Shown here: positions 1 through 64,000 of the stretch, one piece after another
Numbering within the stretch: the first letter of the stretch is position 1
Layout: each line of letters starts with the position of its first letter
Source of the DNA: Leidyana gryllorum EB-2025a
Lineage: Eukaryota; Protista; Apicomplexa
Reading direction: 5' to 3'
NCBI GenBank assembly: GCA_048772705.1
Contig: JBLWGC010000104.1
Location: 434,001 to 498,000 of the forward strand
Length of the DNA: 64,000 nucleotides
The notes under the pieces: generated by a model
Told to the model about the DNA's origin: nothing
The model's database searches: none
What the model saw: only the letters and a program-made list of their open reading frames with translations
Made by a program: the position numbers and the translations under genes

Positions 1-3000
1 TTTGTGGGACATGGCTTCGGGATTGGGTCACATGAAGATTGATCTGAGTGCCCAACAAGATATCCCTGGATCCGACATCGATGCTGCCTTTATCTCCCCT
101 CACAAGTTGATGGGTGGACCAGACACGCCGGGTATTCTGCTGGTGAAGCGGCGAATGCTTATCAATCCGGTTCCCACATCTCCTGGTGGCGGGGTGGTGC
201 GTTTTGTTAGTAAAGAACAACAACTATACAGTCTGGTAAGTCGACTCGAGAAGAGTGATTGAAGTGACGATCGTTATTGCAGAATAGTGAAGTACGTGAG
301 GAAGCGGGAACTCCGAATATTGTGGCGTGCATTCGGGCTGGTCTGGTCTTCCGCATGTGTAGTTTGATCCCGCTCGCCATGACGCTGAGTCAAGAGGCAG
401 AGTATCTCAACACGTTGTTGAAGAGCTGGGTGAAACAACCCAACATACATCTCCTGGGGCCATCGGCTGTTACCAAAATATGGGGCAAAGGCGGTGCAGA
501 ACACGTCTCCGAAGCGCTGAAAGCCACCGAAGGCAATCTTTGCCATAGGAAAGCCGTTGTTTCCTTCTTGGTCAAGTATGGCAACGGCACGAAAGACGAC
601 CCCCAGGCCGGAGACGAGACATTTGAGCAGACACAAGAGGTGCCTACAGCTGATGGTACGAAAACGATCACCACTTTCAAGTATCGGAGTCGACGAACAC
701 GGGGAGGTCTCTTTCTCCATCATAACTTTGTTTGTGCCGTGCTGAACGACGTGTTCGGAATTCAAGCTCGCCCCGGCTGTGCCTGCGCTGGTCCTTTAGC
801 GCATGAGCTTCTCGATCTTGACCAATCGTTGGTGCGACAATTCGCTGATTGCTTGGAGGAAAGCGGGGCAGAGGTCCTTCGTCCAGGTTTCACTCGTATA
901 TCTCTCCACTACAGTATGAACTGGGACGACATTGAGATCATCGACGCTGCCGTGAAATGGATATCGACCAATGGCTGGAAGCTTCTGCCTTTCTACACTT
1001 TCCACACGGACAGTGGCGAGTGGACGCAGAATGTCGTGAAGCCGTCCAAGTTTAGACAGTGGTTGAGTGTCTTGAGAACAGCTCCCAGGGGCAAAGACTG
1101 GATATTCACCACGGATAAGGAGGTCACCAATGACTCTTCTGGCGGGAGCAACACGGAGGACTCTCCTGTGACCAAAAGAGATCCCAGGAAGATCGTCGGC
1201 GCTGTGGCTCTCCCAGGCATGGGAGGGGCTATGGACGAGTTGAAAAATACTCTCGCCCAGAGGAAGAACATCTTGAAGAAGGCCGGGACCAATGCCACGG
1301 CTCCCAAGCCAGCAGCCCCCAAAAGTACACCTGGAGAGTTCCTCGGTGGAGAGGGCCTCAAGCCAAGCGACATCCTGAAACGTCGACGCAGTATGGGAAT
1401 GAAAGATGCCCCAGTTCCCGGAAACTCCACCACACCATCGAATACGGAGTTGAGGACGTCGAAAAGGGCACCAACTGTTCCCGCTTCGTTGCACGCGACC
1501 GCATTAGCTGAAGCCGTTTCCAAGAAGAACGAAGCTCCGTCTCAAGTGGTGGAGGTGCGACCGATGGCGGCAGCACCGACTGAAGAGACGGGTGTTCGAA
1601 GGTTGGCAAATGTAGCTGTGAACAAATCAGCAGCACCGGCCGCTAAACCTGGAAAGGTGGTGGAAGTTGCCAAGGCGGTGGATGTGAACAACAATAACAC
1701 GGAGACGGAAGAGGAGGACGAAGGCCACACCAGTGCGGCATTCTTGGACCCGGATGTGATCCGGATAATCACTCGTGGAGAGGACACTGTGCCCGAGGAG
1801 CTGGGTGAATACTATGTGGCCGCGAATCGGCTCATTGACGCTCTGACGTACTCCGGCTCAGATAAGAACGCATCTTCCGTCCAGTTTGAGAGACGGTTGG
1901 CCAATTTGAATAAGAGGGGGTTAACACCTCCTCTTCCGGCCGAATATGCCCATCTTCTGTGGTTTGCGTTGCCGGGGGATGCGGTGTACTCCCTCGGGCT
2001 TTTCGATCGCAGCGGGAATCGTCATGGAGGTGATGCGGTGCCGAAGGTTGTCCAGTCTCCGAGTGAAATAGGGTGGCCGATGTGGTACAACTGTTCCACT
2101 GGGAATCTCGTGATCGGAAATGAACAGCCGAAACGAGTGGTGGACAGTCTCTTCGAGGCTAAATTGTATTCTGTGGAGGGGCCCACGCCAATGTGGGATC
2201 CGTCAGACTACAAGAATGTGGTGCTACCCGAGCTGATGCCCGCTTTCGCCCAGCAAGTCCTGGACGACTACTCTCAACGACGGAGCAAAGAGAGACGGCG
2301 AGAGGGCAGCGAGAGCGGCGTCGCCCCATTGGTTGCCTCTGTAGTGGTCACACAGAGTGGCCCAGGTGGTGCGTCGTCTCTGATGAGTTCTATAGCTACT
2401 TACGATGCCCGCGTTGAGCCCACCGGCAGCGATGCCGATGGTGCGAGTGCTGTTGACGGGGCTGCAGTGCCTGAGAACGCCACAGGTTGGTGCGAAGCTT
2501 CAACGGCTGTGCGCGATACCACTACAGTGCTGTGTCCGACGACTTCGACTGCCAATATTGGAGGAAACACCACGCTGATGGGCGGTGCAGGCGCCTTGGG
2601 CGAGAGCGCGAGCCCGGTACCGACACGAGAGATGGAGAATCTAATGGTTGGCGAGAGAATATCGTCGGTTCGGTTGGACAGCGGAAGCGACTGGGGTCAA
2701 CTCGGCGGCTTCTCGGGACTGCTTCGCGGAAGCAGCCACGAGGCTCAGTCGCAACCGTTCGCCCGAGCTGTGAGTGCAAGTCAAGAGGTGGTAGACACCA
2801 CCACTCCGGACATTGGGTCACTGCCGGGTGACAATGATCTGAGTCCGATGGTGACGTTGGGCAAAGCGATGGTGATTCCGAAGGGTTTACGTCGAGCTGT
2901 TGGACGGGCAATCCAGCAGTTCAGTATGATCAAAGAGGGAGATCGAGTGTTGGTGGCACTGAGTGGAGGGAAAGATTCTTTGAGTCTTCTTCATATACTG

Positions 3001-3821
3001 CGGGTGGGCATTCTTCTGGTTTGGACAGTGGTTTTAATGTTCGGCGCTTCTTCCTCCCCAGGATTTACAAATACGGGCGCCAATTGGATTCGAGTTGGCT
3101 GCGGCCACGGTGGACCCACAGACACCCGAGTTTGACCCGAAACCGTTGGTTCCGTATATGGAGGCGCTGGGCATCCCGTACCATTTGTTGAGCTTTGGCA
3201 TTGTGGACTTGGCCAAGAAGAAGTTGGCGCCAGGGCAGTCTTTGTGTTCTTTCTGTGCCAGGATGAAACGCGGGATGTTGTACAACTGTATGCGTCAGCA
3301 CAGCTATACTGTGCTGGCCATGGGACAGCATTTGGATGACGTCTGCGAGTCGTTCTTGATGTCTGCGTTTTACAATGGGGTCCTCAACACAATGAAGGTG
3401 AGTGATGAGGGATGCGTTGTGCGGGAATAATGAGTGTCTCATCTCAGGCGCACTATGTTTGTGAAGATGAGCTGCGGATCATCCGGCCTTTGGTCTTTGC
3501 CCGGGAGAAGGATCTGGCTGTGTTTGCGTCCAAGAACAATTTGCCCGTGATAGTGGACAATTGTCCGGCTTGCTTTGCCTCTCCTACTGAGAGACTGCGA
3601 ATGAAACACCTGCTGGCTCAGCAAGAGTACGAGTTCCCCAATACGATGCCAACTTTGAGCAAGGTGAGAGCCGAGGCGGATTTAGAGATTGCGAAAACTT
3701 TTGGGTTTTTTAGGCTTTGCTCCCTCTGATCGGTCGCGATCGGGTAGACGCTGCAGCGAAACTCGAGATTACGCACACAGAGGACGCCTGCGAGGGTATG
3801 TGTCCGAGAAGCGGTCAGTGA
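1..3821 (+). CDS. Class V aminotransferase/cysteine desulfurase-like domain fused to TtcA-type PP-loop tRNA thiolase (5' end outside window)
   Basis: SPHKLMGGP (PLP lysine), EEAGTPNI and RPGCACAGP, followed by SGGKDS PP-loop, [21 protein letters not shown] and NCPAC. In-frame GT-AG introns at 236-282, 3004-3061, 3398-3447 and 3664-3713; stop TGA 3819-3821. Confidence 0.85.
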
Positions 3822-4166
3822 GTGAAGAACAGTCAGCAGCCAGCCAGCCAGCCCGATTGGAGAAAATTGATTTGTTGTTGTATCTATAACTTACTTCCTT
3901 TTGAGTTTGTACTGGCGGGTCTCTCTACAACGAAATAGTGCCAGAAACGGTTATGTCATATCGATGAGCGATGGCTGTCTCGTAAGAACACTGACACTGT
4001 CCTCAAGTGAGGATGTCGGGTAGAAACTATTGATTGGATCGGTGCGTTTTGATCGGTCCCCCCCGGGGGGGAGGAGGGAGGATCAGTGGATAGGGCACTT
4101 CAGTAGTGACAGTTAGATGGGAGCAACGACACACGCAGCAGATACGAATGACGAAGGCGAGTCTGT

Positions 4167-4840
4167 CTACTTCTTCTTCTTGTCCAACTTCTTCTTGTAG
4201 AACTCGAGCTCCTTGCCCTCCAAGAGGAAGCCATCAGCGCGACCGCATTGGCCTGGGCGGGAGGAAATGCAGGCCAGAAGACGGCCGGAAGCGAACTGCT
4301 CGGCGAGATTGACGTCGAGCTTCTGGCTGGCGGCGAGACGGGCCTTCTTGTAGGCGACGTGACGGCCTTCCTTGACCTCTTCGGTTTTGCCTTCCTCGGT
4401 CTCCTCAGCGACCTTCTTCTTGCCGAGCTCAACACCGTAGCGAGCGTGGTACCAGGCCTTGAAGGGAGTGGCATCGATCATCACGATAGTGTTCTTTACA
4501 ATCGTGTTGGTACGGACCAACTCGTTGCTGGTGGCGTTATACACAACAGCAATTATCTTTGCCTGGTGAGCGGTGTCTGGAGAGAACAATTGATTAGTTT
4601 ATGGGAGATTTGAGTGCTTCTCGACTTACGCTCAGAGCCCCAGGAGAAGTTGCCGTGGTCAACTCTCAGAGCGCGGTGTTTGATGTTACCGCCTCTGCAT
4701 CGGACAAGGTGGACACGGGAGCCTCCGAGTTTGGTGTGGGCGGCTGGACGACCGAGCTCAAATTTGCGCTTCTTCTGGTGGATAGCGCGCTTTCCACCCG
4801 TCGCACGGCGCTTGTGTCTGCTGTCACGGCAAATGCCCAT
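4167..4840 (-). CDS. RPS8: 40S ribosomal protein S8 (eS8)
   Basis: [18 protein letters not shown]... and [23 protein letters not shown]; intron 4577-4629. Confidence 0.98.
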
Positions 4841-4907
4841 CTCTCGCCACTAAAAAAAATTTAGAAAAGATCAGACGTCTGTCAGCGTTGTGTCTTTGAA
4901 GGGAGGA

Positions 4908-5309
4908 ATGCTCTCCCCCTTCCTATACGACCTCTTCACGGCAGTGAAGGATCAATATGTACAGCCCTCGGCTCTATCCAGGTAAGCAGCGGACGAAATT
5001 GGCGATGTGTATTCTGTCACATATGGCTTCAGTGAATTGGAGGAATGGCTACGAACATTCAATCCTACGATGAATACCGTCAGCAATGCTGTCGACGATG
5101 GCTTCAGACTACAAACGTCCAAGTCGGTCTCCAATAAAAGGGTGGCCCCCACAGATTCCTCTCTTTTCATGGCCACCTCGGAGGGTGCCAATGAAGAGAG
5201 GAAAAAGATTGGGTCTCGGACAAAGCGCCACAAGAGAGATAAATCAGACTTCTACGACAAAGGAGCAGCCTGGGTACCAGCTGTATTGGAAGAGCAAGCA
5301 GCGTCCTGA
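4908..5309 (+). CDS. Short RRP7-like (C-terminal domain) ribosome biogenesis protein
   Basis: ATG 4908 and intron 4982-5032 give YVQPSALSSELEEWLRTFN..VDDGFRLQ..KRHKRDKSDFY, resembling the RRP7 C-terminal DEDGF and KKK..DFY motifs. Confidence 0.55.
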
Positions 5310-5586
5310 GAGTCTATCTACTCTCTCGCTCGCGCGCTCGCTCGCTTCGCTGTCTCCTCCCTTCTTCAGCCGGCAGCTATATATACACCTATAAGTATAT
5401 CCGTTCCTCTCCATCACCACATCATCATCACTCTGATGATGTATCATTTCATCCATCACGTCCCTCTCTCTATATATACTCATACGAATCAACAACTAAT
5501 CGTGTTTGTGTGTATGTGTGTGTGTGAGTCAGTGATTCATTTCATTGCAACTGTATTTGGGCATCAACACGAACGCAAGACGACGT

Positions 5587-6753
5587 TTAACCGTTATATT
5601 GACCGTAGTCAACTGAAGACGTGGGATTCTGTTGCTCCCGATCGCCTTCTTCTTCGTGCAAGTTCCCTTCGCCTTCCATTTCCACTTCCAGAGGAGCAGG
5701 GCCTCCACCCGCATAACGGTAGGTGACGGCACCGGCAGCCAGCATCGCGACCGCTCCCGCACCTGCTGCGCCAACGATGATGGGCAAGTTGGATTTGCTC
5801 TCTGCGGTGGTGGTTGTCACCTCTTCTGAGGTGGAGGGCTCGGAGGGAGGTACCGTGGGGGGTACAGTGGGAGCGACGGTGGGAGCGACGGTGGGAAGAC
5901 CAGTGCTCTCGGTGGGTGCAACTGTAGGGAGCTCAGTGGGAATGACCTCTGGCGTGGTGGTAGTGGGAGTAGTGGTGGTGGTGGTAATGGTAGTGGTAGA
6001 CGAGACCTCTTCAATGTCACATTCGAGCTCGAGGATAGACTCCATGAGGATCTCAACCAGTCCAGTGGCATCGAGAGAGAATTCCGCCACCAGAGCTTCC
6101 TTTTCACTGTATCCAAGTCGGTTGAACAGAGCGTCTTGCCAGTAAGCCATAGCCTTCTGAACGGCCAGAACAAGCGGGTGAACGCCAGCGGTGTCCATGA
6201 TCTGTTTCACTTGAGACAGAGGCGAGTATGGAGCTCCGAGACTGCAATCAATTTCGTTGGCGAGGTTCGGGTTGGGAGCCGGTTCGGTTCCTTCGTGTTG
6301 TCTGACATCCGTAATCACGATCAGAATTCGAGTAATGTCGTCACCAGGCGTGTGCTTCGTGTACTCGGCGGCAGATCCAGAGGCATAAGCCATGGCTTCC
6401 CAGGCGTTCTCTGGGGCATCACCACCATTACACAAGCGCTCCAAACCTTGAGCCGCCTTGATGAATCCAGTTTCGTCTTCGTCCAATACTGCTTTGCCTT
6501 CGTAGCAGATATCGGCCGGAGAGGAGGCGGTCGGTTTGTCTCCGAACATCGCCAGACCCGAACGCACGACCGCGAACTCCTTTTTCAACTCCATTATGAA
6601 CTGCGGCAGCAATGTTCGACTGGTGGTCAAGAAACTGCGGAAACTGGTTGTTCCATCTTGCAAGAAGAAAACTTCGAGCGGTCGTGAACGGGTACAGTTA
6701 TGGGTCGCAGATGCCACCGCGCACAGTGCGCTCGCAATTGAAAGTAACTTCAT
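5587..6753 (-). CDS. Type I membrane protein with integrin-beta-like vWA domain, Thr/Pro stalk, TM helix and acidic tail (copy 1)
   Basis: Signal peptide; FFLQDGTTSF (MIDAS-like), GLAMFGDKP, GGDAPENAWEAM, RILIVITD; TM IIVGAAGAGAVAMLAAGAV; intronless. Confidence 0.85.
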   Translation of the reverse strand: MKLLSIASALCAVASATHNCTRSRPLEVFFLQDGTTSFRSFLTTSRTLLPQFIMELKKEFAVVRSGLAMFGDKPTASSPADICYEGKAVLDEDETGFIKAAQGLERLCNGGDAPENAWEAMAYASGSAAEYTKHTPGDDITRILIVITDVRQHEGTEPAPNPNLANEIDCSLGAPYSPLSQVKQIMDTAGVHPLVLAVQKAMAYWQDALFNRLGYSEKEALVAEFSLDATGLVEILMESILELECDIEEVSSTTTITTTTTTPTTTTPEVIPTELPTVAPTESTGLPTVAPTVAPTVPPTVPPSEPSTSEEVTTTTAESKSNLPIIVGAAGAGAVAMLAAGAVTYRYAGGGPAPLEVEMEGEGNLHEEEGDREQQNPTSSVDYGQYNG

Positions 6754-7238
6754 ATTGTTGCCACACGTCAGTGATCAAATGTGCGATTGCACATGTTACG
6801 CATGGCTTCCGTTATCATTGAGTGCTTTTTATGATACTCGCGGGAAACACGTAATTTCCTCTTGCACACTTCTCCAACTTGAGCGCACAAATTTCAGGTG
6901 CGACTCGACTGTGAACCGTTGCCTGCGGGGACCCTTTTTTCTACAAATCGAACAATCGGTCTCGACAAACTCGGCCCTATTTCTCAATAGGAGATAGTGG
7001 CACGATGCCTCACGTCAGCTTGCGCTCAGTCAGTCAGTCTGCACAGCAAACTACGGCAAAGTACCGCAAAGTACCATAACTGGGTGCAGCATCTCTTCGG
7101 AAACGTGTTTCCAATGATTCCAACACTTACATGTTAGAGTGACATTTATTAGAATTTCGAATGTGGTTCAGAGCCGATATATATATGAGAGAGTGATCGA
7201 TTCGAGTCTCATCATTCATCGAAGAAGAGTTTCGTAAT

Positions 7239-8288
7239 CTATCCACCGTAATCCATAGAGGTTGTGGGGTTCTGCATTTCCCTTTCCGCTTCTTCAGGCG
7301 GATCACCGCCTTCGCCCTCCATGTCCATATCGAGCTCAAGAGGCTGTCCAGCCCGCTTGATCATTGCGGCGGCTCCGATGGCCATAACGGCGACGGCAGC
7401 AGCACTCGCCCCCACTATGATACCCACAGGAGGTCCTGCTTCTTCCTCTTCCGCCGCAGGATGGGTAACAGTGGTGCCGGTACCAGGAGCGGTAGGTTCC
7501 ACAGTTGTTGGAGCCGTAGGGAGAGGGGCTTCAGTTGTGGACACAGCTTCTTCAATGTCACATTCGAGATCCAACACCGACTTAAGCAGAATCTCCACCA
7601 ATCCAGTTGCATCCAGAGTGAACTCCGAGACCATAGCCTCCTTTTTGCTGTACCCCAATCGGGTAAAGAGAGCTGTTTCCCACCAGGAGACCGCTTTGGG
7701 AGTTGCCAACACGAGAGGATGGATACCAGCAGCGTTCAATATCTGCTTCACTTGACTCAGAGGAGCGTAGGGCGCCTCATATCCGCAGTCGATCTCGTAG
7801 GCTAAATTGGGGTTAGGCGCGGGTTCGGTACCTTCGTGTTGATCCACATCTGTAATGACGACCATAATTCGTGTGATGCCATCGCCGGGAGTGTACGGTG
7901 TGTATTTTGCGGCAGACCCAGCTGCATAGGCCATAGCTTCCCATCCGTTCTCGGGTGCATCTCCTCCGTTGCAAAGCCTCTGCAGGTTTGCAGCAGCGTG
8001 CAAGAATTTCGCGGGGTCCTTGTTGAGATCGGCCTTCTGCTCGTAGCAAATGTCAGCGGGTGCTCGGGCGGACGGTTTGTCTCCAAACATCGCCAGACCG
8101 ATACGAATCTCGGCAAACTCTTTGGCCAATTCTTGATAGAATTGGGGTAGAAGCACTCGACTGCTGGACAAGAAGTCACGGAAACTACCCGTACCATCCT
8201 GCACAAAGAAAACCTCAATCGGCCTCGAACGACTGCAAGTTGTGGCCGATACGCCAAGTGCACATATTGCTGGAGTTAGTAACTTCAT
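7239..8288 (-). CDS. Type I membrane protein with integrin-beta-like vWA domain (copy 2, tandem paralog)
   Basis: ATG 8288 (MKLLTPAICALG); clearly paralogous to 5587-6753 (QDGTGSF, GGDAPENGWEAM, HEGTEPAPNPNLA). Confidence 0.85.
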   Translation of the reverse strand: MKLLTPAICALGVSATTCSRSRPIEVFFVQDGTGSFRDFLSSSRVLLPQFYQELAKEFAEIRIGLAMFGDKPSARAPADICYEQKADLNKDPAKFLHAAANLQRLCNGGDAPENGWEAMAYAAGSAAKYTPYTPGDGITRIMVVITDVDQHEGTEPAPNPNLAYEIDCGYEAPYAPLSQVKQILNAAGIHPLVLATPKAVSWWETALFTRLGYSKKEAMVSEFTLDATGLVEILLKSVLDLECDIEEAVSTTEAPLPTAPTTVEPTAPGTGTTVTHPAAEEEEAGPPVGIIVGASAAAVAVMAIGAAAMIKRAGQPLELDMDMEGEGGDPPEEAEREMQNPTTSMDYGG

Positions 8289-8502
8289 TGAGACAACTCC
8301 GGATTGAAATGTGTCGTGCACGACCCGTCCATGCGACACATCATGCTGGTGTCAATCCGACCAATCTCGCCCAGCTAAGGGGTTAGTACTCTCATCCTGC
8401 GTCTCCGCCCCCAAAGGGCCGTGATGCGGGGTCATACGCGCTGGACTTGAAGTGTCAGCCCCACAATGAGACCTCTTTTTTGTATTCTTACACGCTGTGT
8501 CA

Positions 8503-11335
8503 ATGAAAAGATGCCGGTGAGGTCAGATTGTGCACAAATGTCACGCTTGACGCTGCCAGTGATGATCGTGTGGTACTAATTCGTGTGCCTATCATTCCGT
8601 TGCTGTCCACCCCAGCCGAACACGTACTCTTCCGCCCGTTCGTGAACCCTCTCTCCGGAGAAGTACCCGATGCCGGGAGTCTCGTGCCCCTCGGCTACAA
8701 ACGTCGCCGCCCTTCCGGCACATTCCAGTTGTCAACCGATCAAAGTGCACATACTTCACCCCAAGTAGATGATGAGAATATCGTCGAGGACAATCCGCTC
8801 TATCTCGATATGGACAAAGAGGGCAAAGAGCAAATCAAAGTCGCCCCCCGATTGACTCGATTCCTCAGAGAACACCAAAGACAGGGCTTAGCCTTCATGT
8901 TTCGGTGTCTGAGGGGTTTGAATGAGTGGCCAGAGTGCCGCGTGATCAAATCCGAGGCAGCTCAACAAGCCCGAGGGTGCATTCTCGCTGACGATATGGG
9001 ACTTGGCAAAACTCTACAGTCCCTCGCTGCCCTCTGGACTTTCCATCGTGAGCTCAGTCGATGACGGGCGGTATATTATTGCAAATCCCAACTATAGAAT
9101 CACTTTCAGAAGCTGATAAAGGACGTAATCTGATCCTCTGCCCGGCGAGTCTGGTGGGGAACTGGTGAGGGACGGCTGACTGCTGCTGTCAGTGAACTGT
9201 CTGTCTTTCAGGGCGGCTGAGATAAAAAAGTGGCTGGGAGATCAGTGCGCCTGCTCAGCCGTTGTCGAGACCGTAAAGGCAAAGGTTCAAGATAAAATAA
9301 AGGCCTTCAAATATGATCGCCAGTCCCAAGCTTTGATCATTTCCTACGAAGGCTTCCGCGTAAACTTGGATTTAATATCGTCAATCAAATTCTCCCTAAT
9401 GATCCTCGATGAAGCACACCGTAAGACACCGGGGACTCAATATTGCCGATATTCGTCCACAGGTCTCAAAAATCAGGAAACGCAATTGGCAAAAGCCGTC
9501 TCAGAAATTGAGTGCTACCAGAGGATTCTGCTCACCGGAACTCCAATTCAGAATGATTTGGACGAGTTCTTCACGCTTGCGGCAGTAGCCAACCCAACAA
9601 TCTTTGCTGATGTCCCGGTGCTGAGATCCGAGTTTGCCGTGAGTCCTTTGTGTTGCTGCTAACCCCCACTCCACCTCGACTTCACAGAACCCAATCATTG
9701 CTGGAACGCGGCCCGACGCAACAGAAGCGCAACAGGCGCGTGCTCAGGAGAAGCTCGATCTTTTATCGAACATCACCAATAGATTCGTGTTGCGCCGAGC
9801 CAACACTCTATTAGCCAAAGTCCTCCCAGACAAAGTTATTTCGGTGAGCATCGTGAGCCCGAACCCCGGTATTTGGAGCACATCAGAATGTCTTCTGTTC
9901 CTTGTCCGACTGTCAAGCTCGAATATATCAGCACCTGACTTCGCTACTTCACGATGATCGAGATGTTCGAAAGTGTGCTCTGAGTGTGGTTCAAATGCTG
10001 TTGAAAGTCTGTGCTCATCCGTTGCTGGTACCGATGTCTAATCCGAATAAGGCCATTAAAGAGCTCTGGTTGAAAACAATTGCAAGTGCCAATTTTGATC
10101 AGCACACAGTTGATGTGCTGCAACGACCCCCTGCCCTCGCGGTGAATAGCCGCGCCCCTGACCCCGCCAATGTCAGCTCCGTACTGGAGTCAATTCGAAC
10201 CCGCCGGCTCTCCGGTGGACCAAACAATGCTGAACCCCCACCAAACGCCAGCGTCGAAGAGCTCATTAATATGTCAGGCAAATTGCTATTTGTCTTCAAA
10301 CTGTTGGAAGCGCTGTACAAGTTACGCCAGGACAAAATAGTCATTGTTAGCAACTATACACAAACTCTGGATTTAATTGAGAGTTGGTGTCGAAGTCCCT
10401 TCCGATATCCCACTGTCCGACTCGATGGAACTGTCAGTATCAGCAAACGACACTCATTGGTCACTGTAAGACGGCTCCGTTCCCGCACTTTTGTGACCAC
10501 GAATTCAGACATTCAACACAGCACCCCATGGGTTCATCTTCTTGCTGTCGTCTAAAGCGGGAGGATGTGGCATCAATCTCATCGGAGCAAATAGGCTCAT
10601 TCTCATGGACCCAGATTGGAATCCTGCCAATGACAAACAGGCTTTAGCCAGAGTCTGGCGCGATGGACAGAAGAAACGATGCTATATCTATCGATTGTTC
10701 TGTTCGGGAACAGTTGAAGAGAAGATCTTCCAACGCCAGATTGCCAAAGAGAGTATTGGATCCATGGTGGTCCATACTGCCAGTGACTCAAACGAATTGA
10801 AAGGAGTGTGAGTTCTATCAATCGTCGTCGTAAGCGACCCTCCTGATATCGAAACAGATTGGCTGATGAGATTTTGGAGGACTTGTTTGGCTTTGAGATA
10901 GAGTCAATCCCTGCATGTGAAACACATCAGGTTATCGGTTGTACGCGTTGCGATGACTGTGGTCTCTGCGACCAAGCCGACGATGAGTCGTTCGATGAAA
11001 ATGGTGGGTTCTTTTGGGCGCATAATTCGACATCGCCACCCATAGATCTCGCCACATGGAGCCACTCGCCGCATCTCGGCAATAAACTACTTATCGAGTA
11101 CGACTCTGAGCTTATGACGGAGCTACAGACAAGAATAGCGGTCATGCGACACTGGAAATGTGAAAGGCCTCCTGTTCCTTTCACAATGTGCTGCCTAGTG
11201 AAGTCGGGCCAGACGAGTGACAATGAACCGGTCACCGAAGAAACTCGGACTTCTGAGCGATCCATAAGGTGTCGGGACGTTGAAGCTTCCGACAATTCGT
11301 ATGAAGCTGAATCAGACTTCTCGGGCTCGGAATGA
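8503..11335 (+). CDS. RAD54: SNF2-family DNA repair translocase RAD54-like (multi-exon)
   Basis: [85 protein letters not shown], and C-terminal ETH..CTRC..DLATWSH Zn module. Confidence 0.92.
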
Positions 11336-11373
11336 ATTGTAGTTAGTAGCCGAGCACACGTGTGTGCTGGGCA

Positions 11374-12804
11374 ATGCAAAAGATTATATGGATATGTGTG
11401 CTCACCTACCGCGCACGGACTGAACCGCGACAGATCAATCGTCACCTCGTGGACTATTATGACCCAGAAGTTCTTCTACCGAACTTCTACCACAATCAAG
11501 CTGAACTGGAGGCAGGCTTCCGGCGATTGGCAAAGCCTCATCAATGTCCCGACTACTGGATGGTGAGGGTCTCATTCCAATTCATGTGCCATTTATCGCG
11601 TGTCAGTCCGTCGGACGACAAGCCGAAGATGCCCCACTGGAGGACTCTTCCAATCCTCGATCTTTGCTGACAGCTAGGATTACCAGCTTGTCTGCAAACG
11701 ACACTCATAAGCCTGTTGGCGTATTCCTCCTCTATGGTGAACATTCGCGAGAGTGAGTATTCGTGGATGCAGAGCGTGGCGCACTCCGATCGATCTCATT
11801 GCAGAGTGATCACTTCCGAGTTGGCTCTGGCATTCGCACAGCACGTATGCCGCCAACCCCAATCCATGTGGCCGAGACCAATAGACTTGCTCATCGTACC
11901 CGATGCGAATCCACTCTCTCGTCGCAAAGTGGAATTGGGAGAGTTTTGCTTGAGGCAGAACGAAAATCATGTAGACTTGAACCGCAACTGGGACATCCGC
12001 GACACACCAGTGAAACACTCGACCGACTGGGAAGAGGATAAGGAGGAGCAGAATGCGGGCCCTCATCCGTTCAGCGAGTGGCAAACTCGCACTTTGCGGC
12101 GGATGGTTGAGGAAGCGAAGCCGGACCTGTTCATCACTTTCCACTCGGGTGCCTCAGCCTTGATGACGCCTCACGCCCATCTGTTACGAGACAGGGCGTT
12201 GCGGAAAGTGAAAGAAGAGGAGGATGTCCAAGCGTCACTCAATGTGTTGGAGATGATGGCGGAACGAGTTGGAGAACAGTTACCAGGCTGCGAGTGGGGA
12301 CAGGCTGCGGACGTCATGGTAGGACCTTAGGGTAGCTCTTTTATGGTTCGAATCAGAAGGGTGATATGCCCGGTACCTCCCTGGACTGGGTGTATGATCA
12401 TTTGCACCCAGCAGCGGCCTTCGGTGCGGAGATTTACGGACTGCCCAAGAATGAGAAACGCATTGGACGATCAATCCGAGGTGAGTGGAGGTACGAAGCA
12501 CGCAATGTTCGAGAGTCCATGTGATCAGTGGCTGCCGCGGGACAGGACCGGAGTCGGAAGGTGTTATTGGAGAGGGATACGTGTTTCACCACCTTCAATC
12601 CATCGGAAGAACAACAGTTCTTCACAACACTGAGGAACTGGGTGGAGGTGAGTGTGGATGGAGCTGAACGGGAGATGAGAGGTGATCCTTCAGATGACGT
12701 CTCAATTGATTCTTGACGTATGCAAGATTGATCGGGTAGGCCGTCTCCTGGAACATGGTGTGCCCTTACTCCGGGATGATGAAAGCGAGGAAGATCATAC
12801 GTAG
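11374..12804 (+). CDS. M14 zinc carboxypeptidase (multi-exon)
   Basis: GEHSRE (HxxE), IVPDANP, RQNENHVDLNRNW, GPHPFSE, TFHSG, GTSLDWVY, AEIY. The last exon assumes intron 12648-12693. Confidence 0.85.
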
Positions 12805-13048
12805 TCCATGGGATCGTCTGAGTGTGAATTTGCCGGAAGAGGTGGATTGGTTGCGACCTCCATGAGAACGATGATTTCAGCCAGTTGTGCAGCGGTTTCT
12901 TGAGTACTGAGAGTTGATAGTGAGATGTGGGCTGTAGGGTTAAATTTGGATAACCCACCTTTCCAGTAGGGCATTGAGGAGCGGGTCTGCAGAGCCAAAA
13001 GTGGCGCAGAGGGCCAGGAAAGATACTTTCAACAGTCCCAGAGGAATC

Positions 13049-14883
13049 ATGAGCTGCATGCGCGATGAGATTCGGGACGTGCGAGCGGGAATTGCCGTTC
13101 CATGCCCAGTCGAGGCCGTGATACCCGTGCTAAAAGCCACGGGTGCTGCTCCAACTGTTGCGTGTATGGGTCACTCTACGCCATTTCGAGCTCCATGGGT
13201 ACATCGCAGTAATGTTCAAGTGGCAATCTTTGTGGTCTTTGCATTCTGTACTTTGGGTCCTTACAATGGATTGAATGCATTGGGAGGTGGCGGGTTGAAA
13301 GATCATCTGTTGGCAACAAAGATGAATTGCGTGTACGCGTTCAGTCTGGCTATTCTTGGTTGGATTGGCGGGGCATGTTTCAATTACTACGGCTGTCAAG
13401 CTGTATGTTGCATTAGTAGTCTGTGTTATCTAAGTTACGTAATGGTGCTGCTCGCGGTGACCTTCTTTGGAGCATCGGAGCTTCTGGTGTACCCCACTGG
13501 TGAGACGACATCTAACAGTGTGGGATGACGTTGTACATCTCTATCTGCACGTGTAGGGGTCGTACTGGGTCTAGGAGCATCCTTATTGTGGGCGAGTTTT
13601 GGCGCAATATCAATACGCTACCCGGTACTCCGATATCAGGGCCGTACGTTCACCCTGATGTGGTCTTTGACGAATTTGGGGGGTTTCTCGTGCGGATTAC
13701 TGTCACTCTTTTCCAACTTTGGTGAAGGTGGAGGCGCACAAGCGAATTATCATTCGTTCGTAATTCTGTGCTGTATGGCATTGCTGGGATTGGTGGTGGC
13801 AGGCAGTGGACTTCGACACCAAGTTACAGTCTTTCGCTCTGATGGGGAGCCTGCTGGTGCGGCAAACACTACGATGGGGATTGTGCAGACGGTGAAGGAG
13901 GCGCTCAAAGTGTTCACCGATGAGCGTATCCAACCGCTGTATCCCATCTTCCTGGCTCCCTTCGCCCATATGCCATTCCTATTTAATGGGCTGAATGGCC
14001 AATTCTTCAATATACGATCTCGCTCACTTAATTCGAGTATCTATTGGCTGTCCAGGATCCCTGGTGGAATTCTGTTCTTTGCTGTTTCACGTGAACGGGC
14101 TTCCACCAGGTCCGTGAGCGAGAGTTCCGTACGTCGATGTATGGCTCGCCGACTGCTGCCGGGCCTATATCTAACCTTCCTATGGGCTGCAGTGTGTCTG
14201 GCGTTCAGTCACTTCAGCATTTTCAATTCGTTCGGCAATGTACCCCCGCCAGAGGGCCATGAGGGGAGAATTGACTTTTATCACGATTGGCCTCGATCGA
14301 TTTTGCCGATGATTCCCTTCTGTGCATTTGGAATCCTCGATGCACTCGTCCAGTCACTGTGTAAGACTTCAGCGAATTCCACTTTGTTCGATCTGTTCTT
14401 CGTTTCAAGTGTCCCGGCCGACCGAGTAACCCTCTGTTCCCCTCGCCAACCGTGTAACCCTCTGTGTCCCTCCCATCAGAGCGAAAAGGCTCGCGCCACT
14501 CATTGGAAACACACACGTTTGCAGTGTACAACCTTCTGGGTTTCCTGGCGCGCAACGATCCTCGGAAAGCGGCACTGTACAGTGGACTGTACAAAACACT
14601 CCAGTCCATCACTGTGGGCTTGGTCTGGGGTTTGGACTGGTGGTTGACGACGCACGAAGAGCGGTTGCCCTATTCGGTACGGTATAAAGTACATTGGGCC
14701 GTTATGTGCTTGAGTTGGGTCTGTGCCTTTCCTGGGACGCTCATGCACATGCTGAAGATCCGTCGGATGCCTTCCAGCACTCCGGTTTGCACTGTAGAAG
14801 TGAAAGAGGTGTCGACGACGACCTCCGCGTTCCCTCTGAGGCAATTAACCCGCAACGACTTTGCAAGGGAAGCTTTAGTATAA
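13049..14883 (+). CDS. UNC-93-like MFS transporter
   Basis: FCTLGPYNGLNALGGGG, FNIRSRSLNS, YSGLYKTLQS and many TM helices; introns 13500-13556 and 14361-14524. Confidence 0.85.
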
Positions 14884-14896
14884 TAACATTTTTCGC

Positions 14897-16394
14897 ATGT
14901 CACCAACAAAGGCCATGGACAGGAGGGTATACGGGAAGCAGTTCCCATGTGATTGGGAGGCGGCTTTGTATATCTTATTGGAGGCCAACATATCACTGCG
15001 TTCATTCATCAAACTCGTATTAGAAGAGCGCTCACGAATCGAGACACCGCCCAGGGATTTACCCGAGCGTGAGTACTGGAAGTTCCTGCTATTACGTGAT
15101 AAGACTTTGGATTCATTCCGCGACTTCCTGAGTAACACTACCCAACGGCGAAATCCATCCCCGCCCCCACCGGAGACCCCACTCAGTACCTATGTCCAAC
15201 GACCCCCCAAGAAGCCTACCGCTTTCAGTCTGCGCCCGTCCCATGCTGAAGTGATTAATCATCCCCCCGAAGACGAGGAGGAGCAGCTGCCCGATATAAG
15301 CGAGAGCGTGAACGGCCTCGAGGGGCGTGCGAGTGGGAGTAGCGAGACTCCGTCCCAGCCGCTGATGGCACGACTGAAACGGAGTAACCAACCAACACCT
15401 CAATCAGACTCTTCCCCAATATCTGGTACCACCAAGTTATCCAAAGCAAATATGTCGTCGGCGACACCCGGACTGACTAAAGCAATTCTGGAATCCACCT
15501 CTACATCGAGTGGTCAAATACAGCAAGGCCGACCAACGTCCACCCTAGATGCCTCGATACCCTCCCCCTCGACAATTACCCTCAATACAGATCCCACCCC
15601 TGCAGTCAATATTTCACCCGCCTCCTCTGCAGCCGGAAGCGCTGCTGCAGGCACCGTTCGCCGGACTCCTACTAGTCCGACCGGCAGTGGCAATCCTTCC
15701 TCCTTAACCTCCAACGCTGAAGGGAAGACCATATGCGGAGGTTGCGGGTCTTACGGAGGACGCGTGATAGGAAGAAGTCCGGATAAGGGTCAAAAAAGAC
15801 CTGTATTATATTACTGTCGGAATGCCAAATGCCCGAGGCCGCAAGAAGTCAGGTGAGTATTGCGAACAGGTCAGCGATTCTTCGTCTTTGTTAACGTGAC
15901 GTTGGAGTGTGAAATGCTCTTTTGTTTCCGCCGAGCCTCTCCTTCGCTCGCTCGCTCGCGTTGAGTGAGATCAAATAGTCACACTGCACTTAATTTCAGA
16001 TACATCGGTTGGCGTAATGAGGCACCTGAACGGTACGCTAATGTTGCGCCTGGAACGGAGCTGCCACCCTTGCCGCCTCCACAACGGTTGGATGTGACGA
16101 CACGAGAAGCTTTAAAAGGGTTGCCAGGTAAGAGAGGGGGGTAACAGCTCGACACTCAGTTGGTACTTTGATGCAGTCGAGAGTATGCGGGGAGATTTAA
16201 ATCGTATGTGGCCTGACGATGTTGGCCGGACGGTGTGTATGGAATGCGGCACCGAAGCAATTGAACTCATCCACGAAACCGTCCGGATGTATCTGTGTGT
16301 AAATGACAACTGTGCGAGAGCCAAACGGGGAGCAGCAGGGAAGGTCGTAGGGTGGTATGCATTGAACATTGAAAGAATTCGGACGTCTCAATGA
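14897..16394 (+). CDS. Uncharacterised protein: EAAL helical domain, S/T/P-rich linker and two C4 zinc ribbons (paralog A)
   Basis: Exons 14897-15852, 16000-16127 and 16177-16394 join in frame via GTGAGT..TTTCAG and GTAAGA..TGCAG. They give CGGC..YYCRNAKC..RYIGW and CMEC..YLCVNDNC..KVVGW. Confidence 0.7.
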
Positions 16395-16429
16395 GGCGAT
16401 AGAAAATAGTGCGTATTTTGACAGCTTCT

Positions 16430-17622
16430 ATGACCCTCCCTCCATCACGCGCTGAGGTGGTGCTTGACCGCCTGTTGCGAGAAGCGTGGCAACAAGGAGA
16501 CAGACAATCCACCTCTTCCACATCACGACCCCACAGAGAGCCACCAGCACCGTCGTCGTCCGTACATCGATTACGTCACCCTGCAGCAAGCGACTCGTCA
16601 CCATCTACTGAAGCCTCACAACGCGAGGTAGCTTTGCACGACCGGATATCACTCCGGTCCGATCGTTTCGGTTCGCACAACGTACAGGATGTCAAGGAAG
16701 CAGCGTTATTTCTATTGTTGAGCGATAACTGCTCAGTGCTGGACTTTGTGATCTGGGCCATGGCGGAACGTAGGAAGGTCACCCACTCCCCGCAGCTAGT
16801 GGCCCGGAACCAAGTCTGGAAATACGGCCTGTTCCAGGACTCATCCTTGGCACCGGACTTGCACGCGGTTTCGACAACAGCCAGCCTTCCCAGCGAAAAT
16901 GATATGGGAGCAGAACCAGATCTCTTTCTCACCACTCCCGGCATTGAGCACGCACGATTCAGTAAGTTCACACACATCGACCCCCACGCCGAACGGTCCT
17001 GACAACCGGCCCCACGCCTACACTCCCAACAGATACGGCGGTTCCCCCTCCCGTTTGATGACCTGGAACACCAAGTATTTAAATGCTGTGTGTTTCCCGT
17101 CGTCTGCTGCCTACCCACCCCTTGACTCATCTACCTACCTACCTACCTACCTACACCCCCGTATCTCTGCCGCTGCTGCTGCTGCTGCTGCTGCACGATC
17201 TTCATATTCTCCTTGGCATAGATTCCTCTCCCATTATGGTGGGATATTGCAAGGACGAAGAGCCCCCAACGGGTACGAGGGGTAGCATGGGCTCGACAGT
17301 CTGCGGCGGCGGGAGTATGCCGCCGACTGCCATCACAGTTTCCACCTCGTGCCCGTCCAGTTCTAAATGTAAAGGTCCACCTTTGGGTGGCATGGCGACG
17401 TCTACGTATCCACGAACGACACGTGGGTCAACGCGGCGGGTGCCTGAACTGGAGAATGTCACTGTCTGCCCTGACTGCAACCGAAAGGGTCAGAGTATAT
17501 TTGACCCGAACAATAGCGGCCCCCAGGGTGTGGTCTGGCAGTACTTTTACTGCCGAAACAACGACTGCGTGCGGGGACGATCGAGTTCAAGATATATTGG
17601 GTGGGCACCCCGCCCGAAGTAG
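16430..17622 (+). CDS. Uncharacterised protein: EAAL helical domain and one C4 zinc ribbon (paralog B)
   Basis: Exons 16430-16961 and 17222-17622 join in frame (GTAAGT..CATAG), giving EAALFLLLSDNCSVLDFVIWAMAERRK and CPDC..YFYCRNNDC..RYIGW. It could instead be two smaller genes. Confidence 0.6.
17130..17195. repeat. (CTAC)n and (GCT)n microsatellites inside predicted intron
   Basis: ctacctacctacctacctacctac, followed shortly by gctgctgctgctgctgctgctgc. Confidence 0.9.
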
Positions 17623-17662
17623 ATAGATAGCATGTAGTCACAAAAATAAGCAAGTACTGGCT

Positions 17663-20189
17663 CTACTGCAGTTTCTCGTACATCGCGTCAATTTCGGCCT
17701 CATAGGCCTTCTTGGCCTCAGCTCGCCGGATCTTTTGAGTCGGTGTCAGCAAGTCATTTTCCACGGTGAAGGCCACAGGCGTCAGGTGGAATTCCCGCAC
17801 CTTCTCAAAGCCCTTCAGCCCGTTCTTCGTCCCAACAGCGTCCATCTCCGCTTTCATTGCTGAGATAAATGCTAGATTACGACAAATGCTCTCCAGCTTT
17901 GGATCAGTGTTATTCTTCTCGGCCCATTTCACGGAAGCGTCCTCATCAGGTACAATGATTGCCACCAAGCAAGTCTGATTTTAACACAATTCGATCGGCC
18001 GTCTCCGGCACACACACTTACCTTTTGAGAATATCCAAAGACAAAGATCTGCCCAACGAGGACAGCTTGCCCATAGATCGCTTCAATCTTCTCTGGAGCC
18101 ACATACTCGCCTTGAGCCAGCTTGAAGATGTTTTTCTTCCGGTCAATAATTTGTATCGCGCGGGTAGGCTCAATTAAGACGACGATGTCTCCTGTGTGGA
18201 ACCAGTTCTCGTCGTCCCAAGCCGCGGCAGTGCCTTCTGGGTTGAGGAAATAACCGCTAGCAACACCAGGCCCGCGCAAACAGAGCTCGCCCCGAGGAGG
18301 CTTGTCAGTGACCAGATAGTTGAGCTCAGGGACCGAACAAAGCTTAAACTCAACCCCTGGCCATACACCTCCCACAGGTCCCGCCAATGAGTCCTGTGGA
18401 TGCATTAAGAAGCACGGGCCAAAGGACTCTGAAAGCCCATAGCCTTGCATTAGGGGCGCCGCAAAGAAGGCGGTCATTCTTTCACACACGACAGGATCTA
18501 AGGGAGCTCCCCCACAGATCATCCCTCTTAAGCGCCCGCCCATCATAGTACGGATAGAAGCGAAAACCACCTGCAGACCAAAGAGAATCGGTAGCTTTCC
18601 CACAAATACACGGAGAGGACGAACGGCAAGAGAAGGATAGGAAGAGTGACGGAGAGACAGAAAGAGAGGAAGAGGAACCAGCGACAAGTCATCGGGATAA
18701 TTATTCACTTACCGCATCCCATATGCGGTGTGTGGTCGTGGATTCATTCCGTCTGCGATTGACCTTCGCATTGAGCCCTTGATTAAACAGCATTTGCATA
18801 GGCGCCTTCTTGTCTTGTAACGTTAACGCGATCTGCCGGGAAAGAAGTCATCCATTGGTTGACAAACAGAGAAGGACGCACTCTGTCATTTATGCGATTG
18901 AAGAGGCGTGGAACGGACAAGAAGACTGAGGGTTTGAGAACTTTAATGTCATCCAGAAGTTTGGCCATGTCACCCGAGTAGAGCCCGATGCTTCCGCCGA
19001 CAGTGATAACAATGTTACACACACAACGTTCGAAAACGTGTGCCAGCGGTAAATAAGATATTATACAGTCGCCTGCATTGACGTCGAAGATGCCGTGAGG
19101 CGCTATGGGTCCTCGCACCGCTCCACAAACCACCGAGAGCACTGTGAGATTAGATATAAGGACGCCTTTGGGTTGCCCCGTCGTTCCTGTGAGAGAGAGA
19201 AAGACAGATAGAGCTGGAGGAAGGTGGTGGGGGTAATCGCACCTGAAGTATAGCAGAGTGTATTGATAGAGTCTCTGCTGGTGGCTGGTGACGGAGGAAG
19301 TGTATCGACGCCTGCGGCAACGACTTCATGCCATAATGCGACGTTCAGACCGATGAGCTTCCCAGCTTCAACAGCTTCCTTGTACTTTTGTTGCATTAGG
19401 CGTGAGTCTTCTGTGGAGGGATCGATCAAAATGATATTCTTCACCGAGGTCAGATGGGGTTTCCGGACACGCGAGCCATCATCGTGTTTCGTCGCAATCA
19501 CCCGCAATAAAGTGGGGAAGCAGTCAAATGCAACCAAAATCGTCACCATCCCTGAAACCCAATCGATGGATGGCGCTCAATCTTCACACACTGCGCGCAA
19601 CAACATTGAACGCAATCAGTGAGCAGAAGAAGAGAGAGACTCACACACACACACAGACAGCACACTCATAAGCCATGTGCAGCTCACTGGTCTGCTCCAG
19701 GATGAACTCCATGGATTCGTCGCCAAGCGTATCATAGAGGGGGCAAAGGGTTATGTCATAGGCGTTACAGGCCTGCTCTGCTAGGAACCACTCGACGCAG
19801 TTCTTAGAGTACAGACCCAGCGTTCTCATCCGTTGGGCGCCAGGGAGCGCTTCCTCGGGATAATGGACCAACGGTACCAAGTCCTGACGGATCAAAGATG
19901 TGCCGAAGCATAGAGAAATGTTCTCTGCCTCTGAGTAGGACATCCACTCATAAGGGCCAAGCTCCCCATTGGCTTTGCGGAAACGTCTGCCCAGGAAGGG
20001 ACGATGAGGTTGTCTCGTGACGGTCCCCTTGAACAGGTCCCACGCACTGGTCATGGTACGGTCGACCATACTGGCGATTAGCTCGCTGGGATGGCTCGCA
20101 GCTCGATAGACATGGGATGAGCCTGGAGTTGGCCCACTGACGGGCACCGCGTACTTGTAGTTGTGGGAGAAGCTTTGGCCGTTCCCCAT
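17663..20189 (-). CDS. Long-chain fatty acyl-CoA synthetase (AMP-binding), multi-exon
   Basis: CYTSGTTGQPKG, SYLPLAHVFER, QGYGLSE, WFHTGDI, IDRKKNIFKLAQGEYVAPEKIE, LLTPTQKIRR; N-terminal MGNGQS myristoylation motif. Confidence 0.95.
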
Positions 20190-20405
20190 CGTGTGCTAAA
20201 AATGTGGATTTACCACCGAGTTCGTCTCAACTCGATTCCTATGCTAGGCTAACATGTGCTCTATGTCTAACGTATTCCTCTCTATCAGACGTATTTCCTC
20301 TCCAACTCTCTCTGTGTCTGCTGTGGCCATCACATCAACCCGCACCGTTGTGTCGTGGCTAAAAATTGCAAAAAGCTTTTTGAGCTGCGAGAGACAGTTG
20401 ACGGG

Positions 20406-20907
20406 ATGGCTCCGAAGAAAGTCGCCAAGGTGGCTCAACCCACAACCGGCCTGCAAGCCCCCATCCCGGCGGACAATACCAATGTCTTCGGCGTAGCCCA
20501 CGTGTATGCGTCCTTTAACGATACTTTCATCCACGTGACTGATATCTCCGGCCGTGAAACCATCACCCGTGTCACCGGTGGTATGAAGGTCAAGGCCGAT
20601 CGTGACGAGGCCTCCCCATACGCTGCTATGCTTGCTGCCCAGGATGTTGCCCAGAGATGCAAGGAACTCGGCATCACTGCCATCCACATCAAGCTCCGTG
20701 CTACCGTAAGTCTCGCCATAACCCGCACAAAAATCTTATCTCTCCCTCCAGGGTGGTGTTGGTGCTCGCTCCCCAGGCCCTGGTGCCCAGGCTGCTCTCC
20801 GTGCCCTCGCCAGAAATGGCATGAAGATTGGCAGAATCGAGGATGTCACCCCCATTCCTTCCGATTCCACCAGAAGAAAGGCCGGTCGCCGTGGTCGCCG
20901 TCTGTAG
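20406..20907 (+). CDS. RPS14: 40S ribosomal protein S14 (uS11)
   Basis: [61 protein letters not shown]; intron 20706-20751. Confidence 0.98.
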
Positions 20908-21386
20908 GCGTCTTGTTGTGCGTGTCTGCGTGCTCTGCCTCACCGAACCGACTTGGTAAAAACATTACAACTCTGCAATGTACAACAGAACTTCACTGCC
21001 TTCTGTGAGTTCAGTGCCAAATGGAACTTTTCTGCTCTATCTGACATGGTGCTGCGATGTAAAGGCACCTCCATTTTCCAATTACAGTCTTCTCAAACAT
21101 CGGCTCCGATTTACAAGGCGATAAACTGGCCTCCTGACATCACACAGAGACTGGACACTCGTAATCTTCGGGTTTGGGTCTAACATGATTCGCCCAACAG
21201 AGTGTGTGTCTCGTAAACAGCGTTCGGGATCGTGTTATAACACACTTGATGTGCTGAAGGGGATTGTAGTACGCGGCATTGGCTGGCATCGATCAATTAT
21301 TTATTGTGGATCGTCGTGATGGGAGATGCATGTGGGCCGGTGCATGGCCAAACTAAGGTCACGAGTGCAGCGATAGGGGGGTGCCG

Positions 21387-24247
21387 ATGATGAATACCAT
21401 AACATCTGTGCCAGATGAATTCCTCCAGTGCATCTGTGACTACGCTGGTCTGACACTTACATGGCGATTGGCTGGAACCTGTCGGACATTGTGGCGATTT
21501 GTCTTCTTCACTTGGCAGCCACAGCTCTTAGACTTTTCTCCCAGCCTGCTGGTGCACTTGCGGTACTCTAACGGCAGGTCAGGGGGTCGTTCTAACATTT
21601 TCCTGTCGGACCATTGCCTGTTCGCTCACTGGCTGGCTCGTGTACTGCACACGCTTGAGCATTTGAAATATATCAAGACCTATAGGGCGTCTCAGGCATG
21701 GCGGATTCTATATTTGTCACCTCATCTGGCATCTGAGGAGTCTGTGCCAACGGATCATGCCGAAGAGCAGGACGTGGTGGACTCTTATCTGTCGTTTGCT
21801 GATCTGTCTGTGATACTGCTGGGAGCTCGAAAGTGTTTGCGAAGTATCGATCTGACTTGCAATTACGATCCGGGTGCCCCAAGCCGCGCGTGGCTTGGAA
21901 TGCCCCCAGTTAGGGACTGTGATTGGTACATTATATGTCCAACCGCTTTCCCGCCACTGCCCTCTTCTCCTGTGAGCCCTCTGATGAGCAGCTCATCGGA
22001 CCTATTCGAGAGAGATCCGCGTGTGCCCGGGAAACAGGGTTGCTCACTGACCAGCCGTGACATGATAGTGGTGTCTCCCAGGGATCCACATGACCACCTG
22101 CCATGTTGTCGAAGTCTGGAACGTCTGCTCTACGTGACAGGTTTGAGTATGGACAACAACTTGCGATTGCCGCCTGTGAGAAAAGACATGTCGCTGAGCT
22201 CTGTGGCCCAACCGTCCCGGCGACCGTTGTTGACCTTCAACAATCTGGAGACTCTGACTTTGCGGCCGCCGGTGGAAGCGCTGTACAGTCAAAATTGTTG
22301 GCCCCTGGTGTGTCTGATTCGGTTGCTTCGGTTCGGGATTTTCCCCAAACTCAAGGAACTGCGCATCCTCGGAGACTTTCGGGTCATCAGACAGACCGGC
22401 CCAGAGCGCGGGTCCACGCACGTGGCTCCCACTCCGACGAGAAAGTCTTCAATTCTGACTTTCGCGACGCCGTTTGAAGATACGCTCCTATGGGACCACG
22501 ATGTCATCAATCTATACTACAATGGGGAGATCCCAGTCCGGCAGAGGCCAAACTTTGCAGCCCGTCGATTCCTGTCATTTGCCAACCCGACTGCGTACTT
22601 TGATCAACAGACGTATTGGCGGCAGATTTTTGAGGCTGCTGACGTCTGGGATGAGAAGCGGATCCCCTGTTTGGAGCACGTGGCCATCACGGGACACAAT
22701 GACGATTGGAGCAAGTTGGTTCTGGTCAATTGCCTATCTGCCGGGAGGGGTATACACACTCTGGAATTCGATCGGTCGGTCAAGAGCCCACTGCAAGCGC
22801 TGGATTTGCCAGTTGATCGTCATACAATGAGTCCGAAACGATGGCCAAATCTGAGAAGAATCCTCGTCCGCTGTGTCTACGGGACAGAAACTCTGGCTAC
22901 CATTCAAAGGCTGTTCAGTATTCTGTTGGGACGGCCCATCGTTGCGCAAACCGGGCAACTGGTGCTCACAGATGAGATGGACTTTGGGAGAGAGTCAATG
23001 AGACTACACAAATGGACCGACTTTCAGTGTCGGCGACATAGTGTAGTTTCCCAATTGGCGGCTTCAAGAATATCGAAAACCACAGAGGACCTCGATGACC
23101 AACCGATTACCGAAGCCGTCCGCGACCGACCCCATCTCGATACTGCCCGATTCAATGCTCGAAACATATTGCGGTCGGATTTCGACTCACATTCGAAGCT
23201 CCTCGACGACGGCTTTTTCGTCCCGAATCGGCCCAGGAGACTACGTTTTCGTCTACTGGCACAAGGCGATGAATATGATCCCGATCAGGTTGAAGACAAA
23301 CTTCTGGAACTCGCCTGTCTTCAAGACGGCACTTTGTTACACACAGTCAATGAGAGCAGAAAAGCCGCCATTGCCAACGGTTACCTCTTTCGGATCGGCG
23401 AAACACGCGGAACTATCGCCGAGTTTGACCGATCCGCCGGATTTGAGTACTTAGACACTGTAAGTTATTTCTTTTCGAGAAAGTTCAGGGTCGGCAACGG
23501 GGTCACCACTCTGTACCAGAGCTGACCTGCTCCCGCCCGGCTCTCATCTATTCCTATATACACTCGCGTTGTACGTGTTTCCAGGGCAATTTCCAGGAGT
23601 TCTGGAACATTGAGGAAGTGGAGTTCGACATTGGAACCTATGAGGAAGGCACGCCGGAAGCTTTTGATGAGACCACCAACAAAGTCATGCCGCTACGCTT
23701 CCGCCACTTCCGTCCCACAATGAGACGCGCCTCCATTGGTGCTGGGCTCATACCCCCGGTAAAAGAGGGCGACGAAGCACATGAAGGCGCCAGCAATGAG
23801 TCTTCTTCATCCCCTTCTTCCGCACCAGCAATCTCCCCCTCTGCCATCGGGGATCTTCGAAGCCAGTTCCCCAGCATCGAGCAGCTGAACGAAGAAGGGG
23901 GGCACATCATTGTCCCCAAGGATCTCAGAGATACTGGAGTCTTCTACATCAGCCGTCGCAGGAGCTCCCCTGCCGTGACGCTAAAACGACCTCTTCGCAA
24001 AAAGTACAGATGGCCCGCCGAACCAGCCAAACCCCAAGAGAGTACGGTCAAACGAGTCGCCGCCATCCTCCGCTATCCCCTGACGATGGAGCAGAAGCGG
24101 CAGCCCCGGTTCGGCAGTGCCACGGAAGCCTGGAGGAGGGTGGAGATGGTCCGAAAGTGGATCGCCTTCAATCCCACTCTCTCAGCGGTCACCCAGAAAA
24201 GTCTCGAGGTGCGCATCACAAGCGAGTTCAATGACACCGCATTCTGA
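21387..24247 (+). CDS. F-box-like / LRR-like protein; probably spliced to the 23585-24247 exon
   Basis: N-terminal SVPDEFLQCICDYAGLTLTWRLAGTCRTLW and FNNLETLTL / FPKLKELRI / WPNLRRI repeats. A phase-0 intron 23460-23584 joins the downstream ORF; without it the protein ends at 23525. Confidence 0.6.
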
Positions 24248-24287
24248 ATTCATTTGACTTGACCTGCGAGCCTTCTTCTCCGTCATA

Positions 24288-24731
24288 TCACCCTTCCTCT
24301 CCCCTATAGGCGCTGAGTAGGGCTCGATACTCGAAAAGCGTCTGCTCCAGCTCGGCGATCAGCACGTCACGATACATGGTATGAGCTGTAAGCTTTTCAA
24401 TCAAGGCAGACTGCAGGTCAATTTTGCGACTTAGCAACGCGATCAACGTGCTGTTGCAACTGCTATTGCTGTCTCGATTCAGGGAACTGGCCGGTGGTGC
24501 GCCAGGAAGACAGCAAGCCGATGCAGGTATTTCGATCCGAGGCAAACACAAATGCAACAGGAAGCAGAAGAAGAAACGCCAAACAAGGCAGATGGTGGAG
24601 ACCACCCCTGATCGGTACCGCTTCCTGTCCTCATCCACCAGAACTGCCAAGTCGTAGGTGAACTGTTCGATACGGGCAATGACCGACAGCACCGACAGCA
24701 TAGCAGCTGAGCGGGCGGAGAGCATCATCCT
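24288..24731 (-). CDS. Hypothetical protein, C-terminal coiled coil
   Basis: Open frame with a hydrophobic segment and heptad-like tail; no recognised motif. Confidence 0.35.
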   Translation of the reverse strand, partial: RMMLSARSAAMLSVLSVIARIEQFTYDLAVLVDEDRKRYRSGVVSTICLVWRFFFCFLLHLCLPRIEIPASACCLPGAPPASSLNRDSNSSCNSTLIALLSRKIDLQSALIEKLTAHTMYRDVLIAELEQTLFEYRALLSAYRGEEG

Positions 24732-24772
24732 GGGACAGTGGGACGCTCGGGCACCAAGCAAATGCCTGTCCT

Positions 24773-26520
24773 TCAAGAAGGATTGTTGACAAGCACAGGC
24801 TTCTGCCTCTCTTCCAGTTGGATCACCTCGTTCAAAAAGGCACTTTCAGGAAATGCAGGAGGGATCACCGCAAACGGGAGGTTCTCTTGTGTCAATGTCC
24901 CTTGCCGTAACTTGATTTCGTGGGTGTGGCAGTTGGGACAGAAGCTAAGGGCTGAGTGTATGAATAGGTCGCACTCACTGCAAAGGCACACACGTGTTTA
25001 TCTCTTAGTTGACGGAGACGCGCACTTACAAACAAAAGTAGGCCGCGCAAGCTGGGCATTGTCCTCCACCAGTGACGAAATTCCGACCGCACAGAGCGCA
25101 TGATCCTTGTCCTTGTGGGAGCTGTGGGTAAAATTCAGATGGTTCATTCGCCAATGCTGGTGATACTCACTGGAAGAAAGGGTGGTGGAATAGACTCCAT
25201 AGCCTGGCATCTAGCAACATCAACAGCTGACACCAATGGCAAGTCGCAGGCCCGGCAGGTTGTGGGTAGGCTGCAGGAGCGCATCTGACACCGCGGGCAA
25301 AGATATGCAGAGAACCCCAGGCGATTATGGCACACACACAAGGCCACAGTGGTCATTGTAACAAGATTGGGGAAACCCATATCAACAAGGCGGGTGCCTC
25401 GCTCGTGGCTGCTAAGGTGGCTGTCCCTTTCGCCCGTTGGGCTTGAATGCGAGAAGATGGCTTCCTTGAGATGAGTCCTGCCCATAGTGACCACAAAGTC
25501 CCCACCAGTTTCGGTACAGAGTTTCTGCAGAGAACGGAGATAGAGCAGATCTCGAATTGTCAATCGCGCACGACTCATGTGTTTGAGCCACCGGACGAGT
25601 ACGAAGTCTGTGTGAGCTCACCTTTAGTATATACAGCTCAGGGCTGAGACTGATGACGGAAACTTTGATATGTGCTCGTTTGAGTTCTTCGATGGTTTTG
25701 GTTATGTCTCCGGCATCGTTGGTGAGACATGAGCCGTAGATGATGAGTACCTCTTTGGCTGCGTAGGGCGAGGAGGAAGCCAAAAGTCGTATTGCGCGGT
25801 CGAGGGCAGCTTGGATTGAGGGATCCCCAGAACTTTGCGTGAGCTCTTGGGACGATAGGTTGCTCAAAGAAGATTTGAGAAGGGAGGGGTTGCCACTGAG
25901 CCCAGCGAGCATAACAGCTTCTTTGTCTGTAAGGGCTAAGAAGCTCATCCTCGATATAGGTCCCGACTTGAAAAAGTTGGGGACAAAGTCCTGAGTATGT
26001 GGCTGATGGGGAGGGGGTAGAGAAGCGATGATCTCACGCTGAGGATATTCTGCACTGCTCCCATCCGATTGGGTTTCATATCGACCTCTTTCATTGCATC
26101 GGAGACGTCGACGAGGACGACCAAAGACCGGATAACCGAGCGATTGGCTCTCCGTCCTTGCAGGTACTGTTCTGGCTGATACCGGAATGCGTCCATATAT
26201 GGGCGTCTGATGCGGTTTTCGCTGTCGATATGGAGCGGTTTAATAGTTTCTTCCCTCCCGTCCACATCGACTTCGGGAAAGAGTATACATTTGCCTGTGA
26301 TCCCCCCTTTGGTGCCGGGTTTCACCCAGGACGCGTCATAACCAGTCTCCCAGGCATAGTTGTCCTCCTTCTGTGTGACTCGGCGTTCGCCGCCTTCGTC
26401 GACAACCTCTTCCTCGATGGTATCCACGAGGAGACTCTCAATACCAACGAAAGCTCCCAACCGATCCTCCTCATCCGTTCCCTTATTATTCTTATCCTTG
26501 GCGGAATGATCCGTTGCCAT
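24773..26520 (-). CDS. GTF2H2: TFIIH subunit p44/Ssl1 (multi-exon)
   Basis: YAWE, RSLVVLVDVSDAMKEVDMKPNR, LSGNP, GDPSIQAAL, EVLIIYGS, MGFP, YLCPRC..LPTTCRAC, C-terminal ECDLFIHSALSFCPNC. Confidence 0.92.
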
Positions 26521-26536
26521 AGTTGTGTTTTTTCAT

Positions 26537-28782
26537 TCATCTTTGTAAAAAGGACAAGTTGAAGGTGCTTTCACTGACGAGGTTCTTGACCTTGTCTAAC
26601 ATGGGGGCGAGAGTGTTTAAATCGAAGGGAAGAATCGACCCGTTGCTGTCCTCCCCCCCTGGAGCTGAAGCAGCTACAACCATCCGCTGATGAGCACTTT
26701 CAATCCTCGTCAGATACAACACAGGCAGCAAGAAATGCGTCCCGTAATCAACGTATCCCAGCTATCAGCGAGAATGAGAGAGAATTCTTCGCTGTCAACA
26801 CCTCGCTTACACTGAGTAGGAATAGTTTAACCGACTCCTGATTCTTGGCTCGGGCGGCGAATCGTGGATTAGACTTCCGAATACTTCGTTTCGTGGCATC
26901 ACTCGGTTTAAGGGTCAAAACCTCCATCAGCCGTAGGAATGCCCGCGCAACGTCCCGTCTTTCGGGCTCAGCCACGTCGTTCAGCATTTGATCCGCAGCA
27001 AACTCAACATCGCAGGGAAATAGATCCAGAGGACCCGGCGATGTCCACACTGGACGATCGATCATAAGCTGAAAATGCTGACCAATCCCTGCGCCCACCT
27101 GCGGTCATATCCAATATATATGGGTCAACGAGACCATCTCGGAGTTCTTGCACGATCTTCCGACTCAAATAGAACTCCTCCCAGTCTTCCTCCTTGAGCT
27201 CTCGCAGTTGCGCTAGAAGAAAGGAGCGGTCCATATTTTAGGTCGACACCACTTGACGACTACCCTCACCAAGTTTACTCAGCCAATGTTGCTTCACCAA
27301 CACATCAGCGACCACCTTTACCTCGTCAGCGGTGTGCTTGTGCACCTTGCCAACTCGGATGACAAACGTTGTAACCTATGCCCTCTTATAAATGCCAACT
27401 GTTGCTGCCGACGCTTACATCAGGCTCATCCCAAGTCGTGTTCCCCTCTTGAAGATTGGGGACAGTGGGTGGCGAGGTTGACTGCATCTATACTGGTCAA
27501 TTTCGCTCCACAAAGCTTCCTCACCGAGTTAGCATCATTGGGGCGGAGAGCTTCCAGTTCCTGTACAACTCGTACTGGAAGCTGCAAATCTTGCACTTGA
27601 GCCTCGGAAAGCGCAAAGTAATCATTCAGGGTACGGACGTTATTGCTCCTCAATCTGCAGGAACAGCAACACACTGTGAGCCGGCCCGCCGACAAGATAT
27701 GGCTGAGAACTGACTTGGTGGAATATAAAGAGGCCATGACGTCTACCGATCGATTAAGACGTGGGGCAATCCTTGCTAATATGTCCAACAACTGCGAGCC
27801 GGACGGGAATACTAGCACGACCCTGCCCCTTTCAGCTCACATCGGGAGAGTCTTTATTCATCAATCGGTCAGATTCCTCAGCCTCAAGGAGACGACGTAA
27901 GCGCCTGACTGTCATTGGGTCATCAAACCCTAATCGCGACCATTGACTAGCGGGAAGGCCTCGCAAAGCAGCCACTGAGTCCATCCAATTATCTTTGACC
28001 AAGCTGAGCGACCAATATTATCCCAATAGCGGTGTGGCCGCTCACATTTTGATCACATCATTGATTTCACGAGCGGAGAAACCGGCATCAAACCCGTGCT
28101 GCCACAATAGTCTCTCCACCTCAGAAGGGATTTCAGCTGGGGACAGGACGCACGTGTGTGTAGGGAGACACGGTGTCCTCGAAGTGCCTACCATCATCGA
28201 AGTTCTCTGCCAAACTGGATATTAACTGACAAAAACCTGCCGGGATTCCCTGTCGAACCAATATGTGTTCAGGGATAGCGCTGAGCGCAGCTACGAGGTG
28301 AAGTCGTTGATACTTGAAACGACACACGACGGTCTTTGTACTCACCAAGTGTCTCCACTCCAAAAAGGGCAGCGATTCTGCAGGTTCTGAGATCCCAGAG
28401 AGGCATGGAACGAGGTGACTCACCTAGAGACAATCTCCGAAACTTCATCGAGATTCTTATTGAGACGAGCAGCGATAGAGGGATGTACAAGTGCCTGGTA
28501 TAACGGAATCACATTACACATAGATAACTTGGATTCATTGACACAGGCAACTCTGGGAGACGTGACAAAGTCTTCATTGCTTTCGAGAGGGGCGAGGCCA
28601 TGGGTGGGTGAGATCGGCTGGTCATCACCCGTAGTTGCTGTTGATATTCTGAAATGTGTGGCAGCTGACCCAGCGTCTAGGGATGAGATCTGGTCATCGT
28701 CGTCTTGTTTGTGTTGGGGTATAGTCATCCGTACTACAAATTCACCATCCTGGCCTTGAGGAGTTAGATCAACAGTCGACAT
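26537..28782 (-). CDS. Multi-exon protein with SAM-like helical repeats and C-terminal PUB domain
   Basis: PUB-like LMEVLTLKPSDATKRSIRKSNPRFAAR..KLFLLS; repeats TLNDYFALSEAQVQDLQLPVRVVQEL and QLRELKEEDWEEFYLSRKIVQEL. Exon boundaries are only partly resolved. Confidence 0.55.
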
Positions 28783-28803
28783 CCGAGGTAGAAATTTCTG
28801 ATA

Positions 28804-30389
28804 ATGAGCTGGGGGTTGGATAGCCAGGTTCTCCTGCGGGTCTATGACTTGAGCTATGGGCGGTAAGGGGTGTGTGGATTGATAGCTGGGTTATTGACAA
28901 TCGTTCACATATAGGGCCGCAGCCATAGGTCGCTTTCTGAGGACTCCTATTCGAGGGATCTGGCATTCTGGGGTGCTGGTTTTTGGGCTGGAGTATTTCT
29001 ACGGTGAGTAGACATTAGCAGTTTACGTCCTCTCTATCACTTGTCTTCAAGGAATGCAGGGGGTTACATCGAACGGATCCAACCTGATGTGGTCGAACGA
29101 GAACTGCAAATGCGGCCCTCCGAAGTTCAGTGTCTCGGGGTCACCCAAAGAACCCGCGAAGAATTTGAACAGTAAGGCGTCTTTTGTCGGTGGAAGTAAC
29201 TGCAATTCGCAGCTTTCTGGACGAAATATGTCATGAATTCACGCCGCAAACGTATCATTTGACGGATTGGAACTGCAATCATTTCAGTGATGTTGCCGTC
29301 CGGTTCCTTCTCAATAAGGGAATCTCGAGGTCCATTTTGAACCAACACACCAAGTTCGAGAAGAACTGGAGAGGACGCATAGCGCTCGAGACCTGCAAAA
29401 CTGTGACCAGTTGGACACGTGAAGATGCTCTCGGTGCCGTTCGTCATATTCCGCTCCTCGGCAGCGGCGGAGGAGGAGGAGGCGGTAATCGCCCGCCGCC
29501 TTCAAAACCGTTGCGTATGCCCCCTGCCCCGTCGCACACACGAACGACGACTAAAGAGCACACCAGAGCACACTCTCAAAACAACGGTACTGCGCGCGGT
29601 ACACTCAGCCGAGTGTCGACATCGTCGCCCTCCTTGGTGAAGGCGGCTGACCGTCAGCGATCGGACGCTACTTTGTTTGATGAGCCTCTGACCGTATCTA
29701 AGCAACGGAGATTACAGGTACATGCTATGACGGCCGGTGTTCGATCGTCTCTGACGGTCAAGCAGCCAGGCCGACGGACGCTGGGATCGCCCGAAATAGC
29801 GGCACACAGCGACGACGCCTCACGGCAGCAGCAAGCGCCACAACCGCAGCCGCAGCCCCAACCGCAGCAGCAGCGTCAGCACACACGCACGACGAGTACG
29901 GCGCGGCATGGGCGTATACCGAGTCAAAGAGAGCATCGACCGCCGTCTGGACGGTCTGCCACGCCCCCAGCCCCATCGCGTCGCAGTGGAGGGCAGCCGC
30001 ACACGCGTGTGCCGTCTCGCCGCACGATCGAGCCGCCGCCAGTAATGATGAGTCCCCCTTCATCTCACCTCCAGCCACCGCTGAGTCCGCCCTCACCGTC
30101 TCCAGCGGCACCGCCGCCAGCGTCGCACCCGCATCCGCACGTGTTGCCTCCGGCCCAGGCACAGCAGCCCCAATTACAGCGGACGCGGCAAGTATTTCTG
30201 CAAGAAGGATCGGCGACGGGTGGGGCTGTGGTGCGTCCGACTTCTTTGGTTCCGGGCGAGAGGAGCAGCCCGCGTTATCTAATTCGACGATCTCCACCTC
30301 CCCCTACATACGTGTTTCGATCTCATGGGCCAGTGAACAATGGAATTACGATGCGACCTTCGCCTTTGGTTGTTTTGCAGAGGGGTTAG
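28804..30389 (+). CDS. DeSI/PPPDE desumoylating/deubiquitinating peptidase with long Pro/Gln-rich tail
   Basis: Spliced N-terminus VLLRVYDLSYGR, GIWHSGVLVFGLEYFY (catalytic His) and YHLTDWNCNHFSD (catalytic Cys). Confidence 0.88.
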
Positions 30390-31384
30390 AGGAGTGTTGC
30401 AGCGCCAGCATTTCCGGCCATTTGCATGAAAATTCCGACAGGGAGACTACTGATACCTTCAAAAGTGTCACAATGAACCCCCACACAGGCCACACCTTCC
30501 GTGTTTTCGAACGAGTACCACTCGTTCGGTTTGACTTGTTCCAACTTGCAACCTTTGCGCAGCACGATAATGTTCACCAACGCCACGTCATTGATTCCGT
30601 CCAATAAGGTTACTTCAGCATCGATCTGTTTGGCGAGTTTCATAAAGGCTGTCCATCCGGCATAGTACAGAGCTTTATCCGACTGCACATTCTTGACCAG
30701 ATCTTGTTTGCGACTGTCTCCTTTGAACTTGAAGGCCGGCACCGGCTTGCGAGGCCTCGCGTAGGCCAAACTAACACTTTCAGATGAGCCTGGGTACGAT
30801 CGCGACCAGACACTCCGCATCACTCCCCCTCCCACGCTGCTGTACTGTAAATAGCAGCCTGGGCCCAAAGACGTCGGATCCACATCTATTTTCACAGGCC
30901 GGGCTTCTTCGGCTTCTCCCGGTACATTGCTGCCCCCTGACGAGCTCATTTCTTCAGATACCATCGGGTGATGGTCTCGATCCGGCGGTGGGGGTGTGTA
31001 TAGCTGACTCGCAGCCGTGGGGGGGACCGCTGTGGTGTGGGTTTCGGGGGTGGGAGACGCCTCAGTCAGCAGTTCTGCCTCGTCGTCGTCATCGGTCTCA
31101 TCGACCGCGTCGGTGTCTGTGTCCTGTTTGGTTATACGACGAGTTAAAGCCCCGCTGTGCACCGAGCCGCTGCTCGACCGTCGCGCAATTGCAGCTGGCG
31201 CGAACTCTGGGACCGTGGCACACGATTGGCGCCGTTGCGGCCTTATGTCTCCGCCGTATGCTGGTTGCATAGAAACGCGCTTGGCCACTGGGGCAACTTT
31301 AGCGACCTGAAGTCGGGTCCCATTCTTCCCCTCCACACAACATCTACTGCAAACTCCACCACCGGAGCTATTTCCCGCTCCCAT
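30386..31384 (-). CDS. Immune mapped protein 1 (IMP1)-like, dual-acylated
   Basis: MGAGNSS..CSRCC myristoyl/palmitoyl N-terminus; C-terminal GCYLQYSSVGGGVMRSVWS..AYARPRKPVPAFKFK..YYAGWTAFMK typical of the apicomplexan IMP1/IMP2 domain. Confidence 0.8.
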   Translation of the reverse strand: MGAGNSSGGGVCSRCCVEGKNGTRLQVAKVAPVAKRVSMQPAYGGDIRPQRRQSCATVPEFAPAAIARRSSSGSVHSGALTRRITKQDTDTDAVDETDDDDEAELLTEASPTPETHTTAVPPTAASQLYTPPPPDRDHHPMVSEEMSSSGGSNVPGEAEEARPVKIDVDPTSLGPGCYLQYSSVGGGVMRSVWSRSYPGSSESVSLAYARPRKPVPAFKFKGDSRKQDLVKNVQSDKALYYAGWTAFMKLAKQIDAEVTLLDGINDVALVNIIVLRKGCKLEQVKPNEWYSFENTEGVACVGVHCDTFEGISSLPVGIFMQMAGNAGAATLL

Positions 31385-31459
31385 ACTTCACGATCTGCCA
31401 ACAAATACACATTTCCACCACTCGAATCTCCGTTCTCTTTTTTTTTCCTTTGACGGCAG

Positions 31460-32999
31460 ATGACGAATCTCACAGCCATTGAGTAAGTATCTTGAATGAG
31501 ATCCGCCCACTATCCATCAACTTGGCAGCCTCTTTTGTGGCATTGGGGGTTTGTCGCAGGCGCTCATAGCCGCGTCCCGCAAGACAAACAACGCTGTAAA
31601 GATAATATCCGCCTACGATGTCAGCAAAGTCTGTCAAACTGTTTTCACGGCTAATCATCCCGACACCCACTTCTCCACTGTAAGTGTGATGAACCCTGAA
31701 ACTCTGACGAACTATAAACTCTTTCAGAGATCTGTTGAACACATTGACCTCAAGTGGCTCGATGGCACAGCAGATATCTGGTTGATGTCTCCTCCGTGCC
31801 AACCCTTTACGGAGGGCGGCAAGCAGCTGGCTGAACGAGACCCTCGATCATTGGGATTGGCGAAAATGATGGAAAAGCTCGACAAGATCGCCAAACCCCC
31901 GTCAGGGATCATTCTGGAGAATGTTCCAAACTTTAGGAAATCATCAGTACGCGATAATCTCGTCGCTCTCTTAACAAAAAAGGTAAAGAGATCGCGATCC
32001 TTCAGCCATATGCTTTTACCTTTAGGGACTTTCTGTCCGCGAATTTATACTCAGTCCTACTCAGATTGGTATTCCTAATTCCCGGGTCCGATACTATTTG
32101 ACAGCCTTCAAAGCTGGAGAAGGGTCTGCCACCGTCGCAGAGACAGCTCAGACACCTCCCATGCGGGGCCTGAATGCGTGGTTTGGCCCATCTAAGATTC
32201 CAAGCCATATTGAACCTATTGGAGACTTCCTCGACTATCACGAAGACGAGGAGTTGTGCGACACATGGGTACCCTCTCCCCCCAAAGAGGGAGTGAAGGA
32301 AGAAAAAGGAGATGGCTACACCCTGAGGGAGTTGCTGGTGCCGCAAGGGCGAGCTGTAAATCTGAAAGACCTGCGATACGACATAGCCACTCCAGACAGT
32401 TTAATCACTTCCACTTTCACTGGGGGATATGGGCAACTATTAGCCAAATCTGGGCCCGTACTCAGGGTGTATGAGAAAAAGGATCATTTTACCGGAACCA
32501 AACGGTCGTCCGCAGAGGTCACTACGGAGGAGAATGAGGTCAAGCGCCCGAAAACAAACACCGTGCCGGTCCCGACGACCGAAGAGGAGTTACGGATGCA
32601 TTTGCAGTCAACTGCCGAGGTGGAACCGGACCGATTTACTGCGATCAATCCTGAGAAGGATCTCGTAAGACACTTCAGCCCCAAAGAAATGCTCCGGTGA
32701 GTGACACAGTGTCACATTAATATTTACACACGGACGATCTCCAGGATTCACGGCTTCGATCCATCCTTTGTTTTCCCGCCCCAACTGAAAGTGAAGAAAC
32801 AATGGAGTCTCATTGGAAATAGCGTCAAGTGAGTGATGGGATAACGGTAATCATCAATCTATGGTTTTGCAGTGTCCCAATCGTGGGAATCTTGGCGGCA
32901 AACCTGCTTCTTGAAATGGGGGATCATTTCTCGGCACAAGGGGAAAAAGAGACTGTCGCGTCTCCCCCCGACACCGCCACCGTAGCTGCAAAGGATTAA
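31460..32999 (+). CDS. TRDMT1: DNMT2/TRDMT1-like C5-cytosine (tRNA C38) methyltransferase
   Basis: Motif I DLFCGIGG after splicing, IV MSPPCQPFT, VI ILENVPNF, VIII QIGIPNSRVRYY, IX RHFSPKEMLRIHGF, X LIGNSVNV. Confidence 0.88.
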
Positions 33000-33167
33000 T
33001 ATAAACTCATTGGACATTTTGTTTTACCTTCTTCTACCACGCTCTCCCGATCCATTGATTTGAGTTCCGGTGGCGGCCTGTGGAGGTGTTGGCTCAAGCG
33101 CACCCCTAACTACCCAACAATAACTCCGCGCCGGTCTCTGATCTCGAGTGTACGCGCGTCTCACATT

Positions 33168-34919
33168 ATGACCAATCCGCAGTGTGTTCCTACTGGGAAG
33201 AAACTCCAGTTGTCCGACTCTCAAAGTCGCACAGGCCAACAAGCACGTTTAACACTGCCAGATGGGCGAACCTATGATTTGGACATTATGAAACCCACAC
33301 TCGGTGATGCTGTTGTATGCGATGTGAGAACCTTATACAACACGGGCAAAGTTCTTTTCTATGACCCGGGGCTCAATTCAGTGGCGTCATGTGCGTCTGC
33401 GGTTACGCACACTGACGGAGATCGCGGAATATGTCTTTATCGTGGTTACTCAGTACCTGAACTCCTGGAAAAACATGACTATTTGACTGTAGCCTACCTC
33501 CTATTGTACGGCCAGCTCCCGGACAAGACTCGCCGGGCCGAATTCGAAGATCGTATCAAATCGGAAATGCTTATCCACACGCGACTCAAGGAATTCATTA
33601 CAACCTTCGTGCCAGGAGCACACCCAATGTCAATCCTCGTAAGCTGAAACTCTTCTCTTGTGACTGCGGCCTCGGGCTCTTTGGAATCTCTGTGCTGCGA
33701 ACACCTCTTTCTGTTCGTGTGGACCCCTATGTTCAGGCCTCGGTGTTGTCTGCCATGGCATCATTTTATGCGGACCCGATGGACCCCGCCCACATGACGG
33801 ATGAAGGGGTGCGCGACTTAGCTTGTATCCGCCTCATTGCCAAGATCGTAAGTTCCTCTACACACGATGCTCGTATGTGTGTGTACCACCCGTGTCTCCG
33901 CCTTCCATCTCGAACACCGGCACTTCACTAATGTGCTCCTTCTTCCGCAGCCAACTGTAGTAGCTATGACGTACAAAGTATTAATCGGCGAGCCGATGGT
34001 TTATCCACGTGAAGATTTGACCTTCGCAGAGAACTTTCTGCACATGATGTTTGCAAGACCCACAGGTCCTTATGAGATCAATCCTTTGCACGCGGAAATT
34101 ATTGACTGTTTCCTCTCCATCCATGCAGACCATGAGCAGAATGCAAGTACCTCAACCGTGCGTACTGCTGGGTCGTCGTTGGCTAATCCGTACGCGTGTA
34201 TCGCAACGGGTGTGACCTCCTTGTGGGGCCGAGCGCACGGAGGTGCCAACGAAGCAGTGGTGGATATGTTGACACGTATTGGGTCCCCAGATAAGGTGCC
34301 TAAATTCATTGAACAAGTGAAGAACAAGGAAGTGCGACTAATGGGATTTGGTCACCGTGTGTACAAGAACTATGATCCTAGAGCCAAGATCATGCAAACC
34401 CTGTGCTGGCGACTTTTCAAGGAAATGAACGACTACACCGATCCCCTATTTGACATTGCGAAGGCTTTGGAGACTACCGCTCTCTCCGATCCATACTTTG
34501 TGGAACGCAAGTTGTACCCTAATGTGGACTTTTATTCAGGTATAGTTATGCGCGCATTGGGAATACCGAAGGAAATGTTCACTGTAATGTTCGCTATGGG
34601 AAGGAGCATCGGATGGCTCTCCCATTGGCGGGAAATGGTGGAAGAGTGTCAAATCAAGATTACTCGGCCTCGGCAGTTGTACCTGGGCCACGGGGTGCGG
34701 GACCTCAAGAATCCGCATTCCGGTGGAGATGAGACGCCGGCCAAGCATGCTATCTCCGATCGAAAAGTCTTTGGAGGTATGATCCCGCATCCCATCAAAA
34801 TGAAGGCAGCTACCTCTTCTCCATCCGGTGATCTGTCTGAAGAGACTCCTTCCAATTTCGGTGGCTACAAGTCATCTCTGAATCAATCATCATTGACCGA
34901 CGCGACATTGAACATTTGA
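33168..34919 (+). CDS. Citrate synthase, bacterial GltA-like type
   Basis: YDPGLNSVASCASAVTHTDGDRGICLYRGY, HADHEQNASTS, LWGRAHGGANE, MGFGHRVYKNYDPRA, YPNVDFYSG; introns about 33639-33735 and 33848-33950. Confidence 0.93.
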
Positions 34920-35971
34920 TTTTTCCCCTTGACACCCGGATGAAGAAGAAATGCAGGCGATTTCTACTTATCCCTCAAGCGACAATGTAGTTGGCCCCCC
35001 CGCACTTTGGATTATCATCGACATTGACATGCTCGCACTGACGCACCCGAAGATGATGGCGCGACTCCCAGCCAGACGACAGAGAAATTGAGCCGTTATT
35101 GGAGGAGAAATTGGCTGAAGACAATCCGCAATCGTCTTCTCATATATGGATAGAGCGTGTATATGTAGTTCTCTGATCTGTAATAATTTAGTGCGACTTT
35201 GCCAATGACATCTGTGACATTGATAGTTAGAATGTGTTCATTCCAAGCAGCGCAGCCACGGCGCCTCATTGCTTGGCGTCTCGCACCCCCCAAAAGGATT
35301 CACACACACATCACCACACACATATTTACTCGGTTGCATTCGGTCGACGTTAATCAACAATGAAGTTTGAAAGGCCGAAAGAAATGTGTCCCCTTCGTAT
35401 GGCTGCGTCGACATATCATTTGTCCAGGGAGGAGTTGCTGAACCCTCGCAGGAATAGCTGCTGCTCCTTTGATCGTCATTCCATGCCGAAAGGACTGGGT
35501 TTTACAGACTCGATGCGCCTGCTATGTTTGGGACTTACGCGTCACGCGAGCGAAGAGAGGCACTCCCCGCGGAGACAGAGAAACTTGTCAAACTTTCGTA
35601 CCTATCCATCCTCTGGCGAGGAGAGTACCAATTGGGGTGGTCGTACTACTGTTATCAAGAGCAATAGTAACATGATTATGAGGTTTCCGCGAGTCAGTCT
35701 GTGATCCCGCGCCCGTACAAATGGGACCACCAGAGTATTCTACCAGGTAAAATAAGTTTGCTACGGATGATAACAGGGTTGCACCGACCCGAACGTGAGG
35801 GTTGGTGACTAAAATTAGTGCGTCTGACAGCGCGCGCGTGGTGTTGTATGGCCACACGTCGCGATGCTACTCAGCGGCTGAGAAAATGGCAGCAGCTGGG
35901 AAGGCACTCTTTGTTCCAACACTAGTGTACTCTTCCTGTGTATTAGCTAATTTTCTGATTGGACACATGGT

Positions 35972-37399
35972 TTGGTGGATATGCGTGACCGATTGGATCT
36001 CGGTCGTTACATAAGCGAGACATGGTACAGCGCATATGAGGGTAATAAGTGTTCCTTGTTAGTTTCAAGGGTACGTCATGGTCTCTTGAGCCCCTTGGCC
36101 TATCGAAGTCGTTTGAACACTTTTTGTCTATTGGGAAAAGACGCCCACCTTACCGCAAGTTTATCAACGGTACCGGCTGCTGATGTGTGTCATCTAACAT
36201 CGGTGACACATCAGTCCGTGGTACTCGGCATTGTGTCCTTATCCAATGGAGAGCTCCGAGTGTATGATTTGCAATCGGCTCCTGAATGTTTAGTTAACCA
36301 GCGACGCGGATACTTTCCTCGCCAAGTGGGAGAGGTTTGGCGAGACGATGACCCAAGACTGCAGAGCATTCTGCGTTGTATCAAGCCTTCTTTGACTCTC
36401 TATCACAACCGTCAAGCTGTCACGGCAGCGCTCCCGTTGCGCTCCAACTTGATCATTACTGGCACTGCCTCACGTCAAATTAGTGTCTGGGATTTTGCCA
36501 AACCAGACAGCGGACCTATCCAACAGGGCGGGACGTTGGGGCCAGTCAGAGCACTTTCTAAGGCCTCACAAAGTGAACCCGCATTGATTTTCGCCGCCCT
36601 TCAATCGGGCAGTGTCGCTCTCATAGATCTGAGAGCTCCTTTCTCGGAACAGATGGCCGTCTGCACCCCTTTACACCCCCAACAACGTCACACTGGCGAC
36701 ATTCTCAGTCTCGCATTGCCGCCCACGCGACAGCAGTGTCTCATAACCGGGGGCAGAGACATGAAAATCAAACTTTGGGATATGCGAGGAGGCGCGGTGG
36801 GCACCTACGTTGGCGACTTTGATGATGGTACTGGGACCAGTCGTCACAAGTATTCGGTACGAGCACTCGAACTGCTCAACAATGGACGCAAAGTGCTCAG
36901 TCGCGGCGGGTGGATGGAGGATACGATGATATGGGATATCAATACACGTCGGCGAGAGCCAATATATTTTGTTGCGGAAGACGACAAGTTTGTCAAACGC
37001 CCGTCACTCGTTAGTCCAACTGGCGGCGGCGCCACAACGCCTCTGTGCAATCTCACAACTCAGGTTGCTGTCCTACCCAACTGGGCGGGTCCAGGTGGAT
37101 CGACCTGCCAAATGGCTTTCATGGCGGGGAATGGCGGCACAGTACACTTGACTGAACTCGCGAGCGGAAGTGTCTGTGCGAGTTACGATCGACACTTGAA
37201 GCTGGAAGCGACTGATGCTCGAGGGGTCAGAGGCCCAAGAATCGCGACAAACATGTTCAGTTCGTTGAGTGTGCGGTTGCATTGGGTTGAGCCCATCGGA
37301 TCGCTCCTTCTGGCCGGGGGGCCCGCGGGAGACGTCCTGATGTATGAAACCGCACGTGGAAGTGACTACGATCGACCAGTGCGGTACATGCATGTTTGA
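35972..37399 (+). CDS. WD40-repeat protein (5' exons probably in 35360-35970, unresolved)
   Basis: IITGTASRQISVWD and HTGDILSL..LITGGRDMKIKLWDMR. Confidence 0.7.
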   Translation: MVDMRDRLDLGRYISETWYSAYEGNKCSLLVSRVRHGLLSPLAYRSRLNTFCLLGKDAHLTASLSTVPAADVCHLTSVTHQSVVLGIVSLSNGELRVYDLQSAPECLVNQRRGYFPRQVGEVWRDDDPRLQSILRCIKPSLTLYHNRQAVTAALPLRSNLIITGTASRQISVWDFAKPDSGPIQQGGTLGPVRALSKASQSEPALIFAALQSGSVALIDLRAPFSEQMAVCTPLHPQQRHTGDILSLALPPTRQQCLITGGRDMKIKLWDMRGGAVGTYVGDFDDGTGTSRHKYSVRALELLNNGRKVLSRGGWMEDTMIWDINTRRREPIYFVAEDDKFVKRPSLVSPTGGGATTPLCNLTTQVAVLPNWAGPGGSTCQMAFMAGNGGTVHLTELASGSVCASYDRHLKLEATDARGVRGPRIATNMFSSLSVRLHWVEPIGSLLLAGGPAGDVLMYETARGSDYDRPVRYMHV

Positions 37400-37486
37400 G
37401 AAAGTGTCTGAAGAGGGAATATGTGCCTGCACGTTTACGTGATCACACACAGTTTGCGGTGAAGTTTACAAGTCAAGTTACATAAA

Positions 37487-38109
37487 ATGGGGCAAGGACA
37501 CTCAGCATACGCGGACGACCCCCTCCAATACCATTCTCTGGATCCGAGGAGCAAGGTGGGCAAGCGCGCCACTATGCGCGTCAGTTTGCTGACCGCCGAG
37601 GAGCGCGCTGAGCTCGTCCGACGCTCGATCGGAATGAAAGCCTCGTACAGACAGCGCTCTGGGCTCAGTCGAAGTATGAGTCGGATTCCCGACCCCACTC
37701 TGCCCAAAGGTGAGTTTGTTGTGTGTGTGCGCGGCCGTGGAAAGCGATTTTCCTCACTGCAGATACCACCGCCAAGGTCGAGCCTCCTCCCCTGGCCGGT
37801 ACTGTTCAGGGCAGTGCCTGGAATACATTTGTCTCCGATCTGTGGAGCCAAGAGCACCGGAGCGTTTTCCACACCATAATCCTCCCGCCCGATCGCGATC
37901 CCAGAGATATCACCTTCCGAAAGCCTGTGATTACCAAAGAGAACAGATACTTCCTCCCTCGCGGGCAGATTCCCGAGACCGTCACCCATCCCAGCCGATT
38001 ATTTGAAGCGTATGTTGAGAAGGACATCCGCGAGAAATATCCTCGCATCCCACCACACTTCCTGATCAACAACGCCCGCCCTCACCGCTCGAATCCTTCC
38101 GCTCAGTGA
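37487..38109 (+). CDS. Hypothetical protein, possible N-myristoylation (MGQGHS)
   Basis: Intron 37710-37762 joins two ORFs in frame. Confidence 0.55.
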
Positions 38110-38469
38110 AGCTGATTCGTTCCTCGAAATTACTGAATTACACATAATGAAGCGTAGGGACGGAGTGATTGACAGACAGACAGTCAGTCAGTCAGTCAAG
38201 AGCGGGAATCAAGAGGTGCTGAGGCAAGCCTCCTCAAAGTTGAGGCTGCGCCACCTCTGCTCCCCCCCGCCACGCTGAGGCAAGCTTCCATCGCTAGCGA
38301 GGCTGCGCCGTGGTTTCAAGGAGGGAGGAAGGAAGAAGAAGAAGTGTCCCACAGTTATTCCAAGCAGTCATACATAATCGAGAGATGTTGTTGTTACCTT
38401 TACCCCACGTTACATTGTTCACACACACCCACAATGAATCAACACGCAGTATTACGAACTGAGACAAGG

Positions 38470-40348
38470 CTAAGCAGCCTCCAGTATACATATCTTGTGG
38501 TCGCAGCCCCATGCAGCCATGATGTTTTGGTGGGGGTGATACTCTACCCCTCCAGCCCCATTAGTTAATCCCTTAGTAACTTGCACAATCTCGCCATTCT
38601 CCATATTGAAAGCTTCAAGAGTACCGAACTCATCTTGCGCAACCAAAAACTCTCCTTTCGGCGAGGCTGTTCGAGAGAAATTGAGAAACGAGTGTGTTAC
38701 AGAAAAGAGAGGGGGTAATCTCACCAGTAATTGACCAATAACTTCCTTTATCGTCGCTCTTGTATTGTCGGATAAAGTTGCCGTTACTGTCCATGCAGTT
38801 GATCAGTCTAGACTTGGAACACAGCAGATATTGATGGGGGTTCCGTTTGTCTTGGATCATCATTTGAAGTGGAACAGCATCCACTTTGCCGGGATGAGGT
38901 GGTGATATTTTGTGCGATTCTCGCCCACTCTTGGACATAAAAACTCGCATGTATCCATCAGTAGACGCAGTCACAACAGCGGAACCTTTGGCTCCATCGT
39001 ATAACGCCCCAATCACGAAAGCTCCCTCGGTCTGGTGTTCAAAGGTCTTCGACACACTTTGGCTCACAGGATAGACGACTCTGAATGAAATAACACACAA
39101 AGCAATGGACTCTTTCTCAACTATTAAATGACCACTCACCTCGCAGTGCCATCATTGGAGGCGGTCAAAATTTGAGCTTCTGTGGGATGGAAGCACAGAC
39201 TCGTGATGCTGGCTGTGTGAACCTTGATGGGCCCAACCAGCAAGCGTCCAGAGGCCGGATCCCACATCTTGAGGTTTCCCTCAGCATCGCCCGAGGCCAG
39301 TTTCCCGTCCTCAGCAAAGGCTAAAGCAGTCACTCCGATTGGCTTGCTGCTATCCGGGCTTTCATGGAACATAAAGTACTCATCCGCTTGATACTGGAGG
39401 TCAACTCGTAACCTCCCAGACATCCAACTCCAAACCAGAATCTCTCCACTCGAATCCCCAGTCACCAGCGAATGACCGTCTGGCGAGAATATAGCTGAAA
39501 AGATTCGACGCTTCTTGCTGGGCAAACATATCGTGTGCCGAACACTTGTAGCCGGAGTCGTACACATCTGCCGATCCAGAGTTGTCAGACCGCGGAACAG
39601 ATCGTATTTAATTCCGGGGGCAATAAGCCCTTGCGATCGCTGCATCTTTACGGCCAGCTGAAGGAGCGCCAGCAAACGTGAAGGCGCTGCGACCGCCATG
39701 TGCTCGGCCACCTCTGCACATCCATCATCATTTTCAATCGGCCAACCTCAAATGAAACCGTCTCTCACCTTTAGCAATCTGCTTTCTTCTCTTCAGCTTA
39801 TTCTTCTCGCCCCATATTTCGTCCTTCTGTACTTTATTCTGTCGTTGGCTAAACGCGCGCAAGCGGTTGACCCGTATAGCCTCCTGCTCTTTTAAAGTCT
39901 TGAACAAGGTTACGTTCTCGAACAGTCCCGCCAGCATTTTGGGTCCTCCAGCTTCCAGCACTTCCAGCGCTACATGTTCGTACACGTCAAAAACTAGACC
40001 TTGTGGAAGATTCGATTCACCCACAGCCTCCAGAAGCAACTCCAGTTTGCCGTTACACACACTTTGGATGAACTTCTCGCGGCTATGGAGAGTGTTAAGA
40101 TATACACCTGACTCCTCTTGCAAGCTTTGAAAGGTCCGTTGGAGGCTGTGCTCTTTGAGGAATTGAAGAACCAGACGGATTACACTGCAAACGCTGTCCA
40201 CACACCAAACACCCGTCACTTACTCGCTTGCTTGTACCTCGACAGTATCTTCGTCCTTAGCGAGGGTGGGTGGACCTTTTGCCCCGTCGGAACCACGCTT
40301 CGCAAGAGAAGTTGTTGCCAGGTGTATCGCAACCTTCTTTCCCTCCAT
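38470..40348 (-). CDS. SMU1: WD40 splicing factor SMU1
   Basis: VEVQASDVIRLVLQFLKEHSLQRTFQSLQEESGVYLNT (LisH), APSRLLALL..QG..PG..DLFRG, FSPDG..LVTG, LRVDLQYQA, HPHQNIMA. Confidence 0.9.
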
Positions 40349-40375
40349 ATATTTCTGGAGGCAAATGCCTTTGTG

Positions 40376-40951
40376 ATGGATTTACCGCCCCTTGCTACTT
40401 ATTTGAGAGAACTTGGGGCTCTGCAGGTACGTGCAGCCGTGTTTCTTGTCAAATGTCATGCTCTAGAATGCAATGCTGAAAACGGCTAAACTCCACGTTC
40501 GCAATGACTGGAAAGCCAAACTATATCTATGTGGCCGCAACGAAGTAGAAAAAGCTCTGGAGAGACTTCCACCTCACAGAGTTTCCCTCATACTGCTGGC
40601 CTCGGGACAACCGCTATTCCCGGTTGAGCACATCAAACAACTCCAGCTATCCTTGACCCCCAGACAGATTGGCAAGTAAGCTCAGCTTCTGCGAGGTATA
40701 GCTTCCGCTCCAGTGCTCTACGCAAGCGTGGACTGATCTCCTGCTTAGTGCTCTTCGATCGTGTCTGGCACTACAAGCAGCAGAGTATGTGGTTTCGAGC
40801 ACAGAGTACTTTTGAACGTGTGTGCGAACACAATCGTGTGATGACAGCTGACGCAGAAGGTGACACCAGACCTCAGACAGTAGCGGGATTGTCCTGCCCT
40901 GAACTACCGCTGTCTGAGGATCCGGAGAGCATCACGGTGGCTGGTGACTGA
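40376..40951 (+). CDS. L7Ae/L30e-fold RNA-binding protein (RPP38/POP3-like?)
   Basis: Introns 40427-40466 and 40676-40713 give LYLCGRNEVEKALER..VSLILLA..TPRQIGNALRKRGLISCLVL. Confidence 0.5.
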
Positions 40952-43483
40952 TCTCGTGCCTCCGCACAGGATTTCGTCTCCTCCCGGTACCAGGTGTTCA
41001 GCATTCTGGATCCCAGGAAATCGATGCTCACCCCGGATAGGACGGACAGCACTGCTTCCAAAGTATCGAATCGGCAACAGTCAGTGTTGTATGGTTCGTT
41101 GGTCTCGAATGTGTAATCACAGAATCGTCCGCTGCGATGGTAGCGAATAGAAGCTCCGATTTCGGCCGTGGCGGATGAGTTATCAGTGGGTGGGTGGAAT
41201 CCCACATGCCGAAGAGCTTCATCCCAGCTTTTGCTCGCTCGATCATCAAGAAAAGAAACTGACTTCAATCTTCTGAGGGGGAGAAGATATCTCCGCACTT
41301 TCTCAACACGTTCTTTCATGGATGGCATATTGACACCCATGAGGAAGATGATGTGCTCGACGTTAGGAAACCTGTGAACAAGCTCGTTTCCAGCGTCTAT
41401 CAATGCAAATCGCTCGGCAAAGGCCAGATTCTTAACGGATGGGAAATATGCGGGAGGAACCATATGAAGATTATCACTGGAGATGTGACCCAGCATGAGC
41501 GTTTCAATATGTTTGAAAGTTCCCCAACGCGTCCGACGACAGCCTTCATGTTGCCAACTTGGCAATACGTTTGTGATGGGAGGAATGGTGAGTGCTTTTA
41601 TGTGTGGGCGAGCGTTCACTGCGCTTATAAGTCTTTCAATGAAGGTCCGGATAGATGCCACTTTTCGGCCGGGCTCCAGTCCTCTGAGTACGGGGCTTTT
41701 GGTGATGACCAGTACTCGCAGATTCGGGAGGGTGTGGGGTTTGAAGACAATGGAGGCTACAGAAGAAGCGGGCACTGAGAGAAGCTCAAGATTGGGGAAG
41801 ACGAACGAAGCTAAATTCGGAGATCTCTGATCGACGCACTCAACGCAAAGATGACGGAGGCTTGACTCGGCCGAGGCGAGTGCAGGATTGAGCGTCTCGT
41901 TGGACTCAAAGGGTGTTCGGAAGTGACCATGGCGCCGCAGCTTCAAGCAGCGTAGAGAGGGGAATCTCAAGTGTCGAAGGTCATTGAAGATGAGCCAAGT
42001 GGAGACAGAGAGGTGTAAGCGTGTGCCTCTGAAGGTGACAGCGGCTGGCGTGAGGATGTTGACGTTCTTGTCCAATGAGTCTATCTGGAGGCTCAATGAC
42101 TGCAGCGTCGGAGAGTGGGTCTGGACAAATGGAGCGACAGTGGCGAAGGACGGAATACGAAAGATCATGGCGTGCGTGAGTCTGGGAGCGAAGAAGATCT
42201 TGCAGATGCTGTAAGGTGCCTCGAGTAGTCTGAGATTGGAGAGGAGGACGATTGATTGGGGGACGCTCTGAGTGCATCCCGCCCCTCCATCTGGTGTTGT
42301 ATTGGAGTCGAAAGCGCAAGCGAGAGGTGAAATATCTTTGTCGTCCATTGTGGCCCGCGATAATGGTGTGGAGTAATTCATCAGCGGATAGCTGGAGTGG
42401 AGGGCTGTTCGGACGGCGTTCTCAACAAGGCGAGTCTGAAAAAAGCGCCCGACGAGTCTCAACTGGTGGAGAGAGTGTGCTGATCGAATTATCATCGCAC
42501 CAAAGGCGTCTGCCACATGGCGAAGGAAGTTTTGTAATTGAGCGCCAATGTAATCTTTGAGAAGGTCGCTCATTTCGTCTGCCTGTGCCGTTGTGGGTGT
42601 GAGTCCATCGGCATTGGAAGGCAGCGGTCCTCCCCACGCGTGTCTGGGGAATGCATTTCCCAAATTCGAGAGCGCTTGCTGAAGGCTCTGGTTGCTGGGA
42701 GGTCGATGAAGTCGAGGGGGTAATTGGTGACGCGCATTTTGCATCAGGGGCGTGGCACTATTGGATGGTCTGCTGGTAGTGTCTTTGACATATTTCAGTA
42801 ATCGCGCGGCTGGAAGCGGGTCCCTTTTGTGGTAGAGACGAGGAGGGGTGCTTAGGGGAATGGATGCTCGGCTAAGCGGGGCGCTCAAGACGACGGTGGG
42901 CAGTCCGCCGATGGAAGCGGCGTCAGCTATATAGTTGAGGTCGACGGGTGAGGAGTCGTGCCACTCGAATCCGTAGATATCTCTGAGTGCATCTAGGATG
43001 GTGACTATACCGTGTGCAGCTGGGCAGTGAACCGATGGAGCTTCATTGTTGAGTAAATGGTACTCAGCCTCGCGATAGCGCTCTGCAATACCTCGTTTTC
43101 CTTGGATCGAGAGAATGTTACAACTCACCAACTAAGTCTTGGTCGAGACACAGAGACCGTCTGATGGCATCGGCTCTGTCGGTGGCATGAGAGTCAGCAT
43201 TGGTGATTTGACGCCCGCGCACTAAAGTCGATTCCAGTGAGACGAGCCCGTGATGGTCCAATAGCCGATTTCCGAGTGCACATCGTGTGTCAAAGGAAGA
43301 GAAGGCAAGGCGGTAGAGCTGCTCGGGGTCAAAGCTCAGTTTGACACGTGTGACTAGCAACGGGTCATGGAACAGCCGGTTTCGGAAAGAACGACATAGA
43401 GATGCCAGTTTGACAAGCAGTCCGGGCCCTGCATAACTCAGTAGTAGAGTAATCTCAGGAGCCGGCCATATACGCTGAGACAT
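40873..43483 (-). CDS. F-box-like / LRR-like protein
   Basis: WPAPEITLLLSYAGPGLLVKLASLCRSFRN and FPSLRCLKL / FPNLELLSV / LPNLRVLVI / FPSVKNLAF / FPNVEHIIF repeats; intron 43083-43128 is in frame. Confidence 0.65.
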
Positions 43484-43525
43484 CAAAGGTGCGGGTGCCG
43501 GTAAGCACCTTGAAAAAACCTGACG

Positions 43526-44840
43526 ATGGTCAACGACTCCCCGTTTCCAACTGCTGGAGCTGCCAGCGTCTTGACACAGTTTGCGGGTGCCACTCTACTT
43601 GGAGGCGCCCGTGGATCTCACATTCCCGTCTCATCGGTCAATGCCGAGTATATCGGATTCTACTTTTCTGCGCACTGGTAACATACCGCGGAGTAACTGG
43701 CACAATCAAAGCCCCCCAGGTGCCCTCCCTGTCGCCAATTCACACCCCTCCTTGCTACGGCGTATCGCTGTGCTAAACAACGCAATAAATCATTCGAGGT
43801 GTGTGCAGCTCTTCTGAGGCCATGTGAACGTGTGCTGCCGTGTGTGTTTGCGGTAAAGCCTCTTTGTATTCCGTGTCTCCTGGACACCACTTCGTGCACA
43901 AGGCCTTCTTCAAGTCTTCACTGTATCACAGATCATCTTCTGCTCAAGTGATCGCTCGGATGCCGACTTTCGAAACTACTTTGCTCAGATGCCCTGGTTA
44001 GCAATCCCCTATCAAGGTGTGTTGGCCTTCTTCAGGTGTCACACATCCAATGAGCAGATGGAGGTGTGCGAGCTTCCTTAAATCAGCGTTTCGGTGTTCG
44101 AGGAATACCTCATTTAACCATCATTCACAAGTCGGGTCGTGTAGTAATGCCCAATGCTGGTAAGTCGTATGGCACTGGTCAGCAGTTCATCACAACCTTC
44201 CTTCTGTGTGGCAGTAATGGCTATACGGCAATCGGCCGACATATTCGTAGCGAATCTTCCTGGTAGCTCGGCTGTTGTTTCCCCTCCGACCAGCGTCAGC
44301 CCTCCGATGGCCGGAGGAGGTTTGCCTGATGAGCCTCCTCTGCCCCTTCCTCCCGACAGCGGGTCGTGGACGCTTGAAGGGTTGGTGGAAGAAATTTCAG
44401 AAGCTCCTCGTCTGACTGATGAGCAGAAGCGGCAGGGGTTTCAGACTGTGGCAACTCTGTGTCGAAAGTGAGTTGAAGGCAAGTGGGTATTCCGACTCCC
44501 CCTTTCTTTCCCGTCCAGCATTGCCATGAATCCGAGTGAGCCAAAGTATCGAAGGGTGCGGAAGAGTAATAAGGCAATATCTACAAAGGTAAAGTATCGG
44601 CTGGGCGGTTGTGACATTATCGGACTCCAGCTTGGCTCCCATCGGGGGTTTGAGAAGCTGTTATTGTACACAGGTTTTCGAGAGAGCATGAACCAATACT
44701 TTGTACCTGCGAATGTGACATTGCAAGAAGAACGTCTGTTAACTGTGGCTGAGCTGTGCAGTGGTCTGGCTGACAGTCTGGAGCCTGTGGAGGGCGAAGG
44801 GAAGGTGTCTTGCGAAGGCGGAGTTTGTAGGAGAGTGTAG
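43526..44840 (+). CDS. Nucleoredoxin/tryparedoxin-type thioredoxin fused to PUB domain
   Basis: GFYFSAHW|CPPCRQFTPLL (intron 43678-43719 splits the Trp codon), IIFCSSDRS, MPWLAIPY, FGVRGIPHL; then NIAMNPSEPKYRRVRKSNKAI..LLLYTGF. Confidence 0.85.
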
Positions 44841-44867
44841 ATAGCTAGTTTTTGATCAGCAGTCAAT

Positions 44868-47309
44868 ATGGTAGGCAATGAAGGGTTAGCCGTATCTTTG
44901 CTCGCTACACTGGCGGAAGTGAGTGATGCGTTTCACGCGAACTATGTACCCGACCTCTTTTCCGCAATCACTAAGATTGATTCGGTCGCCCAACAATGGC
45001 TGAGACATGTTGGAGAGACTCTGTTATCGAGGAGTGACGTGGCTAATGCTTTGGCCGACACCGTATTGACCGGCGCTGAGACAGTTGCACAGCGCCTCAC
45101 TGCAGAAGCCGCAATGGCGTCGGCTGCTGAAGATAATGGCAATATTAAACATCTGTTGGGCTTCGAGCTGATGTGCCGATGGCTAAGTCTGCAAGAGATC
45201 TTTGACGACTGCGAGAAGCAGCAGAGACTCACTCCCGCGCCTTTCCATCTGTTCGCGCTCTTCACTCTGCTCAACCTGATTATGACGGCAAAACACGCCC
45301 TCTACCAGGGACAGTAAGTGGCCAGTGCCATGACTCCCTCCCACTGTCTCGCCAGATCAGAGTTCAATGTGCGCCGTCGGGAGAGTGAGCAGAGCTTTGG
45401 CACTCGCCGTTCACAGATTCTGTCTCCAACAAAGGGAAAGCCCGTTAAGCAGCTGACTGGTCGCGGTTTCAAAGTGCGACAACAACAACACAGGAAACCC
45501 TTTATACGGATGCGAAAGTCACTTCTCAAGTCTTATGCGCCTCGTCAATGGGATGGAGCTCGAATGTCTCGATGGCCCTCGGAATCATTCTGCAAACGAT
45601 TTGCGAGTCTGAAATCTCTCATTGATGAATCAATTCTGATATTAGCCGATGAATATTTGCATTTCCAAGCACGGCAATGGTCAAAGGCAACTGTGTGTCA
45701 ACCCGCTCGAACGCCGAAACTCAACATGTCTCCTCTATCTATTGGCTTATTACGCTGCATAGAACTACAGTTGTGCTGGTGTGCCACTCGGCGGTATCCC
45801 AGAGGCCGTGTGTGTAGTGTGCCACTCTCACTCACAGACTGTGTAAGCGATGTGTCCTCAGGACGTAACGTAATGGATATGCTGACATTGTATCCCGATG
45901 TCGTGGATACCGATACGGACCCGATGCTTTACCTCAATACAATTACCACTCCTCATCATTTGGAGCCGTTTTCCGACAGTGCTGCAGAGGTTTTCCGGAC
46001 TCTCACTGGCTCTGAAGTGGCAACGGCGGTGAGGGATGCGGGCATTTCAGTGGGACGGTTCAAACGATTGATGGAATGGGCCCCCTCGCCCTATATTGGA
46101 GCTTTGGGGGAGGCCAAACTGTTGAGAGAACTGCCAGTGTTGCGCCGCTTTCTCCATCGCCCAGATCCTCCCTCGGCTCTGGTGGCCTCAGCCGCTGTTT
46201 CGTCCGAGGCCCCTTCTCTCCCGCAGCCGTCATTCAATGAAGGGAGAATGTCAGCCTCGTACAGCGCTCGGAGCAGTCATTGGGACTCGGCAGGTTTGCG
46301 GTCGGTATCTTTCCGAACGCCAGCCAACGAGTTTCTCGCAACAACAAGCGATGGCGGCGGAGACCTGTTGCCGTCCAACTCGGCTCGACTGCGAAGTGGC
46401 TCACTTATGAGCAGTATGACCAGAATGGGGTCGTCCTCGAGTGCAGCAAGCGGTGCACGGCATGTGACGCTGTGTGGCAGGATGCATTGGCTCACAGCGA
46501 GGGAGTTGGAGGGCACAGCCACGCTGATGCTGCGACGCAATATGGATAGCACCGCTTCTGCTGGAGGAGGAGGAGGAGTGATTTCGACACGTCCTCCCAC
46601 TGCAGAGTCTCTTCGAACGACTGCTGCCAGAGCCCGGAGTTCGACTCTACGGGACGAGGAGCTGCTGACGGTTGGCGGTAGACGGAAAAAGGGGAGTGAG
46701 AGTGGTCAAGGAAGGACGGTAAAACCGTTGAGTGAAGGAGGGGGAGGTCGGCGAGAGGAAGCGAGAGAGTTGGCGTGCGCGTTGGATGTTCTGAGTGACT
46801 CTGCCGACACAGTGGTGGACCCGTGGCTCGGGTTGGGACGAGCTGAATTGCTGCCTTTGGCTGAACGGACTGAACAATGTTCGTTTCTGTTGAGTTTACC
46901 GACGGCAGTGGGCGTCGTAGAGAATGCCATTATGACAATGGTAGACGAAAAGGAATGGCGAGAAGACGGGGTGGTGGAGCGCCTGCACGGGTTGTTGGAC
47001 GAGTTTTGCTTCAAGTTGCAGGGGAGAGATGGGGGTCCCTCCCCAGCACCCTCGAATGGAATGTCGGTGGGAAGTAGATTGAGAGAACGCCTAAGTGCCG
47101 AAGGACGGTTGAGTCTGGTGAAGGTTCCTGTGGACGATTTTCTCATCATCTCCTTAGCTGAATTGGCGGCGACTTTGGCTGACTCTCATCCAGACAGATT
47201 GTGGGCAAAACAACAGATTTTACTTGAACGGCTGACATTTTGTGCTGCAAAAGGGCTATTGGGCTGTGCCATCCAACACTGCCTCAGTCTGCGTGGCGTA
47301 GCTAAATGA
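44868..47309 (+). CDS. Large hypothetical protein
   Basis: Intron 45314-45355 removes a stop and joins the 149-aa and 663-aa ORFs in frame; no recognised motif. Confidence 0.55.
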
Positions 47310-47407
47310 GAATCACTGACCGACCTATGTATTCCGCAAAGGAAAAGCATCTTTCTATATATCTCTCCAAGCGACGAGCCGAGAAAGATTTTTAGTACAG
47401 CCCCGTT

Positions 47408-49109
47408 ATGGAGGCACCACCAGAATGGGAACCTCAACCGGCAGATATCGTATGGACACGCATCAATAAGTCACGCACTCAGGCTCTCGGAATAGTAAGT
47501 TAGCACCTCACATCCATCCCACATCAACCAATCAGATTCTCAGACGGCCCACAGGAGACCACACTCTCGATGAATCGCGGCCATCCGTGTCCTGCGACCT
47601 GGATGGCCCCGACAGATACCTCGTTGCCTACATACACTCTGACGCCCACATACATCCCCCCCGACACTACCTCAACAAGTTTAATCTCGAGAAGGCACAA
47701 GAACTCAAGTGCTGCAAATCGAAAGTGTCTTCTCTCGTAAGTAACACCTCCTCCCCGCGTCGAATCCCACCGCCCCACGCAGACACCGTGGGAGAAAATA
47801 AAGCGAAAGGCAATTCGTGATGTTCGTGAGTATCAACAAGGCAAACATCGATTCGGTGAGTCACTCTCTCGTGCCGACGATCTTTCTCGCTCAGAGAATT
47901 CACACAACTTTGTCAAGTGTTGCACCTGTTGCGCTGAGGGCGACGACGCCTTTTGGAAGGCGATAGGCCTCGAGCGAGGGAATATTCATATTGAGATGGC
48001 TGACAAGTACGAGAAGGAAAAACGAAAAGCTCGGAAGGAAGCGGAGCTCAAAGAGATGAAAGCGCGTGAGCGTCAGGAGCAACTGGCCGCCAAAGCCGCC
48101 AAGGCGACTAAGAAAGGTGCGTCGAGCTCCTCTATGGGCAACGGAACATAAGGCGCCCCCCCCGAGCCATCTCGATCCCACCCCCCAACACTCTCACCCG
48201 CCCCGCCCCACCCCTCCGACATATCTTTGGCTCGCAGCCCGACCGGCTCCCAAAGCCGCCGAGGAAACTTCTGATACCTCCGGAGCAAGCGAGGACTCCA
48301 ACTCATCCGGCAGCAGTGGCGAGAGCGAGGAAAGTAGTAGTGGAGACGAAAGCGACGAAGAGTCCGACAGCTCTGATGACTTCCGTGAACCCAAGCGGCC
48401 GCAGCGACGGAAGAGACCAGCCCCGGTCCGGGGACGGAGGCGGCGCCAAGAATCCTCTTCCGAAGAAGATGAGAAAGTGAAAAAGAAGCGGCGATCCAAG
48501 TTGAAGCGACCCAAGCCACCGGCACGCGGATCGCGCACAGCAAAAGCTACTCGACGGGATGACGATCACACAGACTCAGAGGAAGAAGACGCTGGCTCTG
48601 CCACTGCCAGTCCCAAGTCTGATCGCAGCGAAGTAGGTTTCTCTCAATACACACACACACTCTCCCTCTCTCACACACACACACAGATTTCTCTCTCTAT
48701 CTGTCAGGTAAAGTCGGTTGAGTCGGAGGAGCCCAGCAGCAAACGAGGACGTCTGGCTTTGCGTCCTCAGACTACAGAGAGTGAAGAGGAAATCAAAACG
48801 GATGACCCCCCGCCGCCTTCTCCATCTCCGAAGGTGGAGCCCCACGAGAACCAGCAGCAGCAGCAGCAACAAGAGGAGGTGCCCCCCGCCCTCGACGTCC
48901 AGCCATCTGAAGGAGAGGAGACAATGGAAGAACGACAGCAGGAAGAGGAGCAGCCGTTACAGCAGGAAATGACGGAGCCCCCGGCTGAACCACTGGAGGG
49001 TGATGCACAAGAGGATGCAGAAGAAGAACAACAACCACAGCAACCCCAACCCAAACAAGTGGAACAGCCGGAGATGGCCGAAGAAGAGGTGCCAACGACA
49101 ACGAATTAG
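47408..49109 (+). CDS. Degenerate PWWP-like N-terminal domain with long charged/acidic low-complexity region (chromatin protein?)
   Basis: Several short exons splice in frame: ADIVWTRINKSRTQALGII..YLVAYI..YLNKFN..KAIRDVREY, followed by K/R-, S/E- and Q/E-rich tracts. Confidence 0.5.
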
Positions 49110-49410
49110 CAGCGATATTTGTGTCTCCTCCCTATACATATGATTGAATTCTTCTTGATGGGCCGCGTAGTTGTGGTAGTGGTACTCTTCTGCGTCACCT
49201 TGGTAACCCTCTCTTTGACGAAAACGGTCTCTCGTGCAGAGGGTTTCAACAACATCTTGAAGAAGGGGGTCACCTCTGCCACTGATAAGCGGCCCCGCCG
49301 TACCGCGCTGCCCGTAACCACGGTGCGCGGACGGCTGCGACTTGGTTCTGCAGTCGTCGCCACTTTAATGAATGCTGAAAATAAGAATGTGTGTTATGAT
49401 GAGTAACAAC

Positions 49411-50884
49411 TCAACACGCGGGAGGAAAGGAGCAGATATATTTATACAACACATATATTGATTGACCAAAAGGGAAGAGGGCCCAATGTCTCACCCATTG
49501 CTCACGCCGTCGCTTCCGTTTAGGAGGAACGAAATCTGCCGGTTTTTGACAGCCACCCGCAGCACTGTTCGCCATGTGCTTAGCAACGTCCAGCGCCTTG
49601 ATCATCCTGTTGGTGTCGAGTGTGTGTGTGTGCGTGTGTCTCTGTGGACTTACGAAACTTTGGTATTGAAGACTTTGACTTTGATATGCTTTGATTTATC
49701 CCCAAACTTCATCGGTACCATCTGATCAATGATCGATTCTCGGACGAGAACAAACATGTCTCCTTTGCCTTGAGCGTCTCGTGGGCCTTTGACGTAATGC
49801 GCCTGGACGTCGTCTGAATCTGCTCGGTGAATGAAAAAGGGTCATCACAACAATCAAACTTACCCCCTCTCTCATTGGCTTTGATGTACTCTCTATATGG
49901 ATATATTTCCGCTTCACCTCCCCATGCATCCTGGATGAGGAGGACACTGGACCCGAGGCTGCAGTCTCGCAAGGTCTCCTTGACGTTGGCGTGATGCAAA
50001 TCTGATCCCACTGCAGCCATATAGTTCAGCTCTTCCGAGTTGTTGTCTTCTTCTTGCGCCTGGCGTAACTCTTCGATGGGTACATTATCAAACAACCCGT
50101 CAACTTGCGGTTTCTGACTCTTTCTGGGAATTCTGTCAGTTTGTCGATTCACTGGGGACGCCGCGGTAGTGTTGGAACGGAAGGAAGTGGTCTCAGGAGG
50201 GGGAGCGGAATGATTGATCGGGTCCACATTCGGTACACTTCTCTTCCGCTTTTTGACAGGCTGCAGGTACACGCTGGTCGCTCGACAGATTGTGAAGGGA
50301 GACGGCGACGGTCGGCGATCAGGAGTCTCCTTCATCTCGTCCTCCGTTTCATCGTCCAGCGAGACGTATGGAGGCTCGACATCGTTGACGACGGAGGACG
50401 CTGAGCTGCTTATAAGTCCACCCATGGTGCAAGTGATTTTAGGCGATGTCGTAGATGCCATTTTGTTCCAGATTGATCTTTGTTCGGGATCTGAGGAGGG
50501 AGACGAAGAACCGCCTATCACTACCTCCACAGAAGAGGTTGGACTGGGAGCAGCGGTTCTCTTTGGGACGGGAAGCCCCACACGACAGCGGCAGCGTTCG
50601 CACAAGACGCGTTGTTGTTCCTCTCGTTGCCGATATATTGAATGGTCATAGGAAGCTGGTGATTCATCGTCATCATCCTGAACTATAAAGTCTCTAAGGT
50701 CAGACCCATCGTCGTCATCGGTCGATTCGGATATGGCAGACGATAACTCATCTCCTTTGCCGCCCCCTAATAACCGATCCAAATCGCTTTTAATGCCCGA
50801 CTCCTCGTCCTCCATCAAAGTGGAATCAACCTCAGAGTCTTCAACGGCCTCATCGTCGACAAATGCTGAGTAGTGCCGTCTCAT
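49411..50884 (-). CDS. Hypothetical acidic protein (FVDDEAVE / SDLRDFIVQDDD motifs)
   Basis: Long ORF 49709-50884; the last exon 49411-49606 is probable but uncertain. Confidence 0.5.
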
Positions 50885-50939
50885 TGGTCCACCAAAACGT
50901 CCACGTACGGCACCCACGTCAATTTTTTTTTACACACAT

Positions 50940-51624
50940 TCAATGGGTTACCAGTACGGTCAGATCCTCATTGAACTTGTGAAGTGCACGTGCACTGTCA
51001 CCACCTGAATGAGCCATGATCTGCTTGATTGCAGTCTTGATGTCCGGTTGAATAGAGAACGCTATGTGCTCCGGACTCAATGTGACCTTGGACGAGTGGA
51101 ACTCATGTGGGAGCACCTCCAAGTAGAAATACATCTTCCGCGGTAGAAAATCGGTTCCTGCCACAAAACCTGCGCACCCATGTTCTTGTGCAACGTATTG
51201 GGTGACCTGATGAGTCAATCAACTAACCAAGCCGACATTCGCTCACCGATGGGAGGTATATAAGTCGATCTGCTTCGTTCGACAAGTCAATCGACGTCTC
51301 TTCCTGAACCTCACGAATTACTGCTCTACGTCCAACCTTTATCATTTGATCGAGTCTCAAGTCTGACAGCGGCTCTGTCACATTGGTAGCAACAAAATCC
51401 TCAGGGTCTATTCGGCCACCGGGCAGCTGATAGTGGGATCCCTTCTTTTTCTTCCAGGCCTCCATCAACAGGATGCCTCTATCGCGTATCCAATAAATTA
51501 AGAAGGCGCGTTGAGCCTCCTTCTTCAGAATATGCGCACTATGCTTGCTGGCCGACGATGACGACGACTCTCCGGTAGAAGCTAGAAGGCTCATTACGAG
51601 GAACAAGAAAGCAAACAGATTCAT
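50940..51624 (-). CDS. Nudix hydrolase with N-terminal signal peptide and split Nudix box
   Basis: MNLFAFLFLVMSLLASTG; YQLPGGRIDPED-(insert)-RAVIREVQEETSI; intron 51207-51246. Confidence 0.78.
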
Positions 51625-51647
51625 TCGCACTATAGCCCACCAAACTT

Positions 51648-52631
51648 TTAGGGTGTTACTTTGAGTTGTTTCTCAATGGAATGCCGAACAAAGTCAATGT
51701 TCTTGAACGCCGTATCCGGGTGAAATCTACCCCCTCCCAATAAAGGCTCCTTGGGATGCTCAGTCAACCATAGTTCCATAGCTGCTGATATCATCCCGTT
51801 GGCCAAACGGGGACGAATGTCATTGCTATACCCCTCAGCCAGCAGTCGGTTCTCCCCAATCTCCTTCAAAACAGCACTAAGCTCATTCAAGGTTGTGGGC
51901 AACAGACCAACTGACGACAAAGCTTCGTTCAAACCTCCCTCCCTTCGAATGCAAAAGTCCGCCACTTCACTTACTTTCTCGCCCAACTCCTCCAGCCACC
52001 CAGCCAGAGCTCCTCTATCTAATCTAAATCCACTCGTGTGACGATGATCGATCGGAGGCGTCTCCGGTCCTTCACCTGAGGGTCACACGCTAGATCACAG
52101 CACATCCCTTGACCTCAAAACCTTACCGCTAACCAACGTCCAGTCATTCTTCTCGCCCCTCCGCCGATAAATCGGTCCCTTGACTCCGGCTCCCACCTGT
52201 CTGTGAGCCAATAAGATATATCCAATCGAACAATAACCACCCAAGCACACACACACACACACTCTCGGAAACCCACTCTTATCCACCACGAACACTTACT
52301 TGGCTGGGAAAAAGAGCATATCCAGGTCTGTGCTGGCCTCTGCGATGTTCCTATTGGTGCGTGGCTCATGACATTGGCGTGTTTCGGCAAGTGCTTCATC
52401 AACCGACACCCGATATGGCAATCGGGTGGCGAGCTCAACACAGGTCGGGCATGGGAGAAGCAGAATTGAGTCGGGCCAACAAGAAGGGGACAGATCCTCC
52501 GTCACTGGGGGTGAGGAACGATCAGTCCCTTTCAGAAGGACATCCAAGAAACAGGTACCACACACGCAGCACTTGAAGATTGTCGCGATCTCACTAGGCA
52601 TGGATGGTGCAACATTGTTGCATGAAGACAT
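51648..52631 (-). CDS. Hypothetical multi-exon protein with CxxC..CxxC N-terminus
   Basis: FKCCVCG..LPCPTC; GT-AG sites link ORFs 52296-52670 and 51648-51986. Confidence 0.4.
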
Positions 52632-52686
52632 TGATTCATTGTTGTTTGTCATTGTTTGGAAGTGAGACACCCGTGTTGGGTGTGAG

Positions 52687-54262
52687 CTAAATGAGGATCC
52701 GAGGCTCGTGAGCTAATAGCAATCGGCCTGTGCGTCGCACAGTTACTAGCTGACCCGGGGGCCGATAGCAATCCGCACAGCCAAATAATAAGAACAGCAA
52801 ACAACTCCATACGGCCAGCTGATGGACGGATAGGGAATGTCATAGAGAGTTTTGACTCACCAACATTGCACCAGCAATGATTCTGGAGCACCACAGGCCC
52901 CAGGAGTGTTCAAACTTGGCTGGTCTTAAGGCCAGAACCCTCGTACGTCTGATACTGGTTCTCCGCGCTGATGCATTGATAACAACGCGGCGAGGTCGTC
53001 CGGTGGTTTTACTAATGGACGCTGTACTTCCACGTCCGATAAGGTACATAAAGTGTGTTGTACCATCTGGCACATACTTCCGATCCTGGTATTCCAAGTA
53101 ATTACGAATACCAGGGAGTTTCTGCCAGCAGGACATGCGTCGCGACCGCTTTGTTGGTCGCGGTTGCACATCCCCAATGATAGTGGTTTGCTCTGCAAAC
53201 GTGACTGTGGCGGCTCCGAGGGGGTTCAAGTTCTCAGCTACTGCCGTCTGAGACGAATTGGTGCCGTCCTCTAAGCACTGGGCCGTTGGTTTCTCGGCAA
53301 TTTGTACGGCGGCCTCATCGTCGTCGTAGTAAGTATCATGCAGCTCTGTCAGTTCGGCTGATGTTATGGGTCTGATGCTGTGATGCCATCCTTTCCCGGC
53401 GGCCTCTCCCACCCCGATATCGCACCGTTTTTGGGTTGCGAGTGCGAACAACAGACCTCCTCCAGCGCCCCCAAGGTGAGCATAAGCGTCCACCAGGGGT
53501 ATGAAAGATCCACAGATCGCAATGATACTACTGATCACGGCGGCAATCATGAATACTTTTGCTCGGGGAATAGTGGACCAGTACTCTGCGCAAAGGGGGA
53601 GGAGACATTAGTCGTTTAGTCGTCGGGAGGAAGACAGACACTTTGTGGGATTGGGATTGCATTGTGGCTTTCACTCATGAAACAAGACAACGCACCGAGT
53701 ATATAGACGTTGAGGGCCATCATGACACCGTATATACCTCCTGAGGCGCCGACTGATATGTTGACTCCATCAAGTGTGGCGGAGAGGAGGCAGCCAGTGA
53801 AGGCGGAAACAAAAAAGCACAGACCATAGCGGAGGAAGCCCCACTCAGGCTCGATGATCTTGCCAAGAGGTATCCAAACAACGAGGTTCATGATAAGATG
53901 GAGCCAGCCTGCGTGGAGGAGGCCAGCCCAGCAAAGTCGCCACCATTCTCCCTGAGTTATAAGATTTCGTGCTAATCCTCCGCCCTCCACCAACGCAAGG
54001 ATAGACGGGCCGAACAGAGGATTTTCATTAATTGGGCGCATCCCGCCCCCTGATATTAACCTGTAATCCACACACATCAGTTTCTCTCAATCAATCGAGC
54101 ACCACCCTTAGCTCACAATTGAAGAAATAATGCGGTACATACAGCAGTCAGTAAGTAAGTGAACTTATATTTGCCACCCAACGGAACATTGCGTGCTGCC
54201 GGGTCCAAAGGCACATAACATACAACACCTTTGCCTTTGATGCGGCTATCTTCACAAGACAT
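52687..54262 (-). CDS. Rhomboid intramembrane serine protease (ROM4/ROM5-like)
   Basis: NPLFGPS, GEWWRL, LHAGWLHLIMN, VGASGG (catalytic Ser), AHLGG (catalytic His); large loop before the last TM helix. Confidence 0.9.
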
Positions 54263-54361
54263 TGTCAAATCCAAATTCTTAACGATTTCCCTATTTCAAC
54301 TTTCAAAGACAAGGTGACGCAACTACACAATCAGTGGTTGTGGGTGGGTCCCTGAGGCTGG

Positions 54362-55915
54362 CTACGGCATCGTCGAGACCCCTCGCTGCTGCTGCCCGTC
54401 TCCCCCCGCCCAGTTCAATTCCACCCAACCCTGAAAGTGTGCCCGACACAGCAGACATCTATCCTGAAACAAACCAGACAAACAGTCCCGGCACGCAACG
54501 GAGTGGCTGTGGGAGTCTCAGGTCACAGTGAGAGTTTACTGCACTCACCGGCAGGGCAACAAGATGGTGGTCTTGGGAGAACTCAGACACACCAAACACT
54601 CGCGCTCATTGGTGTCACTCAATCCGAAAATGGCTCTTTGGGTAACAATGGATGGGGGGTCTCGAATGATCATCAGATCATTGTGGAACTGATAGCTCCC
54701 GGTAGCTTCACAGCCGTTGCACAGCACTAACTGCGATGCTTGGCTCTGCCCAACACCCACCACGAGCAGAACGAGCTGCACTTCTCCGTTACTGACCTCT
54801 GTAGCATCCGACCAGGGGAACAGGAACCGCGCCTCCTGGTGTACCAACTCACCCCGAGTCGGAGCGATTCTGCAGAGCGAGCGGCATTTCGTCTCCAATC
54901 CGATCAAAGGGGTGAGGAACTCACTTGAAGCTCTGCGCGATGCCGCCAGCAGCCAAATGGGAAAAGGCCATTGCGGACAGAGGGTCTGACGGAGGTGTTG
55001 AGGCTACTGCACAAATCGCAGCAAAGATACTCTCTCAGAAAAGCTTACGTTCAACCCGTAGAGGGGTGTCCAGAAGGGAAGTTGAGGGATCTGCCGAGGG
55101 TACGGGTGTGACTGGCGATGGCGGCCACATGTTGGAACAGGCATTGATCGTCCACTCTCTGCACCTCCAGTAGAGTGACTTGAGTCGTGAGCTGTGACGC
55201 GAGCCGCCCAGCAGAATTCCACTGTCACTTTGTTGCGAAACACAACGCAGCTGCGCGCGACGTGTGTGTCAGTCAGTCAGTCAGTAGTCAGGGCAACGGA
55301 GACACACACACTTACAAATGAATCAATCCGTTTGACTGGAACATGGGTAAAGATGTGGCACACGACATCTCGTGCCCCAGTTGTAACGTAAGCGTCGAAT
55401 GTCAGTCGAAGTATGGGCGGTTCTTCGAGTTGCGAAGAGGAAACTGCCGGAATCTCCCAGTGGGTCTAAGGCACACACTTGGAGTTTGCGCTAAAGGTAG
55501 ACAGCATCACCTTGATGGAGGCAGGGACTATGCGATTGGTGGCCGATATTACGGGCAGAGGGCGATCATTGGACTTTACACTAAGTTTCAACACACGGCT
55601 GACATGATTCAAGTCGAGGGTGTGGAAATCTGCCGCATATGCCGCAAAGTCGTCCACCTGTACTGGCTGCACAAGTCAGTATTTCTTCGAGGGTGGCATC
55701 GCTGCGTGACGCACCTTATTGTGAGTCAAATAGACATCTGTACGAATCGCGGTAACGAATCTTCGACAATAATCAAATATGGCGAGATAGGAGAATGCAG
55801 TAAGGGCGAAGAGGAGCGCACTGAAGGTGACTGGTGATAGAGGTAAATAGGCAAAGTGTTGAGCGGTGAGCTCCTCCGGGTTTAGAGAATAGGTGGGGTA
55901 AGGGATATTGACCAT
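54362..55915 (-). CDS. Membrane-anchored C3HC4 RING E3 ligase (MGRN1/LOG2-type RING)
   Basis: AIFG..ECLVCLSSPKTTILLPCRHSVACRDC..RCLLCR after splicing; N-terminal TM helix. Confidence 0.72.
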
Positions 55916-56047
55916 ATCTACAATACGTGTCCGAATGTCGAATGTCGAATGTTTGTGTCAATCATTCATTATAGTACTCCCATTGATTCTTTCTTAAACA
56001 TCTACTGATTCAGTTCAACAACTGAGAGTCACATTGTTTTTCACACT

Positions 56048-56730
56048 TCAATCAGACTTGGCGAGAGGGCTCTTCTCGTTGAAAGCACGAGACTGGTCGA
56101 CATTGCCGCCGGTCTTGGCTTGGTATGCCTGGGAAGCAGACTTGCGGAGAGAATCGGTTCTCTCCAATTCGGGGTCCTCGGTCTCATCCTCGCCTCTGAC
56201 ATATCCGAACACGTGGGAACGGGACTGGTTGGACTTGGTGGGCAACTGGTCAGTAGGCTCAGCACCAGCGCGGATGGCGTATCCAGTGCCGTCCACAGTG
56301 CTCATACCGTAGTCGCTGGCGGGAAGAGGCGCAGTCACCTTTCCAGTGGGATGACCCTGATCGTCAACCTCGATAGCACCAAAAGCAGCAGCACAGGCGC
56401 CACCACGGTACTGAAAAGAGAGATTTTCCAAGAGATTACCCTCATAAGGTGCCTCACCTTGTTCCAGTTGGGGTATTTCTGGGGGTCCTCCTCGTGGAGA
56501 GAGGCCTGTTTGGCGATGAAAGCTCGGAGAGGAGTGAAATTGTTCTCCTTCAAGTCCTTTGCGGTGATCTCGAATTCACCAGAACCGCGCTTCTCACAAG
56601 CAGCTTTGTTGTGCTCCCTCTCGAAGGCCTCATTTTGCTCAATGATCTCTTGAATTTGGTTTTGAGCAGTCTGGGGCTCGGAAGGCTGGGCCTTCTGCAT
56701 ACGTTCGATAGCGATTTCGGAGGTACTCAT
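56048..56730 (-). CDS. Hypothetical hydrophilic protein (2 exons)
   Basis: ATG 56730; an intron at about 56411-56457 joins ..YPNWNK|YRGGACAAAFG.. Confidence 0.65.
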
Positions 56731-56800
56731 CTTCAACTTATGACTTCGTGTGCGTGTGTGGTCAAGCACGTAAATACGTGCCGCACATATATAGCTATAT

Positions 56801-58630
56801 TCACCTTCTCGAGTGTGGGGAAGGTGACCGAGACCGCCACCGGCGTCTCTCAAACGGTGATCGCGACCTCAACCGCCGCGGAGACCGAGTGTATCTTCGT
56901 CTATCTGGCCGCGGACTGCGTGAAGGTGATTGATCAAACCCCGCCCGTGTAGAAGAAGCCTCCCTTCTGCACGAGTCACCTATCCGCGATGAACGATCGT
57001 CCGTCGCCCGAACCGGTCGCCGCTCCCTCTCACGCACTGTAGTCAATCTCTCATCTTCCTCTCTGCCGTAATAAGACCCGCGACGGTAAGAATCCCGGCG
57101 AGGTCCCGGTGACGGTGAGCGGTGGCGACTTCCCGTTCTGTTATATGCCGGGGTCTCCCTCCACCTTCTCCCAGTAGAACGATCCCATTCTCGCGGAGAA
57201 CGAGCTCGCTGACGACCCGATTCTTGTCTGTCGCCCCAATCCTCCCTTCCGTGTCTCCGATAACCATGTCGTGGTGATGACAGTTCTTCGCGATCTGCTC
57301 GTCTTGCTTCACCGTATGAGCTCCTCGGACTCCGTTCCCGATGCCGACTCGCCGGACGTGTGTCCTCCACAAAAGAGTCGCGTACCTCCGTGTGTATATC
57401 ATACCGTCTCATTTTGCGCCTGGGCTCCTCCACCGAAACATCACGTGAGCCGTGACGAGAAGCCCGACCGGCGTCACTGTTACTAAACCGTCGACCCCGC
57501 TGTCTGCTCTCCCGAGGAGAGTGCGGCGGTGGCGAGTCTCTCCTTCTGCTGTAGGATGCCTCGAGATCATTGTCTGACTCAGAATGCCGCCGGGAGCGAC
57601 TTGTGCCTTCCTTTGCACCACTTGGCGCTCTGTCCTCCGCCAGAGAATCCCTTCTCGGCGATGGAGACACGTTGTTCGGGGGGTTGAACCGCTCTTCAGA
57701 AGAGTCTCGCGGCTTTAACATGGCGATAGGAGACGGACTGTCGTCAGCTCTCTCGTCAAGTCGTCTAACAGATGTTGGACGCGAGGCCCGCTTTGAGGGA
57801 GGGGGTGAGGGAGAACGCTTGCGTGATTTCCTTTTCCTGGGACGATCCTCGGAGACAGAGCGGCTTCGATCTCGCTCTCTTTCTCGCCGTGAAGGACGAC
57901 GGCTCGAGCGCTTGTGGTGATGGCGGGAGTGTGGGGACCTCCTCCTGTGCCGCTTCTTCGAGGGCGGAGGAGAACGGCTGCGGCGTCGTACAGCGGCCTC
58001 GTCGCTTCGATCAGAGAAAGACTGCTCGCTGTCATCGCGAATACGGATTTGACCGACCTTCCCTTCTGAGCGCGGAGCATTGACGACCTCTCGTACGGCG
58101 GAGGACGAAGAGGATCGGCTACTGGTATTGCTGCTGAATGAGCGGCGTCTCTTTTTGCGACGCTGACGGGCTTCTTGTCTCTCGACCTCGTCATCTATAT
58201 CGCTCTCCTCACGAGAGCGTTTGCCGCCCCGAGGCGAAGGGGCGGCGTGTTGGAGTTCGTTCAATGTGGCGGCCGGGTTCAGGAGAGCGCGTTTGGGTCT
58301 CAATCCGCAAGCCTCTTCTTGCAAGATCTTTTCGAGTCGTCTGACTCGTTCTACTTCAGAGAGTCCTTTGGCCGATCCGTCGCCGGGACGCTCTTTATGG
58401 TGCCACCAATCGTGGGTTTGGAAGCGGCCGAACTTCCCTTGCATTCCAATCCGGAGGCTTTGACCTGAACATCGACATGAGCTTTTGGAGCGATCACGAA
58501 TAGCCTGGAACTCACCGAGATAGCATTCCCTGTCTCGCAAGGACTGTGACTTGACCGAATCCCATCTGAACTGCTCAAGGCCGCCACGAACCCCCTCGCG
58601 AGGGGGCTCTTCCCGGCCAAAGTCCATCAT
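56801..58630 (-). CDS. MMTAG2-like N-terminal domain with long RS/RD-rich tail
   Basis: [28 protein letters not shown]; 51-nt in-frame intron 58465-58515. Confidence 0.75.
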
Positions 58631-58702
58631 TGTTGTGTCTTTACTTTTTTGGGGCCTGGATTACGCAAAAAGTTTGCTCCTTGGTTGGGTGGCATAAGCA
58701 AC

Positions 58703-59079
58703 ATGGCTCGCAAGACAAAGAAGGCCACCTCTGACTCTATGAGTCACAGACTTCAGCTTGTTATGAAGTCTGGCAAGTGCGTTCTGGGTCACAAGCAGAC
58801 TCTCAGAGCTCTCCGTCAGCGCAAAGGTAGGAAACTGTGAGTTTATTCTCAACTTTCACCCTCTCTTTTTCCTTTGCAGCCAAGCTCGTGATTATCTCAT
58901 CCAACTGCCCGGCTCTCCGTCGCTCTGAGCTCGAGTACTATGCGGTTATCGCCAAGACCGGTGTCCACGAGTTCGCTGGTACCAACACCGAGTTGGGTAC
59001 TGCTTGCGGCCGTATGTATCGTGTTTCTTGCATGGCTGTCACTGACGCCGGTGATTCCGACATCATTAGATCCATGTAA
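58703..59079 (+). CDS. RPL30: 60S ribosomal protein L30 (eL30)
   Basis: [46 protein letters not shown]; intron 58827-58879. Confidence 0.98.
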
Positions 59080-59535
59080 ATCGACTAACCAACCACCCAA
59101 ACATAGCTTGCCAACCTCGGCTAACAATCACGCCCCACCCGGCCAACTTTCCACATTCCTTTATCTCTGAATTCGAAAACAGAGATACTCCCGAAAGCTG
59201 TAATCACACTTCAGCCGTCTCAAACTGAAGGACCGCTGAGACCTTTGAACACCTCTCGTACTCGTTGACAACAGATAACACCTCTCAGCGCCTCCTCATA
59301 AACTCTCCGACTCACTTTTTTTCGAGAATGGGCTACACAGAAGTGACTTGACCACAACTTGAGAAGGGGTCAGCCATCACTGAGCCACCTGGTGTCCCTT
59401 CGCTCTATGCGATGAGAGCGAAAACTGCATTGTTGACAAATGATTGGATACTTTCGCTCGTTGAAGCTGAAGGAGGTACGGGGCTGCGGATCAGAGCTTT
59501 CCTTTTGATTAACTGTGATGTGAAAATTGGGGATC

Positions 59536-60704
59536 CTAATTGGCGTCGACTGCCTTAACAGCGGGAGCAGCGTGGACGGCCTCCTGATTGATCTCCTTGG
59601 GCACTTCCTCACCCTTGAAGATCTTTCTCTCATTGTAGCTGCCACTTGATACATCGGGAACCAGGCGTTCAGCTGAAGCTCGGCGGCTTGGTTCCTGAGC
59701 CAGTAGGGGTCTTTGAGCATAGCTCTGCCAACTCCAACGAGGTCAGCCTTCCCATCCTCGATGATCGCAGCAGCGTCAACGAGCTGAGTGATCATCCCAA
59801 CAGCGATCACCGGAATGTTCGCCTCTCTTCTGACCTTTTCAGCCAGAGGGATTTGGAATTGGGGAGTGGAGGGGAACTGCTGCTTAGAATTGTTGCCACC
59901 GCTGCTGACGTGAGCCACATCCACACCAATCTCCTTCAGTTTTCTCGCGTAGACCACCGCGTCATCGACGTCGAAACCTCCTTCAACCCACTCAGTGGCG
60001 GAGAAACGCACAATGAGAGGCATCGAAGGTGGGAGAGCTTCGCGAACTGCTTTGCACACCTCCAAGGGGAACCGCAATCGGTTCTCCAGACTTCCGCCAT
60101 AGGCATCAGTACGGGTGTTCGAGAGCGGACTGGTGAAGGACGAAAGGAGGTAGCCATGGGCTGAGTGGATTTCGATGGCATCAAATCCAGCCTTGACACA
60201 TCTCGTAGCCGCAGCCACAAACATGTCGCGGACCTCTTCCATATCCTCGCGAGTCATTTCACGGGGAGCGTGATAGTGCTCATCGAAGGCAATGGCGCTG
60301 GGGCCAATACACTCGGAACCGTATTGGTCTTCAGCCGTAAGGTGAACGGGATTGGGCACCATACAGTTCACACAAGTCGCCTTCCGGCCACCGTGCGCAA
60401 TCTGAATGGCAGTTTTGGAGTGGCTGTATTCATGAATGTAATGGTTGATACGTTTGAGCGGGGGAATATACTCGTCGCTGACAGCTGCCATATCACCGGG
60501 CTGCAGACGGCCGCGATAGTCCACAAATGCCTTCGAAGATGATCAGACCAGCTCCACCCATAGCGAGACCTCCGTAGTGTACAAGATGACGATCGTTGGG
60601 CTCGTTGGTCACCGGATCAGACAATTAAGTGCACATCGGCGGCACCGCAATACGGTTGGGGATTTCAAGGGCCCGATCTTCAATAATTGAAACGCAGCAG
60701 ACAT
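59536..60704 (-). pseudogene. Pseudogenised tandem copy of NADH:flavin oxidoreductase (OYE)
   Basis: Versus 61770-62945: 1-nt deletion near 60670, TGG->TAA near 60626, 2-nt deletion near 60530, 4-nt deletion near 59630. The offsets 2234 and 2241 differ by 7 nt, matching these indels. Confidence 0.88.
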
Positions 60705-61137
60705 CCTTGATATCTCTCAAGGACGGTGGTACGAGTCATAATCTTTTTGTCGATCCGGCAGGCTCTTGGGACATCTTTGGGACATGTGTTTGGGACATCA
60801 CTGTCGGGCGACGTAAGGAGGGTATGGTGAGGCCGTCTTGGCCATTTCCATTTCCGTAGACCCCGAATGGTGGATAGTATACCCCTCATTCGCCTGAACA
60901 GGATGTTACATCGCAGTGCTGGTGACGAATGACCCGAACTGTGGGGAATTTAATATTGACGAGACATAATGCCAATGCCTGGTCCTCAGGGAAACGAGCC
61001 AGGAGCGAGCATGGCTGTAAGCAGGGGATGCGCAACGGGCACATTTGGCGTCCGGGCCGTCAATGATCTGAGACATAAAGATCAAGGTCCCACGAGCACA
61101 TACGGTGCTCTGGATCGTGTGACGAAGTGGTAATGGA

Positions 61138-61560
61138 CATGGCCGTCGATGGAGAGCTGCCATAGAGGACTAAACTATGAGTGGATGTATTGGATCCAAC
61201 AAAACTTCCCTGTTGCTTATGTTTGGCGGCAGAGACCACACTCAGCAACCGATCAATTAGTCGAAAGACGACATTTGTTCCTTCCCGAGAACTTCTACGG
61301 GCGTCTGTATGAGATTACTATGCCTTTGGACTTAGGAGTTCGGAAACACACGTGCCTCTTGTCATCAAATCCTGTGGGAAAGGGATCGGAAGAGTAAGAT
61401 TAGCATTTACCTGATAGCTTCCGGTTCCCTTTGCCCGAGATACCAACCGGTCAGTTGAGATGAGTATATGGCGAACGTTGGCCGTAGGCTGGGATTTCGA
61501 TATTGTTGAAGCGAGGCTGTCTACAGAGGCACGTGGCAGACGACAGTCTTAACGACACGT
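61138..61560. repeat. Diverged duplicate of 63286-63830 (part of the ~2.2-kb tandem duplication)
   Basis: Shared blocks cgatggagagct, attggatcca, aaaacttccctgttgcttat, acatttgt, gatagcttccggt and ttgttgaag..ctacagaggcac. Confidence 0.8.
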
Positions 61561-61769
61561 TGGTTTATCAGAGAATACGTGTTTGATCTCAAGTTTGACT
61601 CTCTCCTGTGGAAAAAATATGACAGCGGGGCCTCCCTATATTTATACGATGAGAGCAATAGGTGCATTGTTGAGGGGAAGGTCAATCGAGTATTGTAACA
61701 TTTTAACTTAATAACGAAAGGGGCGGACAGATTTGACGGTCCACTGTATAACGACAAAATTTGAGGATC

Positions 61770-62945
61770 CTAATTGGCGTCGACTGCCTTAGCAGCGAGA
61801 GCAGCGTGGACGGCCTCCTGATTGATCTCCTCGGGCACTTCCTTACCCTTGAAGATCTTTCTCAGACTCATTGTAGCTGCCACTTGATACATCGGGAACC
61901 AGGCGTTCAGCTGAAGCTCGGCGGCTTGGTTCCTGAGCCAGTAGGGGTCTTTGAGCATAGCTCTGCCAACTCCAACGAGGTCAGCCTTCCCATCCTCGAT
62001 GATCGCAGCAGCGTCAACGAGCTGAGTGATCATCCCAACAGCGATCACCGGAATGTTCGCCTCTCTTCTGACCTTTTCAGCCAGAGGGATTTGGAATTGG
62101 GGAGTGGAGGGGAACTGCTGCTTAGAATTGTTGCCACCGCTGCTGACGTGAGCCACATCCACACCAATCTCCTTCAGTTTTCTCGCGTAGACCACCGCGT
62201 CATCGACGTCGAAACCTCCTTCAACCCACTCAGTGGCGGAGAAACGCACAATGAGAGGCATCGAAGGTGGGAGAGCTTCGCGAACTGCTTTGCACACCTC
62301 CAAGGGGAACCGCAAACGGTTCTCCAGACTTCCGCCATAGGCATCAGTACGGGTGTTCGAGAGCGGACTAGTGAAGGACGAAAGGAGGTAGCCATGGGCT
62401 GAGTGGATTTCGATGGCATCAAATCCAGCTTTGACACATCTCGTAGCCGCAGCCACAAACATGTCGCGGACCTCTTCCATATCCTCGCGAGTCATTTCAC
62501 GGGGGGCGTGATAGTGCTCATCGAAGGCAATGGCGCTGGGGCCAATACACTCGGAACCGTATTGGTCTTCAGCCGTAAGGTGAACGGGATTGGGCACCAT
62601 ACAGTTCACACAAGTCGCCTTCCGGCCACCGTGCGCAATCTGAATGGCAGTTTTGGAGTGGCTGTTCTCGTGTATGTAATCATTGATACGTTTGAGCGGG
62701 GCAATACAAGCATCGCTGAAAACTCCCATATCGCCGGGCTGCAGACGGCCGCGATAGTCCACAGGTGCTGCCTCTAAGATGATCAGACCAGCTCCACCCA
62801 TAGCGAAACCCCCGTAGTGCACGAGATGACGGTCGTTAGGCTCATTGGTTACTGGATCAGACAACCAAGTGCACATCGGCGGTACCACAATGCGGTTGGG
62901 AATCTCAAGCCCGCGGATTTTCCATGATTGCAGAGCAGCGGACAT
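61770..62945 (-). CDS. NADH:flavin oxidoreductase / old yellow enzyme, YqjM(NamA)-like, intronless
   Basis: IPNRIVVPPMC, IQIAHGGRKA, AGFDAIEIHSAHGYLLSSFTSPLSNTRTDAYGGSLENRLRF, VGRAMLKDPYW. Confidence 0.95.
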   Translation of the reverse strand: MSAALQSWKIRGLEIPNRIVVPPMCTWLSDPVTNEPNDRHLVHYGGFAMGGAGLIILEAAPVDYRGRLQPGDMGVFSDACIAPLKRINDYIHENSHSKTAIQIAHGGRKATCVNCMVPNPVHLTAEDQYGSECIGPSAIAFDEHYHAPREMTREDMEEVRDMFVAAATRCVKAGFDAIEIHSAHGYLLSSFTSPLSNTRTDAYGGSLENRLRFPLEVCKAVREALPPSMPLIVRFSATEWVEGGFDVDDAVVYARKLKEIGVDVAHVSSGGNNSKQQFPSTPQFQIPLAEKVRREANIPVIAVGMITQLVDAAAIIEDGKADLVGVGRAMLKDPYWLRNQAAELQLNAWFPMYQVAATMSLRKIFKGKEVPEEINQEAVHAALAAKAVDAN

Positions 62946-64000
62946 CTTGATAAGTGTTGAAGGACTAGTGGGTTCGAATCACACTTCTTTTTTTGCCACT
63001 AAGCTTTTGGGACATGTTTGGGACAGCCGTCGGGACAGTGTTTGGGTCATCAATGTCCCTTTCCGAAGTGTGTTGTGGACAGTCTCGCTAACTAGGAAGG
63101 CTTCGCATTTGGCATTATGCCTGGAGTAGTCAGAGCGAGATTCATGGTGGGGAGGGAGGCAGGCAGGTTTGTGCAACCCGCAAAGGAGATAGAGGTACAA
63201 CGTCCTTCCTATGTCTGAATGTGTGATGATGGACTTCCCAAGAGCATATATACTGGTTGATTATGTTTAGAAAGTGCTGATGAACCTGGCCATCGATGGA
63301 GAGCTCCCATGATCGACGGGATTTATGACTAGATGCATTGGATCCAGAAAACTTCCCTGTTGCTTATCTTATGTTGGCAGAGGCCACCCTCTCGCGGGTG
63401 TACCTTTCCTGCCGGGCACCTCAGACAGTAGGCTGCAAGCATAACTTAAGCTCAAAGCGCTTCGAAGCCCAGGCGAGCAGCTATTGAGCGGCAGCAGCTG
63501 CAGCAGCGGCCCTCAGCAACCGGCTTATCGGCCGAGAGACAACATTTGTGCCTTCCTCGGGTCCCTCCATGGGTGTCTGCAGATTGGGAGACCATGTCTT
63601 TGAAGTTTTGAAGCGGATGTGTCACTTACCATGAAGCCCTTCAGGACAGGAATAGGATCGAGTTTGAGGCGGCGTCCTTTAGATAGCTTCCGGTCCTCTT
63701 TCGAACCTGATGCAGATTGGGCAGTTGGGATGAGTATGAGGAGGATGTGGGCTTACGGGAGCTGGGAGTCCGTCGTTGTTGAAGTAGAGCTACAGAGGCA
63801 CTGGCAGCAGGCGAGGTTTTCAACGACGCGTCGTCTCCCTTGACGAAGCGGCGTAGCAAGAAAGAATAATACTCCGCGTCGTCATAGACCATCGTCTGGC
63901 CAACTACCTCCTGTCCAATACCTGCAGACGGTTTCCAGTCGGTCTGACTGGCTGCAAAGGAGCGACAAAAGTCGAGTCCTTTCATAAACTCCTCTGTCTG

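Follow-up and report, generated by a model that had tools for sequence, protein, structure and literature searches.

Between positions 14897 and 17622 of the window, the whole 64,000-nt stretch of Leidyana gryllorum DNA analysed here, two adjoining genes on the plus strand (A and B) encode members of a protein family that has so far appeared in databases only as hypothetical proteins. The hallmark of the family is a ribbon that belongs to the zinc-ribbon superfamily as a variant of its own, outside every described family. The reality of both the genes and the family we regard as almost certain. A preliminary description of the locus had called A and B tandem paralogs, which proves correct, as the two genes adjoin each other on the same strand and have an N-terminal domain (N-domain) and ribbons in common. 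Gene A encodes the N-domain, a disordered linker and two zinc ribbons; the product of gene B consists of a short conserved N-terminal motif followed by the same N-domain, a linker and a single ribbon.

Gene Structure

Four open reading frames (ORFs) had initially been assigned to the two genes, but the actual count on the plus strand between 14897 and 17622 is five, which three canonical GT..AG introns join into gene A (three exons, 14897-15852, 16000-16127 and 16177-16394; span 14897-16394) and gene B (two exons, 16430-16961 and 17222-17622; span 16430-17622). Exon 1 of gene A (14897..15852), recognized as an ORF, provides the start codon, the helical N-domain (the "EAAL" domain; 14921..15112, supported by BLASTP, alignment, profile and AF2 model), an S/T/P-rich linker and the first part of ribbon 1. 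Its N-domain shares 42% identity (E 3e-18) with P0003, an A-type protein of Protomagalhaensia wolfi, with which ribbon 1 also aligns. Ribbon 1 (15734..16012) extends from its first Cys at 15734 to the Trp at 16010-16012 and is interrupted immediately 5' of YIGW by intron 1 (15853..15999; 147 nt, GTGAGT..TTTCAG). Exon 2 (16000..16127) completes ribbon 1 with (R)YIGW and continues into the inter-ribbon linker. As had been claimed, RYIGW arises in gene A only when 15853-15999 is removed (an AG|A codon, then YIGW), and it is identical to the RYIGW ending gene B. Beyond the proposed intron 2 (16128..16176; 49 nt, GTAAGA..TGCAG), exon 3 (16177..16394) ends in the TGA stop and encodes ribbon 2, from Cys 16236 to Trp 16353-16355, whose counterpart in the alignment with P0003 is the second ribbon of that protein (E 5e-11). 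When the ribbon profile was searched against the organism's own genome, ribbon 1 was matched with E 2.8e-20 and ribbon 2 with E 2.7e-21.

Exon 1 of gene B (16430..16961) contains the conserved N-terminal motif (VLDRLL), the N-domain at about 16697-16849 and the start of the linker, and exon 2 (17222..17622) contains the linker, a basic RGSTRR..PELE lead-in, the ribbon (Cys 17467 to Trp 17602-17604) and the stop codon. The putative intron between them (16962..17221; 260 nt, GTAAGT..CATAG) includes CTAC and GCT microsatellites.

Public reads matching part of 14897-17622 came from one run (X1), whose contigs are 90–97% identical to the window and thus derive from a close relative. One of these contigs joins 15848 to 15996 and skips 147 nt with GT..AG ends, exactly intron 1, so that the junction 15853-15999, which the preliminary description had proposed to check against reads, is spliced out in the relative's transcript. 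A second contig spans 16174-16415 and bears a loose A-run at 16415, 21 nt past the stop of gene A, which looks like a poly(A) site. Because intron 1 is skipped and an A-run stands at a contig end, run X1 was taken to represent RNA. Over 17482-17622 (gene B exon 2), a contig of the same run has no listed difference from the window.

In total, 23 differences between the window and the relative were listed, 19 of which fall on third codon positions; in the proposed frames 18 are synonymous and 5 non-synonymous. Within gene A, synonymous changes account for 8 of the 11 differences listed in exon 1, all six in exon 2 and four of six in exon 3. Since these differences are mostly synonymous, exons 2 and 3 are coding and under purifying selection, in different frames. 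The frame of exon 2 runs into a stop at 16142 and that of exon 3 is offset by one base, and we infer that the 49-nt intron at 16128-16176 reconciles the two. In gene B, each exon frame likewise meets a stop if read past the exon boundary. Alignment of its exon 1 with B-type orthologs begins at the very N-terminus of the exon 1 product, in support of the ATG at 16430 as start codon. Among the orthologs, P0003 and P0005 contain the N-domain, ribbon 1 with its YIGW and ribbon 2 within one uninterrupted ORF, and more than ten B-type proteins comprise the whole gene B architecture, from N-terminal motif through N-domain to ribbon, within a single chain. The B-type ortholog of Gregarina niphandrodes is intronless at the site of the gene B intron (16962-17221), which we infer to be lineage-specific. 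That the gene models are partly wrong, with gene A exon 3 or gene B exon 2 standing as a small gene of its own or going untranslated and the arrangement of several ribbons in one protein being artefactual, might be argued from this intronless gene and from the junctions 16128-16176 and 16962-17221, which are without read support, but is scarcely credible in view of the canonical splice sites, the mostly synonymous differences in exons 2 and 3 and the complete architectures in single ORFs of the orthologs.

The Helical N-Domain

The shared helical domain noted earlier, here roughly 60 amino acids long, was recovered by BLASTP of A against B (E 2e-9, 33% identity over 51 ungapped residues). It is conserved in 10 sequences from at least five organisms, in which A, L, L, F, W, and D residues are invariant, and its AF2 model (pLDDT 73.7) consists of a hairpin and four helices. 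Comparison of this model with known structures yielded nothing at E below 6 in the PDB (Foldseek), helical hairpins with Z of at most 4.2 in the wide VIA-align search and TM values below 0.5 in the ESM Atlas, and the N-domain profile had no matches among PDB sequences. A protein-atlas feature search with gene B exon 1 gave a best score of 0.86, to bacterial clusters, and was uninformative. A candidate further copy of the domain on contig C204 (E 0.37) was gone when the profile was used.

The Zinc Ribbon

The spliced models were searched exon by exon, so that ribbon 1 of gene A stands in the alignments without its YIGW end. The 18 aligned ribbons follow the signature CxxC…Y-x-C-R-N-xx-C…[RK][YF]IGW, in which the four Cys are invariant and two Gly and the Trp near-invariant. 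For the three ribbons of the window, the spacings C-x2-C-x23/x16/x24-C-x4-C are as the preliminary description gave them, with the first Cys at 15734, 16236, and 17467. Between genera (Protomagalhaensia and Gregarina-like orthologs), B-type ribbons retain 78–83% identity, compared with 31–36% for the remainder of the protein. The ribbon is the constrained core of the protein and by far its most conserved segment.

The AF2 model of the gene B ribbon, built from a five-sequence alignment, reached a pLDDT of 85.5 and contains three strands (21-29, 35-40, and 55-60). With four Cys and a three-stranded sheet, the modeled domain has the features of the generic zinc-ribbon fold, the zinc site being predicted. 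Its structural neighbors are all weak and all zinc ribbons. Foldseek against the PDB returned nothing at E < 1, the top rows being serine integrases, C11, TFIIS, and A12 (E of at least 1.2), and the best hit of the wide VIA-align search was the ribbon of NrdR (Z 2.9). In the viral Foldseek library, the best row was an "Ogr/Delta-like zinc finger protein" with a non-significant E of 0.11 (prob 0.92, TM 0.51/0.56, 52 columns). A PHROGs scan of the 18 ribbons produced single weak, scattered matches only. One of them, in 1 of the 18 ribbons and with E 0.066, is all that could be found for the likeness to NAD-dependent DNA ligase that had been suggested, and it is no evidence for it. The GRF zinc finger (PF06839; C…C…GRxF[YW]xC…CxFFxW) was also considered and rejected, as there was no Pfam match and the GRF domain of NEIL3 reached a Z of 2.2.

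Most ribbon segments are strongly basic, with a pI of 9.3–10.3 and a net charge of +5 to +10, the exception being the A-type ribbon 2. In 10 of 12 homologs the linker contains classical NLS-like clusters of the KRPR, KKKRV, or RKRRK type, for the most part immediately before the ribbon; no clear classical NLS was seen in the linkers of the window's own A and B. The linker of one homolog contains a long acidic run.

Family Size and Distribution

In the 15.5-Mb genome, the genome-wide count proposed in the preliminary description gave five ribbons in four genes with the ribbon profile and placed the N-domain in A and B only. Besides the three ribbons of the window, two are located on contig C224, where a second tight tandem pair (20372-21060, minus strand) was detected by the ribbon profile, with one ribbon per gene. 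The C224 genes and their own orthologs have in common an N-terminal helix motif, LERLL.NAT.QLS.IA, which is distinct from A/B, and the A/B N-domain showed no relation to these C/D-type proteins (hhalign 0.1%). By sequence, the A/B and C224 subfamilies are thus united by the ribbon only. No synteny was detected between the flanks of the C224 pair and those of the C-type locus of another species.

The family was correctly described as unassigned: Pfam gave nothing above cut-off for the five exon products and ten homologs. ApiAP2 membership was rejected, since no exon or homolog had a Pfam AP2 match. Word-index protein searches with the C224 ribbon or gene A exon 1 had no matches either. Because these searches and Pfam gave nothing, an exhaustive search was justified, and relatives surfaced only by exhaustive profile search and by alignment-based word search. 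Among 1.84 billion representatives, the exhaustive profile search found 11 clusters at E ≤ 1e-10, followed by noise, and in every one of these clusters the ribbon is C-terminal. The named members belong to Gregarina niphandrodes, Gregarina sp. Poly and Pseudo, P. wolfi, and Blabericola migrator, and the source of each is a septate eugregarine of insects, which places the window's organism, too, among the gregarines of this group and hence the apicomplexans; the remaining members are Logan or ENA contigs. As far as public data go, these sequences show the family to be restricted to septate eugregarines of insects, in agreement with the lineage specificity proposed at the outset. GNI_011760 and GNI_096640 of G. 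niphandrodes are true members with the same signature, being the B-type and C-type orthologs, respectively. Both are hypothetical proteins, and the literature search on them found no paper that mentions either.

Possible Function

We tentatively read A and B as nuclear proteins with a regulatory role whose ribbon contacts nucleic acid, a reading by analogy to which we give slightly less than even weight. The C-terminal four-cysteine ribbon would be the working part, with a predicted capacity to hold one zinc ion, and inside the nucleus the basic ribbon would most likely contact nucleic acid, the transcription machinery being another possible target; the NLS-like basic clusters of the linker may direct the protein there. 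The helical N-domain, which is specific to A/B, would most likely serve to bind a partner protein or to pair A with B. The two proteins would then be small, lineage-specific chromatin or transcription regulators. Nuclear nucleic-acid binding is suggested by the combination of basic ribbons with NLS-like linkers, and a nucleic-acid role is favored because the nearest ribbons (RPB9, TFIIS-type, Ogr/Delta-like, and serine-recombinase) all come from proteins acting on DNA or RNA polymerase. The likenesses to known ribbons are all sub-significant or at fold level, which counts against a nucleic-acid role. On the same side stand the A and B linkers of the window, which show no clear classical NLS, and the N-domain, for which neither a relative nor a fold match was detected.

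Besides ApiAP2, few DNA-binding families have been recognized in apicomplexans, among whose major branches the gregarines have received the least study. Being conserved, expressed and restricted to gregarines, and having a strongly constrained basic ribbon, the family is a concrete candidate for a nuclear regulator specific to this lineage, and the profiles A3 (N-domain) and A4 (ribbon) allow it to be traced in new gregarine genomes. Orphan families of this kind are common in protist genomes, and until the function is known we consider the finding to be of moderate interest.

Zinc ribbons also act as protein-binding modules, and those of RPB9, TFIIS, and Ogr dock on RNA polymerase. The gregarine ribbon might accordingly bind RNA polymerase, another conserved protein or an unrelated partner, the proteins being adaptors without nucleic-acid binding of their own. 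This appears rather unlikely to us, although polymerase-bound ribbons are the best sequence relatives of the family: when the 18-ribbon profile was searched against the PDB (hmmsearch), RPB9 was the best sequence match (E 3.7e-4), and both RPB9 ribbons were found (E 3.7e-4 to 0.07). With the TFIIS/RPB9 ribbons (PF01096) the family shares the four cysteines, the two knuckles and an aromatic-x-Cys third ligand, and the N-ribbon of RPB9 has Y-x-C-R-N as well. However, the acidic hairpin loop (QTRSxDE-type) that TFIIS/RPB9 ribbons carry between the knuckles, and that defines TFIIS-type action, is absent; where the canonical TFIIS copies of the genome have Q.R..D[ED], the gregarine family has GQSIFDPNNS or GSKSxxG-type loops instead. 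The Ogr/Delta-like fingers that top the viral fold search also speak for an adaptor. The comparison with Ogr/Delta (PF04606), drawn in the preliminary description from a similar C-x2-C…C-x4-C spacing, is weakly supported. Size is similar too, and the viral row hints at a fold-level likeness, but Pfam Ogr_Delta matched nothing at E ≤ 1 in the window proteins and homologs, and in the organism's own genome two unrelated places below cut-off, while the ribbons of RPB9/TFIIS come no less close. The gregarine proteins differ from Ogr/Delta in being eukaryotic, intron-bearing and multi-domain and in having the conserved YIGW tail, and what resemblance there is amounts to the generic zinc-ribbon fold. 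The excess conservation of the B-type ribbon over the remainder of the protein would fit any macromolecular partner that is itself conserved, but the high positive charge is a better fit to nucleic acid, and no partner protein is known.

A domesticated mobile-element protein had been offered as an alternative in the preliminary description; an ancestor of these gregarines would then have captured the ribbon from a mobile element or virus, for instance as a serine-recombinase ribbon or as a phage-type Ogr/Lar finger. The zinc beta-ribbon of large serine recombinases binds DNA, and its Pfam model (PF13408, Zn_ribbon_recom) gave weak, sub-threshold sequence matches in 3 of 10 homologs (E 0.007–0.45); serine integrases are the top Foldseek rows in the PDB (E 1.2–3), and Ogr/Delta-like and Lar proteins lead the viral library. 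All of these scores are non-significant, however. Membership in PF13408 was rejected, as the best match reached 17.1 bits (range 11–17) against a cut-off of 25.3 and the organism's own genome had no match. Unlike large serine recombinases, the gregarine proteins have neither the coiled-coil insertion nor a recombinase domain or any other Pfam domain, and no recombinase or transposase domain is found beside the genes. The copy number is low, the flanks consist of ordinary genes that differ between species, and the genes have introns and are under purifying selection, as host genes typically are. The alternative is thus left without support, and we consider it very unlikely.

Even less probable is that A and B are divergent TFIIS/RPB9/RPC11 paralogs functioning as transcript-cleavage or elongation factors: the profile matches to both RPB9 ribbons and an hhalign probability of 75.8% over 29 columns to the genome's own TFIIS-type ribbons point in this direction, but the Pfam TFIIS model (PF01096) recovers canonical copies on other contigs of the genome and none at the A/B locus (C104:448897-451622) or on C224, there is no catalytic acidic loop, the final knuckle is C-x4-C with a long tail of about 12 residues that ends in [YF]IGW, and the N-terminal parts are unrelated, the domain context being wholly different.

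Returning to nuclear regulators that contact nucleic acid, a more specific version of this reading would make the proteins eugregarine-specific, sequence-specific DNA-binding regulators built on a new ribbon variant (CxxC…YxCRNxxC…YIGW), whose tight tandem pairs are co-transcribed or transcriptionally coupled. We regard this as unlikely. If true, it would add an extra non-AP2 transcription-factor family, possibly with bicistronic expression, in early-branching apicomplexans. The short spacing of the paired genes bears on the organization of transcription units in compact gregarine genomes: from stop to ATG it measures 35 nt in the A/B pair and about 47 nt in the C224 pair. A further species keeps the A-then-B order on a contig of 2775 nt (L015), and in P. 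wolfi the A- and B-type proteins have consecutive identifiers, the B-type protein being "p2" of a 2811-nt transcript contig.

Spacing and Transcription of the Tandem Genes

Both tandem pairs of zinc-ribbon genes in the L. gryllorum genome are extremely tightly spaced. The stop codon of gene A is followed after 35 nt by the start codon of gene B (window 16392–16432), and in the pair on contig C224 the corresponding distance is approximately 47 nt (L002 1951–2003, minus strand, equivalent to about G000:C224:20825–20877). The same gap measures 102 nt on L015, a contig of another species with genes A and B in this order (1511–1614).

Position 16415, located 15 nt upstream of the gene B start codon, appears to be the polyadenylation site of the gene A transcript in the relative, whose public run contigs are 90–97% identical to the window. 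With gene A apparently polyadenylated this close to the gene B start codon, the gene B transcript must either start inside gene A, possess a tiny 5′ UTR, or be one transcript with gene A. In transcriptome assemblies, the orthologs are carried on multi-ORF contigs. Polycistronic mRNAs have reportedly been described for Cryptosporidium parvum in a 2025 preprint (10.1101/2025.01.17.633476).

The B-type products P0002 and P0015, the latter derived from L015 (Logan SRR5171258), belong to one cluster and are near-identical save for a 13-residue deletion (VCKEEAWKYLLLQ) within the N-domain. A 39-nt segment subject to alternative splicing could account for this difference, as could a variant introduced by assembly or gene calling.

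The inferred intron of gene B contains (CTAC)n and (GCT)n microsatellites (window 17122–17203), and this stretch was left out as a repeat in the comparison with the relative's reads. Downstream, a minus-strand gene encoding an AMP-binding, acyl-CoA synthetase-like protein converges on gene B, the two stop codons being about 40 nt apart (window 17622–17663). A single contig of the relative covers both convergent gene ends (window 17482–17743), which implies that the 3′ ends of gene B and this neighbor overlap or abut.

Other Ribbon Genes

The second tandem pair is encoded on the minus strand at G000:C224:20372–21130 (L002 1495–2753). Its genes apparently lack introns and their N-terminal helix motif differs from that of genes A and B; orthologs are present in Gregarina niphandrodes (GNI_096640), Gregarina sp. 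Poly1, and on a Logan contig. In another gregarine-like genome (L017 5001–7028, a contig of Logan SRR31860986), exportin-1 (CRM1) fragments precede the C-type gene, and a 483-aa gene of unknown family begins 10 nt after it. No D-type partner lies beside the C-type gene on this contig, and thus the C/D tandem is not universal.

The canonical TFIIS-type ribbon of the L. gryllorum genome is broken by an in-frame stop after “…DEPMTT” (L019, corresponding to G000:C106:12780–12869, minus strand); this ribbon is most likely split by an intron.
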